From: Callorhinchus milii
Taxonomy: Eukaryota
Length of the DNA: 64,000 nucleotides
Reading direction: 5' to 3'
Assembly: GCF_018977255.1 (NCBI RefSeq)
Contig: NW_024704757.1
Location: 7,564,001-7,628,000, forward strand
In this document: piece by piece, positions 1 to 64,000 of the stretch
Layout: each line of letters begins with the position of its first letter
Numbering within the stretch: the first letter of the stretch is position 1
Notes under the pieces: generated by a model
What the model saw: the letters and a program-made list of their open reading frames with translations, nothing else
Databases searched by the model: none
What the model was told of the DNA's origin: nothing
Program-made: the position numbers and the translations under genes

Positions 1-1760
1 GCCCCACAGGCATTGAATATAGTATGTGGGAATGAAGGAAGTCCTCAAGGCGTCTGTGCATTGGCTACTTGTGATGGGATATTACCCAGGTTATAAGCTC
101 TAGCCCACACCTGAACATACACTTACATCTTCATACCTCAGTCACCCACTCCAACCCCCAGGCTGATTTGGTTTCCGCCTCTTTCGTTCTAAAATTGTAC
201 CAGATCTCACTTTTTTCAGGCGTCTTAATGTTTACATTGCGTTTCAATGACACGTGTCCCCACATTTTTCCCTCAAACCAGAAAGATCTTGGATGATTTC
301 AGGGATTGTGATAAAGTTCTTGTGCTTTGTGCTCCTGGTTTAGGGCTTCTGCTCTTGACAGATCACTCAACAACAACAACAAAATTACATTTATAGAGCG
401 CCTTTCATGTCGGGAGGACGTCCCAACGCGCTGGACAGTCACAGGTCAGGAACCGTGCATGGGGAAGGGGAGGGGTGAGGGAAGGTAGAGAAGTGGGAGG
501 GTGACCAAAGGCACGATCGAAGAGGAAACTCACTACTTTACACTCAAAGCTTGTTGCTCACATTCCTTAATATTGTTCAGTTGTCACTCAGGTGCAAACA
601 TTTATTTTCTAAAAATCAATTGCTCCTTTGCTTGTCATATTTAATGTTTTAATTCAAGGCAAAGAAGTTTTAAAAAAATAACAACAGCAACAAGGCTGAA
701 AGGACAAGCAGGTATTGTCCACACATGAACCTCTCATCGAATTACACCTCCTCCTTACCCCAGCATCAAACATGATACAATCACTTTCTATTCATGGAGG
801 AGTTTCCCACCTTTGGTTCCACGGCCATCAAGAAACTAGAATTATCCAACCACAATCTGACCAAGTGGCTATCAAATTGTGTAGTTTGTGCAATCCTTGG
901 CAGATGACACTTAAGATACTGTTCAGAAAAATATATCCGGATGTGGCCAGCCTCAAGTTGAACAAATAACAATTAGGGTTGTACCTATTTCACACGTTTA
1001 TTGCTTTTACAATTCTCTTAGTGCAGCCGTGTCGCTTCCCATCTTCATCAACAGCTTTTGACAATCCTTCTGTTTGAAAGGAATTGTTGTGCATAATTTT
1101 CATTACGGTGTAATCACCTGCAAGCGGTGCTGTGATGGTGCAGTGACAGGGCATGTCCCATCGCATTGACTGATCAAAAACAGAAGATGTACCCACTTCT
1201 GCCCTGGGAGCCCTTTAACAGAAACAGGTTTGCCTTCTCCTCCCCCTCCTGTCAGCATTTTGACCCTTGTTTCCTTCTGGTGATGGCATGATTCCCACAT
1301 TCGGTCACCCTCCCCTAACTCACTCAAGTTTCCAATCCCATTTCAACTGTGACAATAATTGTTAGCGGGAATATTCAGCTGCGAGAGGCAAAATCATTGC
1401 TGACCTTCATCCTCCTTCACCCAATATCCACAACTTACAGCGGTGTCTACAATGAGTAATCAGGAGCAGGAACCTTGGCTAATTTTGTCTGTCACCAAAT
1501 CCAATTGAGCCCTAACTGAGATCAACAACAACTTGATCAATATAGCACCCTTCACGAGGGGTAGCGTCCCAGAACGCTTGACAGTGGTGGGGTCTGACCC
1601 CGAGCCGGGGAAGAGGGAGGGGGGAGGTGACCAGTAACTCAGTACAGACCAGGAGCAAGGCTTCAGGTTTGCTGGAACTGCACTCGAGCAGTACCTTTGC
1701 CAACCAGACCATTGGTGAGACTTTACTGACAGATATAGAAATATAAGCAGATCCTCTCAC

Positions 1761-1891
1761 CATTCTGAGCTCCTGTGGTAGTAATAGCCCTCTATCGAAG
1801 CTGTGGATTTTTGGAAGCAAATATAATAAAATCCTGCGAAGGAAGCGCCACTGATGTCTTTGATCGTGTGATCAGGGACTAGAAACTGTTC
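1761..1891 (-). CDS. GID4: GID4 coding exon 5 ([44 protein letters not shown], ends in phase 2)
   Basis: Manual translation matches recalled human GID4 C-terminal region. AG at 1893-1892, GT at 1760-1759. The final exon (YQSLNL...EFR) was not found in 1-1760, so it lies beyond the window. Confidence 0.96.
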
Positions 1892-4289
1892 CTGGAAAGA
1901 AAGAAAAAATAATTCTGTAAATCAATTCAAACTTTTATGACCAACCATTTAAACTAGTTCCTAATTTGTTCCCTATTGAACCATACCTGTTGGAGTCTAC
2001 AGTAGAGATTTATGTAAAAGGAGTAAATTGCATCTTTGAATAAAATCCCATGGGTGCTTTTTTTCCCTTATAATCTGAACATTGCACTGGTACAGACACA
2101 AATGGACGATGGAGAATTATTTTAGTCAGAAAGACTGGCATTTGTGAAGAAGCCAAATCCTTGTCATTATAGAGCCAATTCAAGACTAAATAAGGAGACA
2201 CTTGCATAGATTGGTGTAACTAAAGAAATATTCCTAATGCAGGTACACTGTGAGAAAGAGGATATGTGCAGCACTCCTGTACAAAGTAGGGCTTACTCAC
2301 TATTCTTCCCGTTAAAAATAACTTCTGAAAAAAATGAACCAGAAGAGATAATCCCTGAGCAAGGAGAGAGTTTCTGATATAAAGATCATAAGTTTTTGTT
2401 TTCCTCTTTTAAGATTTCCAAACAAAAAATCCAAGAAACAAAACTTGCTTGTGGTCGCAAAAGCAAGGTCAGCTGACAATTCTTTCCAGGGTAAAACACA
2501 AGCTTCCTATTCAACTAGGGAACAAATCCAAGTCAAGTCCCATCCAATAACTGGCAAGCACTGCAAACACAATAAGAGTTTGACCCACGTCACTGGATGG
2601 TGTAATCCCTGACATGCAGAATTATACCAACCATATAGGAGCAGGCTTTAGAAAAAAAAAATCTCTATATAAAAAGGATTGTGTTTATGAGGCAAGAAGT
2701 ATAGACATTGGGTGTATACACTTACTGTACTGCAGCTTTTGGGCACGGAGGTTACTTTGAGGTCCTGGTTTCAGGTTGGCAATCGTGGAGGGAAGCTGCT
2801 CAGCTGGTAGAGGCAGGCATGATGTTCACGTCATGGAGCGCTTGTAGATGGGACTAAAAAAAGTGTTGAGATTTATTTCAGTCGGAAGATTTTACGGTGT
2901 TTCTTGCAGAAGGATGAAGTCAAACATTAATGAATTCAACATCTTGGAATTCCTGGGGAAAGGTTCTGTTTGCCTTTGTGGCTTTTTTTTTGGTTGAAAA
3001 TTTACTAAGTGGTGATGGGAGGGGAGGGGGACGCAGATGAACAGTAGGACATGTAGTTGTGGGAAAGTTGTGAACCAAAAATGAGCACAAGAAGGCCCTT
3101 GTTGACTCTTTCTGCAATGTTCCCTCCCGCCTACTGGAGAAGTGCCTTGCCTCTTCCTCACTTGCTTTCTGCTCCCTGATTCTCTCCCCAAAAGACAATT
3201 GTGGATCGCATTCACAATATAAATTGTTTCACAAAAAAAAAAGACTTGATGCAGTTGTGTACTGTACGTCTGTTTGATCACATCTCAATAGCAGGACCAC
3301 TTCCTGAAAGCAAATCATCCCAGCACAGCAACTAACAGCAGATAGCTCCAATGGTAACACATCTCTCATCATAGCCAAAATATTCAAACCTTGCAGCCCA
3401 AAAGAATGGTGTTTGGAACAATATCATAACTCGTGCTCAAGGAAAGGAAAGCACGTGCTCTTTCACGTGAAAGGAAAGAAAGTGCTCTTCACTTTGCACT
3501 TATGTCACCTCAGGTTCAGATCAGCAGTAGCAAAGTAACACTGATTGTTGTTGTGAAATTTGAGATTATTCTAATTAAGGCTTTCAAAATGCTTTTGTTT
3601 CTCCTCTTCTTTTTAAACGTTGGTCATTTCCACAGATGGTTGTGTTGGAGGCTGGTTCCCGGACCTCGCAAACATCTCACTATAAATGGAGGTGCGCTCG
3701 AGTTGTCCAGGACGAAAATTGGAGAGTGAAGATACTGAGTTCACAATACATTTTATTTCAGATTCTGTGTCCAAGAAAATTCTGTATCGGCTCAAAATTC
3801 GTTGAGCCCATTGCATGGGCACCAGCCAAGTAACTGTGTACAAGAATGTACAGAACCAACGCTCAAATTCCCAGGTTACTGCAGTGTCAGGATAAAAGAC
3901 GATACACAGAGAAAAGGAATCTCTTCAATGGAAGGAAATAAAATCTGATTATTCTTGTGCAGGAGAAGTACCGTCGAGCCAAAAGTTTGCAGGTCGCTGA
4001 GAGTAAAATGCAGCAGTTAACTTTCTGTATACAGAAAGAAATTTACGTTTGTTCTCTTCAGTAGGTACAAGGTTATCAGATCATGGGGCAGAATAAGGCA
4101 AGTGGGGAGGGGGGGGGGGGTCAGGTAGAGTATAAACACTGGCATGGATTAGCTGTGCTGAATGGCCTGCTTTCATGCCGTCTCACTCTATGAAGGTAAG
4201 TAAGTCAGCAAACAAAGGAAAAATGTGTTCACAGTCACGTCAGAAGGGTCAGTTCTTCAGGAAGGCAACAGAATCATATTATCCCATTC

Positions 4290-5037
4290 TATATTCAATA
4301 AATGATACTGTTTTAAAGGGGGTTCAGGAGCAGAGAGATCTGGCGGTTCAAAGACACAGGTCTTTGAAGGTGGCAGGACAGGTTGATAGTGCTGTTAAAA
4401 AAGCCGATGGGATTCTTGGCTTTATAAATAGAGGCATAGAGTACAAAAACAAAGAAGTTCTGCTAAACCTTCATAAGTCACTGCTTAGGCCTCAGCTGGA
4501 ATATTAAGTTCAATTCTGGGTACCACACTTTGGGAAGGATATCACGGGCCTTGGAGAGGGTGCAGAAGTGATTCACCAGAATGGTACCAGGGATGAGGGA
4601 CTTTAGTTATGTGGGGAGACTAGGGAAGCTGGGATTGTTCTTCTTCGAGCAGAGAAGGATAAGGGGAGATTTAACAGAGGGAGTTCAAAATTATGAGGGG
4701 TTTTGATGAGTAGATAAGGAGAAACTATTTCCATTGGTCGTTGGGTACAGCGCACATAGATTTAAGATAGTTGGCAAAAGAACCAGAGGGAGTTGAGGAG
4801 ACATTTTTTTATATAGGCGGAGAGTTGTTACGGTCTGGAATGCACTGCCTGAAAAGCTGGTGGAAACAGATTCAATAACATCTTTCAAAAGGGAATTAGT
4901 TAGAAACTTGAAAAGGAAAAATTTGCAAGGATATGGGGAAAGAGCGGGGTGTGGGACTGATTGGTTGGCTCTTCCAAAGACCTGGCACAGGTACGATGGG
5001 CCGAATGCCTCCTTCTGTGCTGTAATACTCTATGATT
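4290..5037 (+). mobile_element. CR1 LINE 3' fragment
   Basis: ORF2 tail (LGFINRGIEYKNKEVLLNLHKSLLRPQLEY) plus typical 3' UTR ending '...tctatgattc'. Confidence 0.9.
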
Positions 5038-5050
5038 CAGTTACTGGAGT

Positions 5051-6425
5051 ACAACAACAACTTGCATTTATATAACGGCCTTCACGCGGAATAGCCAATA
5101 GTGGAGTCTGACCCCAAGCCAGGGGTAGAGGGAGGTGACTGTAAGCACAATGAAAAAGAAATGTCTTTAGGCAGGATTTGGAGGTGGGGAGTGAGGGAGC
5201 AAGCCGGAGTGACTGAGGGAGTAAGTTCCAGAGTTTCAGGGCGTAGTTTCTGAAGGCACGGCCACTGATGGTAGAGTGGAGGGGACGAGGACAAGCAGCG
5301 GGTGGTGGAGTGGGGAGTAAGCAAATCGGATAGGTAGGGAGCTGCGAAGGCACGGAGAGATTTGAAAACGAGTGAGATGATCTTGAAATCGATTGATTCA
5401 GTACTTGGGAGCCAGTGGAGCCTGGCAAGGACTGGTGTGATGGGAGTACGCTGTTTCGTGCGGCGTTTTATCTGGGCGGAGTTTTAAATTATTGGGATTT
5501 TATATATTGCAGAGCTGGGGAGACCAGTGAGGAGGGCATTGGAATAGACCAGCCAGGAAGTGGCGAAGTCGTGGACGAGGGTTTCAGCTGCTTCGGTTGT
5601 GAGGTACTGACCGAGCCGGGAAATGTGGCAGAGGTGGAAGAAAGTGGTCCTGTTCAGGGAATGGATGTGGGGCAGCAAGGAAAGCTGGGCATCGAACCTG
5701 ACCCCCAAGTTGCGTACGGGTTTGGAGAGCATGGGGAGATTGTGGAATATTCTCATTTCTTCCAAGCAAGAAATGGGAATACTCCTCACCCCGCAGGAGA
5801 GAAGACACTGACGAAAGCCAATGAGTATGGTTTCCGTCTTGCCGACATTCAGCTGCAGGAAATTTGCGCTTATGCAGGCCTTGATGTCCATCAAACAAGC
5901 TGATAGTCATTAACAGACTGGGAGTCGCAGCTGGAGGAGAAGTAGATTTTTGTGTCATCCGAATACCCTTGGAAGTTAACCTCCTTGTCTGCGGGTGACT
6001 TCACCGAGAGGGAGCATATAGTTGAGGAAAAGAAGGGGGCCAAGGATGGAGCCTTGGGGTACCCCACAAGTGCCCGGGCGGGGGCGAGAGGAAAAACCAT
6101 TTGCCTAGATGTTTTATTGGCTGTTTGTTAAGTAGGACTCGAACCATGCGAGTGCGGTCCCACTAAGGTGGATGAAGGAGGTGAAGCAGGATGGCATGAT
6201 CCAACTGTACTGAATGCAGCGGAGAGGTCCAGGAGAACGCGGAGGCAAGAGAGTTGCAGAGAGAGGGGCAAAGGAGTGTAGGGTGAGGGTTGTCGTAAGA
6301 GGAGAGGGTGGTGAAGGAGGCATGGAGGTGGGATGGGTAGGCGACGTGGTGCGGGGGGAGGAAGAGGAGGCGGCCAGGCGGATGTTATCTATCTTAGAGA
6401 TAAAGAAGACCAAATGTGTTTGGAA
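5051..6425 (-). mobile_element. L2-type LINE, 5'-truncated and degenerate
   Basis: RT fragments (DIKACISANFLQLNVGKTE, VRNLGVRFD) and a (TTG)n tail. Confidence 0.88.
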
Positions 6426-9400
6426 GAAATGGGAAGTTGTTGCATAGGGATGGTGATCAGGAACAGATCACAAAAGGATTTTTTTTTACCTCTTTTCATC
6501 TCAGAGAGATGTTATCCTATGTAAATGCACAACATAATAATGCACCCAATATTGGACAAGGAACAGGCACAATTGCCGGTAAAGAATAGCATATGATGAC
6601 TAGCCTTGTATGTGTTTTAGCGGAACTAACATTTAGACACAGGGAAATCCCATACATGCACGACTCCATCTTCATATGTTCTTGTTTCAATTTGGCTTCG
6701 ATGCACTTTGCTGATCACATCTTTGAACATTTTAATCAAACAAATACCCAACTGAGATGGCCTTTTTGATTTTGGTCTCCATTCTTGCATGTTCATGGTA
6801 AGAGATAAAAAACATGAGATTCTATGCCTCATGAGTGATGACTCCAATGACCACCCAGGTATGTCAGCAAAAGATAAAGCACATCACTTGAACAACTTGT
6901 AAAAAGATGACAGTTTTGATCGTGTTAAATAATGCAACTTAATACATTTGTAATGTTTTGCAGGAGGAGGTTCTTAGAAATTAACAAGAGGTGAGAAGAT
7001 ACAATGTTTTCCTGTACATCAAGCCTGGAAATTACAAGGAGCCTCTGTATTTCAGAGAAGTAAAACTGGACAATGAATCACAGATAGTATCAGACCCAAA
7101 GGGAGAAGTGGGGAATGTCATACATTCTAAGATATTCTTCATAAAGTCATTGTCAACTAAAGAGGAAATAGAATCAACTTTAGGCAATACAAGCATTCGA
7201 AAGCTAATGAGGAATCAAAAAGAGACAGAAAATGCAATAAGCCAAACAAGAGCATGCTAACAATCCTAGGGTTCTTCACTGCTGCTGGTTACTATTAGTA
7301 ACCAACAAGGAGCCTGGCCTGCATTAGTAATCCTGCTTAAACAACATCACTACAGGCTGTGCTACTAAGGCTTCAGCTTCCTTCTAAACCCATGATGGAA
7401 AATATTCTAAAATGATTAAGTTTCAGGAGATAATTAGCTGAGCCCGAGTCATTTCATGACATCACCCAGCAGCAGAGGTTATCCTGAACTGTCCTCAAAT
7501 GTAGCAAACAAGGAAGGCGTATGACAGAGGATTGTGAGGCAGCAATTCAGAAAGGCTAAAGCCTAAAATATGCAGACATGGTTTGATATTATCTGAATGT
7601 CTCAAACAGGGGTAATTAGATTAAACTGAACACTCCTACACTAGAATCTGTTAAGAAGATAGCTCAAAGTTATTAGACAAGAAGAACTTCTGATAGAAAT
7701 ATGGATCTCCGTTCATCAGGGGATAATATTTACCTCTTCCTATAAAGAAGGAAATGATAGAAAAACAAGAGGGAGACTTTATCACAATATGAACTGATAC
7801 CAAGCTTGCAGGTGTAGTGTATAGTAAGGAGGACAGCAAGAAACTGCAGGAGGTCAAATAGATTAGAGCAATGGGCAGACCTGTAGCAGATGAAGCCAAA
7901 TTAAGTGAAACATGAGGTGATTCATTTAAACAGAAAAAACAAGGGACAGCAGTATATGCTGAATGGCAGTATCTTGCAAAGGACAGAGCAGGTAAAGGGC
8001 TTGGGAATGCAAGAGTACAGGTTTGTGTTGCATCAAGGCTGTGAAGAACAAATTTAGACTGACACCAAGAAATATTTATATACCAGAGAGAATGGGTTAG
8101 CAGGAAAGGGTGGTCAGGCCAGGATACTGGACTTATATAACAAGCAGCTCGAAACAGTGTTATGAACGACAGTTGGGCCTATGAGCTCAAATGAGCTGAA
8201 GAACCTTCTTGATTTGAACCTCTATTATGATCCTGTTCAATAAATTCACCCATTATACTTTGAAATGTCCATCTTTTCACTCCAAAAAACGTTAGATAAG
8301 CTATAACACAGCCCCATTGGAGCCCTGCCGGATTCCTACCCTGATTAGTTTCTGTACAGTATTGAGGGCAGGGAGGTGAAAACTGATGAAAAGGAAAAAA
8401 AGGCAACATGACTTGTCAATTTGATCTAGGTAACTAGTAAATAGGGCTTCATCTTGTAAACAGCTACAATCCTTGGACTAATTGCTGATTTTCAATAACC
8501 CAAACTCCCCCCACCCCATATTTTATACCCGAGACACTGTCCTATGACATTCCACAAAATCCACTCTCAGCTGCAACACTTTGGTGAAGGGGAAAGAGGA
8601 CACAGCAGATGGAAAGTGCTTTCCCTGAGCTAGAAAATCATAGTTCAGGTTGAAGAAAGAAATACAAACCCAGAGGTTACTCCAGAGCAGTGTGGGTTGC
8701 ACTGCGTCACTCAGTCACCCTTGTGACAAAATAACATTACAGCTCGTGGAAGATGAAAGTAGAGGAAAAGTTTATTTTTAAAGTTAATAGTTCTTTCCTT
8801 CTCACATTCAGTTTAGTTCGTTCAATGCTGCTTCACATCTATAACTTTGAGTTGTATATAAGGTAATTGGAGCAAACAACCATTTTCTCATGCAAGTTTC
8901 CCTCAACACATTCATTCTTCCACTGTACACATCTATGCAAGTGCTCGTCAGACTAAAATACCCTCCAAACTTGGTCTCCATACTTTCAGATTCTATAACA
9001 TTCAGCATTTAGACAAATTTTAGAAGTTCAAAAAGTGGTTTAGTCCTATATCCATCCAGTGAGCGTATACTGTATCCCAGGCTCCAGAGTCAGTCACCTG
9101 CCTACAAATTACTGCACACTGGTGGCTTATTCCGATCTCGAGTTCATGGCAGAGACTGTGCCCAAGGCAACATTTTGCTTTATTTGTTGCTGGAGCTGCA
9201 CCAGAATATTGTGCATTAATTCCAAACCAAAGCCCCAAAGCCAGAGTACACACACAGCTTCACACGCTGCTGCTCCCAAGTGTGGACGTGTTTCCTCAGT
9301 CACATCAACTGGAATAAGTGTCCCTTGAAGAGAGTTTACCAACAGCTGACGAACAAGGCTGTGAAGCACACACTAGGCCTTGGCAGTCCAGTGCACAGCT

Positions 9401-9562
9401 GCCAGGTTTGCTGTTACTTGCACTCATCAGCCACCAGGGTCACCTTGTATTGAGACAGTTACATTGAGGTTTTAAAAATTACTAATTTACTTAAGTTTGA
9501 TTTTTGTGTCTTTGCCTGCATTATTTATCAGCAACCAGAAATAGTTAAATAATTCCTGTTAC

Positions 9563-9664
9563 CTTCCACCTCATGAAGACAAAATCACTGTTCTTTAGCT
9601 CATCGTAATCAAACTCATCCGAGTTAAACGTCTTTGCATATTGATAAAATGGCAAGAATTTTCC
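9563..9664 (-). CDS. GID4: GID4 coding exon 4 ([34 protein letters not shown])
   Basis: 102 bp, flanked by AG/GT, phase 0/0; near-identical to recalled human GID4. Confidence 0.96.
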
Positions 9665-10329
9665 CTGAAAAGATATAAATAAACAAACAAATAAATAAAT
9701 AAAAACAACTTGCATGTATACAGCGCTCTTCACACAGGGTAACATCTTGGGGCGCTTAAAAGTGGCAGAGTTTGACACCGAGCCAGGAAGTAGGGGATGG
9801 TGATAGTTAGCATGGTTTAAGAGGAAGGTCTGTGATCTGAAGATGGGCAAGAAATGGGCAAGGCTGAGCAACCGAGGCAGAGAATTTCATTGGTTTCAGG
9901 GCAGCTGGAAGCACAGAAGCCGATGGTGGAGCGGAGGGGATGAGGGACATGCAGGAGGCCGGAGTCAGCTGAGCGAAGAGGGCAAGTAGAGGAGTGGAAT
10001 GTAAGCAGGTCAGATACATTAGAGATTAAAACATGCAAAACTTGTAACACATGATACTGAAAGCATCTTTAAACTACACAAGACAAGGGTGTGAATCTAT
10101 GTAAGCCTACTTAAGCCTAATCACAGAGGAAGGGCAACTAAAACGTCTGCAATTGTAATTTAAATTTTGATTAAAATTGATGACTCGACCATGATTATTT
10201 TCAGAGACAAAACTGGAGCACATCTGGAGGGTTCACAGGGCAATGGGCAGTGGTACTAACATCTCAAACATCAAACATTTGGAAAGTTTGCAGAGAAAGT
10301 GTGGAAGATTCCCTGAATTGACAACTCAC

Positions 10330-10437
10330 CCAGTGTTTGCGATCTACGTCTTCATCTGCATCCCACTTTCTGGTGAGGAAAGGATGCTTCTTACTGATGA
10401 TTTCTCCTTCAAAGAAGGTGGTAAGAGTCGGATATTC
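10330..10437 (-). CDS. GID4: GID4 coding exon 3 ([36 protein letters not shown])
   Basis: 108 bp, TAG acceptor and GTGAGT donor; matches recalled human peptide. Confidence 0.96.
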
Positions 10438-10879
10438 CTACAAGGTGGAAACAGAACAAGACTCAGCAAAACCACAAGTTTTCATTGCACAATGCGTTTG
10501 ACCATTTCACTTCCCAATAAACTACCGCACGTTACTTCCTGAAAAACCTCACAGCAGTTCATCGTTCAGCACGGCTATTGCAGTACCTGCTTTCACCTGC
10601 TCCAACAACCACAATCAACAACTCCTCATCCATGTGATAACCATAAATATTCATCCTCTGGAGCCTCAATCTCACAACATTCTCAGAGTTTACTTTGATT
10701 TGGGTCTTGTCTCTTCAGATTAATAAACTAGTACACGTCCAAATTATGAATAAAAATATTGATTTACATAAAAATCTGCAAAGGAAACTGGATCATGCCC
10801 TGGATTAGTACACAGGACTGAAAGTCTCAGCTGGCCCTTAATGAAACATTCTGTAGCAATACAACTCAGATGTTCCTCG

Positions 10880-11222
10880 AGGAGCTGTGGAAGTGGGACT
10901 GGAGCCATTGTCCTTCAGATGAGATGTCCTTCGGATGAGACGTGAAACCAAGGTCCCGTCTGCCTGTTCGGGTGGACATTAAAGATCCCATGGCACTATT
11001 GGAAAAGAGACAGGAGCTTCTCCCAGTGTACTGGCCAACAATCCCTCAAATAAAATTGGTTGCTCACTCCACGGCTGTTTGTGGGACACTGCTGTGTGAA
11101 ATTGGCTGCCGTGTTTCGCCCACAAAATATACAGTCACTCCACTTTTTTGTGTATCCTATGAAGCACTTTGAGATGCCTCAATGACATGATAAGGCGCTA
11201 TATCAAATGCAAGGATTATTAT
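10880..11222 (+). mobile_element. DeuSINE-type SINE (SacSINE1/AmnSINE-like core)
   Basis: Core 'ttcggatgagacgtgaaaccaaggtcccgtctgcc..aaagatcccatggcactatt' recognised from memory; L2-like tail. Confidence 0.75.
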
Positions 11223-11865
11223 GAGTAATGACCTGAATTTAACATGATCTGTATTAATTCTGTCTATAGACCAATGTGTGACTGTACTCCTAACTCAATT
11301 CCAACAGGATCCACTACATACTGTCTGGGCTCCACAAAGCCTTTGCTTCAGGAAACCCTAGTTTCCAATTCTCAAAGCATGAAAACTAAAGTGTCTTTCT
11401 TCTTTCCCCCCATTCTGCCAAGCCAGACCTACAACCATCAAACAAAATCTTTGCTTCAGTGAGTTCTCAGTAGCTGAAACAGCAGAGGGCTTCTGCACAT
11501 CATTCCCTGGCCGCCTTGAAAACAGATACAGAGGAAAACAACACATGGTTCAGGCAACAGACATCACAAGCATGCTTTGCCTAATACTGTGTTGACAAAG
11601 ACGTTCGAGTCAATGACCAAGTAACAATGCGACTCAGTGCCCATGTTTAGCAATTCAAATATGCACGCACGTTAAGTGCTAATTCTGCTCTATTGAGCCA
11701 CACATTCACGTTGATGATTCAGAATTGCAGTTAATTTGGTTACCAACCAAGCTAACTCAATAAAGGCAGCACCAATCCCACAGTATTAACAGCACAGCAA
11801 TAAGTGAAGTGGTTAAAGGCCTTTTCTCTTTGCGTAAAAACCCACTTAGAACAAGTTGGAAATAT

Positions 11866-12160
11866 ATAATATAATAATCCTTGCTTTTTCATGTCTTCGA
11901 GATGTCTCAAAGTACTTCACAGAATATACTGTAAAGTGAATTGACTGTATATTTGTGGGCGAAACACAGCAGCCAAATGCACACAGCAGTGTCACGCAAA
12001 CAGTCGTGGATTGAAGTGACCAATTTATTATTGTTTTTTTTTCTTGAGGGATTATTATCAGGTGTGTGGAGTAAGGAAACTTGCACAACATTTAGCCCTG
12101 CCAGGATTCAAACCCAGGTCTTTCGCTTGTGAGGCAAGTGCTCTAACCACTGAGCTACAA
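11866..12160 (-). mobile_element. tRNA-derived SINE
   Basis: A box TAGCTCAGTGG, B box GGTTTGAATCC, (TTA)n tail; same family as 45417-45741. Confidence 0.85.
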
Positions 12161-14067
12161 ATATGTCATTCCCTAGCAACAAAGACTCACACAATAAACA
12201 GTGAGAACTGTTAAGTCTATAACAGTATTATCTCCACTATAGTGAATTACTACAACCAGTAACAGCATTCAGCATTCCTACCTCTTGGCAGTTTTCCCCA
12301 CATTAAACTACACAGGAACTTGGGAAGCAATAGGGACAGCCAAGTTTGATCTTGCTTTGTTTCTGAACACTCTTCTCTATCCTCCCAACACCCTTCTCCA
12401 CCATACTCAGTGGGCAGATTACCTTCTCCCAGACCTCTACCAAAGTGGTCCTACATCAGGAGAGGATATGTGAAACTGCGTTAATTGGTCACCCGCTCTG
12501 CTGATGAGCTACCACCTCATGTCTCCTGACTGTCTTGTGTCTTTTCCTTTCCTCCTTAATTCAGGATGGAGTAGTTTACAATATGCTCTTCCTATAAGAT
12601 TAATTCATGAACATGAATACTTTAGAACTTCAGTGCTACTGACACTGTCTTTCTCCTCCAAGACCGAGATTTATATCAAGAACAAATGAAAACCTTGTGC
12701 TTGTTACAAAAGTTCCATGTCGAATAGCATTCAGGACAGTACCAACATATCTAAGGGCATGTGCAAGCCTGCAGGCCAAAACTATCCCCAAATATAGTGC
12801 CAAATTACCAATCTCAAAGAATATAAGAACTGATGCTGTATTAAAACTAGCAGCACTGATACCTTCATCCTGATGAGCATAAACATTGAGTCACTTGATT
12901 GTTATGTAATATATTTTTTTAAAAATCCTAGAATTATACATCAGCTATCACGTGGATTAAAGCTGATCTACAAATTCAACTCAAAGCACAAACTCGCGTG
13001 TTGTATAAACATTTTACCATCAATCTCTGGTTTGTAACATTAGTCAATCCAGTCATTCTTATACCAGCCAGTTGACCCCACATGACAACAGAGAACACAG
13101 GAGCGTTCTCCACACAAGCCATCCAATATGGCAGCATATTATCCAAAGAGAAACCTGATTGGCTTCACTGATTTCTGGCTGATGACAAGCGTTACCATAG
13201 ATCCTCTTTCTGACTAGGAAACTGGGATATTCGGATTAACATTCTTTCCTTTTTTGAACATTTTTCAAACAGAAAATACTAATGAATTATTGACTTGGAA
13301 TAATCAAGTCCAACGGTGCAACACAGCTGAATTAATACCTACATCCAGTCATGAACCCCAAGCTCACGGGGTGTGGGGGGGAGAAGAGATGCTCTTTGAG
13401 TAAATTCATGCAATCACTTGGGCGATGTATAAGAGGGTCAGAGTACCTTGGTATTCTATTCCTGTGGCTAGCCACACTCGAGAATAGGAAGAGGAGTCAG
13501 TCTTCCATTGCTTCACTTCGGCCACTACTGGCAACCCACTGAGAGCAGAACGAGCAGGAAGCTGCCGATTTGCAGCCTGAGACAAGTGTTTTAATCCCTC
13601 CCTTCCCCCGTAAATAATTTCCAAACCTAATTTACATGTACTCCAAATGAGTTTACTTCCACGTGCGTTTTGTTAGAGCAACAACTGGGGGGAGGGGTCA
13701 TTACGACTGGCAAAGACAACACAGGAGGCTGTACTGGGCACAACCATAGTCAGTGTTAGGACACAAATGCACTATGTGTCAATTTACAAAGGTTCTGGAA
13801 GAGCCCCGTGACACCGAACACAATCTAGTGAAGCACAGCAGATCATGGCAGGGGGCTTTCACTATAGGTGCACACTTGCACCCACTATCAGCTAAACAGC
13901 CATAACTTACAATGGTTGTTTTTAAATCTACAGCAGCTAATAATTTTCATTGAAACATTTGCCCCTTTGGGTTGGTCGCTCCTCATCTCCCAAGGTTTAT
14001 ATATTTATACACTGCCATTCAACTACCAAGACTATAACTTTTAGTTCTAATATTTAAAAAAGATTTA

Positions 14068-15880
14068 ACAACGACAATACATTTGTATAGTGCATTTCAC
14101 ATCAGGCGGACAACCCAAGGCGTTAGACAATCAGTGTTTCGGACTCGAACTGGTGGTTGGGATCGGGGAGGGTGGGGACAGGGGCGGGGATGGGGGGTGA
14201 CCGAAGGCACGGTTGAAGAGGAGGGTCTTGAGACAAGTCTTGAAGGAGGCAAGGGAGGGATGAGGCGGAGGGACTGCGGAACAGAGCTCCAGAGGGTGGG
14301 GGCAGAGTGGTAGAAGGCCCACCCACCAATGGTGGAGTGGTGGAGCGAGCTAGGCGGGCGACGTCAAGCAGGCTGGAGCCCGCTGAGCAGAGGGAGCGGA
14401 CAGGTTGGTAGGTGATTAGAAGGTAGCAGATGTGGGGGAGCAAGGCCATGGAGGGCTTCGAAGGTGAGGACCAGGTTCTTGAACTGTATCCTCTGTGTGG
14501 TGGGAAGCCAGTGGAGTCTGGCGAGGATGGGGGTTATAGGGTTGGGGAGCCTCGTGCGGGAGAGGACACGGGCTGCAGAGTTCTGGATGATCTGCAGCCT
14601 ATGGAGGGAGGAGTTAGGGAGACTGATAAGCATGGAGTTTGTGTAGTCGAGCCTGGATGTTATGAATGTGTGTATAAGGGGTTCAGCGGCTTGCGGTGTG
14701 AGACAATGGCGGAGCCGGGCGATGTTGAGGAGGTGGGGGAAGGCAGAGTGGGACATGGCGTGGATGTGGGATAGAAAGGATAGTTGAGAGTCAAACAAGA
14801 TGCCAAGGTTCCGGACTGGCTTAGTGAGGTGGAGTGTGCATCCTTGGACGGCGGTGCTGTCAGTGCCCAAGGTGTGGAGGCACTGACAGGAGACAATCAG
14901 AAGGGCCTGCTCTCATCCGACAGACATTGTCAGGACAGCAGTGGTCCTAGAATCAAGGGTGAGGGCAGCGAGATAGAGTTGGGTGTCATCCGCATACATA
15001 TGGAAATTGACCTCATGTCTGTGGATAATATCACCAAGAAGGAGCACATATATATTGAAAAGGAGGGGACCAAGGACAGAACCCTGAAGAGACAGTGCAG
15101 GGACTGGATGAGAAGCCATTTGTGGAGATGAAGTGGAGACGGTGTGAGAGGTAGGATCTGAACCATTCAAGAACAGAATCATGAAGGTTGAGGTGAGAGG
15201 CAGTGGAGGAGGATACGGTATCGAAGGCAGCAAAGAGATCAAGGAGGACGAGGAGGCAGAGGGAGCCCTGGTCGCAGATGGACAAAATGCCATTTGTCAC
15301 TTTGACCAAAGCTGTTTCTGTGCTGTCGAAACCAATTGGAGGGGTTCGTGAAGGGAGCGGTGGGAGAGGAAGGAGTGAAGCTGGGAAGCAATGACTCGTT
15401 CCAGGTCCTTGGAAAGGAAAAGGAGGTTGGAGATGGGGCGATAGTTTAAGAGCAGGATGAGTCCAGGGAAAGATTTTTTTTAAGGATAGGAGTGATGACG
15501 GCTGCTTTTAGAGGGGTGGGAGCAGTGCCAGAAGACAGGGAAAGGTTTATGATGTCTATGAGTAGGGGGGCACGGAGGTAGAGTTGGGAGGTAAGGAGAC
15601 GGGTAGGGATGGGGTCGAGGGAGCAGGTGGAGGGTTATGGTGGTGATGAGAGAGGAGGGGGAGACAGGTTCGAATGCGTGGACAGAGGGATAGGTAAGGG
15701 CCGGGGTATGAGTGGGAGATGGGGTCGGAATGGCAAAGGCAGCTGAGAGGATCCCCTAGACTTTGGTTTCGAGGAAGTCCAACATTTCCTCGCAGTTGGC
15801 GTTGGAAGAGAGGATAGGCAGTGCATGAGAGGGTGGGCGGAGGAGCCGGTTGGTGATGGAGAAGAGGAGTTGTACTCTGC
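14068..15880 (-). mobile_element. L2-type LINE, 5'-truncated
   Basis: [33 protein letters not shown] motifs; frameshifted. Confidence 0.92.
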
Positions 15881-15968
15881 CTCCAAGATTTAAGTAAGAC
15901 TAAAGTAATGTGCAAAGTAATGTGTCATTTGATTGATCAGGAAAGATTTGATGATTTGCATCACTTAC

Positions 15969-16028
15969 CTCAGTGAGCCCTTTGATCTTCAGGTATCCAC
16001 AGAGGAAGGAGTTCTCCATGTCAACATG
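15969..16028 (-). CDS. GID4: GID4 coding exon 2 (HVDMENSFLCGYLKIKGLTE)
   Basis: 60 bp, CAG acceptor and GTAAGT donor; matches GID4. Confidence 0.95.
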
Positions 16029-16304
16029 CTGTAGAAATAATTGTGTTAATCAGGATTTGCGATATTCAAGCATACACACCAGAAATATTAAGGATATTGT
16101 TTAAAAGAAAAGCAACTTAATATTCTACTACAATAAATAATTACATAAAATCATAGAAATATCACAGCTTTGCGGCTAAACATTGGTAAAGTAACTGATA
16201 TGTTGGGGCCTCACAGTTCAATTGAAATTGGGAAGTAAAGTGAAATAATATCACCCAAGGCCAAGATTCCAAACTCCCAGATCTCCTCGGCCTACAACAA
16301 CAAT

Positions 16305-16660
16305 AATAGTAATAATACTTGCATTTTATAAAGCGCCTTATCACTTCTTCGGGACATCTCAAAGCGCTTCACAGAATATACTGTAAAGTGAATTAAATTG
16401 TGGACGAAACGCGTCAGCCAATTGAGCGCAGCAGTGTCCCATAAACAGTTGTGGATTGAGTGTCCAAATTATTATTTAAAAAAAAATTTGGCTGGATTAT
16501 TAACCCCGGAAAAGCGATCCGCCAATTGACTAACAACAGGGTTCCTACTTATTGCTAGGTAAACCGAGGTGTGCGTCTGGAGTAAGAAAACTTACGGTTT
16601 TGCCCTGCTCAGGAACTCAACCCAGGTCCTCTTGCTTGTGAGGCGACTGCTCTAACCAAT
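16305..16660 (-). mobile_element. tRNA-derived SINE
   Basis: Same body and tail as the other copies. Confidence 0.8.
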
Positions 16661-19600
16661 ACATTATAGAATTCTACAATGCCAGTACAATGTTCTCAAC
16701 AGGTTCAGTCGGCCAATAGACTACATTAGCGGTTTTGCTAAAAAACTAAAGACTAAAAATACACCTCAATGTTTGCCTTGTTATTGCACCAATGTCTGCA
16801 AGACCCATTAGCTACACATGCCCAACCACCAGATCACATGAGAGGGCCAATGACAAGACAATTAACTGAATCCATTTCATTGGTTGTTTTTAATTGTAAA
16901 TGAGAACAGCCTTTAATTAAATATAAATTTAAAAGAAAGCTGGAACATTGATTAGAGCAGCGCTGCATTGAGCAGAATTCTCAGTCATTTGACATGTTTT
17001 TTTGCTGGTACATTCCCCTCCCTCTGGGCCCCACTAACACACAGAGCACAGAAAGAGGGAGTTGCAGAAAATTCAAATAGAGAAAACTTTAGGCTGACAC
17101 TGACCCAATATGGATGTTCATTTACTACAGTCAGATGGTGCCTGGACAAACACTGTTACTGCTATTGTTTTACATTAGGAGAGATACAGATAGATAAGTT
17201 CTGCGCACACCACACCTATGCCAAGGCCTGTACTTGTTTTTAAACCAAACATACGTATTTGGTTTGAATGGTTATAAGTAGGTTTGATTGATTTTAATTC
17301 AACCCCAGACTATTTGTAAATTATGAGATCTGAGTTCTCGTTTCAGGGCAGAGTTAGTAACTGCCACAAGCCATGTGACTGAATCAGATGTAAAATCATC
17401 CACGTTACTCCAGAAAACAGTATAACTGCTCTGAATCCCTCCCCACTCCACTCATGTGACACTGATGGCATGACTCCCCAGCAGCTGCAACCTCCTGTAG
17501 CAGGATGGCCTTTGTAATATGAAGTATTCCCAGTAATTAAAGGAGAAAAATATGAGCAAACAAAGTTCAAAAAACTACCAAGGGGTTAACTTCTCCATTG
17601 GAGTAACCTGAAGATGCACCAAAAAAACAGAATCTCACGAAACCTTCTCTTCCCTAGCCATCCTTGGATATTTTCAAGACGTGCTGGACAAGTAGAGCGA
17701 AAATTCCAGGCTCCCTTTTTACTTTAAAAAGTCATGGTCAGATACATAATCAGGTAGAAATAAAAACTGGGCATCAAGGTCAGCACTGTCAAAGGGAGAA
17801 TGCATGGAAAGAGATGAATACAGAGACAGGGTTGTTAAGAGTGACAGGGAAATATGGACATCATGCAGGTTTACTGTTCACACATAGATTATGTCAAGGT
17901 GAGCTCACTACACACACTAGCAGATGGGTCAGAGATATGAGAGAGTTAGACAATTATCAAGGTAAGTTTGCTGCATCTCAAGGTAAGCTTCCTGGTTTGT
18001 CTTCAGCAAACTCTTGGGAGTATAGTATTGTTAGCTTCAAAACTGGATAGATATCACCACATAGGGTTGACTTAATTCCGACATTCTGTTGCAAAGCAGA
18101 TCATCTTGGCAACAGCTCAGCCCCAAGGAAATCACGCTTGCCGCTCCCCGAAAAAGGATCGTCACTACTTAGTCATTTGATGTGCAAGCAGTGAGAGATC
18201 CAAGGCAGCTCCGAGAGAAAAGGGGGAAATGCTGACTAAAGGCAGGATCAATTATTTTCTCCTGTTCCTCCCAAAATTCAAATTCATTCTTCCTCCTGAC
18301 AGAATCCTCACTGCATCATCTCTCAATGCAGCTCATTCCTTCTCAAGGCCTGTGCATCTCCTCATTCTTCCCATTGTCCTAGTATGTACAGGCTTTCAAA
18401 CCCAAGCTTAACAACATTTAAGACTCTGATGTCTCAGTATCTCTCCAAATCTTTCAGCCTGTTGATGTGCTCTACTGTTGATCTTTGGCCTTCATCGAAT
18501 GACTAAATATTAAAAAGTGCACTTACACAAAGAACAGTCAGTAATGATAGGCAGAAGCTGAGCAGAACAAGTGAGCTGGAGAAAGAATACTGCACATTTA
18601 CTGGGTAAGCTCTTATAGGTGAGATGATAGGGCTAAGTAGAACAACAGAAGTGAGTGATAGGATAGTTAGATGGGGGACTAAATGTGTGTTGCACACACA
18701 TTCATACAGGAAGTCAGGTGCACATGACAGGTCCAGGGACAACAAGACAAGTTTACTGACATACTTGCACAGATGAATGAGCCAAAAGTGACATATAAAG
18801 AGGTGAACAAAGGCACATGAGGAGTTAATGTAACTTCAGGAAAATATGCTTCAGATCAACAGGAGTCGCATTGCAACGACAGACAGATGGGGTAACAAAG
18901 CAGGAATAAGATTCAACTTTCCAACAGATACATTGGTAGAATGACAAACGATGGTTAGAGAAGGGAAGTGCAATTTCTCTGTGCAGGCCAAGTGGCAGAG
19001 GCAGGACTGGCAATCAGAGCAAGTAAGTCTCCTATACAGACTCCTACGAATGGGAGTAATGTGATTAATAGAACGAGACATAGATGAATGCTAGATCACT
19101 TCTGCTGTACTCTCCTAACAAGTAGAAGTGTTTCCTAACATTTCGCCGACAAAACACAGTCTTTACAGTATATTCTGTGAAGCACTTTGAGACATCTCAA
19201 AGACTAAGGCTCTAGATCAAATACAAGGATTATTATCAACAAGTACAGCTGGAGTAAGACAGATGCAAAGGGATAGGCTGAAGCTCCCAACAGCCTGGAA
19301 GTGTTAGGAATTATATAGAATCATAGAATATTACAGCACAGAAGGAGGCCATTCAGCCCATTGTGCCTGTGCCAGCTCTTTGAAACAGCTACCAAATAGC
19401 CCCACTCTCCGCTCTTACCCCATAGCCCTGCAAATGTTTCCTTTTTATAGAATCTTTCAGCACAGGAGGAGGCCATTCGGCCCAAATCTGTTGTAAGAAT
19501 GGCAAAATGTTGTCAACATACTAAAGCCACATCTATTTAAGGATGAAGTGCATCAAAATAGGACTGGTTAGCAAGTCTGATGGGGGAGGGGCGGGGGTTT

Positions 19601-20088
19601 ACCAGGTGAAGGGGGGTTGTCACAGTGAATTTGCTGCACAGAACAGACAGATAAGTAGTTATGTCTCAGGGATATTTTGCAAAGTTGTCGAGAGCGAGGA
19701 AATGTTAAAAGGGGCATTTATAATTAACAGGAACGACGCAGCTTACAAGACAAATGGTAAACATATGGAACGGTGTTTGAAATGCGTTACACGTCAAATG
19801 TAGCAGGTCACGGCTAAACCGGGGCAGGTGGTGGATAAATGGCCGCTTCCTTGCAATGTGGGAATGTGAAAAAGAGAGCAATCGGGAGCGGGACAGGTTA
19901 CAAAACAGCGTAGACAAGTGCCGAGGAGTGACAAGCGGCAAAAAGGTGCCTTTTTCACAGATCTTTTGAAACAAATATCAGAAGGAGCCGAGTGTGAGTC
20001 TCGGCCTGAGACCGTGCAGAGCCGGACCCGGTGCCGCTGACTCGGGGTCTGAGGCACCGGGAGCCGGTTTGGGGGCTTCGTTATTTAC

Positions 20089-20244
20089 CTGCAGAACCAC
20101 TTCCACGTCGTAGGAGTTGCCTTTACTTTTCTGGTGGCCCCTGAACTTGGAGCCGCTGTAGAGGAGGGTGGTGGCGACCCCGGGCTGCTGGGTGTTGATG
20201 GGGGGCGGCGGCACGAGCGAGGAGGACTCGGTGCGGACGGGCAT
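20089..20244 (-). CDS. GID4: GID4 coding exon 1 ([52 protein letters not shown]); substrate receptor of the GID/CTLH E3 ligase
   Basis: Kozak-like gcgcgccATG at 20244, in-frame TGA 4 codons upstream, donor GTAAAT at 20088; matches GID4/VID24 family. Confidence 0.96.
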
Positions 20245-20720
20245 GGCGCGCTGTCACCGCCTGACAGGAGCCGGGAGGGAGGGAGGGGGAGGGGGGGGGG
20301 GGAGGGAGGGGAAGAAGGAATAAAGTGGCTAATGAAGAGCTGAAGCACAGAGGAGCCGCTCAGCCGCCGCCACAGCTTCGGCCTCGTTCAGTCCCTGACA
20401 ACGCGAGATGGCTGCAGCCCTCCCTCCCACTACCGGAGCGCCAGATAGCAACGCCGCTCCCCATTGGTTGGCGGCTGCCGCCGGCACCGACCCAGCAATG
20501 ATCGGCCTTTCTGATTGGCGGGAGTGTGGGAGGGTGGGGGCGCCCGCCGGGGGTCACGGTCAGGGCGCCCAAACCGCGAGTACGCATGCGTCGAACCAGC
20601 TCTGCCTGACCCCCCCCCCCCATCCGCTACTGGGAGTCGTTGTCTTTCCGTCTCCTCGCCGCTTCCTAACTGTGCGCATGCGGAGAAGGTGGGTCTGAAG
20701 GAGTCTGGGAGTTGTAGTGT
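20245..20720 (-). promoter_or_regulatory. GID4 CpG-island promoter and 5' UTR
   Basis: CpG-rich. CCAAT boxes (ATTGG at 20463-20467 and 20514-20518); NRF1-like palindromes ACGCATGCGT 20582-20591 and TGCGCATGCG 20673-20682; ZNF143/THAP11-type ACTACAACTCCCAG at 20705-20718 (minus). Confidence 0.8.
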
Positions 20721-21109
20721 ATGTGATGTCACTCTGGCTACATGTGACAAATATTTTGGAAGACACGCAATGTAATGGGTTCATCCAATGAGCCGTCGAA
20801 TGTCGCTCAAGCCCCTTTTGGTTTAAAAAATGTAAATGATTTGATTATTTCAGTCCAACTTGTTAAATTGTAATCCCTATTTCTGCTGCTGGTTTTGTAT
20901 AAAATATATATTAACTATGATAATAGCCCCAAAAAATATACGGTCAATTCGTTTTACAGTACATTCTGTGACGCGCTTCGAGACGTCTCGAAGACGTGAT
21001 GAGGCGCCTTATCAAATATAGGGATTATTATGGTACTGGGTTAGTGCGTGGTACGTCCATCCAATGTGAAAAGTGCTATACAAATGGTTCCGCCATTGTC
21101 TCTCACCCC

Positions 21110-21470
21110 CGGCCGCCAAGACCCTCATCCACACATTAATCACCATCCAGGCTCTACGCAAACTCCCTGCTTGTCGGCCTCCCCAATTCCTCCCTCCATA
21201 GACTGCAGATCATCCAGAACTCTTCACACCAGGCTCTGGCGACCCTGCCACCCCATCCTCGCCCGACTCCACTGGCTTCCCATCACACAGAGGATATGGT
21301 TCAAGATCCTGGTCCTCAGCTTCAGAGCTCTCCATGGCTTCGCTCCTCCCTACCTTTGTGACCTCCTAAATTGCTGCTAACCTGTCCGCTCCCTCCCGGT
21401 CTGTGGGCTCCAGCCTGCATCACATCCCCTGCCATGCCAGCTTCACCATTGGCGGGCGGGCCTTCATTGC
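21110..21470 (+). mobile_element. L2 fragment (duplicate at ~30973-31333)
   Basis: HPILARLHWLPITQRIWFKILVL motif. Confidence 0.85.
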
Positions 21471-21799
21471 CTAATCTCCAATTTCAAGTCATTTCCCATC
21501 CAGTATTTAACCAATTCCCCCAAATAATCAAATGAACAAAGAATTCTGGTTGGCTGAAACAGCCGTTAATACATTTTAATTTTTTTGTGAGTGATAGTTT
21601 AAACAGATTACAGAGGAGATGAAAAAAGAGAAGTGAAATCTAAACTGGAATCAAACAGGCAACGATTTGGCACCAAACATGTTCTGAGGAAAGAGTCTGT
21701 GACATGCCTCAGAGTAAGAGTTCAAAAGCAGAGATAGTATTTGCAATAATAAAGCCCGCACCACATGATTTAATTCCTTCAAAAAATAATAATAAATTG

Positions 21800-22314
21800 G
21801 TCATCCAAAAGGTAGCGTGCAGATGTCGCTCGCAAGGCTCGTACTGTTTCTCCACACCAGTTAAAATTTGTGAAGCATACGCGACTGGCATAATGGTCCC
21901 TTGAACATCCTGGCATAAAACTGCTGCTAGACTTTCTGCTGTTCCGGCAACTTCCAAGTGGAAGGACTGATGAGGGTCTGGGTACACCAGACATGTCGCT
22001 TGCATAACTACCATTTTCAGCTGTTCAAAGAAGGTTGTATGAACTTCTTCCCAGAGTTGGATGAGATCATCAGAATGCTTTTTGAGTAACTCGTATAGAG
22101 GTTTAGCTAGTTTGGCAAACTGAGGATTGAAAGAGCGTTGATATCCAACCAGTCCAAGAAACGATCGTAGCGCTGTTTTGCACACTGGTAGGGGAAGTCA
22201 TTGAATATTATTAACCTTGTAGCAGTCCGGGGAGCGTCCTTCTGATGATAAATGTACTCTGAGGAAATTAACCTCCGAATGCAGAATTTGAGCTTTGTGT
22301 GGGTTCATTTTCAA
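21800..22314 (-). mobile_element. Degenerate LTR-element/retrovirus-like pol fragment (RT thumb plus connection/RNase H-like domain), copy A
   Basis: Translation LKMNPHKAQILHSEVNFL...IQ*LPLPVCKTALRSFLGLVGYQR...YPDPHQSFHLEVA...PVAYASQILTGVEKQYEPCERHL; one in-frame stop; no LTRs seen. Confidence 0.85.
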
Positions 22315-22404
22315 TTTTGATTCATATAAACAAAATTAACAACTTAATGTTTACAATTTTATGCAGCTCTGCCTTAAAGCGTTTCATTACATATATCATA
22401 TTCT

Positions 22405-22900
22405 AACAGTAGTGGCGGAGTCGAGCAATGTTACAGAGGTGAGGGAAGGCAGAGCGGGTCATGGCTTCGATGTGGGGAAGAAAAGACAGTTGAGGGTCGA
22501 ACAAGACACCGAGGTTCCTGACTGGCTTTGGTGAGTTGAAGTGTGTAACCATGGAGGTTGATGCTGCCAGAGCCTGAGGTGCTGAGGCGCTGGCGAGAGC
22601 CAATCAGGAGAGCCTCAGTCTTGTTCACATTCAACTGTTGGAAATTTGCCCTCATCCAGGACTTGATGTCCGACAGACAGTCTGTCAGGACATCAGTGGT
22701 CCCGGAGTTGAGGGTGGAGGCAGAGAGATAGAGTTGGGTGTCAACCACATACATATGGAAGTTGACCTCGTGTCTGCGGATGATATCACCAAGGGGGAGC
22801 ATATAGATATTAAAGAGGAGAGGGCCAAGGACAGAGCCCTGGGGGACGCCAGATGTGACAGTGCGGGGGCTGGAGGAGAAACTGTTAGAAGCAACTTTTC
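22405..22900 (-). mobile_element. L2 RT fragment (duplicate at ~32268-32763)
   Basis: [23 protein letters not shown]...YVVDTQLY. Confidence 0.9.
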
Positions 22901-23178
22901 TACAGTTGAATGTGAACAAGACTTGCAGACATGATAAGGCGCTATATCAAATGCAAGGAATATTATTATTATTATTATTATCCAATAAAGCTTTCAGCAG
23001 TTCTTTTCCATTCTAACATTCTTATTAAGATTTGAGATTATAATGTGTGTGCAAATGTTTTAGAGGTAATAACGTGTGTGAATGTGTGTATGTGTCTATA
23101 TATATATGTACATGTATGTGTTCATATGTGGATCTGAGCATTTGTATACCTAAGTGTGTACCTTTAAGAGGTTTCCTG

Positions 23179-24195
23179 TCACTGTTCTCCATCAGGGAAC
23201 AGATATATGGGCTTTGGGTAACCAAAGAGGGTAAAGTCAGGTTTGTAAAGTTGATATAACTTTTCCCTCCAAGGTTTTGGAATGATCTTGAACCATTGCT
23301 CCACGTAGCTGGTGGTTGTTTGGTTTGGATATTTGGATGGGAATTCAAAATATTTTTCTGCATTTAGGAGTTGGAGCAAGTAAGCGGTGTCTTCATCCAA
23401 TGTCTCTAATTTACCAATAAAATCATACTTGATATGACACGGGTGACAGAGCCGGTACATCTGGCGCCAGTGGTCATCAAAAGCAATCTCCTTCTCAGTT
23501 TGGGTATCCAACAAATACTGGACAAAATGAGAGAAGGTGGGTTTGACGCCCTCTTCTTCTGCTTTCTCAGCAGAAATGGGAGGGTGGGAGATATTTCCAT
23601 ACATCTTGAGCATCCTGAATGAATAAGGGTAGAATACTTTGTTTACACGTGCAATCTTATCTCGGAATGCAGAAATCAGCCTGACAAAGGGATCTCGCAC
23701 AAATAGAAACTTCTTGTAATCCTTCAGCTTGTTGAGAACCGTGTCTCTGTTTACTTTTCTTTGCAGTCTGGTGAAGTAATTATGGACAAAATCTTGGTTG
23801 ATACTTTCTGGTTCGTGAAATCCTAAATTGTTATTCAGCACAAAGAGGACTCGCTTCCACTGCGTACAGGCCACTTTGGGAACAAAACAGTAGATCACCT
23901 TGAGTTTGTCGATTACAATTAAATTCCTAAACTCTTTGTTTGGAATTTTGGTAAAGTTGCGACTTTTCCCTGGGAAGCTATATTCAGAATCTGTGCACAG
24001 ATCCTCTAGTCTTTTCCTCCTTTCTTCCTGCACCTGTCTTGGAGCGGCTTTGGACCTGGCAACTCTGAGGTAGAAGGCATGAATATCTGAGATCGCACTC
24101 TTGGGCATATCTCCCATCCTTCCTGGAAACAAGTATAGAATAGCCAGCATAACAATGACCAGGAAGCCGAAATGACAGAATCTTACTTGTCGCAT
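23179..24195 (-). CDS. CHST12: Carbohydrate sulfotransferase 12-like (chondroitin 4-O-sulfotransferase 2 family), copy A, 338 aa, single coding exon
   Basis: N-terminal type II TM segment; 5'-PSB motif PKVACTQWKR; 3'-PB motif RDPFVRLISAF; HWRQMYRLCHPC..YDFIGKLETLDED and DFTLFGYPKP as in CHST12. Splice acceptor tttttggtttaaAG at 24258-24257. Orthologue vs paralogue is uncertain. Confidence 0.88.
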   Translation of the reverse strand: MRQVRFCHFGFLVIVMLAILYLFPGRMGDMPKSAISDIHAFYLRVARSKAAPRQVQEERRKRLEDLCTDSEYSFPGKSRNFTKIPNKEFRNLIVIDKLKVIYCFVPKVACTQWKRVLFVLNNNLGFHEPESINQDFVHNYFTRLQRKVNRDTVLNKLKDYKKFLFVRDPFVRLISAFRDKIARVNKVFYPYSFRMLKMYGNISHPPISAEKAEEEGVKPTFSHFVQYLLDTQTEKEIAFDDHWRQMYRLCHPCHIKYDFIGKLETLDEDTAYLLQLLNAEKYFEFPSKYPNQTTTSYVEQWFKIIPKPWREKLYQLYKPDFTLFGYPKPIYLFPDGEQ

Positions 24196-24887
24196 TTTTC
24201 CACTTAATCAGATGATACGTCCAATGACAAAATCTTCAAATGGACAGTTCTTCCACCTTTAAACCAAAAACATAATGACACATGAGCTGATAGGAGCTGA
24301 TAAATATCCCAAATAACACCGTAGATTTCATCAATCCAATTGCCTCCATAATCCCAATTCACACCCCTCTGCCCCCACTCCCTACAACCCCTTCCCGGAG
24401 TCCCTTTGCCTTGCCCCTTTCCTCCTTCAAGGTCCATCTCGAGGCCTTCCTCTTTCACCATGTCTTCGGTCATCTTTCCACTCCTGCCCCATTGCCCACC
24501 ACCCTTCTTAATCCAAGCCCCAGCTGAGGTGCAAAACATCAACTGTCCAGCGTCGTGGGATGCCCTTCTGACTTGAAAGGTGCTATATAAGGGCAATTAT
24601 TTGTTAATGTATCATTTCTCTCTATGTCTCTTGAACTCTCATCCATTGACACCCATATTTGTGAATATGATGGACAGAAATAGTTGCTGACTGTGGATTG
24701 ACTGACTCAACAAATGACATATCTGACACATGAAGTAAAACTCGAATCATCAGGAACAGTGGACAAACAGCTCCTACTGTATGGGGAGCATTGGTATGAG
24801 TCTCCTCTATCACTTTACTGTAACTTCCTCTATCACTTTGCTGTTTACTTATGCCCACAAAATACACAGTCAATCCACTTTGCAGTA

Positions 24888-25193
24888 TATAATAATCCTT
24901 GCATTTGATATAGCGCTTTTCAGATCTTCTAGAAGTCTCAAAGCGCTTCATAGAATAGACTGTAAAGTGAACTGACTGTATATTTGTGGGCGAAATGCGG
25001 CAGCCAATTGCGCACAGCAATGTCTCACAAACAGTCGTGGATTGAAATGACCAATTTATTATTGGTTATTTTTGAGGGATTATTATCAGGCATGTGGAGT
25101 AAGGAAACTTGCCCAAGGTATCGCCCTGCCGGGAATCAAATACAGGTCTCTCGCTTGCAAATGAGTGCACTAACCACTGAGCTACAGGACTCC
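24888..25193 (-). mobile_element. tRNA-derived SINE (duplicate at ~34734-35040)
   Basis: GGAGTCCTGTAGCTCAGTGGTTAG head and L2-like tail. Confidence 0.88.
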
Positions 25194-25374
25194 AGAACTA
25201 AAAACAAGCTCACAGGTATATTCTGTGAAGTGCTTTGAGGCATCTGTAGGATGTGATAAGGTATCAATGGATGAGAGTTCAAGTGAGATAGAGAAAAATA
25301 TATAAATTAACAGCAACAAATTGCACTTATAAAGCACCTTATCAAGGAAATTATTATTATTGTTATTACAGAGC

Positions 25375-25870
25375 AGGTCACTTGACAACATGACAGAATA
25401 GAAAGTTTTAAATCCAAATTTGCAGAAGGCAAAGTTAGGAGGCACAGTAAATTGTTAGAGATGGGAGCAGGAAGTTACAAGGGATTTAGACAGATTAAGT
25501 GAGTGCGCAAAACTGTGGCAGATGGAATTTATTTTGGAAGGTGTGAGTCATCCACTATGGATCCAAAAATGACAAAATAGAATATTTTCTAAATGGGGAG
25601 AAATTAAAAACTGTGGAAAAGCAAAGGGATTTGGGTGTCCACGTATACAAATCACTAAAAACAAGCTCAACAGGTACACAAAGTTATCAAAAGTTTATGA
25701 AATGTTGGCCTTTATCTCAAGGGGGGTGGATTATGAAGGAGAGGAACTGATGCTTCAACTATATAGAGCTTTGGTCAGACCTCATCTGGAGCCTGTGATC
25801 AGTTTTGGACACCGCACCTCAGATTCACCAGAATGATTACATGGTTAAATTGGGAGGACGGGTTGCGCAA
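25375..25870 (+). mobile_element. Degenerate CR1 fragment (duplicate at ~35225-35740)
   Basis: LQLYRALVRPHLE motif and RT-like upstream sequence. Confidence 0.8.
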
Positions 25871-26574
25871 TTTCCTCCAGGGTTGAAGGTTGATTTGCTG
25901 TAATAAATCCAAATTGTTAATTGCTCTTTCTATTTCTGGTGAAAATAGATCGAACGATAATCGTTCCCCTTTCGTTTCGTGATCATTTTCACCAATTTCG
26001 CATCAGATTTACATTCGATTGAGTAAATATTTCCAAGGAAGCAATGAGATCTTCAGACTTAGTCTCATGCCTGGACCTCTCTGGCTGCTTGGATTGTAGT
26101 CATTTGTTCTATTCTGGAAACTTTTCCCTGTTGCCACTCTCACAGTTCACAAGTCTCACTCGTTACACATCACCTGCAGCTTCCAACCCGGATTTGCATT
26201 GTTTTGTGGTTAAAAAACACACACACACACACACAAGTCTTATTCTTTTGGGAGAGCATCGAGTTCAGGTTAGCGTTTGGAAGAAAGAGATCGTCACTTT
26301 CCTGGCAACTCAACCTGAGCCCATGGATCAGCCGCGACCGAGCAACAACCAAACCAGATGGGAGTAAAAGATTTATTTTGTTTATTACCTGAAATATCTC
26401 AAACCGGGACTGAACCGTGTGGATCGGGAGCGGCGCTGGAACCGGAGATGGTGACTGTGTTTGTCGTCAAATGGGTGATAGACGTGGTATTGTGTTGAGT
26501 GGGAGCGGCAATACCTCTCCCACCTGCGGATTCCGGATGTTATCTGATTACTTGTGTCAGTGGGGAGTGTGGGT

Positions 26575-27968
26575 TGGGCTGGAGCTGATGGTTGGCATTG
26601 GAGGCTGAGCCTGAGGGTTGGAGCTGAGGGTTGGGGGTGGGGGGCTGGGGGCTGGAGGTGGGGGCTGGGGGCTGGAGGTGGAGCTGGGGGTTGGGGGCTG
26701 GAGGTTGGAGGTGGGGGCTGGGGTTGGGGGCTGGAGGTTGGAGGTGGGGGCTGGAGATTGGGGGCTGGAAGTTGGGGCTGGAGATTGGGGGCTGGAGGTT
26801 GGAGGTGGGGGCTGGAGGTTGGAGGTGGGGGCTGGAGGTTGGGGCTGCAGGTTGGAGGTGGGGGCTGGAGATTGGGGGCTGGAGGTTGGAGGTGGGGGCT
26901 GGGGGTTGGGGGCTGGAGGTTGGAGGTGGGGGCTGGAGATTGGGGGCTGGAGGTTGGAGCTGGAGATTGGGGGCTGGAGGTTGGAGGTTGGGGGCTGGAG
27001 GTTGGAGGTGGGGGCTGGAGGTTGGGGTGGGGGCTGGAGGTTGGGGGCTGGAGGTTGGAGGTGGGGGCTGGAGGTTGGGGCTGGAGGTTGGTGGGGGCTG
27101 GAGATTGGGGGCTGGAGGTTGAGGCTGGGGCTGGAGGTTGAGGGTGGAGGTTGGGGCTGGAGGTTGAGGCTGGGCTGGAGGTTGGAGGTTGGGGCTGGAG
27201 GTTGGGGGCTGGAGGTTGGAGGTGGGGGCTGGGGGCTGGATGTTGGAGGTGGGGGCTGGAGGTGGGGGCTGGGGTTGGGGGCTGGAGGTTGGAGGTGGGG
27301 GCTGGAGATTGGGGGCTGGAGGTTGGAGGTGGGGGCTGGAGATTGGGGTTGGAGGTGGGGGCTGGAGGTTGGAGGTGGGGCTGGAGGTTGGGGGCTGGAG
27401 GTTGGGGGCTGGAGGTTGGAGGTGGGGGTTGGAGGTTGGGGGCTGGAGGTTGGAGGTGGGGCTGGAGGTTGGAGGTGGAGGTTGGGGGCTGGAGGTTGGG
27501 GGCTGGAGGTTGGGGTGGGGGCTGGAGGTTGGGGGCTGGAGGTTGGAGGTTGGGGGCTGGAGATTGGGGTTGGAGGTTGGGGGCTGGAGGTTGGAGGTGG
27601 AGGTTGGGGGCTGGAGGTTGGGGGCTGGAGGTTGGAGGTTGGGGGCTGGGGGTTGGAGGTGGGGGCTGGAGGTTGGAGGTGGGGCTGGGGTTGGAGGTGG
27701 GGGCTGGAGGTTGGAGGTGGGGGCTGGAGGTTGGGGATTGACATTGACATTCCACCTCTGAGAGTTGGACAGCAGTGTTAACAAACATTACCTGGAGTGT
27801 GCGTTTGTGGTTGGGGCTGGGGGTTGGGATTGGAGGCTGGAGGTTGGGGATTGGAGGCTGAGGGTTGGAGGTTGGGATCTGGGGTTGGAGGTTGGGATTG
27901 GGGCTGGAGGTTGGGATGGGGGGCTGGGGGTTGGAGGTTGGGATAGGGGGCTGGGGGTTGGGGGTTTG
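26575..27968 (+). repeat. G-rich minisatellite (GGAGGTT/GGGGGCT/GGAGGTG heptamer-like units), interrupted by a 67-bp cassette at 27743-27809
   Basis: Read directly from sequence; produces the spurious Pro-rich and Gly/Trp-rich ORFs. Confidence 0.95.
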
Positions 27969-28520
27969 GACACCAGAGCCCCAGGCGTGGGGCTTGGGAG
28001 ACATCACCCTTCAAATGGGTGGAGTGGGCGGCACAGGCACAACACATTCCTGAATCGTTTCTTCTCAGTGGAAAATCCACAGTATTTTTTTGTTAAAAAC
28101 AGGTATTTTTTGTTACAACAGAGCCGGATAATTAAGATAGCAATTCATCTCTTTGAGGTGTGGTGTTGCTGAGCGGTGCAGTGGGTCTCTGGCTCTCCCG
28201 AGTGACAACTCCAAGACCACGTAGCAGCGATTTTATCCACAATCTCTTCACTCTTCGCTGACGAACAAGATCTTAAAAATCACGTTTTTTTTAAAAAATG
28301 GTTATTTAGGTGATAGAGACGTAATATTGAATGCAAGGACTATTATATTATCATTAAGATCTATTTCTTCCACTGTTTCCAGCCACCTCCACCCCCCCCC
28401 AACACATGTGTCCACATTGGGAAGCCATCATCAGACTTGAGTATCCAAACCAGATTGACATTCCACCTCTGAGAGTTGGACAGCAGTGTTAACAAACATT
28501 ACCTGGAGTGTGCGTTTGTG

Positions 28521-30418
28521 GTTGGGGCTGGGGGTTGGGATTGGAGGCTGGGGATTGGAGGCTGAGGGTTGGAGGTTGGGATCTGGGGTTGGAGGTTGGG
28601 ATTGGGGGCTGGGGGTTGGAGGTTGGGATTGGAGGCTGGGGGTTGGAGGTTGGGGTTGGGGGCTGGAGGTTGGGATGGGGGGCTGGGATTGGAGGTTGGG
28701 ATTGGAGGCTGGGTGTTGGAGGTTCGGATGGGGGGTTGGAGGCTGGGGATTGGAGGCTGAGGGTTGGAGGTTGGGATCAGGGGTTGGAGGTTGGGATTGG
28801 GGGCTGGGGGTTGGAGGTTGGGATTGGAGGCTGGGGGTTGGAGGTTGGGGGCTGGAGGTTGGGATGGGGTTGGGATGGGGGGCTGGGGGTTGGAGGTTGG
28901 GATGGTGGGTTGGAGGTTGGGATGGGGGGCTGGGGGTTGGGATGGGGGGCTGGGGGTTGGAGGTTGGAGGTTGGAATGGGGGGCTGGGGGTTGGAGGTTG
29001 GGATGGGGGGCTGGGGGTTGGAGGTTGGGATTGGAGGCTGGGGGTTGGGATGGGGGGCTGGGGATTCGAGGTTGGGATTGGAGGCTGGGTGTTGGGAGGT
29101 TGGGATGGGGGCTGGGGTTGGGATTGGGGGCTGGGGGTTGGGATGGGGGGCTGGGGGTTGGAGGCTGGGGGTTGGAGGTTGGGATGGGGGGCTGGGGTTG
29201 GAGGTTGGGATGGGGGCTGGGGGTTGGAGGTTGGGATGGGGGGCTGGTGGTTGGAGGTTGGGATGGGGGGCTGGTGGTTGGAGGTTGGGTTGGGGGCTGG
29301 GGGTTGGAATGGGGGCTGGGGGTTGGGATTGGGGGCTGGAGGTTGGGATGGGGGGCTGGGGGTTGGAGGCTGGGGGGGGTTGGAGGCTGGGGGCGGTTGG
29401 AGGCTGGGGGGGGTTGGAGGTTGAGATGGGGGCTGGGGGTTGGAGGTTGGGATGGGGGCTGGTGGTTGGAGGCTGGGGGTTGGAGGTTGGTAGGGGGTTG
29501 GGGTGGGGGCTGGTGGTTGGGTGTTGGGATGGGGGGCTGGGGGTTGGAGGTTGGGATGGGGCGCTGGAGGTTGGGATTGGGGGCTGGTGGTTGGAGGTTG
29601 GGATTGGGGGCTGGGGTTTGGAGGCTGGGGGTTTGGAGGTTGGGATGGGGGGCTGGTGGTTGGAATGGGGGTTGGAGGTTGGGATGGGGCGCTGGGGGTT
29701 GGGATGGAGGGCTGGGGGTTGGAGGTTGGGATGGGGGCTGGGGGTTGGGATGGGGGCTGGTGGTTGGAGGTTAGGATGGGGGTTGGAGGTTGGGATGGGG
29801 GGCTGGGGGTTGGGATGGGGGGCTGGGGGTTGGGATGGGGGGCTGGGGTTTGGGATGGGGGCTGGGGTTGGAGGTTGGGATGGGGGGTTGGTGGTTGAGA
29901 TGGGGGGCTGTCGGTTGGGATGGGGGGTTGGAGGTTGGGCTGGGGCTGGGAGTTGGGATGGGGGGGTTGGGATGGGGGGCTGGGGGTTGGGATGGGGGCT
30001 GGGGGTTGGAGGTTGGGATGGGGGCTGGGGGTTGGGATGGGGGGCTGGGGGTTGGAGGTTGGGATGGGGGGCTGGGGGTTGGAATGGGGGCTGGGGGTTG
30101 GGATGGGGGCTGGGGGTTGGAGGTTGGGATGGGGGGCTGGGGGTTGGGATGGGGGGCTGGGGGTTGGGATGGGGGCTGGGGGTTGGAGTTGGGATGGGGG
30201 CTGGGGGTTGGGATGGGGGCTGGGGTTGGGATGGGGGCTGGGGGTTGGGATGGGGGGCTGGGGGTTGGGGGATGGGGGGCTGGGGGTTGGATGGGGTTGG
30301 GTTGGATGGGGCTGGGGGTTGGGATGGGGGGTTGGAGGTTGGGATGGGGGCTGGGGGTTGGGATGGGGGGCTGGGGGTTGGGATGGGGGGCTGGGGGTTG
30401 GGATGGGGGGCTGGGGGT
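28521..30418 (+). repeat. ~1.9-kb G-rich minisatellite at the duplication junction (GGGAT-GGGGGGCT-GGGGGTT/GGAGGTT units)
   Basis: Read directly from sequence; no counterpart after unit B. Confidence 0.95.
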
Positions 30419-31662
30419 TGGTTCGACGCATGCGTACCGCGAGTACGCATGCGTCGAACCAGCTCTGCCTGACCCCCCCCCCCCATCCGCTACTGGGAGT
30501 CGTTGTCTTTCCGTCTCCTCGCCGCTTCCTAACTGTGCGCATGCGGAGAAGGTGGGTCTGAAGGAGTCTGGGAGTTGTAGTGTATGTGATGTCACTCTGG
30601 CTACATGTGACAAATATTTTGGAAGACACGCAATGTAATGGGTTCATCCAATGAACCGTCGAATGTCGCTCAAGACCCTTTTGGTTTAAAAAATGTAAAT
30701 GATTTGATTATTTCAGTCCAACTTGTTAAATTGTAATCCCTATTTCTGCTGCTGGTTTTGTATAAAATATATATTAACTATGATAATAGCCCCAAAAAAT
30801 ATACGGTCAATTCGCTTTACAGTACATTCTGTGACGCGCTTCGAGACGTCTCGAAGACGTGATGAGGCGCCTTATCAAATATAGGGATTATTATGGTACT
30901 GGGTTAGTGCGTGGTACGTCCATTCAACGTGAAAAGTGCTATACAAATGGTTCCGCCATTGTCTCTCACCCCCGGCCGCCAAGACCCTCATCCACACATT
31001 AATCACCATCCAGGCTCTACGCAAACTCCCTGCTTGTCGGCCTCCCCAATTCCTCCCTCCATAGGCTGCAGATCATCCAGAACTCTTCACACCAGGCTCT
31101 GGCGACCCTGCCACCCCATCCTCGCCCGACTCCACTGGCTTCCCATCACACAGAGGATATGGTTCAAGATCCTGGTCCTCAGCTTCAGAGCTCTCCATGG
31201 CTTCGCTCCTCCCTACCTTTGTGACCTCCTAAATTGCTACTAACCTGTCCGCTCCTCCCGGTCTGTGGGCTCCAGCCTGCATCACATCCCCTGCCATGCC
31301 AGCTTCACCATTGGCGGGCGGGCCTTCATTGCCTAATCTCCAATTTCAAGTCATTTCCCATCCAGTATTTAACCAATTCCCCCAAATAATCAAATGAACA
31401 AAGAATTCTGGTTGGCTGAAACAGCCGTTAATACATTTTAATTTTTTTTGTGAGTGATAGTTTAAACAGATTACAGAGGAGATGAAAAAAGAGAAGTGAA
31501 ATCTAAACTGGAATCAAACAGGCAACGATTTGGCACCAAACATGTTCTGAGGAAAGAGTCTGTGACATGCCTCAGAGTAAGAGTTCAAAAGCAGAGATAG
31601 TATTTGCAATAATAAAGCCCGCACCACATGATTTAATTCCTTCAAAAAATAATAATAAATTG

Positions 31663-32177
31663 GTCATCCAAAAGGTAGCGTGCAGATGTCGCTCGCAAGG
31701 CTCGTACTGTTTCTCCACACCAGTTAAAATTTGTGAAGCATACGCGACTGGCATAATGGTCCCTTGAACATCCTGGCATAAAACTGCTGCTAGACTTTCT
31801 GCTGTTCCGGCAACTTCCAAGTGGAAGGACTGATGAGGGTCTGGGTACACCAGACATGTCGCTTGCATAACTACCATTTTCAGCTGTTCAAAGAAGGTTG
31901 TATGAACTTCTTCCCAGAGTTGGATGAGATCATCAGAATGCTTTTTGAGTAACTCGTATAGAGGTTTAGCTAGTTTGGCAAACTGAGGATTGAAAGAGCG
32001 TTGATATCCAACCAGTCCAAGAAACGATCGTAGCGCTGTTTTGCACACTGGTAGGGGAAGTCATTGAATATTATTAACCTTGTAGCAGTCCGGGGAGCGT
32101 CCTTCTGATGATAAATGTACTCTGAGGAAATTAACCTCCGAATGCAGAATTTGAGCTTTGTGTGGGTTCATTTTCAA
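31663..32177 (-). mobile_element. Retrovirus-like pol fragment, copy B
   Basis: Duplicate of 21800-22314 (ORF 31572-32048 identical in the track). Confidence 0.85.
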
Positions 32178-33024
32178 TTTTGATTCATATAAACAAAATT
32201 AACAACTTAATGTTTACAATTTTATGCAGCTCTGCCTTAAAGCGTTTCATTACATATATCATATTCTAACAGTAGTGGCGGAGTCGAGCAATGTTACAGA
32301 GGTGAGGGAAGGCAGAGCGGGTCATGGCTTCGATGTGGGGAAGAAAAGACAGTTGAGGGTCGAACAAGACACCGAGGTTCCTGACTGGCTTTGGTGAGTT
32401 GAAGTGTGTAACCATGGAGGTTGATGCTGCCAGAGCCTGAGGTGCTGAGGCGCTGGCGAGAGCCAATCAGGAGGGCCTCAGTCTTGTTCACATTCAACTG
32501 TTGGAAATTTGCCCTCATCCAGGACTTGATGTCCGACAGACAGTCTGTCAGGACATCAGTGGTCCTGGAGTTGAGGGTGGAGGCAGAGAGATAGAGTTGG
32601 GTGTCAACCACATACATATGGAAGTTGACCTCGTGTCTGCGGATGATATCACCAAGGGGGAGCATGTAGATATTAAAGAGGAGAGGGCCAAGGACAGAGC
32701 CCTGGGGGACGCCAGATGTGACAGTGCGGGGGCTGGAGGAGAAACTGTTAGAAGCAACTTTTCTACAGTTGAATGTGAACAAGACTTGCAGACATGATAA
32801 GGCGCTATATCAAATGCAAGGAATATTATTATTATTATCCAATAAAGCTTTCAGCAGTTCTTTTCCATTCTAACATTCTTATTAAGATTTGAGATTATGT
32901 GTGTGCAAATGTTTTAGAGGTGTGTGAATGTGTGTATATGTCTATATATATATGTACATGTATGTGTTCATATGTGGATCTGAGCATTTGTATACCTAAG
33001 TGTGTACCTTTAAGAGGTTTCCTG

Positions 33025-34041
33025 TCACTGTTCTCCATCAGGGAACAGATATATGGGCTTTGGGTAACCAAAGAGGGTAAAGTCAGGTTTGTAAAGTTGA
33101 TATAACTTTTCCCTCCAAGGTTTTGGAATGATCTTGAACCATTGCTCCACGTAGCTGGTGGTTGTTTGGTTTGGATATTTGGATGGGAATTCAAAATATT
33201 TTTCTGCATTTAGGAGTTGGAGCAAGTAAGCGGTGTCTTCATCCAATGTCTCTAATTTACCAATAAAATCATACTTGATATGACACGGGTGACAGAGCCG
33301 GTACATCTGGCGCCAGTGGTCATCAAAAGCAATCTCCTTCTCAGTTTGGGTATCCAACAAATACTGGACAAAATGAGAGAAGGTGGGTTTGACGCCCTCT
33401 TCTTCTGCTTTCTCAGCAGAAATGGGAGGGTGGGAGATATTTCCATACATCTTGAGCATCCTGAATGAATAAGGGTAGAATACTTTGTTTACACGTGCAA
33501 TCTTATCTCGGAATGCAGAAATCAGCCTGACAAAGGGATCTCGCACAAATAGAAACTTCTTGTAATCCTTCAGCTTGTTGAGAACCGTGTCTCTGTTTAC
33601 TTTTCTTTGCAGTCTGGTGAAGTAATTATGGACAAAATCTTGGTTGATACTTTCTGGTTCGTGAAATCCTAAATTGTTATTCAGCACAAAGAGGACTCGC
33701 TTCCACTGCGTACAGGCCACTTTGGGAACAAAACAGTAGATCACCTTGAGTTTGTCGATTACAATTAAATTCCTAAACTCGTTGTTTGGAATTTTGGTAA
33801 AGTTGCGACTTTTCCCTGGGAAGCTATATTCAGAATCTGTGCACAGATCCTCTAGTCTTTTCCTCCTTTCTTCCTGCACCTGTCTTGGAGCGGCTTTGGA
33901 CCTGGCAACTCTGAGGTAGAAGGCATGAATATCTGAGATCGCACTCTTGGGCATATCTCCCATCCTTCCTGGAAACAAGTATAGAATAGCCAGCATAACA
34001 ATGACCAGGAAGCCGAAATGACAGAATCTTACTTGTCGCAT
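33025..34041 (-). CDS. CHST12: Carbohydrate sulfotransferase 12-like, copy B, 338 aa
   Basis: Same protein as copy A except K87N (plus-strand 23935 t vs 33781 g); offset 9846 bp. Confidence 0.88.
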   Translation of the reverse strand: MRQVRFCHFGFLVIVMLAILYLFPGRMGDMPKSAISDIHAFYLRVARSKAAPRQVQEERRKRLEDLCTDSEYSFPGKSRNFTKIPNNEFRNLIVIDKLKVIYCFVPKVACTQWKRVLFVLNNNLGFHEPESINQDFVHNYFTRLQRKVNRDTVLNKLKDYKKFLFVRDPFVRLISAFRDKIARVNKVFYPYSFRMLKMYGNISHPPISAEKAEEEGVKPTFSHFVQYLLDTQTEKEIAFDDHWRQMYRLCHPCHIKYDFIGKLETLDEDTAYLLQLLNAEKYFEFPSKYPNQTTTSYVEQWFKIIPKPWREKLYQLYKPDFTLFGYPKPIYLFPDGEQ

Positions 34042-36433
34042 TTTTCCACTTAATCAGATGATACGTCCAATGACAAAATCTTCAAATGGACAGTTCTTCC
34101 ACCTTTAAACCAAAAACATAATGACACATGAGCTGATAGGAGCTGATAAATATCCCAAATAACACCGTAGATTTCATCAATCCAATTGCCTCCATAATCC
34201 CAATTCACACCCCTCTGCCCCCACTCCCTACAACCCCTTCCCGGAGTCCCTTTGCCTTGCCCCTTTCCTCCTTCAAGGTCCATCTCGAGGCCTTCCTCTT
34301 TCACCATGTCTTCGGTCATCTTTCCACTCCTGCCCCATTGCCCACCACCCTTCTTAATCCAAGCCCCAGCTGAGGTGCAAAACATCAACTGTCCAGCGTC
34401 GTGGGATGCCCTTCTGACTTGAAAGGTGCTATATAAGGGCAATTATTTGTTAATGTATCATTTCTCTCTATGTCTCTTGAACTCTCATCCATTGACACCC
34501 ATATTTGTGAATATGATGGACAGAAATAGTTGCTGACTGTGGATTGACTGACTCAACAAATGACATATCTGACACATGAAGTAAAACTCGAATCATCAGG
34601 AACAGTGGACAAACAGCTCCTACTGTATGGGGAGCATTGGTATGAGTCTCCTCTATCACTTTACTGTAACTTCCTCTATCACTTTGCTGTTTACTTATGC
34701 CCACAAAATACACAGTCAATCCACTTTGCAGTATATAATAATCCTTACATTTGATATAGCGCTTTTCAGATCTTCTAGAAGTCTCAAAGCGCTTCATAGA
34801 ATAGACTGTAAAGTGAACTGACTGTATATTTGTGGGCGAAATGCGGCAGCCAATTGCGCACAGCAATGTCTCACAAACAGTCGTGGATTGAAATGACCAA
34901 TTTATTATTGGTTATTTTTGAGGGATTATTATCAGGCATGTGGAGTAAGGAAACTTGCCCAAGGTATCGCCCTGCCGGGAATCAAATACAGGTCTCTCGC
35001 TTGCAAAGTGAGTGCATTAACCACTGAGCTACAGGACTCCAGAACTAAAAACAAGCTCACAGTATATTCTGTGAAGTGCTTTGAGGCATCTGTAGGATGT
35101 GATAAGGTATCAATGGATGAGAGTTCAAGTGAGATAGAGAAAAATATATAAATTAACAGCAACAAATTGCACTTATAAAGCACCTTATCAAGGAAATTAT
35201 TATTATTGTTATTACAGAGCAGGTCACTTCACAACATGACAGAAGAGAGAGTTTTAAATCCAAATTTGCAGAAGGCAAAGTTAGGAGGCACAGTAAATTG
35301 TTAGAGATGGGAGCAGGAAGTTACAAGGGATTTAGACAGATTAAGTGAGTGCGCAAAACTGTGGCAGATGGAATTTATTTTGGAAGGTGTGAGTCATCCA
35401 CTATGGATCCAAAAATGACAAAATAGAATATTTTCTAAATGGGGAGAAATTAAAAACTGTGGAAAAGCAAAGGGATTTGGGTGTCCACGTATACAAATCA
35501 CTAAAAACAAGCTCAACAGGTACACAAAGTTATCAAAAGTTTATGAAATGTTGGCCTTTATCTCAAGGCGGGTGGATTATGAAGGAGAGGAACTGATGCT
35601 TCAACTATATAGAGCTTTGGTCAGACCTCATCTGGAGCCTGTGATCAGTTTTGGGCACCGCACCTCAGAGGGGGCGCAACACAGGTTCACCAGAATGATT
35701 ACATGGTTAAATTGGGAGGACAGGTCACGCAGATTTCCTCCAGGGTAAAAGGTTGATTTGCTGTAATAAATCCAAATTGTTAATTGCTCTTTCTATTTCT
35801 GGTGAAAATAGATCGAACGATAATCGTTCCCCTTTCGTTTCGTGATCATTTTCACCAATTTCGCATCAGATTTACATTCGATTGAGTAAATATTTCCAAG
35901 GAAGCAATGAGATCTTCAGACTTAGTCTCATGCCTGGACCTCTCTGGCTGCTTGGATTGTAGTCATTTGTTCTATTCTGGAAACTTTTCCCTGTTGCCAC
36001 TCTCACAGTTCACAAGTCTCACTCGTTACACATCACCTGCAGCTTCCAACCCGGATTTGCATTGTTTTGTGGTTAAAAAACACACACACACACAAGTCTT
36101 ATTCTTTTGGGAGAGCATCGAGTTCAGGTTAGCGTTTGGAAGAAAGAGATCGTCACTTTCCTGGCAACTCAACCTGAGCCCATGGATCAGCCGCGACCGA
36201 GCAACAACCAAACCAGATGGGAGTAAAAGATTTATTTTGTTTATTACCTGAAATATCTCAAACCGGGACTGAACCGTGTGGATCGGGAGCGGCGCTGGAA
36301 CCGGAGATGGTGACTGTGTTTGTCGTCAAATGGGTGATAGACGTGGTATTGTGTTGAGTGGGAGCGGCAATACCTCTCCCACCTGCGGATTCCGGATGTT
36401 ATCTGATTACTTGTGTCAGTGGGGAGTGTGGGT

Positions 36434-37260
36434 TGGGCTGGAGCTGATGGTTGGCATTGGAGGCTGAGCCTGAGGGTTGGAGCTGGGGCTGAGGGTTGGG
36501 GGCTGGGGGTGGGGGCTGGAGGTTGGGGTTGGGGGCTGGAGGTTGGAGGTGGGGGCTGGGGTTGGAGGTGGGGGCTGGGGGTTGGAGGTGGGGCTGGGGT
36601 TGGAGGTGGGGGCTGGGGTTGGAGGTGGGGGCTGGGGTTGGGGGCTGGGGGTTGGAGGTGGGGGTGGAGGTTGGAGGTGGGGCTGGGGTTGGAGGTGGGG
36701 GCTGGGGTTGGAGGTGGGGGCTGGGGTTGGAGGTGGGGGCTGGGGGTTGGAGGTGGGGGCTGGGGTGGGAGGTGGGGGTTGGAGGTGGGGGCTGGGGGTT
36801 GGAGGTGGGGGCTGGGGTTGGAGGTGGGGGCTGGGGTTGGAGGTGGGGCTGGAGGTTGGGGATTGACATTGACTTTCCACCTCTGAGAGTTGGACAGCAG
36901 TGTTAACAAACATTACCTGGAGTGTGCGTTTGTGGTTGGGGCTGGGGGTTGGGATTGGAGGCTGGAGATTGGAGGCTGAGGGTTGGAGGTTGGGATTGGG
37001 GGCTGGGGGTTGGAGGTTGGGATTGGAGGCTGGGGGTTGGAGTTTGGGATCTGGGGTTGGAGGTTGGGATTGGGGGCTGGAGGTTGGGATGGGGGCTGGG
37101 GTTGGGATGGGGGGCTGGGGGTTGGAGGTTGGGATGGGGGGCTGGGGGTTGGAGGCTGGGGTTTGGAGGTTGGGATGGGGGGCTGGAGGTTGGGATGGGG
37201 GGCTGGGGGTTGGGATGGGGGGCTGGGGGTTGGGATTGGGGGCTGGGGGCTGGGGGTTTG
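36434..37260 (+). repeat. G-rich minisatellite in unit B, interrupted by the cassette at 36868-36934
   Basis: Paralogue of 26575-27968 with different tract lengths. Confidence 0.95.
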
Positions 37261-39207
37261 GACACCAGAGCCCCAGGCGTGGGGCTTGGGAGACACCACC
37301 CTTCAAATGGGGGGAGTGGGGGGCACAGACACAACACATTCCTGAATCATTTCTTCTCAGTGGAAAAGCCACGGTATTTTTTTGTTAAAAACAGGTATTT
37401 TTTGTTACAACAGAGCCGGATAATTAAGATAGCAATTCATCTCTTTGAGGTGTGGTGTTGCTGAGCGGTGCAGTGGGTCTCTGGCTCTCCCGAGTGACAA
37501 CTCCAAGACCACGTAGCAGCGATTTTATCCACAATCTCTTCACTCTTCGCTGACGAACAAGATCTTAAAAATCACGTTTTTTTTAAAAAAATGGTTATTT
37601 AGGTGATAGAGACGTAATATTGAATGCAAGGACTATTATATTATCATTAAGATCTATTTCTTCCACTGTTTCCAGCCACCTCCACCCCCCCACCCAACAC
37701 ATGTGTCCACATTGGGAAGCCATCATCAGACTTGAGTATCCAAACCAGATTGACATTCCACCTCTGAGAGTTGGACAGCAGTGTTAACAAACATTACCTG
37801 GAGTGTGCGTTTGTGAGCGTATGCTTTTATCATTGAGGTTTTATATTAAGAGTTCTCAGTATTTACTGCTGAAGCTTCACGCCTACTCCTGGGAGAGTTG
37901 CTGTTTGTTGGTTACTGTTACTGTGGGTTGAATTGGTGGCAGTGCATTCACACACTTAGGTTTTACAACATTACTCACCAAACCTCTCTCAAAATCATCC
38001 ATCAAACATTTGCTCATCAATGTGTGGCTATCCCTCAGAGGATAGAGATAGTGTGATTTTTCCTGGGAGTTCTCTGAAACTGGTGACTCACAACAATAAG
38101 ATAATAACCTTATATTTCTGAAATGCTGTGCACTGTCCAGCACCTTGGCATGTCCTCCCGATATGAGAGGCACTATACAAATGTAATCTTGTTGTTGTTG
38201 CACCTATGACATTAGAATATATGAAAGCGCTTCATTTTTTTTTGAAGTGGAGATGCTGCCTTTTTGCATGCAAGCAAAACAAGCAATGTATACACAAACT
38301 GCCATAAATGAGCCCTTATATGGAGAAGTGTTGGCCACTTTCTCTTTTCAAATACACTGGTGTCAAGGGATGGATTGCAGATGGGACGCACCTCGGTTTC
38401 TGATCTCATCCAGAGCTTCAAAAATTGCATCTCCTCAAGCAGAGCAGCAGCTTAGAATGAATGTGAGGCTTTAACCCACAACATCTGACTTCAACGAAAG
38501 GCGTTTCCCGTGAATTAAAATCTCGACACAACAACAAAAAAGATTTTGCTAATTTTTAAAAGGTGTAAGCCCTTTAATTTTTTATACATTTAAAATCTCA
38601 AGAGAGTTTAGAAAATCAAATAGCAATTAATTAATGAAAACCAGTATCACAAGAGGGTAGTAAGTGGGGCTTTCTGGTGACAAAATATACACTTTACAGT
38701 ATATTTTGTGAAGCGCTTTGAGACCTTGAAGACGTGATAAGGTGCTATATCAAATGCAAGGATTATTATTTTAAAACAAATTCATTTATTTAGTTTGAAC
38801 CCATTCCCAGTGCAAGTTCTCACTTGGAGAATCAATTCGTTGCCTGCAAAAACAGTCCTTTTAAAATCACAGCTTTAGTGGTAAATTGGAATTTTCTTTA
38901 TTGATCATTACCGCCAAGCTACCATTGTTATGATGAAAGCATTGACTCATACGAAAAAGAGAGTTATTTAAATATGAGCTTCAGAAATTAAATCAATCCA
39001 GTCAGTCATCCAAACATGGGGTTGGCTAATCTGACATAATACAACAGCAGCCTGGGAGCGCACACAAGTTTGTAATTTGTTGCTGTTGCTCCATACATAC
39101 AATAAAAAACAGCAACAAACATTTCATCTTAAAGGCATCGTCCATTGGTGCTGTCAGAGAATGTCCTTCCCTCACACAGAGTACCACATAAAGCTTCTCA
39201 TTGGAAA

Positions 39208-39239
39208 TCACACACTTCCAAACGTCATCTCGCTGATCC
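39208..39239 (-). CDS. LCMT1: LCMT1 last coding exon (G-ISEMTFGSV*)
   Basis: Acceptor tgtgtctgctttcAG; phase fits exon 10; resembles human GLKEITY*; total CDS 990 bp = 329 aa. Confidence 0.8.
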
Positions 39240-40320
39240 CTGAAAGCAGACACAGGTATCCGGCATTTACCATAAGTAGTGGACTGAAGGACAACTGTCA
39301 CTGAAACTGGCGTAAATCACAACAGACAAGAATCAGTACTTGGTCCAACAAGTCTCAGCTGCTATTTTACTCCCAATATTTTTTTTAAGAACACCTTAAA
39401 TAGGGCGTGACCTTAAGAGAACCATTTGTCAAAATTATTTATAAATACTATTACCTTAATTAACCGGTTTCCTTCATTTTTTATCCATTTATCCATTATT
39501 GAAGACATTGAGGGAACCATTTTATGACTGATCCAGATAATGTCAAGGTTCAGTTGCAACAACTTGAACTCGTAGAGAAACTGCCACTTAGAATGAACAT
39601 GGAGATATTGTGAGAAGATATATCACAGCAGTGTTTAGCTTTTGGGCCATTACTTCTGTCCTAACTTTACCAGTTTAATGATAATTCAGTTTTATCAGTA
39701 ACCTGTTTAGGACCCATTTTGTTATCAGTATCAAAGCATTGTTCTTGCAGGTGATGAATTGATTCTTCAAGTGGGAACTTGCATTGGGTAGGGCATTTAC
39801 ACAGGGCCCTTCCGTACACAAATAAAATAACCCACGGAAAGATGGTTTTTGAGTTGTTTTGATGCTTTGGCCAACAGTTTTCTAATCTAATCTATTGATC
39901 AATCAAAAGAGTTATTATTCTCCCTTTCCATTTCTCGTTCCCTATAGACCTGTTGACTCAGCTTCTGGAATCCACTCTCCCCTCCTTCTATGTCCAGCAA
40001 AGCAGGAAGTGACATCGGGGCGAACTAATGACCCAGAAGTCAGTCATTTTAGTGTGAGCTGGCTGGTGTGAGGTCAGCGAGTGGGGAGCATGCCTACACG
40101 CACAGTGAATACACTGCACTTGGAATAAACGGATTTGCACTATAATGCGCTGTGTTGTAACGGGTCTTTACTGTGGTTATGTACTGTTAAGCGCTCAGAG
40201 ACACTATCCCGCGTGAAGGGCGCTAAATAAGTGCATGCTGTTGGTGTATTACTGGTTTTGATCTAGTCTAGTTATTGAGATTTTGAAAAATATAAAAGCT
40301 TTATTAATAATTTTTTTTTA

Positions 40321-40476
<156 letters not shown>

Positions 40477-41047
40477 TTAGGAGGGAGACATTTAAGAGAA
40501 AATGACCGGAGTGTATTATGGTGACTAAATAGAACTTGGAGAGAGTTGAAAAGAGCACACAGTCATAGATAGTTGTTGCAGCGGTTCTGGAGATATCTAG
40601 TAACGAACTGTTAGACAATGGAAATTCGAAACATTTTTAAGTGTGGGGAATGGATATGGTCGAATAAAATTACCAAATTTGGCTAGAGATTAAAGTACAG
40701 CAAAACCAGCTAGAGCAAAACCAACTTGGTTAGTTTGACCAGCTAGAGACAAACATGTTTGACTGGGTTGTTTTTTTTCTCTGGTGGGGTCTATACATAG
40801 GGTACAAAAGTAAAGCAATAATGCTGAGTTTGTACAAATCAATCCACAACACTGGTGTATAAAGCAACTCCCTTCTTCTCAGCTCACAATATTCCAACCA
40901 CGACCCAGCCACCCTAATGTGACTTCTGTACTTATAAATAACTCAATATTTTGCTCTGTAACATTGAGGCACCGGAGCACTGGGTGTCAGGGAGGTGTTA
41001 AGGCTACAAAATTAAAATAAAATTAAAACGTGGGACTGAGAAAATAC

Positions 41048-41139
41048 CTCTGAACATCAGCTTGAGGTAAACTGTTGTAAACGTCCATCATATCTAGAGC
41101 ATCTGCCTGGTCCCAGCCATTCAACAGAAAACGATCTTT
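41048..41139 (-). CDS. LCMT1: LCMT1 coding exon 9 (KDRFLLNGWDQADALDMMDVYNSLPQADVQ)
   Basis: 92 bp, AG/GT, phase consistent. Confidence 0.94.
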
Positions 41140-42478
41140 CTATGGAGGAAAAAAGATGATTTCAAACACAATTTCAAAGCACAAACAAGCTCAGATTCTA
41201 CACTTATAAATATGTAAATATTTAGCACCACTATTTAACTTCACCCTAAACAAGTCCACTGCAGCCCTATAAAAATGTACTTCATTGGAACATTGGTTCC
41301 CTCAGAAGGTGGATGCCCTGTGCACGGCAATGTAAAACTGTATTTTATTTATCAGCTCAGATATTCAGCACCTTGGCGTTTGCTGCATTGTCAGTCTTGA
41401 GAAAAGACATCTCAAAGGGAACCTTATAGAGATTTATATGATTTTAAATGAAACTCAAACACTAAAAGCAAAACAATACTTTTGAATGCACGAAAATAGA
41501 AGAACAAGAGAACACGCGTTTAGAAATGTAAAGGACAGGTACCACAAAGTTTATCTTTACTTAGACTGTAATTAATAAGAAATGTGGTACCAGAAAGGGT
41601 GGATGAGGCCAGAACACTTGACTCATTTAAAAGAAAAAGATTGGTGCTGTGATGGAGAGACGGTGGGGTAAGTGTTCTGGGAGGATGAGACCAAATGGGT
41701 TGAAGGACCTTCTTTATCCAAACAAATCTTGTGATCTCAGTTGGACAGGTATATTTCTGATGTTCACAGAAATCCAATTCACTGCGGATGATAGACCAGC
41801 CTGGCCAGTCAGCAACATATGGGGATTATTCTCATTCGTTTTTTGTTACCGCTGCGAGGCTAAACCCTAACGGGTAGGGTATTCCTATCTTGACAAGCAA
41901 TGGCAAGCTATGTGGTTACTCCAGTAGTTACCCTAGCGCACACTCTGGGCTCCCTAAGCCTCGTCTCTCGCCAACCATCCCCTGGAACTTTCTGGAATAA
42001 GGAAACCAGAGTGCATCTCTCCCAGTAGAAAATGCATATTCCATTCAAGACGGGAAAAATTCTGTACATATATGGCATACGTGAACTTCTTTGGTTTGAT
42101 CCTCTTAAGCCTGATGACAAGTATCCGCAGATGTCAGATAGACATCTGATCTAACGCAGGTTTGGCAACCTAAGCTATTAGTGCGAGCAGGTTCGGTAGG
42201 CGGACTGTTGCAAAGCAAATGACTTTCTGCCTTCCTGCCTGCACAGCGACTTCATTGGTCATGGTGAATGATGATAGTGGCTCCTTGTCTTGTTTTAGAG
42301 TTTTATTGCCCCCAACTACCTCATTATAATAGGGCTGCACCACCATTATTGTGTCTTCACCTGAACAGCATGTGATTTGATAGAGAAAATTACACATTTA
42401 CTTTATAAATAATAAATAATAATCCCTGCATTTGATATAACGCCTTATCACATCTTCCAGACGTCTCAAAGCGCTTCA

Positions 42479-42733
<255 letters not shown>

Positions 42734-43221
42734 TTAAATAATAATAATAATCCTTGCATTTCATACAGTGTCTTATCACATCGTTGAGGAGTCTTAAAGC
42801 GCTTCAGAGAGAGAGTCACGTGTGCATCCCATTCCAGACACAGGAGCATGTCCATGTGTTGTTAACGTACACATGTGGAATTCTTAGTTTGATCTGGATA
42901 CTCTTAAGTAATGTGATAAGTTTTGGCATGTGTCAGACACCCAGCTGACCCCCAAAAATACTAACTTTGACGATCCCTCTGGTTTAGTTTCCTTTCAAAT
43001 TATATTAATTATTGCCATTTAGATAATACAGTGCAGCCCATTTTAATATGCTTCAATATGGTGCAACTTCAGCAATACCAGGCTGTACAGTAGGCCACAA
43101 TCGGTGTGTATGGCCACTGGCTGCCATTTCACACTAAAATTGACAATTTGGTCAGTAGGTTGTCAATAACATTCATATATCGTGCTATAGTGAAGATCTA
43201 TTGTATATCAGTTTATTGTTA

Positions 43222-43428
<207 letters not shown>

Positions 43429-43807
43429 TCACAAAACAGAAATTGTTCTGTTACCATTGATATGTATTAGTAACCTGTTTTGCCAATGAAACAGATCTTT
43501 CGCACAGGTTGGTTTATATTTCATATTACATTTTGTACAAATTGTAAGTCCCTGAGCTATGCAAGTGGATTATAAATTGGATTTGACTTCGAGAACTAGT
43601 GCCGAGTGCTGACTGTGGATGTGAGTGAGTGAAACTGGTCAAACACTCAGCTGCTGAGAAAAGTTGTTTACACCCTGTGCACTGAGCCCCTCTCAATCAA
43701 TGTGCATTTCTCCAGGCGTTTACAACATTCTGTGAATGCTTTTGAGTGATAAAAGTATATTTCACACTTCCATGGAGCTGGCCACCTCACCCCCTTCAAT
43801 TGCAGGT

Positions 43808-44092
43808 CAGAGGACACAACCTGCAATTGAAGGGGAGAAATTCAGAAAAAAATCTATGGAAATTCTATTTCAGTGAACAAAGAGTGAACCTGTGGAACAG
43901 GTTACCTTAGGAGACGGTTGAAGGAGGAAATGTTGATTCCTCCAAACACAGATTAGATAGCTTTCTTTTAGGAAATAATATTATGGGATATAGTACATAG
44001 GTAGTTCAGGACATATGTCCATGCGACCTCCAGGAAGGTGAACTAGATGGACCTTGGTAATTTTTTCGTCTAGCATTTCTTATGTTCTTATG
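43808..44092 (+). mobile_element. 5'-truncated CR1 3' end
   Basis: Starts in an RGHNLQLKG-like ORF2 tail; ends 'ttcttatgttcttatg'. Confidence 0.8.
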
Positions 44093-44284
44093 CTCCTGCA
44101 CCACATATAAATGAAAATATATAAATCTTTTGAATCTTCATCAATCATTTAATTTGAATTTATGGGGAATTTTGAAATAAATAAATTGCTTTAAAATAAA
44201 AACAGTATTTTATTTGATCAAACTGCTTCTCCCTACATTGTGCATAGAAAGTGTATATTGTACATGTTGTGCATAATACTATAT

Positions 44285-46320
44285 CATAGAATCATACAGC
44301 ACAGAAAGAAGTCATTCAGCCCATCGTGTCTGTGCTGGCTCTTTGAAAAGAGCTTTTCCAAATCATTCCCACTCTCCCCCTCTCTCTCCCCATAGCCCTG
44401 CAAACTTGTCCTCCCCAAATAATTATCTACTTCTCTCTTAAAAAACTGGCTATCAACAACCAGTTAGGCAAGATTCCAGATCTAAACTAACTGTGAAAAA
44501 ATTTCTCCTCCCCTGTTTCTTTTAACAATCGTTTAGTGTCAGTCTCCTCAAGTTACTGACCCACCCACAAGTTGAAATAGGTTCTCCTCGTTTACCCTAT
44601 CGAAACCGCACATAATTTTGAATACTTCTATTAAATCTCCTCTTAATCCTCCCTGCTCCAAGGAGAATAACAACAACAACTTGGATTTATATAGCACCCT
44701 CCACGCCGGACAGCGTCTCTGTGCGAATAATCCTAGCTTCTCTAGCCTCTCATGATAACTGAAGTCCCTCATTCCTGGTAAATCTGCTTTGCACCCTCTC
44801 CAATGCCTTGACATCCTTCCTAAAGTGTGGGGCCCAGAACTGAACACAGTTTCTAGCTGAGGCCTAACCAGTGTTTTATAAAGGTTCATCATAACTTCCT
44901 GACTTTTGTATTCTATGCCCCTGTTTATAAAGTCTAGTATCCCATATACCTTTTCAACAGCTTTATCTACCTGCCACCTTCAAAGATTTAATTACATGAA
45001 CCTCCAGGTCTCTCTGTTCTTTCACCCCTTTTAAGATTGTACCATCGGCTTATATGGCCTCTCTTCATCCTTCCTCCCAAAATGCATCACTTTGCATTTA
45101 TCCACATTAAACTTCATCTGCCACGTGTCGGCCCATTTCACCAGTCAGTCTATGTCCTCTTGCAGTCTGCTACTATCCTCCTCACTGTTTACTACGTTTC
45201 CTAGCTTAGTATCATCTGCAAACTTGGAAATTGTACTCCCTATACTCAAGTCCAGGGCATTTATACAGATCAAAAACAGCAGTGGTCCCAATACTGATCC
45301 CTGGGGGCCATCACTACATACTTCCCTCCAGTCAGAAAAACAACCGTTCACCACCACTCTCTGCCTTCTGTCTCCCAGCCAGTTCTGTATCCATTCTGAC
45401 ACTGTCCCTTTAACACTAATAATAATAATAATAATCCTTGCATTTGATATAGCGCTTTTCACGTCGGGAGGACGTTCCAAAGCGCTTCACAGAACACACT
45501 GTAAAGTGAATTGACTGTATATTTGTGGGTGAACGCGGCAGCCAATTGCGCACAGCAATGTCCCACAAATAGTCGTAGATTGAATATGACCAATTTATTA
45601 TTGTTTTTGGTTTTGGAGGGATTATTATTAGGCTCTGTGTGGAGTAAGGAAACTTGCCCAAGGTTTCGCCCTCTGCCTGGAATTGAACTCAGGTCTTTCG
45701 CTTGCAAAGCGAGTGCTCTAACCACTGAGCTACAGGACTCCACTGTGGGCTTCTATTTTGCTTACAAGTCTATTATGTGGCACTTTATCAAATGCCTTTT
45801 GAAAATCCATACAAACTACATCAACTGCACTATCTTCATCCACCCTCTCCGTTACATCATCAAAAAAACTATCAGGTTTGCCTTAAACAAACCCATGTTG
45901 GCTGTCCTTTATTAACCCATATTTTTCGAAGTGAAAATTTATTTTGTCCTGGATTATAGTCTCTAGAAGTTTCCCCACTACTGACGTTCAGCTGACTGGC
46001 CTGTAGTTCCCGGATTTATCCTTCTGCTCCTTTTTGTTTAGGGGAGTAACATTTGCAAACCTCCATACCTCTGGCACCTCCTGGTGTCCAAGGAGGATTG
46101 AAAGATTGTGGCCAGAGCCTCCGCTATTTCCACCTTTACTTCCCTCAGTAACCTAGGGTGCATCCCATCCGGACCAGGTGACTTATCTACCTTGAGCACC
46201 GACAGCCTTTTAGTACCTCCTCTCGGTTTATTCTTATCTTATCCAATTTCTCTACTGTCTCCTCCTAGTACTGTAGCATTGGCTGCATCCTCTTCATTTG
46301 TGAAGACAGATGCAAAGTAC
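44285..46320 (-). mobile_element. CR1 LINE (RT plus 3' UTR) with a nested SINE and an L2 tail
   Basis: [44 protein letters not shown] motifs. Confidence 0.92.
45417..45741 (-). mobile_element. Full-length tRNA-derived SINE inserted in a CR1
   Basis: Head GGAGTCCTGTAGCTCAGTGGTTAGAGCACTCGC, B box GAGTTCAATTCC, tail aaatgcaagga(TTA)n; it splits the CR1 RT sequence. Confidence 0.9.
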
Positions 46321-46476
46321 TCCTATATAAACCTTATGTTAATATTATTATACATATGTTTGCTGGTACATCTTTCTCGTTAGTAAATACTAGATCCAAT
46401 TTCTGCAGACATTCAGTGTTCTCTGATGGAAATATTTAATATCAAAAAGAAAATACATTAAATACAATACACTCAC

Positions 46477-46579
46477 TTCACATCTAAGCCATATTTCTTC
46501 AGTTTTTCCACAAATACGGGCAAGTCACGGAGATCTTGTCCAATGATGCTGTAGTGATCCGAGTCCATGTCATAACCAT
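46477..46579 (-). CDS. LCMT1: LCMT1 coding exon 6 (DGYDMDSDHYSIIGQDLRDLPVFVEKLKKYGLDV)
   Basis: 103 bp, AG/GTGAGT; DLRD motif. Confidence 0.94.
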
Positions 46580-47207
46580 CTGACGTTGAGGGAAATATGT
46601 TGTTATTAAATTTAGTCATTATAAAACATAAATGCTAAATTAATTGAAAGTTTCAGCCGATCTGCCCCATTCTCTGAATTCCATCCCTGAATCCCTTTGC
46701 CTCACTCCTTCCCCTGTCTTCTTCAAGATCCATCTGAAGACTTTGGATGTGGGTTCGGTCCCCTGCCCTCCTTTGGCTCACAAACCCTCCCAAATCTGAC
46801 CCCCAGCTCGGGCGCAAACCCTTGACTGTCCAGCGCCTTGGGGACATCCTCCTGATGTGAAGGGAGCTTTATAAATGCAATTCATAGTTTTAGTTATAAA
46901 TGTTAATTAATTGTAGTCATGCAGGTTTTTGTTTCCCGAAAAACCACAGAGAAAATGCAACTAAGAAAGTGCATTACTGGCTGGCTGATTTTCAGCTGCA
47001 TTTGAGGGCAACGGCCTTTAGACAGATTGCAGTCCAGAGCAATGTGCTGGAGGCTAAGCTGCACTCTAAGCATGCTCACACACAGGTGCAGTCATAAATG
47101 CAATGAGGTCCATTTCTGTCAATACTTTACGTGAAATCATAAACCTAGGTAGTAGCTTGTACAATGCTGTTCATGAACATATAGAGTAGCATCACCCCTC
47201 TTCTCAC

Positions 47208-47269
47208 CTATTTTCAGGTTATTACTTGAATGGGTTTCCAGAATCGGCTTTGACAAGGGAGGCTTTGTT
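47208..47269 (-). CDS. LCMT1: LCMT1 coding exon 5 (TKPPLSKPILETHSSNNLKI)
   Basis: 62 bp, AG/GTGAG, phase consistent. Confidence 0.93.
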
Positions 47270-47840
47270 CTGAAAAGATAAATAATTAGACGGAATGACA
47301 GAAACACGACATTGAAGCCACGCCACAGGAATGGAGCAGCTATGGCAATGTTCTCACGTATCTCAGGCTGTGCCGTGTGGCTCAGGCGCTCTTGCTGTGT
47401 GCTGTCCATCAGTGAGGGCTCATATCTCATCCGATGGTATTTGCGGTCTCCTTGGAGCTGGCTCCAAAGTGATTTACTTAGCAACAGAATGTCAGAATCC
47501 AGTCAATCCTCTAAGGCAGTCGGGTCTGCAATTTTCCAGAAAAAGAGGCCATTTGGCCACTCCCCACTGCTCCACCATTAAGTCTTTCGCAAACTTTGGT
47601 TGTTGGGATACTGCTGGAGTTTAACCAACTAAAATCATATAGCTTTTCATTGACAGTACTGTCCGGCAAGCTTCCAACTGTTTGTCCATCTAGAACCACA
47701 GGACTCATTAAGGCTTTAGCTACTGTTATGGGCAAATAGTTTCAGATGGACCCATATCTCTCTCCTACATTGCATGATTCCCACGTCAGGCATCACACTG
47801 AATATATTTGATTGAAATAATTGAGGAAAAAAGGAACTTA

Positions 47841-47957
<117 letters not shown>

Positions 47958-48002
47958 TTAATGCGAGTTTCATGTCTGGACACGATGGGTAGCGCTGACA
48001 TA

Positions 48003-48765
48003 TAGAATCATAGAGTCATACAGCACAGAAAGAGGCCATTCGGCCTATCGTGTCTGCACTGGCTCCGAAAAGAGCAATCCAACTCAATCCCACTGGCCCA
48101 CTTTCCCTGCAATCTTGTCCTCCCCAAATACCCATCTACTTCTCTCTTAAACGTTGTTATTGAATTGGCTTCCACTACCCTTTCAGGTAATGCATTCCAG
48201 ATCTGAACAACTCGCTGGGTGAAATTTTTTTCCTAACCTCCCCTCTGTTTCTTTAAACAACTAACTTAAATCGGTGTCCTCAGGTTACTGACCCACATGC
48301 ATATGGAAACAGTTTTTCCCGGTTCAACCTATCAAATCCTCTCATGATCTTGAAAACCACTATTAAATCCCTTCTTAATCTTCTCTGCTCCAGGGAGAAT
48401 AATCCTAGTTTCGCTAACCTCTCCTCATAACTAAGGTCCTTCATTCCTGGTACCATCCTGGTAAACCTCCTTTGCACCCTCTCCAATGCCCTCACATCTT
48501 TCCTAAAGTGCGGTGCCGAGAACTGAACACAGTACTCCAACTGAGGCCTCACCAGCATTTTATAAATATTCAACATAACCTCCTGACCATTGAATTCTAC
48601 GCCCCTATTTATAAAACCTAGTATCCCGGATGTTTTTTTAACAGCTTTATCTGCCTGTCCTGCCACCTTCAGAGATTTGCTTATATGGATGCCGAGGTCT
48701 CTGTTCATTTTGCCCCCTTTAAGATTTTACCATCTTGCTTATACTGCTTCTCCCCATTCTTCCTA
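48003..48765 (-). mobile_element. CR1 LINE 3' fragment
   Basis: ORF 48280-48708 (VRPQLEYCVQF...LRRDLIVVFKIMRG) and a (CTATGATT)n tail. Confidence 0.93.
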
Positions 48766-49049
48766 CCAACAAAGCAATATAGTTTAACACAAAATAAAGA
48801 AATCCTTGCATTTGATATAACACTTTTCACGTCTTCTCGACATCTTAAAGTGCTTCACAGAATAGACTGTAAAGTGAATTGACTGTATTTTTGTGGGTGA
48901 AACGCGGCAGCCAATTGCGCACAGCAATGTCCTACAAACAGTCGTGAATTGAAAATGACCAATTTATCAATTTTTTTTTAAACCATCAGCTGCTGAGGGG
49001 AGCTAAGCCCTAGTTTAACACAATTACGAAAGGAATTGGGTGGTGATCA

Positions 49050-49241
<192 letters not shown>

Positions 49242-50009
49242 CTACCTTCATGGTAATATGACCAGGGACGACGGTATTTCAGTGATGAAGAGACTTGAGA
49301 GTCTGGAGCTTTCCCCTGGAGCTAAGAAAGTTAAATTGTCACCTGATCGAGGTTTTCAAGATTCTTAAGAATTATGATACGCTAAACAGTGATAGATTAT
49401 TCCCACTGGTCATTGAGTCGGCAGCAAGATGATATACATTTAATACACTCAAAAAAAATTAAAAAGTGTTTTAACAAGATAAAATTAAAAATGGCAAAAT
49501 TAAAAATACCTTCCAGACACAAAGGTACAAAACTGAGAAGGTATAAAGAACTCAAATAGAAAGTCTTTCTTATATACATTGTCCCATTGTCTTAGCGCCC
49601 CTCAGCAGCTGATGGTAAACAATCTGGGACTCACTCAAACCCCCAATGTTCAGTGTGTGCCTTGGGACGGCTCCTGACATGAAAGCTACCATTATAAAGG
49701 CAATTTATTGTTGTTGAGTATTAACAGGCCACTCAGCTGTAGAGGGTGTCACATTCGGCTGTGCCTATGTTTCCCCACAGAGGGCAGTGAGGAGGTACTG
49801 GGAGTAGGAAACCCAGTTGATTTTTACCTTCCTCACACAGGGAATTTGGGTTCCTAATGTAGCTCGGCTGAGGACGGCAAATGCAGCAAAAACTAGGACT
49901 TGAATCAGCGAACTCTTGGTCTGTAAGCCCCACCATCATCAGAAGGGGTGCCGAAGGGGAAGGAAGTGCTATATATATATATTTTTTAAAAATTAAACAA
50001 AGCTTCTGG

Positions 50010-51957
50010 GAAAATGGCGGAACAGCTGAGACCTGTTGCAGCACATTGTTGCCATGTGGGAGCTCCAGGACTCTTCCCTTGTACTGGACAACCATGTGAG
50101 CAGGAAGTGGCCCCGGCTGCTGGAGCTCAAGCTCAGGGTTTCTGAGTTTGAGGAGAGGCTGGTGTCACCGTATGCGTACAGGAAGCTGAAACCTTTATGG
50201 ATCGTATGTTTCAGGAGGTGGTCACCCCATAGCCACAGAGAGTTCAGGAGAAGAGTGAGTGGGTGACCACCCAGCATGGTAGGAAGCAGAGACAGGCAGT
50301 GCAGAAATCCCCCAGGACACTAAGCAGTGTCTGTACTGAATACTGGTTAGGGTAACGACACCTCGGGGGAGGGCAATCTTAGGCAAATCCATGGCACAGT
50401 GGGACAAACAACTGTACGGGGGTCACAGAGAAGTGTAGCAATGCTATTGTCGTTGAGATTCAACAGTCAGGGGGATAGACAGGAGTTTCTGCAACTGCAG
50501 ACATGAGTCTCACATGGCGTGTTGCCTCCCTGGTGCCAGGGTGGAGGATATCACAGAACGGGTGCAGAAAATTCTGCAGGGGGAAGGAGAGTAGCCAGAA
50601 GTCGTGGTCCATACTGGAACCAATGACGTACAGACAGAGTTTCAGGAGCTCAGGAGGAGACTAAAGAGCAGGACCTCAAAGGTGGTAATCACTGGATTAC
50701 TGCCAGTGCCATGTGCGTGTGTAGGAATAGCAAGATAAAGTAGGTTTAATGTGTGGCTGGAGAAATGGTGCAGCCTTCAGATTCCTGGGGCATTGGGACC
50801 AGTTCTGGGGCATGAGGGACCTGTAAAAGGTGGATGGGCTGCATCTGAACAGGGCTTGGACCAATGTCCTTGCAGGGAGGTTAGCTAGTGCTGTAGGGGA
50901 GGGTGTCACTAATTTAGTCGGGGGGGGGGGGGTGGAAAAAGGATATAACATCAGAGAGGGGAAACAAGGAACATAGAGGAATGGGAGAGACCAATAACTT
51001 TGGAATAAAGAGTAGTCCAGAAAGAGGAGGGACCAAACAGGGGAGAAATGCAAAACCGAGGCAGGCTTGGAGTGCATGGGCGTGAATGCACAGAGTGTGA
51101 CAAATAAGGTTGGTGAGCTGCAGGTGCAAGCTGCCACATGGGGTTATGATGTAGCGGCAATAACAGAGACCTGGCTCAAAATAAGGGCAGGAATGAGAGC
51201 TTAGCATTCCTGACTACAATGTATTCAGGAGGGTTAGGGAAAGAAAAAAGAGGAGGGGATGGGGGCAGTATTGATCAAAGATACTGTTATAGCCCTGGAA
51301 AGGAATGATGTGATAGAAGGTTCAAAAACAGAATGAGGAAGGAAGCAGTGCTGGATCTAGTTCTGAGGAATGAAGTAGGGCAGGTTTCAGTGGGAGAGCA
51401 TCTGAATAACAGTGATCACAACATCATTAGGTGTACAGTATTTATGGAAAGGGACAAGGAGCAATCAAAGGTGAAGATATTCAATTGGAAGAGGCTAATT
51501 TCAGTGAGCTGAAGAGGGATCTGGGCCAGGTGAATGGGAAACAAAGATTGATGTGTAAAACGGTAAACAAGTAATGTGAGGCCTTCAAGCAGGAGATAGT
51601 TAGGGTACAGATCAAACACATTCCCACAAGGGGGAAAAGGTGGGGCATCCAAAATTAGAGGATAACTAACGAAACTGGGATGCAAATGAAACAGAAAAAG
51701 GAGGCTTATGATAAATGTCAAATTCAAAATACATTAGAGAATCAAGCAGAATACAAAAAGTGCAGAGAACTGAGAAAAGTAATGAGGGGCAAAGAGAGTG
51801 TATGAGAAAAGATTAGCAAGTAACTTAAAAGGAACCCTGAAGTCTTCTGGCTGGGAGACAGAAAGCAGAGGGTAGTGGTGAATGGTTGTTTTTCAGACTG
51901 GAAGGAAGTATACAGTGGTGTCCCCCAGAGGTTGGTATTATGTCCATTGCTTTTTTT
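50010..51957 (+). mobile_element. CR1 LINE 5' part: ORF1 (zinc finger/coiled coil, SGNH esterase-like) plus deleted ORF2
   Basis: MAEQLRPV..MWELQD..LLELKLRVSE; DSTVRGIDR..CCLPGARVED..VVVHTGTND; endonuclease-like NAQSVTNK..AITETWL; RT piece QRVVVNG..SGVPQ. Confidence 0.85.
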
Positions 51958-52513
51958 AATAGAATCATGCAATTATACAGCATATAAGAAGGCCATTCGG
52001 CCCATCGTGCCTGTGCCAGCTCTTTGAAAGATCTATCCAAATTAACCCCACTCCCCCGCTCTCTCACCATCGCCTTGCAAATTTGTCCTCCCAAATATCT
52101 ATCCACTCCTCTCTTGAAAGTTGTTATTGAATTTGCTTCCACCACCATTTCAGGCAGTGCATTCCACATCTGATCAACTCACTGTGTGAAACAATTCCAC
52201 TAGCAGGTGGGTCAGTAATCAGGGCACATAAATTTACGATAATTGGGAAAAGAACCAGAGGGGAGATAAGGAGGCTTTTTCTTAAAATAAACACAGAGAG
52301 TTGTTACGGTCTAGAATGCACTGCCTGAAAGGCTGGTGGGAACAGATTCAATAACAACTTTCAAAGGGAATTAGATAGGAACTTGAAAAGGAAAAATTTG
52401 CAGGGGTATGGGGAAAGAGCAGGTGCGTGGGACTGATTGGGCAGCTCTTCCAAAGACCGACATAGGCACGATGGGCCGAATGGCCTCCTTCTGTGCTGTA
52501 ATTTATGATTCTA
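51958..52513. mobile_element. Two CR1 3' ends in opposite orientation (minus ~51958-52195, plus ~52197-52513)
   Basis: Both carry the 'gggccgaatggcct..tgtgctg/tatgctg..tgattcta' tail. Confidence 0.85.
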
Positions 52514-52758
52514 TCGGGGCTGTGCCAAGCAAACCAGGTTTAATAAAAGCCAACTGTATTTCAAATACATTTTCACCAGGCAATGTGCTTCCTAGCCCCC
52601 TGTGGCTCACTCAGTATAGATCTCACTGCGATAACTCTGATGGTTACAAAATGTAATGGACGAAAACTGCTTTAAGGTGAGTGCATTTGTCACTGTTGTG
52701 TGACCAATGGAAAATCTTGCTCTCACTTGTGCAAAGGGCATCATCACAGCATCAATTA

Positions 52759-52959
<201 letters not shown>

Positions 52960-53144
52960 TCAAAAACACTGAGAGACGGTGGTTTTCAAATCCACATAAG
53001 CAGCGTTTAATATCGCAACCTAATTATGTTTTGTCTTTCAAAAGCACACTACTTAAAAGAAGGAACACTGAGATTAGAAGGTAATGGTGTAATCATGTAA
53101 CATGTACACATAGAAACACAGAGGGATTTTGGCTGTTTATAACA

Positions 53145-53425
53145 ATGATATTCCTTACATTTGATATAGTGCCTCACCACATCTTCGAGATATCTCAAAA
53201 CGCTTCACAGATTATACTGTAAAGTTAATTGACTGTATATTTTGTGGACAGAACGCGGCAGCCAATTGCAGTGTCCCACAAACAGTCATGGATTCAGTGA
53301 CTAAATCATTAGTTTTAAAAAATGTGGAGTGAGGACACTTGCCTAACGTTTCACCCTGGCCGGGAATCAAACCTGGATCTTGTCGCTTGTGAAGCGAGTG
53401 CTCAAACCATGAAGCTACAGAACTC
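53145..53425 (-). mobile_element. tRNA-derived SINE in the intron after the first LCMT1 coding exon
   Basis: Same family; degenerate head. Confidence 0.8.
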
Positions 53426-53470
53426 CACATTTCCCCACCCTGCTCCTCAGCTCTGCCAGCACACTGGTAC

Positions 53471-53559
53471 CTTTTGCACACTGTGGCATCATCACAAGTA
53501 GAACGCACTGCTTCATCCGAAGAATCATCCGACACAGTGATTAAGTGTTTGGTCGCCAT
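53471..53559 (-). CDS. LCMT1: LCMT1 first coding exon (MATKHLITVSDDSSDEAVRSTCDDATVCK); leucine carboxyl methyltransferase 1 (PP2A methyltransferase)
   Basis: ATG at 53559, donor at 53470; an acceptor-like ttcgcatcttgcAG lies 7 nt upstream of the ATG. Confidence 0.92.
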
Positions 53560-53929
53560 CCAGTTACTGCAAGATGCGAAAATACACTGTCAGCATTTCT
53601 GAGAAATTATATTTTTCCCTCGAAACAACTCTTGAGAAGTAAGGCGCTGACTGATAAATAATCCATGCATTAATTATAGCAGCTTATCATGTCATTTGAA
53701 AGATCTCAAAGGGTGTGCCACAGGATTTACTGTAAAGTGTTGTGACTGTGTGTGGTTTTAGGCAAATGTGGCAGCCAATATGCGAACAGTAATGTCCCAC
53801 AGCAGCCATGAGGAAGTGACCAATTGTATCCGAGGGGATTATCGGCCAGGAAACCGGGAGAGACTCTTGTCAAACATAACTGGCAGTTCAGGATCTCAGT
53901 TTTAACATCTCTGACAATGAGAGATACTC

Positions 53930-55045
53930 ATTCTCTCTCTCACACACACTCTCTCTCTCACGCGCTCTCACACGGGTGCGCGCTCACACCCTCACCCACA
54001 CACCCGCCCACGTACACCCTCACCCGCCCACGCACCCACCCTCCCTCACTCCCCCTCTCATACACACACACTCCCCCCCCACCTCTCACACCCACACTCC
54101 CCCCCTCTCACACAAACACACTCCCTCACACACACACACCCCCTCACACACACACCCCCTTCACACACACCTCCTCACACCCCCCCCTCACACACAACCC
54201 CCTCACACACACCTCCTCACACACCCCCCCTCACACACACCCCCTTCACACAGCCCCCTCACACACACCTCCTCACACACCCCCCACCCCCACACCCCCT
54301 CACACCCCCCCCTCACACCCCCCACACCCCCCTCACACCCCCCTCACACACCCCTCACACCCCCCCTCCTCACACCCCCCCCCCCTCACACCCCCCCTCA
54401 CACCCCCCTCACACACCCCCCCCTCACACCCCCCCCCCTCCCCCTCACACCCCCCACACCCCCCTCACACACCCCCACCCCTCACACACACCCCCTCACA
54501 CCCCCCCTCACACACCCCCTCACACACACCCCCCTCACACACCCCCCCCCTCACACCCCCCCCCCCTCACACACACCCCCCCCTCACACACACCCCCACA
54601 CCCCCCTCACACCCCCCCTCACACACCCCCCCTCACACACCCCCCCCTCACACCCCCCCCCCCCCCCTCACACACCCCCCCTCCCTCACACCCCCCACAC
54701 CCCCTCACACACCCCCCCCTCACACCCCCACCCCCCTCACACACCCCCCCCCTCACACACCCCCTCACACCCCCCCTCACACCCCCCTCACACACCCCCT
54801 CACACACACCCCTCACACCCCCTCACACACACCCCCCCCCCTCACACACCACACCCCCTCACACCCCCCCCTCACACACCCCCCTCACACACACCCCCCT
54901 CACACCCCCCCTCACACCCCTCACCCCCCACACCCCCTCACACACACCCCCCTCCCTCACACCCCCCACACCCCCCTCACACACACCCCCCACACCCCCC
55001 TCACACACACCCCCCCTCACACACACCCCCCTCACACAGACACAC
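53930..55045. repeat. C/A-rich minisatellite (CCCCTCACAC-like; G-rich on the minus strand)
   Basis: Read directly; explains the spurious His/Thr/Pro ORFs 53824-55197 and 53976-55079. Confidence 0.95.
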
Positions 55046-55049
55046 GCAC

Positions 55050-55290
55050 CACACACTCAGCTGTTACAGGACTCAGTGAGAGGGCCCTCCACCCACGTGA
55101 CACATCCTGTCGCTGCACAGCGCCGCAGCCGCAGAGGACACGAGCAGCTGATTGGTCCGCCCGCGCGCTCCCGTCCCGCCCCTCGACAACGTCATAGAGA
55201 CGCCTTGTCACTCAAACAGAAGACTGCGCATGCGCCCAGCCCGGCCCTGGCTGACCACGTGAGCGCAAAGCGATTCACTCTCTGATGCGA
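55050..55290 (-). promoter_or_regulatory. Probable LCMT1 promoter and non-coding first exon
   Basis: Small CpG island with GTCACGTG/CACGTG (55094-55099, 55256-55261), CCAAT (55151-55155), GC box (~55176-55181) and NRF1 TGCGCATGCGC (55225-55235). Confidence 0.7.
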
Positions 55291-55396
55291 ATAAAAACAT
55301 ATTGTGATGGAGCCCCACAGATCTGTGCTACTGTTGGCGGGAAAGGATGTGAATTGCTCCCAAATATAAAGCAGGCGAAGGGTTTACGGCGCTATA

Positions 55397-56123
55397 ACAA
55401 CAACAACAACAACAAGATTCCATTTATAAAGCGCCTTTCACGTCAGGAGGACGTCCCAAGGCGCTGCACAGTTGGGTCATGACCCGAGCAGGGGGGAAAT
55501 GGTCAGGGTGAGGGGAGGGAAGGGAGGGAGCGAGGAGGGGGAAATGGTCAGGGTGAGGGGAGGGAGGGAGGGAGCGAGGAGGGGGGAAATGGTCAGGGTG
55601 AGGGAGGGGAGGGAGCGAGGAGGGGGAAATGGTCAGGGTGAGGGGAGGGAAGGGAGGGAGCGAGGAGGGGGAAATGGTCAGGGTGAGGGGAGGGAAGGGA
55701 GGGAGCGAGGAGGGGGGAAATGGTCAGGGTGAGGGGAGGGAAGGGAGGGAGCAAGGAGGGGGGAAATGGTCAGGGTAAGGGGAGGGAAGGGGAGGGGAGC
55801 GAGGAGGAGGAAGAGAGTCGAGAGGGGAGCTGAAGGCTCGGTCAAAGAGAAAGGTTTTGAGACCGGCCTTGAAGGAGGAAAGGGAGGAAGCGGCGAAGGC
55901 ACTGGGGGATGGAGTTCCAGAGCCTGGGGGCTGAGAGGCTGAAGGCCCGACCACCGATGGTAGGGCGGTTGGGGCGGGGGACGTGGAGCAGACCGGAGCC
56001 AGAGGAACGGAGGGTACGGGCAGGTAGGTAGGGGGATAGTAGGTTGGAGAGGTAGGAGGGAGCAAGGCCGTGAATGGCCTTGTAGGTGAGGATGAGGATC
56101 TTGAAATCAATCCTCTGTATCAA
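55397..56123 (-). mobile_element. L2 3' fragment
   Basis: IQRIDFKILILTYKAIHGLAPSYL...; (TTG)n tail. Confidence 0.9.
55487..55810 (+). repeat. ~45-bp minisatellite, 7 copies (GGGGGAAATGGTCAGGGTGAGGGGAGGGAAGGGAGGGAGCGAGGA), inside an L2 3' end
   Basis: AAATGGTCAGGGT occurs 7 times between 55497 and 55776. Confidence 0.92.
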
Positions 56124-56859
56124 TCCTATAATTAGGAGGGCAAGTTTGCAGGGCTGTTGGGAGAGAGCGGGGGAGCGGCATTGATTTGGAAAAGCTCTTT
56201 TGAAAGAGCGGACGCCGACAGGATTGGCCGAATGGCCTCCTTCTGTGCTGTATAAATTCTAAGGGCGATGTGTGTGCCCGATCAAACTCCTGATTTTCCT
56301 TCCTGCTTCCCTCGCGGCATTCATTTCACATGTTTTTACAGTGTTGCTTGTTTTCCCGCCCTGGCACCTCTGCAACCGGCTTACTCCCCAACACCCCACC
56401 CACCTGCTGCCTTCGCTTGACTGGCTCAGGCCTCCTACGGGTCCCTCGTGCTCTCTGTTCCACCATTGGTGGCCATTGCCTTCAACCACTACGGCCTAAA
56501 ACTATGGAACGCTATTCCTCTATCCCTCCACCTTACCCATCTTCAGATCGCGCCTGAAGACGTTCCTCTTCAACCATGCCTATGATTGTTAGAATGGAAC
56601 GGTCTATCCCTGGAGGATGCATCCTGTTTACCTAATTCTGGAAAGTATTAGGCACAGAGCCGAGGCTTGGCAACCCACACTGTGGGTTAAGGTAACTGCT
56701 GGAGTTTAACCAGCTGAACCCATATAGCTTGCCATTGAGAGCACTCTTTGAAGATAGGAACAGGAGTAGGCCATTCAGCCCCTCAAGCCTGTCTCACCAT
56801 TCTATTAGATCATGGCTGATGTATACCTAAATAATAATAATCCTTGTATTTGATATAAC

Positions 56860-57348
56860 AACAGCAAATTACATTTGTATAATGCCTTTCATATCAGGAG
56901 GACGTCCCAAGACAGTCAGGGATCTTCACTCGAGCTGGTGGTTGGGATCAAGAGGGTGGGGAGGGTAGGGTGACTGAAGGCATGGTCAAAGAGGAGGGTC
57001 TTGAAGGAGGCAACAGAGGGGGCGAGGTGGAGGGACTGTGCTTTGGAGTTCCAGAGGGTGGGGTTCCCATCACACAGAGGATACAGTTCAAGATCCTGAT
57101 CCTCACCTTTAAAGCACTCCATGGTCTTGCTCCCCCCTACCTCTCCAACCTCCTAACCTCCTACCATCCTGTTCGCTCCCTCCGCTCAGCGGGCTCCGGC
57201 CTGCTTCACGTGCTCCTTCTTGCTCGCCCTACTATTGTCGGGTGGACCTTCTGCCACTCTGCACCCACCCTCTGGAACTCCATCCCGCAGTCCCTCTATC
57301 TCGCCCCCTCCAAGACTCACCTTAAGACCCTCCTCTTTGACCGTGCTT
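56860..57348. mobile_element. Two L2 3' fragments in opposite orientation
   Basis: Minus 3' tail ~56860-57063 abuts plus PITQRIQFKILILTFKALHG segment ~57064-57348. Confidence 0.85.
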
Positions 57349-58244
57349 TATCTCTGTCTGTAATTTTGTTGTTGCTGGGGGCAGTGAGGCTGAAGGCCCG
57401 CCCACCTTACCACATCTTTGAGACATCCCATAATAACATAAGAAATGCAAGACGAGAAAAGACCAAGGTCCATCTAGTTCGCCTTCCACCTTCCTAGCGG
57501 TCGCATGGACATATGTCCCCAACACCCCATGTACTATATCCCATAATGCTATTTCCTAAAAGAAATAGGACTTTGTGGACACTCTGTATAGGGTGTTATA
57601 AAGCAGAACTGGCAAGCTTTCCCGCTGCTTGTCCAGCTAGGACCACCCTACCCATTAGGGCTTTGGCTGCATGGGTTAACCGGAGCTGAGTGGGATGACT
57701 ACCTGGCCCCCAGTGACCGGTCAGCCCTTCCAGGCTGGGCCATCATCAGCCGTGCCCTGGAATATTACGGACCCGCTTGGCTCAGGAACTACAACTGGAC
57801 CGTATATATGCACATACTTTAGCACAAAGGTACACATGCAATACTGTAGTAACTGTGTTACCGAGGTTATCTGCGCTGGACTTTGCTGCCGATGACGATC
57901 CTGCGGTACAATGGCCTGGGATCACCAGCTTCTCTCTGTCAGTCAGTCAGTCAGTCAGAGGCTGCCTCCCCCCCCCCACTCTGGTCAGCCACGCATGTGC
58001 AGTCACTTCGTGCTACTCCTTGGGTGGGGGAAGAGTTAGGGAGGAAGGAGTTGCAGAGGGTTGACTGAAGGCGAGTGACTGTACAACCGTCTCTGCGGAA
58101 AGAGACTTACACAGTGTCTGTCTGTCTGCAGGGAGGGAACGGCAGGTTATCTCAGGGCCGTGGAGGGGCTGGAGAGGGGGGGCGGGGAGGGGGGGGGGGG
58201 GCAGAGGCGTTTGTAAGTAAAATATCTGCGAGAATAGGAAGTGT

Positions 58245-58506
58245 GAGAGAGGAAGAGAGTGAGAGAAGGAGAGAGGAGAGTGAGAGAGAGGAGGGGGGAG
58301 GGGAGAGAGAGAGGAGTGGAGAGAGAGAGAGAGAGGAGAGTGAGAGAGGAGGGGGAGAGAGAGAGGAGAGGAGAGTGGAGAGAGAGAGAGAGAGGAGGGG
58401 AGAGTGAGGGAAGGAGAGTGAGAGAAGGAGAGAGAGAGAGAGAGGGGGGGATTTTATTTTAAAATATAACGTATTTGATTGAAGAATAAAGAAGATTGAG
58501 ACTGAA

Positions 58507-58540
<34 letters not shown>

Positions 58541-58990
58541 ACCCGCCGGGAGGGGGGGGGGGGGCAGCGGGTACAGTGTATCAGTCGGGGAGGGAGGGAG
58601 GAGGGGGTTACAAAGTGTCGGCGCTGGTTACAGTGTATCCGGGGCTGTTACACAGTATCCGCTGGGAGGGGAGTGAGGGAGGAGGGGGGAGTGAGGGAGG
58701 GGGAGGGGGAGTGAGGGAGGCACGTGCGAGGGGGAGTGAGGGGGCGCTAGGGGAGTGAGGGAGGAGGGGAGTGAGGGGGGGGAGTGAGGGAGGAGGGGGG
58801 AGTGAGGGGGAGGGGAGTGAGGGAGGAGTGAGGGGAGTGAGGGGAGGGGAGTGAGGGAGGAGGGGGGAGTGAGGGGGAGGGGGAGTGAGGGGGAGGGGAG
58901 TGAGGGGGAGGGGGGAGTGAGGGGGAGGGGAGTGAGGAGGAGGGGGAGTGAGGGGAGCGCCGCCGAGAGGAGAGAGAGAGAGAGAGAGGC
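58245..58990 (+). repeat. GA-rich microsatellites and GGGAGTGAGG-type purine minisatellite upstream of ARHGAP17
   Basis: Read directly from sequence. Confidence 0.9.
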
Positions 58991-59075
58991 CGACACACAC
59001 ACACACACACACACTATGTTGCTGACGCCTGTCCGCGCCTGAGGTCGGGGCTGAGGGAAGGAACCAGAGGCCGCC

Positions 59076-59128
59076 ATGAAGAAACAGTTCAATCGGATGA
59101 AGCAGTTGGCCAGTCAGACCGTGGGCAG
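59076..59128 (+). CDS. ARHGAP17: ARHGAP17 (RICH1/nadrin) coding exon 1 (MKKQFNRMKQLASQTVGR)
   Basis: Perfect Kozak gccgccATG, 53-bp exon, GT at 59129. RMKQ (rather than RMRQ of ARHGAP44) and head-to-head position with LCMT1 as in human. Exon 2 not found in the window. Confidence 0.88.
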
Positions 59129-59149
59129 GTGGGAGCCGGCGGGGGGGAG

Positions 59150-59635
59150 GGGAGGGGCGCTGTGCCCCCGGGATGGGGGAGTGGGTGTGGGCGCTGTGCC
59201 CCCGGATGGTGGGGGGTGGGGGGGCGCTGTGCCCCGGGATGGGGGGGGGCGCTGTGCCCCCGGGATGGGGTGGGGGGGCGCTGTGCCCCCGGGATGGGGT
59301 GGGGGGGCGCTGTGCCCCCGGGATGGTGGGGGGGTGGGGGGGCGCTGTGCCCCCCGGGATGGGGGGGAGTGGGTGGGCGCTGTGCCCCGGGATGGGGTGG
59401 GGGGCGCTGTGCCCGGATGGTGTGGGGGGGCGCTGTGCCCCCGGGATGGGGGGGAGTGGGTGGGGGGGCGCTGTGCCCCCCGGGATGGGGGGGAGTGGGT
59501 GGGGGGCGCTGTGCCCCCCGGGATGGGGTGGGGGGGCGCTGTGCCCCCGGGATGGGGTGGGGGGGGCGCTGTGCCCCCGGGATGGGGGGGGGGGTGGGGG
59601 GGCGCTGTGCCCCCGGGATGGGGGGGGGAGTGGGC
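59150..59635 (+). repeat. GC-rich VNTR in ARHGAP17 intron 1 (core GGGGGCGCTGTGCCCCCGGGAT, about 15 units)
   Basis: Read directly; the 'cgctgtgcc' core recurs with variable G-run spacers. Confidence 0.92.
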
Positions 59636-61629
59636 GACATCGCCTCCCGGAACCTCTCTCTTTGTCTGAAGCGGTAACCTGGGGCCGCGGTTGTGACGGG
59701 GGTCCGGGGGGGTCGGGGGGTCCCGGGGGTCGGGGGTCCCCCTCTCTCGGGTAAAGCGGCCGCTGTGTCGGGCGGCGGCTCCGGGTCAGTGAGAACAAAT
59801 AGGGCCGATACACCCGGAGCTGTTCCTTATTCCTCCCGTCACCAGTCCCACAGCGGAGGGACGAAACCCCCTCTCTCTCTCTCTCTCTCTCCCCCTCTCT
59901 CTCTCTCTCTCTCTGTGTGTGAGTGGCTGTGCGGCTCTCGGGCTGTGCGGCTCTCGGGCTGTGCGGCTGTGCGGTGACACTGTTATCCCGACGCAAACTC
60001 TTCGACATTCTTCGTTGACCGTAGTTTTTACTGTGTGGCCCTTTCTCTCGCGTTACACTTAAAAAGATACGTTGGAAAGTTGGAAGGAAAATCCGCGCTG
60101 TCATCTTTTCGCAGCCGATGCGGTGGGTCTCATGGCCACTCTCAACAACAACAACAACAACACCAACACCAACAACGTGATTGCATTTCTAGAGCGCCTT
60201 TCACGTCGGGAGGACGTCCCAAGGCGCCTGGACAGTTGGGTCCTGGACCCGAGCAGTGGGGGGGTGTGGGGGGGGTGTGGGGGGAAATGGTCAGGGTGAG
60301 AGGGGGGGGGGAGGCAGGGAGCGAGGAGGGGGTAGAGAGTTGAGAGGCGCGGTCGAGGAGAAAGGTCTTGAGACCGGCCTTGAAGGAGGAGAGGGAGGAG
60401 GCGGCGAAGGCGCTGGGGGATAGACCGCACCACAACAGACCAGACAGCACCACAAGCCCTCACTCACTCGGGGTGTACACTGTGTGCAGCAATATTGTTA
60501 AAGATTACCCAACGTTTCCCATCGGCGTGTTGGCTCATGCCATCGCTATGTGATCCTGTTTGCCGCAGCTGTTCCTCCAGCCTTTGTAGTCAACCTGAAA
60601 CCTGGGCCCCCGCAGCAGGACCTAACCACCTTAATCATTCACCCCCAAACTCTGGAACCCTCTCCCTCTATCCCTCTGCCTTGCCCCCTCCCTTTCCCAT
60701 CTTCAGATCACACGCCTGAAAACCTTGCTCTTCGACCGCGCCTACGGTCAACTCCCCCCCCCCCCCCCAGCTCAGCAACGGGCTTCGCCACTGTCGAGCG
60801 CTCTGGGACGCTACCCTGCGCGTTTGAGGGGACGCTGTATAAATGCAAGTTGTTGTTGTTGATGTCTGTGTCACAGTAATGGTGCGAGGCGCCTGTAGAG
60901 AAGGACATGGCAGAGCTGAGTGGTTTGTGATGTGTTTCTGTGCTGCGCTCAGTAACTGTCTGCACAAGCCGGGGCAGGTTTCACACCCGAGTATGAAGGA
61001 TGCTTCCTCTTGTCACTGCATGCCAGACTGACTTGCTTTTCGGGGTGAGGGTATGTGGCAGGTGGTTTGTTGCTTGTTGTGGACTTGTTATTGGGCTCCA
61101 GAAACTGGTGGCATCGCTGACCTAATTGAAATGCTTTTCCTCTTAAAACGCTGACCTAGTTGAATTGTGAATGTTATGAAGTCCATCTCCACAGTCACTT
61201 GTGATATACTGATCCAACTCTAATAACCCTCTATATGAAAAACATTTTTTGTGAAAAAAAACCTGCCTTAGTTCTTCCAGTGACATCCCTGTGTCTTGTG
61301 ACCTCCTGTCATCTTTGGGATGGGTCAGTGGGATTTGAAGGTGAACAAGGTGTAATATCCCCAGGGTCTTGTACAAAGAGGGGGACAGGTTTGGGACATC
61401 CCCTCCTGTGATTGCTGTGAAGCAGCAATGACCTACCTCTTGTGTTTAGTGACACAATCTGAAAGTATTTCCAGATGTTCTGTGAGGAGCTCTCTGCCCA
61501 CTCTAAGAGAGCAAACAGACAGGAGAAGCCCCTTCCAAAATTGGAGTGGATGAGGGAATGTGAGTTGTGTGTAGAGGGTTAGGGCTAGTTTCCGCTCATG
61601 GTTGAATGAGATTGTTTATTGGAGAATGG

Positions 61630-62483
61630 TCGCAGACTGCAGGAGGACATACACAGACACATGGCAGATGGAATTTAATGCAGAAAAGTGTGAGGTGATG
61701 CATTTTGGAAAGAAGAATGAGGAGAGACAATATACAATAAATGGTACAAGTTTAAAGGCGGCTCAGGAGCAGAGCGACCTGGGGGTTTACATAACATACA
61801 CAGGTCTTTGGAGGTGGCAGGACAGGTTGATAGAGGATAAGAATAGTAAATAATAGTAAAGCATTTGAGATCCTTGGCTTTACAAATAGAGGTTTAGAGT
61901 GCAAAACAAGAAAGATCTGCTAAACCTTTATAAGTCGCTGGTTTGGCCTCAGCTGGAGTATTGTGTCCAATTCTGGGCACCACACCTTAGGAAGGATATC
62001 AAGGCCTTGGAGAGGGTGCAGAGGAGATTTAGCAGAACGATACCAGGGATGAGGGACTTTAGTTATGCGGAGAGACTAGGGAAGCTGGGATTGTTCTCCT
62101 TAGACTTGTGAGGCTTAATAAAGGTGTTCAAAATTATGAGGGAGTTTGATAGAGTAGATAAGGAGAAACTGTTTCCACTGGCGGGTGGAAACTAACCAGG
62201 GCACATAGATCCAAGATAGTTGGCAAAAGAACCAGAGGGGAGATGAGGAGAATTTTTTTTACAGAGAGTTGATACAGTCTAGAATGGACTGTCTAAAAGG
62301 CTGGGGGAAACAGATTCAGTAACAACTTTTAAAAGGGAATTGGATAGGTACTTGGAAAGGAAACATTTTCAAGGGCATGGGGAAAGAATAGAGAAGTGAG
62401 TCTGATTGGGTAGCTCTTCCAAAGAGCCAGCACAGGCACGATGGGCGGAACGGCTCCTGTGCTGTAATATTCTATGATTCTAT
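61630..62483 (+). mobile_element. CR1 LINE 3' fragment
   Basis: WQMEFNAEKCEVMHFG, PQLEYCVQFWAPH motifs; 'ttctatgattctatg' tail. Confidence 0.93.
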
Positions 62484-64000
62484 GTCTTGACCTGAATAGA
62501 AAAGGGAAGCCTGAGTTACATGGGGCAGTCTGGCTTGCCCTGCTCAGCAGACCAGTTAATCATCTTGAAAGCTTTTTTCAGTGGGTTTATTCCTTAAACC
62601 AGGGCAGCTCTGTCAAGCCTGTCATACAGGGCAGTGTAAGAGGAAGCAGTGCTGTCAGAATCAGTTCCATGTCAGTAAAATATCAATCGCAGTGCAGCTC
62701 TGTTCCTTCTTGTTTAGGGTCTCGCTTCTCTTATCTCATTATCAACCTACTGCAGACTCGGTGAAACCAGATTCATGTTCATCATGACATGCAAATTTGT
62801 GAAGCGTTCCATATTTTTTAAAAAACAATAATAATTTGCTTACTCAATCCACGACTGTTTGTGGAACACTGCTGTGTGCTTTCTGTTTTGCTTGTGACTA
62901 TTTGTGGCTGCCGTGTTTTGACCACAAATATACAGTTAATTCACTTTATGGTATACACTGTGAAGCGCTTTGAGATGTCTAGAAGACGTGAAAAGCGCTT
63001 TATCAAATGCAAGGATTATTATTATTATCATTGTATTGTGTAGGGATACAGGAAACAGGGGTCTGAATAATAATCCTAGTGTTTGATATACAGCCTTATC
63101 TCATTATCGTGATATCTAAAAACGCTTCGCAGGATGCAGTGACAGAATGTAGTGACTGTGTGTACAGAACAACACAGTTGCCAGTTTGTACACAGCAAGT
63201 CCCACAAGGAGTTAGGAAGTGATGCTTCAACATGATTAACGTGCCTTATCACATGCCAGCATTATTAGCATTATTATCTGTTAACCGCTGGATGTGACTT
63301 AATAGCGAAGGAGCAGCTAGTGTGTCACAGGCAGTCGAGGGCTTAAGCCTCTCAATATAGATCTGTGAGGGCTGGCGACGCTCCCTTGTCTTGTATGGGA
63401 TAGTTCTGGCTTAGCTGGAGTTGTTGCTAGAGATAAATTCAATACTGTTGGGTTGCATTGTCACAAGGACGTCTTTTGAAGTAATGTGTATTAGTTTGTC
63501 TCTCCTCCACACAGTATGTTGTGCCCATGGGCTGCCTATATGCAGCTTGGTGCCCCCTTCCACGTTTAAGAGGCAAAGTGAGGCTGGTGGTGGAGGTGGT
63601 TGGATGCTCTCGGGGTCAGCAGTGATGTGGAAGTTGGCTGAATGAAGCCACTTCTCTGAATCTGACAGGAAACAGATTGGTTTCCAAGCAGATGTATGCA
63701 GCCAAAGCTAAGCAGACAGACATTTGTCTCAGTGACTCCCTTAGCTAAATGGTAACTGCACTGAGTGAAGTTTGTTTGTTTTGGTTTTATGTCTTGAGTC
63801 AGAGGTTAGGTGTGTGAGGTCCTGTAGCCTTTGTGCTGATGTTTCCTCAGGAAGGGACATTACTTCAGCAACTCTGTCAAACAGAAAGACTGAGTACGTA
63901 CATCACTGTACTTTCTCCGTTCAGCACTGCTGAGGTGTCAGCCTGACTCAGTCAGGAGTACTCCTGCCTCTGAGTCAGAAGGTTCCGGGTTCAAACCCCA

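What the first reader, a model, noticed from the sequence alone, without database searches (positions are those of the whole stretch)
30419..30461. Perfect 19-bp fold-back hairpin exactly at the start of unit B
Seen: TGGTTCGACGCATGCGTAC-cgcga-GTACGCATGCGTCGAACCA. The right arm and loop copy GID4 promoter sequence (identity starts 20573=30436). The left arm is new, is the reverse complement of the right arm, and merges into the G-tract via 'ttgg'. Known: short inverted templated insertions are signatures of snap-back synthesis (polymerase theta end joining or MMBIR/FoSTeS). This argues for a real complex rearrangement rather than a simple haplotig overlap.
Basis: partly seen in the sequence, partly recalled or inferred. 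Interest (0 to 1): 0.7.

Follow-up and report, generated by a model that had tools for sequence, protein, structure and literature searches.

The report
Fold-back scar at gene-duplication joint
A perfect 19-base-pair hairpin sits exactly at the joint of a 10-kb tandem repeat of a sulfotransferase gene in this fish genome assembly; it is likely an ordinary DNA-repair scar made by fold-back copying and likely rare or private to the sequenced animal, but an assembly error remains a serious alternative because assembled data from four other sequencing runs do not show the joint.

Summary
The hairpin is real in the assembly: 19-bp arms, 5-nt loop, at the joint of a 9,863-bp-period tandem duplication holding a whole carbohydrate-sulfotransferase gene. 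Only 14 bases are new: an inverted copy of adjacent GID4-upstream DNA, bounded by a 2-bp fold-back stem (AC/GT) and a 3-bp overlap (TGG) with a 1.9-kb G-rich minisatellite. This meets published snap-back SD-MMEJ criteria; a two-switch MMBIR path fits too. But the junction is unconfirmed: no contig from four whole-genome runs covers the new bases, and two run unbroken into the single-copy flank. The copies differ by 0.40%, and 4 of 5 readable substitutions vary between those runs, so A and B look like two alleles, the signature of a false haplotype duplication or of a join between homologs. For a real event: no gap, error-free junction, transition-rich differences. Against: the copies part at large haplotype differences, and a nearby gap-free repeat has a long-read error profile. 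Verdict: about 65% real (rare or private), 35% assembly error; a known scar either way. This scan noted similar private-or-artefact fold-back junctions elsewhere in this genome (unchecked).

The parts
30419..30461 (.). Perfect hairpin, 19-bp arms, 5-nt loop, at the duplication joint
30422..30435 (+). 14 new bases = reverse complement of 20582-20595 (inverted templated insertion)
   Evidence: covered by no contig in 4 of 4 runs
30419..30421 (+). 3-bp overlap (TGG) shared by the minisatellite end and the inverted donor (20596-20598)
   Evidence: 15% of positions in the array would give >=3 bp, so weak on its own
30436..30444 (+). Fold-back primer: 2-bp stem AC/GT around a 5-nt loop; first bases of copy B (= 20573-20581)
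20573..20598 (+). Donor of the hairpin in copy A, about 330 bases upstream of the presumed GID4 start codon; holds a 10-bp palindrome resembling an NRF1 site (motif recalled)
20610..20625 (-). C12 run plus ATCC whose complement matches the minisatellite unit in 14 of 16 bases, 10 nt beyond the right arm (inverted microhomeology)
   Evidence: equal or better score in 183 of 20000 random windows, 335 of 5000 GC-rich windows; post hoc
20573..28520 (+). Copy A of the tandem duplication
28521..30421 (+). 1.9-kb G-rich minisatellite (27 non-overlapping G4 consensus matches), an expanded form of the arrays at 27811-27965 and 36935-37257; holds the other breakpoint
30436..37815 (+). Copy B; continues into unique DNA at 37816
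23179..24195 (-). Intact single-exon ORF, 338 aa, Sulfotransfer_2 (CHST12-like by recall), copy A, K at residue 87
33025..34041 (-). Same ORF in copy B, N at residue 87 (one amino-acid difference)
28454..28520 (+). Second copy of a 67-bp direct repeat (others 27743-27809, 36868-36934, 37749-37815); in A it is followed by the long minisatellite, in B by unique DNA

Best explanation
The hairpin is likely a fold-back repair scar at the joint of a likely real but rare or private 10-kb tandem duplication, likely made when a broken end upstream of GID4 copied itself backwards and was then joined to a break in a G-rich minisatellite, probably on the other homolog. Steps: (shown) the joint is minisatellite / TGG / 14 inverted bases / AC / forward donor sequence. 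(Inferred) a resected end at 20573 left the bottom strand as a 3' tail ending in GT; this paired with an AC five bases back, was extended 17 nt, unwound, and its new 3' CCA annealed to a TGG at the 3' tail of the minisatellite, followed by fill-in: polymerase-theta-type snap-back end joining. (Inferred) the two ends came from different haplotypes, which is why the copies differ like alleles from 219 bases into the unit. The hairpin is a by-product; nothing shows a function.
For: All 3 SD-MMEJ criteria met: motif 19 bp, distal end 26 bp from the joint, primer 2 bp and microhomology 3 bp (criteria read in PMC5728401). Pol theta extends stem-loops from 2 terminal pairs; pairing of 1-3 bp across a 6-nt loop favoured; inverted insertions of 3-30 bp; commoner when end microhomology is poor (PMC11292364): here the first 13 donor bases share at most 2 bp with the last 60 nt of the array, and AC occurs 0 times in its 1,900 dinucleotides. 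Tandem-duplication joints with templated insertions depend on Pol theta in worms (PMC13031629). Joining between homologs seen in 4 of 34 informative deletions in Atm-null mouse testis, with local inverted insertions in others (10.1101/2020.06.23.168138). No gap: the assembly keeps a 25-N gap 677 kb away, none in the 1.53 Mb holding the joint. Both copies look well supported: 24 substitutions (18 transitions) and 10 indels (6 missing in B, 4 in A) in about 6 kb, against 26 deletions, 3 insertions and 10 substitutions in a nearby low-quality repeat; the 14 new bases are error-free and the last 100 nt of the array are regular.
Against: No contig of 4 of 4 runs covers 30422-30435; in 2 of 4 a contig crosses 30436 into the GID4 flank. 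Allele-level divergence is what a false haplotype duplication always gives but a duplication from sister chromatids does not; the homolog step is an added assumption and the mouse precedent is a mutant. Copy A ends exactly where the two haplotypes differ most (array 1,177 vs 442 nt; an extra 67-bp-repeat unit). The 3-bp overlap is weak (15% by chance). Which polymerase acted cannot be read from sequence.
Confidence: 0.4

Rival explanations
1. Assembly error: copies A and B are the two haplotypes of one single-copy locus laid in tandem (heterotype false duplication). The contig of haplotype A ended in the long minisatellite, and a fold-back read end at the start of haplotype B was merged to it by gap filling, helped by the G-run/C-run likeness.
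For: Joint unseen in 4 of 4 runs, flank bridged in 2. Of 5 readable A/B substitutions 4 vary between runs; X1 shows the B letter at 5 of 5, X3 the A letter at 4 of 5; X2 has A's letter at 30655 and B's at 30675. Run-to-copy-B differences are of the same order as A/B. One-base homopolymer deletions unique to A and to B (all 4 runs disagree, the A case inferred from gap counts). False duplications arise at high heterozygosity and are sometimes joined by unsupported sequence from wrong gap filling (PMC9516828). A gap-free repeat with a long-read error profile lies 620 kb away; a 25-N gap is a mark of a long-read gap filler (recalled).
Against: Needs a short fold-back read end and a merge at the same spot; a random chimera between two places 10 kb apart is improbable. 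Fold-backs were virtually absent in the HiFi data and 0.55-0.6% of reads in nanopore gDNA tested in PMC12870357 (older PacBio chemistry not seen in the passages). No gap; new bases error-free; 0 of 7 N sites inspected had flanking haplotig-like overlaps. A GC-rich hairpin beside a G4 array may drop out of short-read contigs (depth 5.8 in X2 there).
Confidence: 0.35
2. Real, but made by replicative template switching (MMBIR/FoSTeS) started from the other side: the minisatellite's G-rich 3' end annealed in inverted orientation to the C-run upstream of GID4, primed at TGG, copied 16 nt backwards, made a U-turn on 2 bp (AC) and then copied the gene forwards.
For: Explains why this site was chosen: 14 of 16 bases of the array unit match the complement of 20610-20625 next to the priming TGG (0.5-0.9% of random windows, 6.7% of GC-rich ones). 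Microhomeology at about a third of PLP1 join-points (PMC6902434); inverted insertions templated within 100 bp and flanked by microhomology define the MMBIR signature (PMC8421209).
Against: The match needs a 10-nt loop-out, beyond the 2-nt gap allowed in PMC6902434; found post hoc; weak against the GC-rich control. Shares the lack of read support.
Confidence: 0.2
3. An older duplication common or fixed in the species, with A/B differences being paralogous and the joint lost from short-read contigs.
For: Both ORFs intact; contigs drop variants, so one letter per run is expected either way; X1 and X3 have holes over the joint.
Against: X4's 663-nt contig and X2's 301-nt contig cross the place where a joint would branch the graph; X2 carries a third combination of two sites 20 bases apart; X1 and X3 follow one copy's letters over 3 kb.
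Confidence: 0.05

Closest known systems
Snap-back SD-MMEJ / Pol theta inverted templated insertion (PMC5728401, passages; PMC11292364, abstract and passages)
   Same: 2-bp primer stem, 5-nt loop, 14-nt inverted insertion, 3-bp end microhomology, poor direct microhomology at the original end
   Different: Here it closes a 10-kb tandem duplication rather than a single cut; enzyme dependence and read support not shown
TMEJ-completed tandem duplications in tnsl-1 worms and tonsoku plants (PMC13031629, passages)
   Same: Head-to-tail duplication with a 1-20 bp flank-templated insertion at the joint
   Different: Those arise in inbred mutant lines; here the copies differ by 0.40% like two alleles
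MMBIR templated insertions and microhomeology joints (PMC8421209, PMC6902434; passages)
   Same: Inverted copy of a template within 100 bp, microhomology at both borders, imperfect match beside the priming site
   Different: The imperfect match needs a 10-nt gap; direction of synthesis cannot be told
Four-point template switch (PMC5453318, passages)
   Same: A fragment copied in reverse complement creates a perfect inverted repeat
   Different: The first jump is about 10 kb and point 4 precedes point 1, an order that paper did not observe among its local events
Heterotype false duplication (PMC9516828, passages)
   Same: Adjacent copies differing like alleles, ending at a highly divergent haplotype segment, absent in other data

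Membership tests
Snap-back SD-MMEJ junction | Repeat motif of at least 4 bp | tested here: met
   19 bp
Snap-back SD-MMEJ junction | Break-distal end of the motif within 30 bp of the rejoining site | tested here: met
   20598 is 26 bases from 20573
Snap-back SD-MMEJ junction | Primer repeat and microhomology repeat of at least 1 bp each | tested here: met
   AC/GT 2 bp; TGG 3 bp
Snap-back SD-MMEJ junction | Junction exists in genomic DNA | tested here: inconclusive
   0 of 4 other runs hold it, 2 informative; reads of the sequenced animal not examined
Snap-back SD-MMEJ junction | Dependence on polymerase theta | not testable with these tools
   needs genetics
MMBIR templated insertion | Insertion of >=10 bp, inverted copy of a template within 100 bp, microhomology at both borders | tested here: met
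   14 nt; template adjacent; 2 and 3 bp
MMBIR templated insertion | Microhomeology (>=5 bp, >=70%, gap <=2 nt) at the join-point | tested here: inconclusive
   14 of 16 match lies beyond a 10-nt gap; 6.7% of GC-rich windows score as well
Heterotype false duplication | Differences between copies are haplotype alleles | tested here: met
   4 of 5 readable substitutions vary between runs; contigs only, 7 of 34 differences readable
Heterotype false duplication | Assembly gap between the copies | tested here: not met
   no N in the window; nearest multi-N gap 677 kb away; the paper says most often, not always
Heterotype false duplication | Half depth on each copy; unsupported sequence or discordant pairs at the joint | not testable with these tools
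   no raw reads of the sequenced animal were offered or laid

The most novel reading that the evidence does not exclude
A whole gene was duplicated in one germline step by capturing both alleles in cis: the 3' end of a G-quadruplex-forming minisatellite on one homolog found an inverted C-run in the open GID4 upstream region of the other homolog, U-turned on two base pairs and copied the sulfotransferase gene, leaving K and N alleles side by side and an extra inverted NRF1-like site 4 kb upstream of copy A; such minisatellites would then be seeds of gene duplication in this lineage.
Probability: 0.12. Interest if true: 0.4.

Novelty: new member of a known kind. Interest (0 to 1): 0.16.

Why it matters
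If real, it is a base-resolved natural example of a gene duplicate at birth, closed by a textbook fold-back insertion and carrying two alleles in cis; useful as an instance, not a new mechanism. If false, it matters for annotation: both copies are listed as separate proteins in public collections, so the sulfotransferase count would be inflated by one, and it would show that a hairpin at a joint does not prove a rearrangement real.

Tried and rejected
Mobile-element or terminal hairpin: rejected, both arms derive from the local donor and the own-genome search found only copies A and B. Direct-repeat (loop-out) origin: explains only the 10-bp self-palindromic core, the inverted reading explains all 19. 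Depth as copy number: not usable (contig depths; no single-copy control laid). Holes over the joint in X1 and X3: no evidence either way; they may be filtered or GC drop-out. No RNA holder listed on record; no RNA run laid. An unplaced alternative haplotype: the spacer 27966-28520 has only the two C16 copies. Independent protein evidence for two copies: the only named cluster member has K87 plus one other change and says nothing on copy number. Single Ns as contig joins: rejected, the 6 of 11 inspected lie at homopolymer ends. Survey for other hairpin-bearing duplication joints: two other near-identical repeats examined (C20; C16 8.22 Mb), no fold-back seen at either by inspection of 60-nt flanks; 1.7 Mb is too little for a rate. 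Paper search with four terms found 0 papers; no search was made for this locus, so no claim is made on whether it is in print. No supplements were read. Earlier findings near the place or by sequence: none.

Full report
Observation. The inverted repeat is there as described: arms 30419-30437 and 30443-30461, loop of 5 nt. It folds far better than shuffles (z -8.7 and -7.6) while the donor site in copy A does not. Identity with copy A begins at 20573 = 30436, lasts 219 bases and has no leftward match. Only 14 bases (30422-30435) are new; they are the reverse complement of 20582-20595. They are bounded by AC (donor 20573-20574, pairing with the GT five bases on) and by TGG, which fits both the minisatellite and the inverted donor. 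In 1.704 Mb of this chromosome piece, 10 perfect non-simple hairpins have arms >=17 and loops <=12, 4 of them arms >=19, this one included: hairpins as such are not rare here, but one at the joint, with an arm missing from the donor, is not chance.

Setting. Self-comparison shows a direct duplication, A 20573-28520 and B 30436-37815, period 9,863. Each copy holds an intact 338-aa Sulfotransfer_2 ORF on the minus strand, differing in one residue; a near-identical protein is named carbohydrate sulfotransferase of Callorhinchus milii; 'CHST12-like' is my recall. GID4-family exons lie to the left on the same strand, so the left breakpoint is about 330 bases upstream of the presumed GID4 start. On the right each copy has two G-rich arrays and two copies of a 67-bp repeat. 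In B the second repeat leads into unique DNA; in A it leads into a third, 1.9-kb array that starts like the second one. Copy A therefore comes from a haplotype with an extra repeat unit and much longer arrays (1,177 vs 442 nt), and it stops inside the long array, at the hairpin.

How the copies differ. Over 20573-26600 there are 24 substitutions in 6,005 aligned bases (0.40%, 18 transitions) and 10 internal indels. Four runs that look like whole-genome data (one study, four sample codes, 0.74-0.77 of the words) were laid as contigs on 30380-34300 and 30392-30770; 4 of the 24 listed runs were laid. Repeats swamped and 67 rows of differences were not shown, so only 7 of the 34 differences could be read. 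Of 5 substitutions, 4 vary between runs (30655, 30675, 31239, 33781); 30815 is B-like in all (inferred from mismatch counts). X1 shows B's letter at 5 of 5, X3 A's at 4 of 5, and X2 combines A's 30655 with B's 30675. All four have A's state at one homopolymer and B's at another, and all four differ from both copies at 31531. Contigs drop variants, so this is not genotyping, but the simplest reading is that A and B are two alleles of a single-copy locus.

The joint in other data. No contig of 4 of 4 runs covers 30422-30435. In X2 (depth 5.8) and X4 (depth 16.6) a contig crosses 30436 and continues with the GID4 flank of copy A; array contigs stop at 30421; X1 and X3 have holes there and are uninformative. 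A GC-rich hairpin next to a G4 array may drop out, so this shows non-detection, not absence. It does argue against a common or fixed duplication.

Mechanism if real. The joint meets the three SD-MMEJ criteria (PMC5728401, passages) and matches Pol theta stem-loop extension from two terminal pairs, with insertions of 3-30 bp favoured when ends lack microhomology (PMC11292364, abstract and passages); the first 13 donor bases share at most 2 bp with the array's last 60 nt. Both ends would be 3' tails, as end joining needs. A second path fits the same letters: the array's 3' end invades backwards, since the complement of 20610-20625 matches the array unit in 14 of 16 bases 10 nt beyond the TGG. 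That score is reached by 183 of 20,000 random windows, 51 of 10,582 sliding windows in 1-26500 (the site itself included) and 335 of 5,000 GC-rich windows, and it was found post hoc: a hint only. Precedents: PMC6902434 and PMC8421209 (passages), PMC13031629 (passages), PMC5453318 (passages). Allele-level divergence needs ends from two homologs or later exchange; joining between homologs and local inverted insertions were seen in Atm-null mouse testis (10.1101/2020.06.23.168138, passages and section 9).

Real or assembly error. For real: the assembly keeps gaps (one 25-N run in 1.704 Mb) but has none in the 1.53 Mb that holds the joint, only isolated single Ns, the nearest 137 kb away; no haplotig-like overlap flanks the 7 N sites inspected of 12; the new bases are error-free, the last 100 nt of the array are regular though other parts of it are as irregular as, or more than, the other arrays; and the differences look like true variants. 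For error: allele-like copies that part at a large haplotype difference are the pattern of heterotype false duplication, sometimes joined by wrongly filled gaps (PMC9516828, passages); a second gap-free repeat at C16:8216634-8225037 has 26 deletions, 3 insertions and 10 substitutions in 3 kb, a long-read error profile (that reading is mine), so unsupported duplicates probably exist in this assembly; and the same G-run/C-run likeness could let a gap filler merge a fold-back read end with the array. Fold-back reads are documented, mostly for nanopore (PMC12870357, passages). My weighing, not a computation: 0.65 real (0.40 snap-back, 0.20 two-switch, 0.05 common), 0.35 artefact.

Verdict. Observation confirmed; interpretation partly supported. 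A known kind of scar at an unconfirmed, probably rare duplication; no sign of function. Earlier notes of this scan describe several other fold-back or inverted junctions in this genome as private or artefactual (unchecked AI notes, not support). Interest 0.16.

Noticed in passing
window 27743-28520 and 36868-37815: A 67-bp direct repeat brackets a unit of G-rich array plus about 490 unique bases; copy A appears to come from a haplotype with a further, expanded unit, i.e. a second small copy-number variant beside the gene's 5' end.
   Followed up: partly
G000:C16:8216634-8225037 (L127-L128): Gap-free 3-kb direct repeat 2.5 kb apart whose second copy has 26 small deletions against 10 substitutions and ends in a SINE-like tail: likely a poorly supported or false duplicate.
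   Followed up: partly
G000:C20:1242086-1252749 (L004-L005): Head-to-tail 5.33-kb duplication of another sulfotransferase gene, 99.8% identical, 1-bp overlap at the joint inside a short TAACA-like tail, no insertion; a third relative lies 5 kb on.
   Followed up: partly
G000:C16:7379123-7379190 (L014): Perfect 68-bp palindrome with no loop (34-bp arms), non-simple sequence.
   Followed up: no
window 43791-43835: Perfect 17-bp inverted repeat with an 11-nt loop.
   Followed up: no
window 25809-25885 vs 35655-35748: Cluster of 6 substitutions, a 16-bp indel and a 1-bp indel between copies A and B within about 80 bases of a LINE-like remnant; possibly a conversion tract or a further template switch.
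   Followed up: no
window 20582, 20673, 30426, 30445, 30536, 55225: NRF1-like palindromes (motif recalled); the hairpin adds a second one 19 bases from the first in copy B.
   Followed up: no
G000:C16:6638061-6639077: A 72%-identical paralogue of the duplicated sulfotransferase about 950 kb away on the same piece.
   Followed up: no
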